A stretch of DNA of 9,356 nucleotides, taken from a virus. Its lineage: Duplodnaviria > Heunggongvirae > Uroviricota > Caudoviricetes. Numbering within the stretch: position 1 is the stretch's first letter; every line of letters begins with the position of its first letter. Both the position numbers and the translations under genes were made by a program. The notes under the pieces are model-generated. The model made no database searches. It worked only from the letters and a program-made list of their open reading frames with translations, and was not told the origin of the DNA. Positions 1 to 9,356 of the stretch are shown here, in pieces. The stretch is taken from IMG/VR virus record IMGVR_UViG_2744054627_000002; one strand, given 5' to 3'.

Positions 1-383
1 TTTTCAGTTGCTGAATAAACGCGCCGGGAATACGACGGTTTCCCACCACAAGCACGCTGCCGCCACCTTTCAGGGATGAACGCTGCCCTTTTACGACGCC
101 TGCGGCGGGACAGGACAACCCGCGCATTACCCAGCTTGATTACGGGCAAATCCCCCGGTTAACCCTGATTCTGGCCTGCGGATTTTGACCGTGGCCCTTT
201 TCAGCCTGGCCCTTTCCTTTACCAGTTTCCGGCGTACCTTTGTCTCACGGGCAACCTGTGACGCAGACTGCGATATCGCGGATGACGCAACGCGGTTAAT
301 GGCCATTGCGGCGGCACCAGGCACCGCCGTTTGCTGATACGGCTGAGGTTTTCAACGGCCTGCTCAAGACCTTTTATGGCCAT
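1..383 (-). pseudogene. Z: Tail protein gpZ, 5' partial (gene runs off the window start); frameshifted as assembled
   Basis: ATG at 383 (complement) translates to MAIKGLEQAVENLSRISK, then the frame breaks; ORF 127..324 continues VPGAAAMAINRVASSAISQSASQVARETKVRRKLVKERARLKRATVK, matching lambda gpZ from memory. First break is a T3 run at 330..332 where the protein requires four. Further one-base losses occur downstream. Confidence 0.8.
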
Positions 384-394
384 ACATCCCCCTT

Positions 395-748
395 TCAGCG
401 GCGACGGTTAACGGCAGGCGGCACGCCACGCCCAAGCCAGAGATGACAGCTTCCGCCATCATCCGGCGAAACCCGGTCTATCCAGAAGTTTTCCTCACCG
501 ATGGTCAGCGTGTCTCCACGCCGCAGCTGCCGCACCTCATCAGTCCGGACAAACAGGGACGGGCTGGAGCCTTCAACGCGCACGCCCTGTCCGGCATAGC
601 TGATATTTTCAGGGTCATCAAAAACACCACGTATCACAGCACCGGACTGCTCACCGGATGTCATGGTGGCTGACGTTCCCATGTACCCGCGTATCGTTTC
701 ATCGGCGCAGGCAATGGCAGCATCGAACAGGTTATCGAAATCAGCCAC
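395..748 (-). CDS. FII: Head-tail connector (head completion) protein gpFII, 117 aa, intact
   Basis: ORF 395..748 translates to MADFDNLFDAAIA...GRGVPPAVNRRR, essentially lambda FII full length; sits 11 nt after the FI stop. Confidence 0.9.
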   Translation of the reverse strand: MADFDNLFDAAIACADETIRGYMGTSATMTSGEQSGAVIRGVFDDPENISYAGQGVRVEGSSPSLFVRTDEVRQLRRGDTLTIGEENFWIDRVSPDDGGSCHLWLGRGVPPAVNRRR

Positions 749-759
749 AGCGCCTCCCG

Positions 760-1155
760 TTATTGCATTCTGGCCAGGCCGCGCTCTGTCATTTCAGCTG
801 CCACACCGGCAGAGACACGGAACGCCGTTCCCGGCAGCACAAATGCCACAGCCTCATCCCGCGTGGCGTGAAGTGCATCAGTATGCAGCGTCACCAGTGC
901 CACAACCGTGACCAGATCAGCCGTATCAGTCACGGTATCCGGCTGCGCTGATACCACCTCATTTTCATGTCCGGTCAGCACATTTTCCGGGCTGAGAGGG
1001 GTATCCTGACCGGCAGTGTCGCCCGTGTCATCAAGCTCCTCTTCCAGCTCTGCCACACGGAGCGCCAGTTCTTCTTTCGTCCCCGTCAGGCTGATATCAC
1101 GGTTCAGTTGTTCACCCAGCGAGCGGAGACGGGCAATCAGTTCATCTTTCGTCAT
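760..1155 (-). CDS. FI: DNA packaging / head assembly protein gpFI, 131 aa, intact
   Basis: ATG at 1155 (complement) preceded by GGAGGAG; product MTKDELIARLRSLGEQLNRD...AEMTERGLARMQ is lambda FI-like. The track ORF 760..1194 begins at an upstream in-frame start. Confidence 0.85.
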   Translation of the reverse strand: MTKDELIARLRSLGEQLNRDISLTGTKEELALRVAELEEELDDTGDTAGQDTPLSPENVLTGHENEVVSAQPDTVTDTADLVTVVALVTLHTDALHATRDEAVAFVLPGTAFRVSAGVAAEMTERGLARMQ

Positions 1156-1175
1156 GGACTCCTCCACAGAGAAAC

Positions 1176-1193
1176 AATGGCCCCGAAGGGCCA
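1176..1193 (-). other. Stable RNA hairpin in the E-FI intergenic region (7-bp stem, UUCG loop on the transcript)
   Basis: Plus strand ATGGCCC-CGAA-GGGCCAT is a perfect palindrome; on the minus-strand mRNA it reads AUGGCCC-UUCG-GGGCCAU, between the E stop (1197..1199) and the FI start (1155). Confidence 0.5.
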
Positions 1194-1196
1194 TGA

Positions 1197-2221
1197 TTAC
1201 GCCAGTTGTACAGACACGAACTCATCAGGGTCAGCCAGCAGCATCAGCGGTGCTGACTGAATCATGGTGAACTCACGCGCCGGGTCGCCGGTGGTCACCC
1301 AGTTTTCGGGTAACGGGCAGAGGCGTTAATGCCTTCGCGCTGTGCGTCCGCATCCTGAATGCAGCCATAGGTGCGCAGACCGCGTGCATGAGTGTTACCC
1401 AGCACCATCGTGTTGTCCGGCAGGAAGTTCTTTTTGACGCCGTTTTCCACGTACTGTCCGGAATACACGACGATGGCCACATCGCCATACATCCCCTTAT
1501 AGGACACCGCTTTACCCAGGTCTTTCACCGCTGTCTCCAGCTCGGAATGAGAGCCGCGACGGGTATCCAGCTTCTCCCTGACGGCTTTGAAGGAACGGAA
1601 CAGCGCCCAGCCTTTCGGATCAAACACGATGATATTCACTACACCGCTGGCGTTCAGCGCATAGGCTTCGATATCGTCGGTCGGGTCATACGTGGACTTG
1701 TCACGCTTGCTCCACTCCGTGCCACCGGACTGTGTGATGTTGTTCGCCGCACTGCGGCCCATATCCACCTCAACCGGATCGAAGGCTTCACCGGTCATGG
1801 TGTATTTGCCCTTAAGCACGGCAGAAACTGCCTGCATCTCTTCGACCTGAGCAATGGCCAGCTCTTCGTCACGCATGTTCTGCATGATGATGCGACGGCG
1901 GCGGTAAGCCGGGTCCGCCAGATTCTGCGGATCTTCATCCGGCAGGCGACGCAGGGTCATCTGCGGATTCACTTCATGCTTGGGCTTGACATATCCCGGC
2001 GTAAATTCAGAGGTGGAGCCGCCACGGGAACGGATAACCTCACCGGAAACAATCGGCGAAACGTACAGCGCCATGTTTACCAGTCCCGGAATTTGTGAGA
2101 GATAGACTTTCTCCGTGGAGAAGGGATAGCTCTCACGGAAAAAGAGACGCAGAAACAGCGGATCAAACTTAAATTTCTGCTCATTTGCCGCCAGCAGCTG
2201 GGCGGTTGTGTACATCGACAT
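1197..2221 (-). pseudogene. E: Major capsid protein gpE; one frameshift near the 3' end as assembled (probably intact in vivo)
   Basis: ORF 1295..2248 contains MSMYTTAQLLAANEQKFKFDPLFLRLFF...ARYPK, matching lambda gpE. Frame breaks at a T4 run 1303..1306 (minus AAAA; K-N needs AAAAA). Span is 1025 nt, one short of the 1026 expected for 341 aa plus stop. Confidence 0.9.
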
Positions 2222-2230
2222 AAAAAATCC

Positions 2231-2256
2231 CGTAAAAAAGCCGCACATGCGGCCTT
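2231..2256 (-). terminator. Terminator-like hairpin plus U-tract in the D-E intergenic region
   Basis: Minus strand GGCCGC-AUGU-GCGGC followed directly by UUUUUU (plus-strand A run 2234..2239); lies between the D stop (2275..2277) and the E start (2221). Confidence 0.45.
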
Positions 2257-2274
2257 TAGTGATGAAGGGTCAGG

Positions 2275-2606
2275 TTAAACGATGCTGATTGCCGTTCCGG
2301 CAAACGCGGTCCGTTTTTCGTCTCGTCGCTGGCAGCCTCCGGCCAGAGCACATCCTCATAACGGAACGTGCCGGACTTGTAGAACGTCAGTGTGGTGCTG
2401 GTCTGGTCAGCATCAACCGCCAGAATGCCAACGGCAGCACCGTCGGTGGTGCCATCCCACGCAACCAGCTTACGGGTGGAGGTATCCGGCATCAGCGGGG
2501 TCATTGCAGGCGCTTTCGCACTCAATCCGCCGGGCGCGGTTGCGGTATGAGCCGGGTCACTGTTGCCCAGCGGCTGGTAATGGGTAAAGGTTTCTTTGCT
2601 CGTCAT
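2275..2606 (-). pseudogene. D: Head decoration protein gpD; one frameshift near the 3' end as assembled
   Basis: ORF 2256..2612 contains [12 protein letters not shown]...[10 protein letters not shown] (lambda gpD). Frame is lost at a T5 run 2314..2318 where T-K-K-R needs ACG AAA AAA CGG. Restoring one base gives ...[14 protein letters not shown] and stop at 2275..2277. Span 332 nt against 333 expected. Confidence 0.85.
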
Positions 2607-2615
2607 AAACATCCC

Positions 2616-3221
2616 TTACACTGGTGTGTTCAGCAAATCGTTAACGGCATCAGATGCCGGGTTACCTGCAGCCAGCGGTGCCGGTGCCCCCTGCATCAGA
2701 CGATCCAGCGCAGTGTCACTGCGCGCCTGTGCACTCTGTGGTGCAGCTGCCAGAATGCGGCGGGCCGTTTCCACGGTCATACCGGGGGTTTCGGCCAGCA
2801 CGCGTGCCTGTTCTTCACGTCCGTGAGCCTCCTCACAGTTGAGGATCCCCATAATGCGACTGTTTTCTGCCGCAACCGCTGCGGTGATCTGCGCGTTCAC
2901 GTCCGGCTGCGCCGCGCTGGCGTTCTCGCCCTCCGTCGCTTGCACCACGCCAGTAACGTCAGCCTGCGAAGCAGTGGCTGAAACAGTTGTTGATTGAGTC
3001 TCTTTGGTCATTCGCCCTCCTGAGAGACGGGATTTACGTGCATCCAGTGCATCACGCATGACGGTGATCGCATCGGTACTGTTAACAAGTTCATCAGCCA
3101 GTCCGGCATCAATGGCCTCCTGACCGCTGTACACTGCAGCCTCGGTATCCAGCACAGCCTGCACAGACAGGCCGGTATATGCCGACACCTTCTGTGCAAA
3201 CATCCGGCGGGTTGCATCCAT
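2616..3221 (-). CDS. nu3: Scaffolding protein Nu3, nested in-frame in the 3' part of C, intact
   Basis: Internal ATG at 3219..3221 (complement) gives MDATRRMFAQKVSAYTGL... in the C frame to the shared stop at 2616; 606 nt, the size expected for 201 aa plus stop. Lies downstream of both C frameshifts. Confidence 0.6.
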   Translation of the reverse strand: MDATRRMFAQKVSAYTGLSVQAVLDTEAAVYSGQEAIDAGLADELVNSTDAITVMRDALDARKSRLSGGRMTKETQSTTVSATASQADVTGVVQATEGENASAAQPDVNAQITAAVAAENSRIMGILNCEEAHGREEQARVLAETPGMTVETARRILAAAPQSAQARSDTALDRLMQGAPAPLAAGNPASDAVNDLLNTPV

Positions 3222-3933
3222 CCGGGACTGCAGTGTTTCCCGGACATCATCCGGTAGATGGCTGTAGGGGTTGCCATCCACCTTATGGCTGCCGCTGTAA
3301 ATCAGCGTGATTTCCACGCCCTGTTTCTCCAGCGCAGCGCCGTAATTACTGTGAGCCATCATGACGCCGATGGAGCCTGTCCGGGCGGTCTGCGTGACCA
3401 GACGCCGGGAGGCGGCACTGGCAAGCAGCTGACCTGCACTGCAGTTCATGTCGTTGGCCAGCGCCCATACCGGTTTTATGTCACGCACACGGGCGATGAT
3501 GTCAGCGCAGTCAAATGCCCCGCCACCATTCCGCCTGGCGTGTCCATATCGAGCAGAATGCCGTCCACCATCGGGTCGCTGGCAGCCTGTTGCAGACGGG
3601 CGATAATGCCGTTGTAACCGGTCATCCCGAGTACGGCTGCAGCGCCCGCGTCCGGCTGACCAGCGTGCCGGACACCGGCAGCACGGCGATGCCGTTCATG
3701 ACCTGATAACTGCGGGCCTGTCGTGGTCCGTCATCATCACCGGATAATGCCAGCGTCGCGAGTGCCTCCTGGGCAGTCAGGCTGTCGCCGGACACCGCAT
3801 CCGTCAGGCGGCTGATCCCAAGCTGGCCTGCAAGCGCACAAAAGAAAACCCGCGCATAGGCGGGTTCAAGCATCAGCGGCTCATTAAAGGCCATGCTGGC
3901 AATATGCGGGAGATTACGCAGCTCTGCTGTCAC
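2616..3933 (-). pseudogene. C: Capsid assembly protease / minor capsid protein gpC; two frameshifts as assembled
   Basis: GTG start at 3931..3933 (complement), overlapping the end of B by 20 nt; translated VTAELRNLPHIASMAFNEPLMLEP...ALQPYSG, then ORF 2616..3488 gives (V)RDIKPVWALANDM...NDLLNTPV, both lambda gpC. Breaks at CCC 3626..3628 and CCCC 3518..3521. Span 1318 nt against 1320 expected. Confidence 0.85.
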
Positions 3934-5504
3934 TCTTCTCCTCCTCTGTTGATTGTCGCAGCCCGGATTCAAATGCCGCAGCCGCCCAGGCGGGTGGTTT
4001 AAGACCGGCTGCACGACGCTCCATCGTTTCACGGACCTGCTGGGCAAAATTTCCTGATAGTCGTCACCGCGTTTTGCGCACTCTTTCTCGTAGGTGCTCA
4101 GTCCGGCTTCTATCAGCATCACCGCTTCCTGAACTTCTTTCAGACCATCGATGGCCATACGACCGGAGCCTATCCAGTCGCAGTTCCCCCAGGCACTGCG
4201 GGCTTCCTGAAAGCTGAAGCGCGCTTTGAAGGTAACGTCACCACGCGGCGAACGATGGCCTCTTCCAGCCAGCACAGAAACATCTGGCTCGCCTGACGGG
4301 ATGCGACGAATTTCGCCGCCCATAAAGTGCGCCCACGACTCGTTCGCGCTGGCCCGTGCCGTGGAGTAGCTCATCTGGGCGTAATTCCGGGAAAGCTGCT
4401 CATACGAGACACCCAACCCGGCAGCGATATACCGCAACAGTGACTGCTCAAAACGGAGTAGCCGTTATCCGTGTCCTGAGCCGTCTGCAGGTTCAGTGAG
4501 TCACCCGGCATCAGGTGCGGCACTTTTGCGCCTCCCAGCCGGACCGGTGCTGCGGCGTAATACGCGGCAATTTCACCAATCCAGCCGGTCAGCTTGTCCC
4601 GCTGCTCCTGACTGTTCGCGCCCAGAATAAAATCCATCGCTGACTGCGTATCCAGCTCACTCTCAATGGTGGCGGCATACATCGCCTTCACAATGGCGCT
4701 CTGCAGCTGCGTGTTCTGCAGCGTGTCGAGCATCTTCATCTGCTCCATCACGCTGTAAAACACATTTGCACCGCGGGTCTGACCGTCCTCCACGGGTTCA
4801 AAAACGTGAATGAACGAGGCGCGCCCGCCGGGTAACTCACGGGGTATCCATGTCCATTTCTGCGGCACCCAGCCAGGATACCCGTCCTCGCTGACGTAAT
4901 ATCCCAGCGCCGCACCGCTGTCATTAATCTGCACACCGGCACGGCAGTTCCGGCTGTCTCCGGTATTGTTCGGGTTGCTGATGCGCTTCGGGCTGACCAT
5001 CCGGAACTGTGTCCGGAAAGCCGCGACGAACTGGTATCCCAGGTGGCCTGAACGAACAGCTCACCGTTAAAGGCGTGCATGGCCACACCTTCCCGAATCA
5101 TCATGGTAAACGTGCGTTTTCGCTCAACGTCAATGCAGCAGCAGTCATCCTCGGCAAACTCTTTCCATGCCGCTTCAACCTCGCGGGAAAAGGCACGGGC
5201 TTCTTCCTCCCCGATGCCCAGATAGCGCCAGCTTGGGCGATGGCTGAGCCGGAAAAAGACCCGACGATATGATCCTGATGCAGCTGGATGGCGTTGGCGG
5301 CATAGCCGTTATTGCGTACCAGATCGTCTGCGCGGGCATTGCCACGGGTAAAGTTGGGCAGCAGGGCTGCATCCACACTTTCACTCGGTGGGTTCCACGC
5401 CCGCAACTGCCCACCAAATCCGCTGCCACCGCCGTGATAACCGGCATATTCGCGCAGCGATGTCATGCCGTCCGGCCCCAGAAGGGTGGGAATGGTGGGC
5501 GTTT

Positions 5505-5508
<4 letters not shown>
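3914..5508 (-). pseudogene. B: Portal protein gpB; about seven one-base frameshifts as assembled
   Basis: Four ORF fragments tile lambda gpB in order: 5101..5508 (MKTPTIPTLLGPDGMTSLREYAGYHGGGSGFGG...HIVGSF), 4748..5104 (MMIREGVAMHAFNGELFVQATWDTSSSRL), 4371..5000 (MVSPKRISNPNNTGDSRNCRAG...DTDNGYSV), 3622..4437 (RYIAAGLGVSYEQL...KARFSFQEARSAWGNCDWIGSGRMAIDGLKEV...YQEI). Breaks are in runs at about 5254..5258, 5016..5018, 4447..4450, 4311..4320 (two), 4224 and 4046..4049. Span 1595 nt against 1602 expected. Confidence 0.85.
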
Positions 5509-7601
<2,093 letters not shown>

Positions 7602-7627
<26 letters not shown>

Positions 7628-8147
7628 TCAGCAACCCCGGTATCAGTTCATCCAGCGCGGCTGCTTTGTTCATGGCTTTGATGATATCCCGTTTCAGGAA
7701 ATCAACATGTCGGTTTTCCAGTTCCGGAAAACGCCGCTGCACCGACAGGGGGATCCCGTCGAGAATACTGGCAATTTCACCTGCGATCCGCGACAGCACG
7801 AAAGTACAGAATGCGGTTTCCACCACTTCAGCGGAGTCTCTGGCATTCTTCAGCTCCTGTGCGTCGGCCTGCGCACGCGTAAGTCGATGGCGTTCGTACT
7901 CAATAGTCCCTGGCTGGAGATCTGTCTCGCTGGCCTGCCGCAGTTCTTCAACCTCCCGGCGCAGCTTTTCGTTCTCAATTTCAGCATCCCTTTCGGCATA
8001 CCATTTTATAACGGCGGCAGAGTCATAAAGCACCTCATTACCCTTCCCACCGCCTCGCAGAACGGGCATTCCCTGCTCCTGCCAGTTCTGAATGGTACGG
8101 ATGCTCGCACCGAAAATGTCAGCCAGCTGCTTTTTGTTGACTTCCAT
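7602..8147 (-). CDS. nu1: Terminase small subunit gpNu1, 181 aa, intact
   Basis: ORF translates to MEVNKKQLADIFGASIRTIQNWQEQGMPVLRGGGKGNEVLYDSAAVIKWYAERD..., lambda Nu1 with its N-terminal helix-turn-helix; 546 nt; the 3' end overlaps the A start by 26 nt as in lambda. Confidence 0.92.
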
Positions 8148-8149
8148 TG

Positions 8150-8240
8150 TTCATTCCACGGACAAAACAGAGAAAGGAAACGACAGAGGCCAAAAACCCG
8201 TTTTCAGCACCTGTCGTTTCCTTTCTTTTCAGAGGGTGTT
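8150..8240 (-). promoter_or_regulatory. cosB: terminase (gpNu1) binding region with R-site inverted repeats
   Basis: Perfect 15-bp inverted repeats GAAAGGAAACGACAG (8162..8176) and CTGTCGTTTCCTTTC (8211..8225), the lambda R-site motif, immediately upstream of Nu1. The segment between them differs from the lambda sequence I recall. Confidence 0.7.
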
Positions 8241-8310
8241 TTAAATAAAAACATTAAGTTACGGCGAAGAAGAACGGAAACGCCTTAAACCGGGAAATTT
8301 TCATAAATAG

Positions 8311-8380
8311 CGAAAACCCGCGCGCCTTCCGCCCCGTAACCTGCCGGATCGCCGGAAAGGACCCGCAGAAATGAGCGGGT
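8311..8380 (-). other. cosN plus cosQ-like sequence (cohesive-end site) with a variant right half of cosN
   Basis: Minus strand reads GGGTCCTTTCCGGCGATCCGGCAGGTTACG-GGGCGGAAGGCG-CGCGGGTTTTCGCTATTTATG. Flanks match lambda, but the 12 nt equivalent to lambda's cohesive end GGGCGGCGACCT is GGGCGGAAGGCG (window 8323..8334). Confidence 0.7.
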
Positions 8381-8410
8381 TAACATATGTTTATTTGCGG
8401 CAAAAATTAC

Positions 8411-8440
8411 AGATATAAAAAAGCCCCGCATCGCGGGGCT
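8411..8440 (-). terminator. Rho-independent terminator for minus-strand transcription
   Basis: 8-bp GC stem (8423..8429 pairing 8433..8439, 3-nt loop), followed on the minus-strand transcript by UUUUUU (plus-strand A run 8417..8422); sits 20 nt after the stop of the 71-aa gene. No U-tract in the other direction. Confidence 0.7.
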
Positions 8441-8461
8441 ACAGATAGGCGTGGCTACTCA

Positions 8462-8677
8462 TTAGCTGACTTCAACAAATATAAAATCATCACTGCCTAA
8501 ACAATGAGAGCCATAACGAACTTCATACTCCCCATTCAATTCAGAGCATTTAGACTTCGCATCGCCTTCCGTTGCATAAACACCAACAAGATGCCATGGC
8601 TTGTAACGTACTACAGCCCAACCAAGAACCCATCCTTGATTATCAGGATCTGCCTTCAGGTTATTTTCCACAAACAT
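8462..8677 (-). CDS. Hypothetical small protein, 71 aa, no recognised family
   Basis: ATG at 8675..8677 (complement) preceded by AAGGAG at 7-nt spacing; bounded by an in-frame stop upstream; product MFVENNLKADPDNQGWVLGWAVVRYKPWHLVGVY...; AT-richer than the head genes. Confidence 0.6.
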   Translation of the reverse strand: MFVENNLKADPDNQGWVLGWAVVRYKPWHLVGVYATEGDAKSKCSELNGEYEVRYGSHCLGSDDFIFVEVS

Positions 8678-8716
8678 AGTATTCTCCTTTGGGTACCCGG
8701 AGATATTCTATGCCAT

Positions 8717-8941
8717 TCAATAAACAGGCAGCAATGTAGCTGATACAATCTCCGCCATATTTGAATTCAGATCACACTCCACGGAGATTTCTTCATCCAT
8801 GGCACTCACTTCATATGTTCGTGAATAACCTTCAGTGCATTTACCACTGAAGATATCCTTAACCAGAACACGTCCACGCTGTAAAACCCTGAATGGAATC
8901 GTTCCGTTAAAGGGCTTTACGGTTACCAGTAATCTCTTCAT
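8717..8941 (-). CDS. Hypothetical small protein, 74 aa (internal ATG of track ORF 8717..9043)
   Basis: ATG at 8939..8941 (complement) preceded by GGAGGGG at good spacing; product MKRLLVTVKPFNGTIPFRVLQRGRVLVKDIFSGKCTEGYSRTYEVSAMDEE...; the next gene starts 39 nt after its stop. Confidence 0.5.
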   Translation of the reverse strand: MKRLLVTVKPFNGTIPFRVLQRGRVLVKDIFSGKCTEGYSRTYEVSAMDEEISVECDLNSNMAEIVSATLLPVY

Positions 8942-9103
8942 ATCCCCTCCGGATAAAAATGCCCCTTGCCGACCGGGCAGTTGCTTGATTCGGCAAGATT
9001 TAGAATGAATAAGATAAAATTGACACACGCAGCAGAATTTCATGCTTTACGGACGCTGGCGACCCCTTCATTTTTCAGCAAAATATTCTGCCATTTCAGT
9101 CAT

Positions 9104-9286
9104 TCAGTTATGCATACACTGTCGGACACCATTGACAATTTCACAGACCTGAGAGGCAGCATCCAAAAGCTGACGCGCCCTATCCAGGCTGACGCATCCC
9201 GCCAATAAAAAAGGCACCAGTATCGCTACCAGTGCCCATTTCGCCGTCGTTCGCGGCATTCTGTGTGTCCAGTGTTTTCTGCTCAT
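9104..9286 (-). CDS. Putative small lipoprotein, 60 aa (signal peptide with lipobox LLAGC)
   Basis: MSRKHWTHRMPRTTAKWALVAILVPFLLAGCVSLDRARQLLDAASQVCEIVNGVRQCMHN: basic N-region, hydrophobic core, L-A-G-C lipobox, no Asp at +2; AGGTGG upstream of the ATG. The frame stays open to the window end, so a longer protein cannot be excluded. Confidence 0.4.
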   Translation of the reverse strand: MSRKHWTHRMPRTTAKWALVAILVPFLLAGCVSLDRARQLLDAASQVCEIVNGVRQCMHN

Positions 9287-9300
9287 AACCCACCTGATTA

Positions 9301-9356
9301 TCAGCGCTTCAACTGAAAGTGAGGTCCGTCTTTCAGCGTTTTCCAGTCCCCGCCCC
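9301..9356 (-). CDS. Possible 3' end of an upstream late-region gene (partial, continues beyond the window end)
   Basis: A minus-strand frame is open from the window edge (...GGDWKTLKDGPHFQLKR) and ends in tandem stops TGA-TAA at 9298..9303, 11 nt before the lipoprotein ATG. Only 18 codons are visible. Confidence 0.25.
   Translation of the reverse strand, partial: GGDWKTLKDGPHFQLKR

Follow-up and report, generated by a model that had tools for sequence, protein, structure and literature searches.

A lambda-type cos with a natural right-half cosN variant, probably functional, in a lambdoid prophage

Is a lambda-type cos whose cohesive-end sequence is no longer lambda's still cut by its terminase, or has it been inactivated? 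The question arises in a 9,356-nucleotide stretch of viral DNA (IMG/VR virus record IMGVR_UViG_2744054627_000002; hereafter the window), a lambdoid prophage segment that lies in reverse orientation relative to lambda and carries a complete lambda-type cos on its minus strand (8364..8147). An earlier note, made from the sequence alone, had described the cos as lambda-type apart from a divergent cohesive end, and had left two outcomes standing: nicking of a non-canonical cosN, giving ends incompatible with those of lambda, or loss of cos function. We conclude that the site is very likely a working lambda-type cos with a natural right-half cosN allele.

Alignment to lambda cos upheld the description of a divergent end in a lambda-type site (Table 1). 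As the lambda reference we used the lambda-derived DE3 prophage, in which GGGCGGCGACCT is annotated as 'cos site'. Minus-strand positions 8341..8310 of the window read GGTTACG, then GGGCGGAAGGCG, then CGCGGGTTTTCGC; the cohesive end itself (8334..8323) is GGGCGGAAGGCG, and that of lambda is GGGCGGCGACCT. The R sites, cosQ and both cosN flanks are the same as in the lambda (DE3) cos and lie at lambda's spacing, the only spacing differences being two homopolymer deletions of one base each. Residues 1-85 of Nu1, which include the winged helix-turn-helix DNA-binding domain, match lambda (DE3) Nu1 at 84 of 85 positions. The motif GGGTCCT is what we take to be lambda cosQ, at lambda bp 48,473-48,479 in Wieczorek and Feiss 2001. 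CosQ, 7 bp long, is a strongly conserved site (Feiss et al., 2015; PMC4669245), and for cosB we followed the published definition of R3 (PMC9026076). The window therefore has what marks a lambda-type cos, namely cosQ, the CG flanks and left half GGGCGG of cosN, a complex cosB, and adjacent Nu1 and gpA genes, and lacks only the canonical end, reading GGGCGGAAGGCG in its place; GGGCGGCGACCT defines the lambda allele rather than the lambda-like group.

Table 1. Elements of the cos region and the adjoining terminase genes in the window.
Feature	Position	Strand	Basis
cosQ GGGTCCT, packaging-termination element	8358..8364	-	exact motif; upstream of the top-strand nick by 23 bp, the lambda distance
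cosN core, CG + GGGCGGAAGGCG + CG	8321..8336	-	CG flanks 12 bp apart
cosN left half GGGCGG	8329..8334	-	alignment to lambda (DE3) cos
cosN variant right half AAGGCG	8323..8328	-	alignment to lambda (DE3) cos
cosB R3 AGGCGTTTCCGTTCTT, Nu1-binding site, cos bp 50-65	8270..8285	-	16/16 identical to lambda, at identical distance from cosN
R3-R2 interval with putative I1 (IHF) region	8227..8269	-	three transitions and no indels relative to lambda
cosB R2, inverted	8211..8226	-	16/16 identical to lambda
cosB R1	8171..8186	-	16/16 identical to lambda
Nu1 (terminase small subunit, 181 aa), intact; ATG at 8147	7602..8147	-	ORF; PHROG 57, E = 5e-77
gpA (terminase large subunit), split over three frames	5707..7627	-	tblastn pieces

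All differences between GGGCGGAAGGCG and the lambda end are confined to bp 7-12: positions 7, 8, 9, 10 and 12 are changed, and C11 is kept. The right half, AAGGCG for lambda's CGACCT, is changed at five of its six positions, three of them by transversion. Outside this block the stretch from cosQ to the Nu1 start carries 8 substitutions in ~212 positions (3.8%), all of them transitions. Arithmetic from the alignment puts the chance of such a block at P ~5e-7 for a given 6-bp window and ~1e-4 over all windows, and the change in the right half is therefore a block replacement rather than scattered drift. Rotationally symmetric positions fall from 10 of 22 in lambda cosN to 8 of 22 in the variant, with the pairs G3/C10 and G6/C7 lost, C4/G9 gained, and G2/C11 and the CG flanks kept.

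The earlier note had also held that this same-length substitution is unlike the homopolymer artefacts seen elsewhere in the window, and both parts of that remark were confirmed by comparison with the closest genome, E. coli PEC41 (NZ_CM168023.1; 98.1% identity, with 152 substitutions and 25 indels in the window). In each of the 25 indels it is the window that lacks bases (one base in 24 cases, two in the other), nearly always in a homopolymer run; the sites include 8196, 8167, 6586, 6194, 6169, 5931, 5912, 5581, 5257 and 5019, and further 4321, 4313, 2318, 2239, 2227 and 1306. Five single-base homopolymer deletions, near 6586, 6194, 6169, 5931 and 5912, split gpA, and other long head genes in the window are likewise frameshifted by homopolymer deletions. 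In the counterpart prophage of PEC41, Nu1, gpA (641 aa), portal, protease, D, E and every other head or tail gene are intact, and the 96-nt cos is identical to that of the window. The head genes run toward coordinate 1, in the order Nu1-A-W-B-C-D-E-FI-FII-Z as annotated in PEC41. Because all 25 indels are homopolymer-type deletions, we attribute the gpA frameshifts to sequencing error in an error-prone assembly, the pattern being typical of such error rather than of pseudogenisation; in principle the window's own prophage copy could be defective through real decay.

The variant cosN recurs in many independently assembled genomes. With a 53-nt query and seeds only across the variant block, 170 of 5,426 complete E. 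coli genomes (3.1%) proved to carry it, at 185 places in all, 169 of them chromosomal and 16 on plasmids; the comparison set is 7,134 lambda-type cos places in 3,958 complete E. coli genomes, of which the variant makes up 2.6%. The 31-mer formed by GTTACG, the variant and CGCGGGTTTTCGC occurs in 29 IMG/VR contigs, and with relaxed flanks ~50 IMG/VR contigs carry the variant, on at least eight different left-flank haplotypes. It is also found on 23 plasmids, most of ~46 kb, from E. coli, Shigella sonnei, E. albertii and E. fergusonii, and in exactly two of 50,697 phage records, PhiR46_1 (PV340565) and YDC107_1 (CP025712). The GTDB one-genome-per-species representatives gave a single match, Escherichia sp. 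E1V33, which together with the plasmid search suggests that the allele is confined to Escherichia/Shigella.

Among pooled IMG/VR loci with a lambda-type cosB the variant is by far the commonest non-canonical allele: it occurs 51 times, five other non-canonical alleles occur once each (sister alleles such as GGGCGGCAGGCG, GGGCGGAAGGCT and GGGCGGAAGCGT are singletons), and the canonical GGGCGGCGACCT is present in at least 114 copies. The left half GGGCGG is conserved in all alleles with a lambda-type cosB and intact terminase, barring one singleton. Two alleles dominate these loci, with no continuum between them. Simple neutrality of bp 7-12 might lead one to expect many different alleles, and the two-allele dominance counts against this; it is most simply explained by recent spread through recombination, which would fit because the surrounding cos is ~96% conserved.

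Polylysogeny is common in these hosts, with a median of 2 and a maximum of 8 places per E. coli genome matching the whole window, and a maximum of 7 matching the 96-nt cos segment. PEC41 has two places with the variant cosN and three that match the 96-nt lambda-type cos query, so that variant and canonical sites probably co-reside in one chromosome.

Terminase proteins of one and the same sequence can stand beside either allele. Identical gpA (641/641) and Nu1 (181/181) proteins are encoded next to a variant cosN in E. coli PEC41 (locus L151) and next to a canonical cosN at locus L049, and in a further comparison of variant with canonical the gpA of L006 is 100% identical to that of L136. No gpA residue was associated with the cosN allele among 17 variant and 35 canonical gpA sequences, the largest difference in residue frequency between alleles being 0.42, at T/I 466. 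The gpA proteins of PEC41 and of PhiR46_1 each match lambda gpA at 638 of 641 positions (99.5%), with different substitutions in the two. Judged from these identical proteins beside both alleles, the variant cosN has no compensating terminase change. Nor does the variant allele mark decayed loci: among distinct loci with a lambda-type cosB and at least 2,750 nt of downstream sequence, TerL is intact in 25 of 26 variant loci compared with 46 of 62 canonical ones, and full-length TerS and TerL are kept together in 25 of the 26.

The allele is also carried by a phage that is listed as an isolate. PhiR46_1 has a cosN 12-mer and a cosB identical to the window's allele type, and the strain table of one study enters it as a temperate phage, with isolation credited to Brenes and Laub 2025 (PMC13190303); the same study assayed plaque formation by a panel of lambda-related temperate phages from the Brenes and Laub source (PMC13190303). 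Its GenBank host, ECOR13, is not the strain of origin. PhiR46_1 has a full lambda head/tail module together with telL/telR and ParAB, and is therefore an N15-like telomere phage; its record and that of YDC107_1 were deposited in prophage (telomere-to-telomere) form. Both phages share with the window an identical 12-mer, right flank and cosB, and their Nu1 and gpA are lambda-type. They differ from it in being telomere plasmid-prophages (telL/telR, ParAB), whereas the window's element matches integrated chromosomal prophages, and in the left flank, which is GGCTACG in the two phages and GGTTACG in the window.

These two records (loci L149/L189 for PV340565 and L150 for CP025712) and the plasmid matches H191-H213 are N15-like elements of ~46 kb from Escherichia and Shigella. 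Their cosB is lambda's complex one, they encode Nu1, and their gpA shares 99.5% identity with that of lambda; the simple cosB of N15 and its 65%-identical TerL are absent. These elements combine lambda's module for packaging, head and tail with a replicon of N15 type.

Published cosN genetics places the changed positions in the half of the site that matters least to cutting. Natural variation falls in bp 7-12, where many mutations have minimal phenotype, and the left-half mutations symmetric to them are severe; G2C brings a ~10-fold fall in yield, and its symmetric counterpart C11G is without phenotype (Feiss et al., 2015; PMC4669245). TerL-lambda gives equal yields with cosN-lambda and cosN-N15 (PMC4669245). 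Right-half differences are common in lambda-like phages, at positions 9 and 12 in N15 and phiD326 and at 8, 9 and 11 in Gifsy-1, and the CG flanks, left half and cosQ are conserved across the group; Feiss et al. read this right-half variation as an absence of selection (PMC4669245). The cosN of mEp213/LLS is GGGCGGCGCGCT (PMC12315714).

The variant appears, from its sequence, to belong to this already described class of natural right-half cosN variants. In cosQ, the left half GGGCGG, the CG flanks of the nicks, the distance from cosN to R3, and R3, R2 and R1 it is identical to lambda cos, as is the adjacent Nu1 in its DNA-binding domain, and it differs at the five cohesive-end positions given above. 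As in N15 and phiD326, the natural changes are confined to bp 7-12; N15, however, is changed at bp 9 and 12 only, has a simple cosB and has its own TerL, 65% identical to lambda's, whereas the variant has five changed positions and lambda's cosB and terminase. Gifsy-1 and mEp213/LLS likewise have natural right-half alleles, but theirs are different 12-mers in phages with divergent head and terminase genes, and the variant adjoins an essentially lambda terminase. With five changed positions the variant exceeds the natural variants cited or tested (2-3 positions), so that tolerance by the terminase at all five is extrapolated from literature on two or three changes.

The unusualness that the earlier note implied survives only in part. 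The allele is divergent, but at its frequency in complete E. coli genomes it is not rare, and all its changes lie in bp 7-12, which vary naturally and are almost irrelevant to cleavage (PMC4669245). That note had allowed that this exact variant might turn out to be a common, characterised functional cos: common it is, and on the present evidence functional, while our literature search found no biochemical characterisation of the 12-mer. The search turned up no paper with GGGCGGAAGGCG, its reverse complement, extended versions or the sister alleles, although an earlier description is possible. A dedicated cosN survey was reportedly published by Vahanian et al. in Virology in 2017.

Nu1 acts at cosB, where R3 is critical, and anchors gpA; the distance from cosN to R3 is critical, and the gpA nuclease has little sequence specificity of its own (PMC9026076; PMC4669245). 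At the window's cos, Nu1 dimers would bind R3, R2 and R1 of cosB and IHF would bend the DNA at I1, setting gpA on cosN, where it would nick each strand at a conserved CG step, the two nicks being 12 bp apart. From the flanks and the cosN-to-R3 spacing, both identical to lambda's, we place the nicks between 8335 and 8334 on the minus strand (the lambda top strand, N1) and between 8323 and 8322 on the plus strand (N2). The bottom-strand nick, beside cosB, would be set by the Nu1-R3 anchor and not by a reading of bases 7-12, and a lambda-type terminase should therefore cut the variant about as well as the canonical site. Since only bp 7-12 are changed, and the CG flanks, left half, cosQ, spacing and C11 are kept, we infer lambda-type nicking.

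Such nicking would leave 12-nt 5' overhangs, GGGCGGAAGGCG at the left end and CGCCTTCCGCCC at the right. The two ends of one chromosome always match, because both come from the same duplex, and cyclisation would be unaffected. The cohesive ends have a G+C content of 10/12 in both variant and lambda, and the predicted duplex is of similar stability (-18.6 kcal/mol for the variant and -19.0 for lambda). Between a lambda end and a variant end only the six left-half pairs are left (-9.5 kcal/mol), and the variant ends would be unable to pair productively with canonical lambda ends. The first of the outcomes in the earlier note, a non-canonical cosN that is nicked to give ends incompatible with lambda's, is thus the most likely one, supported by PhiR46_1, by the intact terminase and by the published genetics (PMC4669245).

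Could the block be an error of sequencing or assembly in the window? The window does come from an error-prone assembly, with its 25 homopolymer deletions, but the errors seen there are single-base homopolymer losses and not same-length block substitutions, and the same 12-mer with its flanks stands in 170 independently assembled complete genomes, ~50 IMG/VR contigs, 23 plasmids and two phage records; the idea is effectively refuted, its chance close to nil. It is also extremely unlikely that the variant needs a co-evolved terminase, in gpA nuclease specificity or Nu1 positioning, and so represents a new cutting specificity. A 5-bp change inside the nuclease target could in principle require compensation, and gpA mutations that widen cosN specificity do reportedly exist, from work ascribed to Arens et al. 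in 1999. Yet gpA and Nu1 of identical sequence stand beside both alleles, no residue tracks the allele, and the gpA beside the variant is 99.5% lambda's, with few substitutions that differ between PEC41 and PhiR46_1. Inactivation of cos by the block substitution, leaving an unpackageable prophage as a decaying remnant, we consider very unlikely. It would suit the frameshifts in gpA and other head genes of the window, and the difference from lambda at five of six right-half bases; these frameshifts, however, come from indels that are all homopolymer-type deletions relative to the 98%-identical PEC41, where the genes are all intact, and it is known that mutations in cosN's right half are tolerated (PMC4669245). 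The share of variant lambda-type-cosB loci with full-length TerS and TerL (25/26) is higher than that of canonical loci, the variant sits on many flank haplotypes and replicon types, and it is found in a phage listed as an isolated temperate one, PhiR46_1, so that the earlier note's second outcome, an inactivated cos, is left unsupported.

A further reading accepts normal cutting and adds selection: the variant would be kept as a compatibility type of its own for cohesive ends, the second one in Escherichia phages with lambda terminase and cosB. We regard this as unlikely, with a small chance of being right. The weakness of cross-annealing, at 6 bp and half the stability of the matched duplex (-9.5 compared with about -19 kcal/mol), points toward it, as does the ~4-fold loss of viable yield caused by even a 2-bp cohesive-end mismatch (PMC4669245); only two alleles dominate, the variant keeps GC content and stability, and polylysogeny with several lambda-type cos sites is common in E. 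coli. Against it, the variant accounts for only 2.6% of lambda-type cos sites, it has passed freely to many backgrounds, a single neutral allele spread by recombination explains the pattern equally well, and Feiss et al. took right-half variation to reflect no selection (PMC4669245). Were such a compatibility type real, chromosomes with one cos of each type, which mixed concatemers could yield, or packaging that starts at one prophage cos and ends at another, could not cyclise and would be dead on arrival, and the variant would act as a post-packaging barrier, limiting cross-packaging between phages of one terminase specificity that are otherwise inter-packageable.

The preferred reading, a working cos with a natural right-half allele, leaves the biology little changed: it is one more, and more divergent, case in which the half of cosN next to cosB varies freely, as the published rule has it. 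It also provides a natural five-position test case of the functional asymmetry of cosN, with an adjoining terminase that is 99.5% lambda's. Tools for annotation or terminus prediction that seek GGGCGGCGACCT would miss lambda-type cos sites in ~3% of E. coli genomes. The ends of variant phages would not anneal to lambda's, which matters for cosmid and in vitro packaging and for end-mapping data.

A second family of cos flanks was considered separately. Its right flank reads '...TATTTATGAGC...GGTGGTGGTTTTGTTG' (IMG/VR loci L127, L195, L199, L202, L215, L218 and others), and its loci have a 183-aa TerS-like ORF. Its cosN is GGGCGTCAGGCG eight times, the AAGGCG allele four times, and two other alleles; GGGCGTCAGGCG is changed at position 6, inside the 'conserved' left half. 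Of its distinct loci, 12 extend far enough downstream to be judged, and all 12 lack a TerL of at least 600 aa within 3.3 kb; on this ground we dropped the idea that the family is a second packaging-specificity group rich in non-canonical alleles. Its members are probably cryptic remnants under relaxed constraint, and for that reason we excluded their cosN variation as evidence of function. The AAGGCG block might have reached active phages by recombination with members of this family, which would then be its reservoir.

Some smaller features surround the site. At window position 8296 (cos bp 40, minus strand) the spacer between cosN and R3 has a T-to-C change, AAAATTTCCCGG for lambda's AAAATTTTCCGG, which is common to the window and PEC41 and absent from PhiR46_1. 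Similarity to lambda ends directly upstream of cosQ, at about 8365..8400 of the window, a mosaic junction beyond which lie non-lambda genes (phrog_4280 and phrog_2571, with an M15 endolysin too in PEC41). Here a strong terminator-like hairpin on the minus strand (8422..8440) has an 8-bp stem with 7 G-C pairs followed by TTTTTAT, the T-run extending to about 8412; it lies ~60 nt upstream of cosQ and follows a 71-aa ORF (8462..8677, minus strand; phrog_4280).

Follow-up and report, generated by a model that had tools for sequence, protein, structure and literature searches.

Colicin lysis proteins, bacteriocin release proteins and entericidins are very small lipoproteins (∼25-30 residues when mature) that permeabilise the envelope; the genes of colicin lysis proteins and entericidins lie on plasmids or chromosomes, outside phage lysis cassettes. 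Among phages, the disruptin gp28 of phiKT is a small cationic amphipathic helix that is not lipidated (bioRxiv 10.1101/515445). Closest to the locus described here is phiP27, which was listed as the shortest "separated" two-component spanin (Kongari et al, 2018; PMC6139136). Its i-spanin was assigned to 20348-20542 and its o-spanin to 20706-20861, the latter with 51 residues as called, 30 when mature, and 25 predicted to be helical; the o-spanin call is computational and constitutes a singleton family in the tables of that study (PMC6139136).

The stretch of DNA analysed here (9,356 nucleotides; "the window") is a lambda-like Escherichia coli prophage in reverse, the minus strand being the phage's forward direction. 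Between the endolysin gene and cos it carries three small genes, for a 60-aa predicted lipoprotein and for proteins of 74 and 71 aa, which an earlier, sequence-only reading had taken for one accessory cassette of unrecognised products. The lipoprotein is 82% identical to phiP27 ORF 20679-20858 and, judged from this alignment, is of the same family as the phiP27 o-spanin, a computational label that is already in the literature. The reading preferred here (probability about 0.55) is one of two modules: a lipoprotein gene that is the last of the lysis cassette and whose product would breach the outer membrane, and a mobile, late-transcribed 74/71 pair. Recombination would have put these two unrelated modules next to each other between the endolysin gene and cos.

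Layout of the lysis-cos junction

The features of the junction are as follows.

9301..9356, minus strand: 3′ end of the M15-family metallopeptidase (endolysin) gene, from the PEC41 annotation and ORFs (frame ending in DWKTLKDGPHFQLKR and the stop)
9303..9301, minus strand: TGA stop of the M15 endolysin gene, read from the sequence
9286..9104, minus strand: 60-aa prolipoprotein gene (ORF; phrog_7528)
9212..9237, minus strand: terminator-like hairpin with a T6 run (-18.5 kcal/mol, z -4.2), within the signal-peptide coding region of the lipoprotein gene
8942..9103, minus strand: non-coding spacer with a recombination boundary, from the homology endpoints of the query
8941..8717, minus strand: gene for the 74-aa soluble protein (phrog_2571 family), first of the pair (ORF; model pLDDT 88)
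8677..8462, minus strand: gene for the 71-aa soluble protein (phrog_4280 family), second of the pair (ORF; model pLDDT 92.5)
8412..8440 (stem 8440..8422), minus strand: intrinsic terminator closing the 74/71 module (AGCCCCGCGATGCGGGGC plus T6)
8334..8323, minus strand: homologue of the 12-nt cohesive end of lambda cosN (GGGCGGAAGGCG versus lambda GGGCGGCGACCT)
After 8323, minus strand: cosB, reaching down to the Nu1 start at 8147, from the alignment with the lambda left end
8147..7602, minus strand: Nu1 gene, from the order in the window

Read along the minus strand, the end of the M15 endolysin gene is followed by the lipoprotein gene, the 74-aa and 71-aa genes, the terminator, cos, Nu1, the gene for the terminase large subunit, and the head genes. 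The lipoprotein ATG is situated 14 nt past the endolysin stop codon, of which position 9303, where the sequence-only reading had ended its region, is the first base. The closest match, E. coli PEC41 (from swine), agrees at 99.8% over the junction (8150-9356) and at 98.1% across the whole window; the PF16931 and PF05449 holin genes of the PEC41-type lysis cassette fall outside the window edge. The window aligns with the lambda left end at 94%, on which the assignment of cos is based.

The three ORFs proved to be real minus-strand genes with ribosome-binding sites, as had been proposed. Shine-Dalgarno motifs can be read directly from the sequence (caGGTGGgttATG, ccGGAGGggatATG, and aAAGGAGaatactATG), the start of the 74-aa ORF being an internal ATG of a 108-aa ORF, and, judged from pairwise comparison with diverged copies, all three genes are under purifying selection (dN/dS 0.30 for the lipoprotein, 0.28 for the 74-aa and 0.12 for the 71-aa protein). 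The possibility that they are fragments of one gene broken by read errors is ruled out by these ratios, by the identity with PEC41 throughout 8411-9303, and by the recurrence of the 60-, 74- and 71-aa ORFs in hundreds of assemblies, many of them independent. Outside this segment, comparison with PEC41 shows 27 deletions of a single base in the window; the frame breaks in its head genes look like sequencing errors because all are one-base deletions missing from the near-identical PEC41. The junction is also AT-richer than the head genes (GC 0.43-0.47 across 8100-9300 versus 0.52-0.63), it ends at a strong terminator ∼90 bp before the lambda-type cos (8-bp stem with 7 GC pairs, -15.8 kcal/mol, z -3.4), and its content is other than lambda's, with no similarity to lambda R, Rz, Rz1, Bor, lambdap78, or lambdap79; in each of these respects the sequence-only reading was right. 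The hairpin within the signal-peptide coding region is nearly invariant among about 125 copies, and an Rfam scan of 8100-9356 returned no credible match.

That the lysis-cos junction is a variable slot likewise stands, but the notion of a single three-gene cassette does not. Comparison with several hundred related loci, the synteny check that had been suggested for this junction, placed the lipoprotein gene with the lysis cassette and the pair apart from it. Phages phiSTEC1575-Stx2k and phiP27 have only 9286-8985 in common with the window, that is, the lipoprotein gene and about 120 nt; in E. coli SBF22 and six further genomes, the shared part is limited to 8959-8150, comprising the RBS, the 74-aa and 71-aa genes, the terminator, and cos, and there this segment stands directly after the essD-rrrD-Rz genes of an ordinary lambda-type cassette. 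The boundary lies in the spacer: homology to phiSTEC1575 and phiP27 ends near 8985, and homology to SBF22 runs from 8959, just upstream of the RBS of the 74-aa gene. The terminator goes with the pair in SBF22. Among 5426 complete E. coli genomes, the lipoprotein module was present in 313 (about 6%) and the 74/71 pair in 44. From the separate recombination boundaries and the separate distributions, the three genes are judged to be two independent modules.

Linkage and product of the lipoprotein gene

Loci containing the lipoprotein gene were collected (94 in all) and reference genes were placed in them by tblastn; because the IMG/VR loci are partly redundant, with near-duplicate prophages included, the locus counts given here and below are not independent events and have to be taken as patterns. 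An endolysin gene, either M15 or GH108, was located upstream of the lipoprotein gene in 88 of the 94 loci, always in the order PF16931 holin, PF05449 holin, endolysin, optional small ORFs, lipoprotein. The lipoprotein start was ≤16 nt from the endolysin stop, or overlapped it, in 46 loci, and the 14-nt spacing from M15 to lipoprotein that is found in the window was the commonest arrangement (40 loci). Citrobacter braakii has a GH108 gene whose end overlaps the start of the lipoprotein gene (ATGA), and the genes downstream (ParB, TAGT, Terminase_2) are unrelated to the packaging genes of lambda. An independent survey, seeded with the PF05449 holin, recovered the lipoprotein after the endolysin in 70 of 75 assessable loci. 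Four of the 75 were without it, and the one of these that was examined (L305) is clearly rearranged; in one further locus (L300), the exact slot of the lipoprotein is taken by a canonical Rz gene within which a proline-rich Rz1 is embedded.

From the two surveys it follows that the lipoprotein gene keeps to the holin/endolysin module in its distribution, rather than to the tail or packaging modules, and that a spanin can, as far as position goes, substitute for it. By its linkage, therefore, the gene is the terminal (fourth) one of the phiP27-type lysis cassette, in the spanin slot, and not accessory content, a description that had been applied to all three genes and holds for the pair. A location in the lysis cassette next to endolysin and holin genes is one of the traits by which o-spanins are recognised. 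The phiP27-type cassette is present in Stx2e and Stx2k phages as well; a 2025 paper on Stx2e in PLoS Pathogens makes no mention of a spanin or a lipoprotein.

The same linkage weighs against another role for the protein, that of a lysogenic-conversion or exclusion moron (Bor-, Cor-, or Llp-like), which would mask a receptor or alter the surface and take no part in lysis. Small outer-membrane lipoproteins are common in lambdoid phages, lambda bor is located just after Rz, and a mature lipopeptide unlike the proline-rich o-spanins, with no i-spanin nearby, would suit such a role. However, a receptor-masking protein would be expected to be linked to the tail, whereas the lipoprotein gene stays with holin and endolysin across at least three different packaging/morphogenesis modules; it is co-oriented with the endolysin gene, 14 nt away or overlapping, whereas bor is on the opposite strand; and Rz/Rz1 takes its slot in L300. 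With no similarity to Bor either (BLASTP), we regard a moron function of the lipoprotein as unlikely.

The N-terminus of the precursor bears out the earlier prediction of a lipoprotein. It consists of a basic n-region, a hydrophobic core (WALVAILVPFLL), and the lipobox L-A-G-C with Cys31; the residue at +2 is Val, and the lipobox cysteine without Asp at +2 that marks o-spanins for sorting to the outer membrane is thus present (LLAG-C31). The mature protein has 30 residues (CVSLDRARQLLDAASQVCEIVNGVRQCMHN), contains no proline, carries a net charge of 0, and is predicted to be helical, with moderate amphipathicity (hydrophobic moment 0.55 for the best 18-mer; hydrophobic residues in a heptad-like a/d/g pattern). 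In an alignment of 23 homologues, the lipobox is invariant, and conservation extends to Cys48, Cys57, and most of the helix. Such a peptide is atypical for an o-spanin, both because it is proline-free (Rz1 of a Stx2 phage has 11 Pro in 42 residues versus 0 here) and because 30 residues are too short for spanning the periplasm. The C-terminal transmembrane domain (TMD) of u-spanins is not present, the mature peptide ending in ...GVRQCMHN without a hydrophobic segment. The lipoprotein matches phrog_7528 ("unknown function") over its full length (E 8e-35), has no Pfam match at E<=1, including the colicin-lysis family PF02402 (Lysis_col), and shows no sequence similarity to lambda Rz1. Homology to lambda right-end ORFs or to lysis proteins had been named as an observation that would speak against novel accessory content; the former was not found, and the latter applies in part because the lipoprotein family is already listed as the phiP27 o-spanin.

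From position and sequence features taken together, we infer that the lipoprotein is best read as an outer-membrane-anchored lysis factor in the spanin slot. After export and lipidation at Cys31, it would be targeted to the outer membrane and sit in the inner leaflet, leaving in the periplasm an amphipathic peptide of 30 residues that is probably helical and may be disulfide-linked. At the last lysis step, after holin and endolysin have acted, it would breach the outer membrane, which in lambda is the job of Rz/Rz1, and in this prophage it would apparently do so without a recognisable inner-membrane partner. More tentatively, and with odds that we place well below even, it may be a stand-alone outer-membrane disruptor, that is, a lipid-anchored amphipathic helix that replaces the spanin complex and is possibly oligomerised via its two cysteines.

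The 74/71 gene pair

Neither the 74-aa nor the 71-aa protein has a signal peptide or a TMD. The AlphaFold2 model of the 74-aa protein is a small beta-sandwich (pLDDT 88) and that of the 71-aa protein a small alpha/beta domain of the order beta-beta-alpha-beta-beta (pLDDT 92.5). Both match PHROG families of "unknown function" over their full length (74-aa versus phrog_2571, E 2e-26; 71-aa versus phrog_4280, E 3e-40). Profile and structure searches, which had been proposed as a check, thus yielded predicted folds and matches only to uncharacterised PHROGs or none, and the statement that the three products resemble nothing known remains correct, with no characterised protein matched in Pfam, PHROG, NCBIfam, PADLOC, or PDB searches. 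Scans of all three proteins with Pfam, NCBIfam, and PADLOC gave nothing significant (for PADLOC-DB v2, no match at E<=1), sequence-profile searches of the PDB nothing under E 0.02, and a Foldseek search of the 71-aa model against BFVD nothing at E<=0.001. The two folds had no informative match, and no toxin, antitoxin, nuclease, or NTPase fold was among them. When all alignment members were scanned against Pfam, only sub-threshold matches emerged, to DUF7457, DUF7336, and DUF7095 for the 71-aa family and to FNIII-A_GpJ for the 74-aa family. A profile of the latter, with the motif MKxLxVT...FxVxQxGxxL...SGK...Y.V, matched 49 of 1.84 billion representatives, mostly small phage-like proteins; large multi-repeat proteins among the matches (cystatin, Big_13, and zinc-finger proteins) look spurious.

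The two genes are linked, though not strictly. A 74-family ORF is immediately upstream in 56 of 78 loci with a 71-family gene, highly diverged ones included (e.g., mEp237 gp60-gp61 and L101), and a 71 gene is downstream in only 18 of 78 loci with a 74-family gene. The 74 gene occurs alone in 60/78 loci and the 71 gene in 21/78, which is incompatible with the obligate pairing of a toxin-antitoxin system. In 71 of 73 assessable loci the 74-family gene comes after the last lysis gene, which is Rz in 52 and the lipoprotein gene in 19; in Stx phages, the start codon of the 74-family gene and the stop of Rz overlap (ATGA). Many Stx1 and Stx2 phages have the 74-aa gene after Rz. Members of the 71 family without a 74-family neighbour are found in Pseudomonas phages, and in Citrobacter and Enterobacter phages the two genes occur together amid the tail genes, next to an arc/ant island. 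One fused relative adjoins an Acb2/Tad1-like gene, which is an anecdote only.

Wherever the pair occurs, it has the orientation of the late genes, and the gaps measure -4 to 162 nt. A consensus scan, admittedly crude, detected no promoter-like sigma-70 site upstream of the pair on the minus strand, and homology to SBF22 begins only 18 nt before the ATG of the 74-aa gene. As no own promoter was detected, the pair would be transcribed as part of the late operon. Of the promoter and terminator that let a moron be expressed from a repressed prophage, it has the terminator, and the scan gave no sign of the promoter. The pair also shows other traits of a moron in the Hendrix/Juhala sense, namely presence or absence as an insertion between conserved modules and a deviant base composition: it follows Rz or the lipoprotein gene in a minority of otherwise similar prophages, and its GC is 0.43 versus 0.55-0.6. 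From this pattern, we infer a mobile, late-transcribed accessory pair, and the second module (8959..8412) would consist of its own RBS, the 74-aa gene, the 71-aa gene, and the terminator. As for function, the two might be joint binding proteins that modulate host or competitor functions late in infection; under this weakly held proposal they would be neither enzymes, nor a toxin-antitoxin pair, nor a known defence system.

Their position behind the lysis genes, including the ATGA overlap with Rz in Stx phages, also invites the interpretation that the pair is a lysis accessory, with proteins that, having no signal peptide, would reach the periplasm via holin lesions as soluble endolysins do and bind cell-wall or envelope glycans, one through a CBM-like beta-sandwich and the other through a SPOR-like alpha/beta domain, thereby assisting or timing the breakdown of the envelope. 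The structural and sequence similarities invoked for this are all generic or below significance, though, and the pair also resides among tail genes, far from any lysis gene. Moreover, no more than 44 of the 5426 genomes carry it, and otherwise identical lysis cassettes can do without it. A lysis-accessory function of the pair thus seems quite unlikely.

The inner-membrane partner and known systems

To return to the lipoprotein as the last factor of the lysis cassette, an o-spanin is further recognised by a cognate i-spanin gene, for a type II inner-membrane protein with a periplasmic coiled-coil domain, in which it is embedded or which it overlaps or adjoins, and none is found here. All frames of the window and of the PEC41 cassette are free of ORFs that combine an N-terminal TMD with a periplasmic domain, and there is no candidate ORF for a hidden embedded or nested spanin of the LambdaSo type (bioRxiv 10.1101/2024.01.23.576932). 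An inner-membrane spanin partner is likewise missing in about half of the loci. The i-spanin assigned in phiP27 is a 64-aa ORF with a TTG start that has no counterpart in the window or in the other loci examined; the 90-aa ORF overlapping it on the opposite strand is more convincing.

In about 40% of the loci, small TMD proteins (57/60 aa and 44 aa) are encoded upstream of the lipoprotein gene, abutting or overlapping its start. They could be partners that this prophage has lost, in which case its lipoprotein copy would be defective, a non-functional remnant, for which the many frame-breaking differences in the window's head genes would also speak. We consider this improbable, for the 14-nt arrangement without such ORFs is the commonest one and is under purifying selection, the 44-60-aa proteins have almost no soluble or periplasmic domain and do not resemble i-spanins, and the frame breaks, as set out above, look like sequencing errors. 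That all three genes form a single accessory cassette serving the lysogen in defence, exclusion, or as a toxin-antitoxin system, for which a variable, AT-richer slot with a terminator and three uncharacterised products would speak, is highly improbable, as the genes do not travel together (the distribution data largely refute it), no promoter of its own was detected, and the database, fold, and pairing results given above leave these roles unsupported.

What was known beforehand is the o-spanin-family label of the lipoprotein, which is computational, and the PHROG grouping of each gene of the pair; of greatest interest is that the lipoprotein occupies the spanin slot without a partner. If it truly breaches the outer membrane alone, the set of known lysis mechanisms would become wider, in that Gram-negative phages would have a third way of completing lysis in addition to spanins and the cationic disruptin, and part of the roughly 15% of Gram-negative phages reported without a convincing spanin would be explained. 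The mechanism also bears on toxin release because the cassette controls the release of Stx2e and Stx2k toxin phages. The 74/71 pair is a widespread, conserved, and probably late-operon module of temperate enterobacterial phages, for which the linkage data provide a rational starting point and nothing beyond it.

Compared with described systems, the pair resembles junction morons such as lambda bor, lambdap78/79, and those of the HK97 type, with which it has presence/absence polymorphism, lower GC, and a terminator of its own in common; in contrast to them, it is without a detected promoter and co-oriented with the late operon, and it has no similarity to the right-end ORFs of lambda. The PHROG families to which the three proteins belong (phrog_7528, phrog_2571, and phrog_4280) carry no functional annotation, and the linkage patterns described here are absent from them. 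Colicin lysis proteins and entericidins resemble the lipoprotein in size only. The u-spanin gp11 of T1 and the disruptin gp28 of phiKT are, like the proposed factor, single genes for disruption of the outer membrane in phages without Rz/Rz1, but the C-terminal TMD of gp11 is missing from the lipoprotein, and the latter differs from the cationic, non-lipidated disruptin in its neutral charge and its predicted lipid anchor. With lambda Rz/Rz1 there is no sequence similarity, an Rz-type inner-membrane subunit is not encoded here, and the mature lipoprotein is predicted to be helical, proline-free, and 30 aa long, whereas Rz1 is proline-rich with 40 aa; both, however, are 60-aa lipoproteins, of the outer membrane in lambda and presumably here, and both are encoded right after the endolysin at the end of the cassette. 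The phiP27 spanin differs in that the i-spanin assigned to it has no counterpart here, the lipoprotein gene of the window following directly upon the endolysin gene, but it is preceded by the same cassette of holin, holin, and M15 endolysin, and the mature peptide has 30 residues in both.

A hairpin in the lipoprotein gene and variants of the lysis cassette

Lysis-cassette features in the window and in related loci (L numbers)
Window 9212-9237, minus strand: terminator-like RNA hairpin and U6; 11 pairs, −18.5 kcal/mol, z −4.2
L001 3326-3499 and L003 3129-3302, also L075, L068 and similar loci: tiny membrane-protein genes between endolysin and lipoprotein
L300 3501-4609: hybrid lysis cassette with phiP27-type holins, M15 endolysin, then canonical Rz with embedded Rz1
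L009 (phiP27, NC_003356) 2174-2368, which is 20348-20542 of the record: listed i-spanin ORF, TTG start

Within the lipoprotein gene, the last gene of the phiP27-type lysis cassette, the part that encodes the signal peptide contains a hairpin with U6 after it. Its nucleotides were almost invariant across ∼125 copies, whereas the lipoprotein gene as a whole was only 80–90% identical. The hairpin could be an internal attenuator, passable only for Q-modified polymerase; alternatively, it could be a by-product of the codons for LVAILVPFLL.

In ∼40% of the related cassettes, one or two genes for tiny membrane proteins, one of 57/60 aa with a C-terminal TMD and the other of 44 aa with a single TMD, abut or overlap the start of the lipoprotein gene. 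Both are absent from the window; their products may regulate lysis or act as minimal partners for the lipoprotein. At L300, Rz with embedded Rz1 takes the place of the lipoprotein after the M15 endolysin.

For phiP27, the ORF at 20348-20542 was listed as the i-spanin (Kongari et al, 2018; PMC6139136). It is overlapped by a 90-aa ORF on the opposite strand, which looks more like a real protein than the listed one. Because the listed ORF has no counterpart in ∼90 related cassettes, the two-component spanin published for phiP27 looks doubtful.

Other settings of the accessory genes

Accessory genes and related DNA in other loci and records
L099 131-1147: 74-aa domain as the end of a 225-aa protein
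L344-L347 3708-4222: 74/73-aa pair between DUF6246 gene and arc/antirepressor island, in Citrobacter/Enterobacter-type phages
PP818812.1 20079-20380: DNA 91% identical to the lipoprotein module of the window prophage
L002 (strain PEC41) 4010-4165 and 6326-7561: hokD, AraC-family regulator and tRNA-Gly, between Q-like region and lysis cassette

The 225-aa protein had a weak match in its N-terminal part to PF09327, the tail-tip family of lambda (E 0.0017). After it comes a 94-aa protein with a hairpin domain of the Acb2/Tad1 type (PF24729), a family of anti-CBASS/anti-Thoeris sponges. The DUF6246 gene flanking the 74/73-aa pair is tail chaperone-like and the arc/antirepressor island precedes the tape-measure gene; this position is a second insertion site, independent of lysis genes.

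The recorded host of Actinobacillus phage vB_Apl-pPE4 (PP818812.1) is Actinobacillus pleuropneumoniae. Given the E. coli prophage-like DNA, host assignment or purity of this record deserves a check. The genes listed for PEC41, which carries a near-identical prophage, are additional accessory cargo beyond the window.

Single-base gaps and the cohesive end

Window features compared with PEC41 and lambda
Window 88-8196: single-base gaps versus PEC41, for example at 6586, 6194, 6169, 5931, 5912, 5581, 5257, 5019 and 4452
Window 8323-8334: homologue of the 12-nt cohesive end, GGGCGGAAGGCG

Alignment with the PEC41 prophage gave 28 gap columns with 27 gap openings: the window lacks a single base at 27 of the columns and has one inserted base at the other. 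These gaps break the genes for terminase large subunit, portal, protease and capsid into many ORFs; all of these genes are intact in PEC41. The gaps have the look of homopolymer-type errors in the reads, not of decay, and none lies within 8411-9303, the region of the lipoprotein gene and the 74/71 pair.

The cohesive-end homologue is identical in PEC41. It differs from that of lambda (GGGCGGCGACCT) at 5 of 12 positions, and the flanking cosB and Nu1 are ∼95% lambda-like.

Follow-up and report, generated by a model that had tools for sequence, protein, structure and literature searches.

A small phage lipoprotein encoded behind the endolysin gene: a candidate outer-membrane lysis factor lacking a recognisable spanin partner

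Introduction

What is the role of a phage lipoprotein of sixty residues whose gene lies immediately behind that of the endolysin, when no partner for it can be recognised? To our knowledge, disruptin is the sole alternative to spanins that has been worked out so far. A spanin cannot be recognised in about 15% of the phages that infect Gram-negative hosts (bioRxiv 10.1101/515445), nor in 91 of 677 genomes (Kongari 2018, PMC6139136).

The DNA analysed here, hereafter the window, is a stretch of 9,356 nucleotides from a virus of the Caudoviricetes (IMG/VR record IMGVR_UViG_2744054627_000002). The original prediction, made from the letters of this stretch, saw near its end a small outer-membrane lipoprotein and asked whether it is a separate o-spanin or an exclusion factor, a Bor- or Cor-like moron. 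Here we compare the locus with its relatives and weigh these readings, together with one that had not been considered, a lipopeptide built like a colicin lysis protein.

Results

A conserved lipoprotein gene

Translation of the minus-strand ORF 9286..9104 yields a protein of 60 aa, MSRKHWTHRMPRTTAKWALVAILVPFLLAGCVSLDRARQLLDAASQVCEIVNGVRQCMHN (Table 1). Its n-region, MSRKHWTHRMPRTTAK, contains five Arg/Lys, with K/R within the first seven residues, and is followed by the h-region WALVAILVPFLL and by the lipobox L28-A29-G30 with Cys31 (LAGC). Taking as lipobox criterion [LVI][ASTVI][GAS]C with Cys at residues 15-35, a basic n-region and a hydrophobic h-region, we find all the sequence characters of a bacterial lipoprotein as handled by Lgt, LspA and Lol (n-region, h-region, lipobox) in the 60-aa protein. 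Position +2 is Val in the window and V/A/T/S/G among the relatives, never Asp, which is the pattern of sorting to the outer membrane. The textbook signal read from the sequence by the original prediction is thus borne out, as is the mature part of about 30 residues with three cysteines, C31 (lipidated), C48 and C57, which, as was also noted then, is not proline-rich like Rz1 and has in fact no Pro at all.

In the family alignment the h-region and lipobox are almost invariant, the lipobox reading L[VAS]GC throughout, and the lipobox Cys, Cys48 and Cys57 are unchanged even at 40-50% identity. The mature part is amphipathic (muH about 0.55) with a net charge of 0 (-2 to +3 across the family) and is modelled as helix (AF2 monomer: one long featureless helix, pLDDT about 70-75); the sole hydrophobic segment of the protein (residues 15-39 as scanned) is that of the signal peptide.

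Table 1. Features of the lipoprotein locus, in window coordinates
Feature	Position	Strand	Remarks
60-aa prolipoprotein CDS	9104..9286	minus	ATG at 9286, stop 9106..9104 included
Signal peptide, residues 1-30	9197..9286	minus	read from sequence; passes PS51257-style rule
Mature lipopeptide, residues 31-60, CVSLDRARQLLDAASQVCEIVNGVRQCMHN	9107..9196	minus	three Cys invariant family-wide
Cys31 codon, predicted acylation site	9196..9194	minus	
Cys48 codon	9145..9143	minus	
Cys57 codon	9118..9116	minus	
Terminator-like RNA hairpin, then U-run	9202..9237	minus	overlaps codons 17-29
Shine-Dalgarno-like AGGTGG	9290..9295	minus	read from sequence; 3 nt 5' of ATG
M15 endolysin (L-alanyl-D-glutamate peptidase type) 3' end, ...GGDWKTLKDGPHFQLKR	9298..9356	minus	runs off window

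A lipobox motif alone proves nothing, since three stop-to-stop frames in the window satisfy a PS51257-style lipobox rule, two of the three antisense to known genes, against 0.8 +/- 0.9 frames in shuffled windows. Internal stops are absent from 54 distinct nucleotide alleles (from 89 loci), in which the variable sites are distributed over the codon positions as 24/19/40, and dN/dS is 0.20 in the lipoprotein frame vs 0.98 and 2.1 in the remaining two frames (0.15 for the mature part and 0.185 for codons 1-13). Given that all 54 alleles are open and that dN/dS is low in this frame only, the gene is real. The protein also gives a full-length match to phrog_7528 (E 7.6e-35). It is, then, a conserved small lipoprotein gene under purifying selection, of the outer-membrane type by prediction.

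The same DNA holds an RNA structure. The hairpin (9237..9212) has an 11-bp stem and a GCGA loop, is followed by a U-run (9211..9202) and has a z of -3.96 vs shuffles; its pairing is preserved in 54/54 alleles, with frozen synonymous positions, and it persists even in the decayed copies of the gene described below. All this would be expected if the locus encoded no functional protein and its conservation were that of an RNA element, a terminator-like hairpin after the endolysin gene. Codon-level analysis contradicts this reading, to which we attach almost no weight: the hairpin spans just 36 of the 183 nt, the codons of the mature peptide lie outside it and combine their low dN/dS with third-position variation, every allele is open and the Cys are invariant in distant relatives. 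No Rfam match was found in the region of the lipoprotein gene. Lying inside the ORF, the hairpin might limit expression of the lipoprotein.

Which start is used? Met1 is conserved family-wide, whereas many members have Q/T/V/I in place of Met10, and a GGTG-type Shine-Dalgarno sequence precedes Met1 in all three common, mutually unrelated upstream contexts. In the PEC41 copy (see below) an alternative start 24 codons upstream would give 84 aa; we discard it, because the extra codons are the 3' end of the M15 gene read out of frame and exist in the M15 context only. The 51-aa form starting at Met10 is discarded as well, for that Met is not conserved. These observations, with the dN/dS of codons 1-13, indicate that the product is the 60-aa form. 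The frame is indeed open as far as the window end, as the original prediction had pointed out, yet its worry that the ORF is the C-terminal part of a longer protein can be set aside, because the non-M15 upstream contexts share just the 60-aa ORF. Two GenBank annotations of phiP27 were rejected: CDS L32 is another frame over the lipoprotein DNA (off-frames dN/dS about 1-2) and CDS L31 reads the end of the endolysin gene out of frame.

Position at the end of a lysis cassette

As described originally, an upstream frame that continues beyond the window edge closes with tandem stops (TGA TAA, 9303..9298), and the lipoprotein starts 11 nt after them. The window sequence is identical to a locus of E. 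coli PEC41 (L003), in which this gene is whole and encodes an endolysin of 127 aa (Peptidase_M15_4, E 3e-12; phrog_465 endolysin, E 1e-75). Extension upstream, the check put forward for telling an Rz-like i-spanin from an endolysin, therefore leads to an M15 endolysin and confirms the lysis region; the concern that the upstream gene might be unrelated to lysis falls away.

About 150 related loci were compared, in two partly overlapping sets (the best 80 of 269 and the best 80 of 207 relatives). The gene is downstream of and co-directional with holin(s) and endolysin in all 81 loci with enough upstream DNA, 51 of them with an M15 and 30 with a GH108 endolysin. In the second set an endolysin precedes it in 65/65 loci with enough upstream DNA; this set adds Phage_holin_3_1 cassettes, junctions of 3-6 nt and a third endolysin type, CHAP-like by our reading. 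The 17-nt endolysin-lipoprotein junction of the window is the commonest form (39 loci). Altogether the gene accompanies endolysins of three types, holins in three set-ups and at least six different packaging modules, and is found with both myovirus-type (phiP27) and lambda-type structural genes. The first large gene downstream belongs to at least six unrelated clusters, which places the lipoprotein gene in the lysis module and not in a head or tail module. Judging from gene order, it closes a phage lysis cassette of two holins, endolysin and lipoprotein. The endolysin-lipoprotein junction is also a hot spot of moron insertion.

The gene occurs in 352 of 5,426 complete E. coli genomes (about 6%), is chromosomal in 541/544 E. 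coli places, in a prophage late operon, and its carriers include toxin-converting phages, e.g. the Stx2e phage phiP27. It is often unannotated or annotated in the wrong frame. A profile search of 1.84 billion representatives returned just 25 matches, all from the same narrow family or spurious. At E <= 1 Pfam, which may lack Cor/Llp models, gave nothing but a sub-threshold DUF6338; with the lipoprotein as query NCBIfam gave nothing meaningful, and PDB and PADLOC no match.

No inner-membrane partner is found

The separated spanin pair that the arrangement had suggested finds no support: the product of the upstream gene is no Rz-like protein of the inner membrane, and an i-spanin candidate is missing both from the window and from within +/-6-10 kb in about 150 related loci. 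Near the intact copies examined there are no lambda-/GER2-type Rz/Rz1 and no Kpn_R1-type spanins, no polar ORF with an N-terminal TMD and no further credible lipobox ORF. Throughout the phiP27 genome, which is complete, every ORF with an N-terminal TMD is short (60-87 aa) and none is Rz-like. As positive controls, the same detection routine recovers the spanins of Kpn_R1 and GER2.

Measured against o-spanins, the protein is an outer-membrane lipoprotein of a lysis cassette (81/81 and 65/65 loci) with invariant periplasmic cysteines (Cys48, Cys57). A cognate i-spanin was not detected in the window, the related loci or the complete phiP27 genome, and only 29 residues follow the lipid anchor, not enough periplasmic length to join the membranes. 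Nor does it belong to an o-spanin family: there is no Pfam match, the match to phrog_6073 'Rz-like spanin' (E 0.014) is via the signal peptide, and the mature part alone finds phrog_7528 only and no spanin PHROG. Since the mature part is far too short for the periplasm, the lipoprotein cannot act as a membrane-bridging spanin.

Several neighbours were considered as partners and rejected. Genes of 74 aa and 71 aa adjoin it in just about 10 of about 90 loci, and their products have no hydrophobic segment. The holins are of three set-ups, and Kpn_R1 has the same holins together with normal spanins; the holins therefore cannot be the partner. Small upstream ORFs with a C-terminal TMD (phrog_4493/1115/4906) have a basic N-terminal part and almost nothing periplasmic.

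A true o-spanin whose inner-membrane partner goes unrecognised, be it a phage protein of odd form or place or a host protein that spans the envelope and is recruited by the lipoprotein, and which bridges and fuses the membranes, appears rather unlikely to us. Such a protein would explain why the gene sits in the spanin slot, why lipobox, outer-membrane sorting signal and periplasmic Cys are like those of o-spanins and why the phiP27 orthologue was filed as a separated o-spanin (Kongari 2018, PMC6139136), and just upstream in about one third of the loci the phrog_4493/1115/4906 ORFs do supply small membrane proteins. These ORFs, however, are absent from the window and from the commonest arrangement, have their TMD at the extreme C-terminus behind a basic part, and also lie upstream of a normal Rz in GER2. 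Near intact copies no periplasmic protein with an N-terminal TMD is seen, and in the phiP27 genome none that is Rz-like; the lipoprotein is kept with three holin set-ups, and the holin homologues of Kpn_R1 occur beside ordinary spanins; and thirty residues do not bridge the periplasm.

The catalogue of Kongari et al. goes further, for phiP27 is listed, in tables and text, with a canonical separated two-component spanin, i-spanin 20348..20542 and o-spanin 20706..20861 (PMC6139136). The o-spanin entry corresponds to 51 aa from Met10, with a mature part of 30 aa, 25 of them predicted helical, and the pair, with a periplasmic total of 62 residues in which the doubtful partner is counted, ranks there as the shortest of the two-component spanins (PMC6139136). 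We consider it very improbable that the lipoprotein is the o-spanin of this pair. The ORF of the 64-aa 'i-spanin' begins with TTG, and its hydrophobic stretch is marginal (Kyte-Doolittle mean 1.63); it lies within a ~480-bp insert seen in phiP27 only, and is antisense to a 90-aa ORF that matches phrog_36812 full-length (E 5e-20). One further locus (L078) has a 46%-identical relative of the 90-aa ORF, and there the 64-aa frame is broken. The 64-aa ORF has no PHROG match and is missing from the window and from every other locus examined. Among the papers searched, none linked the lipoprotein, phiP27 lysis or release proteins to spanins.

The spanin slot and two decayed copies

In Klebsiella phage Kpn_R1, Phage_holin_8 and 3_7 homologues come first, followed by an endolysin and then an overlapped i-/o-spanin pair; comparison of the cassettes shows that the lipoprotein occupies the slot which this homologous cassette fills with its spanins. 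Where canonical spanins are present, the lipoprotein gene is found in ruins: in GER2/O104:H4 Stx phages (S-R-Rz/Rz1) the copy has three in-frame stops and indels, and in E. coli EC12 (holin, GH24, i-/o-spanin) it is without its 3' half. By these lesions the gene is dead in two independent lineages with canonical spanins. The decayed copies could be hitch-hiking recombination debris and not a sign of redundancy. Among 279 Stx phages, 277 carry the Rz family, and the metallopeptidase endolysin family is found in two, cluster C (Pinto 2021, PMC8136144).

Is the lipoprotein a moron?

The endolysin-cos region is a known moron site, which in relatives harbours bor, LT-IIa toxin genes, LPS phosphatase, KilA-N and IS66. 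An accessory lipoprotein unrelated to lysis (for superinfection exclusion or receptor masking as with T5 Llp or phi80 Cor, or for host fitness as with lambda Bor), riding between the lysis genes and cos, would therefore fit the place. It would fit the protein too, a small, disulfide-capable outer-membrane lipoprotein as is Llp, which depends on a disulfide, and the terminator-like hairpin and variable downstream genes lend the region a mosaic look. Yet we judge this reading unlikely. Cor and Llp go with tail or receptor-binding genes, and their expression is early or in the lysogen; by contrast, the gene studied here is tied to the endolysin, with 3-17-nt junctions in the commonest forms, and has no promoter-like site of its own inside the cassette (consensus scan, which is weak evidence). 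A receptor-specific exclusion factor should track tail genes, and here the linkage to the endolysin holds across at least six packaging modules and both kinds of structural genes. So neither mark of a moron, its own promoter or linkage to receptor-binding tail genes, was seen, the former with the same caution about the scan. There is also no Bor, other Pfam or PADLOC match. Bor is a separate gene (97 aa, opposite strand) that follows the lipoprotein gene convergently in eight loci, just as bor comes after Rz/Rz1 in lambda, an arrangement in keeping with the spanin slot. Finally, the gene decays exactly where canonical spanins occur. The Bor/Cor-like alternative of the original prediction thus fits less well than a role in lysis.

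Comparison with known systems

O-spanins (lambda Rz1, T4 PseT.2, phiP27 SOS; PMC6139136) share with the lipoprotein small size, an outer-membrane sorting signal, a gene downstream of the endolysin and a short mature part with periplasmic cysteines. They differ in that no i-spanin gene is near the lipoprotein, of which just 30 residues in total would lie in the periplasm, too few for bridging. Rz1 counts 10 Pro among 40 residues, whereas the mature part here is helical and Pro-free, and alignment with Rz1 (hhalign) or the Kpn_R1 o-spanin is confined to the signal peptide. The u-spanin (T1 gp11 type) likewise fills the spanin slot with one gene, whose product bears a lipoprotein signal at its N-terminus, but it has a C-terminal TMD and an envelope-spanning periplasmic domain; our protein ends 29 residues past the lipid anchor, and a second hydrophobic segment, which a u-spanin would have as its C-terminal TMD, is not found in its 60 aa. 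Among the moron lipoproteins (lambda Bor, phi80 Cor, T5 Llp), all of them small phage-encoded outer-membrane lipoproteins, Bor even lies in the same genome region. Disruptin has no lipid anchor. Disruptin (phiKT gp28) is the non-spanin outer-membrane solution of a spanin-less phage, and is small and helical/amphipathic as the lipopeptide is, but it is described as cationic and antimicrobial-peptide-like (bioRxiv 10.1101/515445), whereas the lipopeptide has about zero net charge and is predicted to be lipid-anchored.

The closest architectural match is the colicin lysis protein or bacteriocin release protein, with ColE7 Cel as an example, a type that the original prediction did not consider. 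Its prolipoproteins have 45-52 aa, against 60 here, and its lipopeptides about 28-33, against 30 here; in a reference release protein the precursor has 47 aa and the mature form 28 aa (PMC2896534). In both cases the gene closes an operon that is turned on as the life of the producer cell ends. Colicin lysis proteins act without a protein partner from their own operon, and by analogy the same is proposed below for the lipoprotein. The likeness stops at architecture. PF02402 Lysis_col (CQANYIRDVQGG-type mature peptide) gives no match at E <= 1 with the window protein or two distant relatives, while the ColE7 lysis protein, as control, matches at 4.1e-20, and in hhalign five residues align with a colicin lysis protein, the lipobox only. 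Colicin lysis proteins are encoded in SOS-driven operons of Col plasmids, unlike the prophage late operon on the chromosome, and their mature peptides are Gly/Ser/Thr-rich, of the QANYIRDVQGG type, where the present one is helical and contains Cys.

Discussion

We tentatively propose, granting the idea somewhat less than an even chance, that the gene encodes a late-expressed outer-membrane lipopeptide which performs the outer-membrane step of lysis on its own, no inner-membrane partner being needed, colicin-lysis-protein-like in build and not homologous to these proteins. A lipid-anchored amphipathic helix of 30 residues, probably oligomerised or stapled via Cys48/Cys57, would accumulate harmlessly as long as there is an intact cell wall. 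After removal of this wall by the endolysin, the lipopeptide would weaken or permeabilise the outer membrane and lysis would be completed without any inner-membrane partner. The unusually conserved signal peptide might contribute to the effect; such a contribution has been reported for some release proteins. The argument proceeds from guilt by association and from two decay events. We know of no case in which o-spanins alone disrupt the outer membrane. Moreover, spanins can be dispensed with when laboratory cultures are shaken and no divalent cations are added, and it is therefore conceivable that a phage has no outer-membrane step at all.

How would such a peptide act? Release proteins switch on outer-membrane phospholipase A and in this way make the envelope permeable (PMC2896534). 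It is possible, although we lean against it for the present, that phrog_7528 adds a third class to the outer-membrane lysis factors of phages, after spanins and disruptin: a partner-less lipid-anchored amphipathic helix of 30 residues that replaces the spanin complex and acts from the outer membrane alone in the manner of colicin release proteins, e.g. through phospholipase A or disordering of the inner leaflet after loss of the wall, as a convergence with bacteriocin release. In the lack of sequence similarity to colicin lysis proteins, this mechanism is an analogy only.

A role in lysis need not be a disruptive one. The lipoprotein may instead act on lysis timing or modulate the endolysin in the periplasm, given its tight linkage to three endolysin types, its presumed late co-transcription and the hypothetical nature of the outer-membrane damage. 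We regard this as improbable. A 30-mer anchored in the outer membrane is badly placed for holins of the inner membrane, and its persistence beside endolysins of unrelated chemistry (peptidase, GH108 muramidase, CHAP-like type) speaks against regulation of one particular enzyme; nor would such a role predict loss of the gene where spanins are present. The partner-less lipopeptide remains the reading that we put forward.

Whether or not the lipoprotein works alone, the published listing of phiP27 as the 'shortest two-component spanin' has to be corrected. The 183-nt gene is a compact candidate for another solution to the outer-membrane problem, and among its carriers are toxin-converting phages, in which lysis controls toxin release. 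If the lipoprotein does not work alone, a hunt for its partner would reveal a non-canonical i-spanin. If it does, a short lipopeptide can replace a membrane-fusion machine, phage lysis and colicin release would be mechanistically tied, and the gene would offer a minimal outer-membrane-permeabilising module for endolysin-based antibacterials and protein-release strains.

The lipoprotein gene and its product

The original prediction placed a small lipoprotein gene directly after the end of an upstream gene. Its coordinates are correct, with the gene on the minus strand, and every feature it listed is found: a signal with a basic n-region, a hydrophobic core of 12 residues and the lipobox LAGC, with Val rather than Asp at +2, and three cysteines, Cys31 of the lipobox and C48 and C57 in a mature part of 30 residues. 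A Shine-Dalgarno sequence, AGGTGG, lies 3 nt ahead of the ATG, and the tandem stops TGA TAA of the upstream gene, which exits the window, lie 11 nt before it. By itself the lipobox is no more than chance expectation, as three frames of the window (two of which run antisense to known genes) pass a PS51257-style rule and 0.8 +/- 0.9 pass it in shuffled windows; conservation decides that the gene is real. The product matches phrog_7528 (no assigned function) over its full length (E 7.6e-35) and has 107 homologous clusters in a collection of 5.8 billion proteins, those with a named source coming almost throughout from E. coli, plus one from Salmonella and one from Citrobacter. A profile search of 1.84 billion representatives matched just 25 proteins. 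Among 89 loci we find 54 nucleotide alleles, none with an internal stop, and 24, 19 and 40 variable sites at codon positions 1, 2 and 3. dN/dS is 0.20 for the lipoprotein frame and 0.15 for its mature part alone, values that indicate a protein under purifying selection; the two remaining frames give 0.98 and 2.1.

Met1, the lipobox cysteine and both mature-part cysteines are retained in relatives at 40-50% identity. Because Met10, the start in an earlier catalogue, is not conserved, and because the 24-codon upstream extension chosen by many gene callers is present only where an M15 endolysin gene precedes, we take the 60-aa form as the product. The same confinement of the extension rules out that the frame is the C-terminal part of a longer protein. 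No match to the product was found in Pfam, NCBIfam, PADLOC or PDB, the mature part alone matched no spanin PHROG, and alignment to lambda Rz1 or to the o-spanin of Klebsiella phage Kpn_R1 is confined to the signal peptide. The mature part was predicted not to be proline-rich, and in fact it is without any proline; its net charge is about 0 (family range -2 to +3).

Existing annotation often misses the gene. In the GenBank record of phage phiP27 (AJ298298; region 20136..20861) CDS L32 is the wrong frame over it and CDS L31 reads the 3' end of the endolysin gene out of frame, and PGAP leaves the lipoprotein gene unannotated in E. coli PEC41 (locus L003, 6505..6687) and likewise in many of the 352 E. 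coli genomes with a copy. Elsewhere in the window (3517..8192), 17 single-base deletions relative to near-identical PEC41, all within homopolymer runs, leave the genes for large terminase, portal and S49 protease fragmented into several ORFs; they look like sequencing or assembly error, not gene decay.

Linkage to endolysin and holins

Window positions 8600..9356 are 100% identical to PEC41, whose flank completes the cassette. Because this flank holds a whole Peptidase_M15_4 gene, the truncated upstream gene is an endolysin and not the Rz-like i-spanin that had been considered.

Features of the lysis cassette and downstream region, in coding-strand order
Order	Feature	Position	Strand	Remarks
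1	Phage_holin_8, 130 aa	PEC41 flank
2	Phage_holin_3_7, 91 aa	PEC41 flank
3	Peptidase_M15_4 endolysin, 127 aa	3' end in window, whole in PEC41
4	Lipoprotein, 60 aa	ATG at 9286, stop 9106..9104	minus	MSRKHWTHRMPRTTAKWALVAILVPFLLAGCVSLDRARQLLDAASQVCEIVNGVRQCMHN
	Terminator-like hairpin	9237..9212; U-run 9211..9202	minus	11-bp stem, GCGA loop; lipoprotein codons 17-29, signal-peptide region
5	Small soluble protein, 74 aa	8717..8941	minus	phrog_2571, conserved
5	Small soluble protein, 71 aa	8462..8677	minus	phrog_4280, conserved
6	Strong GC-rich terminator	8422..8440		just before Nu1-like terminase gene, where cos expected
7	Nu1-like small terminase subunit, then lambda-type head genes

The comparison covered three reference-genome loci (Salmonella, Citrobacter, Lelliottia), the best 80 IMG/VR loci and annotated E. 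coli and phage records. Holins and endolysin precede the lipoprotein gene on the same strand in each of the 81 loci whose upstream region could be identified, the endolysin being M15 in 51 and GH108 in 30; the commonest junction is the window's 17 nt (39 loci). Distant homologues keep this order in three further settings: with Phage_holin_3_1 and M15 (junction 3 nt), with holin 3_1 and an endolysin of 175 aa that represents a third type, judged CHAP-like from its sequence (junction 3 nt), and with diverged holins and GH108. Downstream, the 74- and 71-aa genes follow in only about 10 loci, and the first large gene belongs to at least six unrelated clusters. No sigma-70-like promoter was found upstream of the lipoprotein gene inside the cassette. 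With its constant linkage and no promoter-like site of its own, the gene belongs to the lysis module as a fixed component and is presumably cotranscribed with the other lysis genes as a late gene. This linkage supports the proposed connection to lysis; the other reading offered at the outset, a moron lipoprotein of the Bor or Cor kind, here widened to Llp, is unlikely.

The endolysin-lipoprotein junction is also an insertion hot spot (loci L002, L004, L005, L007, L034 and L091), with inserts that include an LPS core heptose(II)-phosphate phosphatase, KilA-N proteins, IS66 and a 163-aa ORF (HNH/AP2-like by eye). Rac-SA53 has LT-IIa toxin genes at the junction and has lost the lipoprotein.

The spanin slot

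Both cassette holins have homologues in Kpn_R1 (Phage_holin_8 at 47% identity), where the position that the lipoprotein takes in our cassette is filled, after the endolysin, by overlapped genes for an i-spanin of 93 aa and an o-spanin of 77 aa (LIGSC). In lambda, bor follows Rz/Rz1; this order is mirrored in eight loci (L055 and seven others), where bor, encoding a 97-aa lipoprotein, is convergent about 170 nt downstream of the lipoprotein gene. Dead copies are found in two independent lineages with canonical spanins. In Stx phage GER2 and the Stx phages of E. coli O104:H4 (S, R, Rz/Rz1) the copy is broken by three in-frame stops and indels; in E. coli EC12 (lambda-type holin, GH24 lysozyme, i-/o-spanin pair) the 3' half of the copy, with both cysteines, is gone. 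No spanin was found alongside an intact copy among the loci examined. Such a pattern is expected if the lipoprotein and spanins are redundant, though it comprises two events only, against a total of 544 E. coli copies. Locus L010 has, at 8458..9100, a truncated Phage_holin_8 gene joined to a SAR-type lysozyme gene and an Rz remnant of 20 residues; the fusion closely precedes a holin 3_7, M15 and lipoprotein set and appears to be a recombination joint of two different lysis cassettes.

An RNA hairpin within the coding sequence

The pairing of the hairpin is preserved in 54 of 54 alleles, all changes being pair-preserving, and it is found in distant homologues too. Synonymous third positions are invariant in the stem (pS 0.10, versus 0.20-0.24 elsewhere), just 1.45% of the sequences obtained by recoding the peptide at random with synonymous codons reach an equally good fold, and the fold z-score is -3.96. 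In dead copies the hairpin is 89-92% identical, whereas overall identity is about 80%. It may stop polymerases that lack Q modification, stabilise the lysis mRNA at its 3' end or limit dosage. The signal peptide is unusually conserved for its kind (n-region dN/dS 0.185, h-region almost invariant), which may be partly owed to the hairpin. That the locus is an RNA element only, with no functional protein, is scarcely credible beside the dN/dS of the mature part.

Search for an inner-membrane partner

Kongari et al. 2018 (PMC6139136) list phiP27 as having a 'separated' two-component spanin, with i-spanin at 20348..20542 and o-spanin at 20706..20861, the shortest pair of all with 62 periplasmic residues combined. 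Their o-spanin is the orthologue of our lipoprotein, read from Met10. The proposed i-spanin is a 64-aa ORF with a TTG start and a marginal hydrophobic stretch; it sits in a ~480-bp insert unique to phiP27, has no PHROG match and is absent from the window and every other locus. Antisense to it runs a 90-aa ORF with a full-length match to phrog_36812 (E 5e-20), and L078, which has a 46%-identical relative of the 90-aa ORF, has the 64-aa frame broken. On these grounds the candidate fails, and the canonical pair as catalogued is very improbable.

We screened generically for ORFs in which a polar tail follows a single N-terminal TMD, and for additional lipobox ORFs. The screen recovers the spanins of Kpn_R1 and GER2, its positive controls; around intact copies and across the whole phiP27 genome no credible candidate of either kind came up. 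Searches around intact copies by tblastn, with lambda Rz/Rz1, the GER2 Rz and the Kpn_R1 spanins as queries, were likewise negative. The lipoprotein is thus the only lipoprotein and the only spanin-like gene in its lysis cassettes, and the suggestion of a separated spanin pair is not borne out. In a survey of Stx phages the Rz family occurs in 277 of 279 and the metallopeptidase endolysin family in two, cluster C (Pinto et al. 2021, PMC8136144). An o-spanin with an unrecognised partner is improbable after this search, and the partner would have to supply the reach: because 29 residues cannot bridge the periplasm, spanin-type fusion is otherwise excluded.

About one third of loci (among them L006 4016..4171, L062, L084 and L012) have, between endolysin and lipoprotein, small ORFs whose products are basic in the N-terminal part and carry a transmembrane segment at the C-terminus; one such ORF lies just upstream of Rz in GER2 (see also L092 2630..2782). 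They belong to phrog_4493/1115 (57-67 aa) and phrog_4906 (44 aa) and could be unrecognised lysis-cassette membrane proteins.

A possible role in lysis

AlphaFold2 with the family alignment predicts a single unbroken helix over residues 12-59 (pLDDT ~72). Mature residues 7-24 form a conserved amphipathic stretch (muH ~0.5-0.6) with Cys48 on its hydrophobic face. We tentatively propose that the lipoprotein, lipid-anchored and needing no inner-membrane partner, would act solely from the outer membrane to bring about the outer-membrane step of lysis. A lysis role without membrane disruption, which would suit the linkage, is quite improbable. As an analogy, the closest working model for lysis from the outer membrane would be the colicin lysis protein, or bacteriocin release protein, a 47-aa prolipoprotein that yields a 28-residue outer-membrane lipopeptide and activates phospholipase A, rendering the envelope permeable (PMC2896534). 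The two are alike in size, anchoring and operon place but share no sequence resemblance; the lipoprotein does not match PF02402, which a ColE7 control matches at 4e-20. Prior knowledge of this lipoprotein amounts to one supplementary-table entry, in which it is paired with a partner that fails scrutiny. The most fitting description is that of an orphan lipoprotein in the spanin slot, resembling both o-spanins and release proteins.
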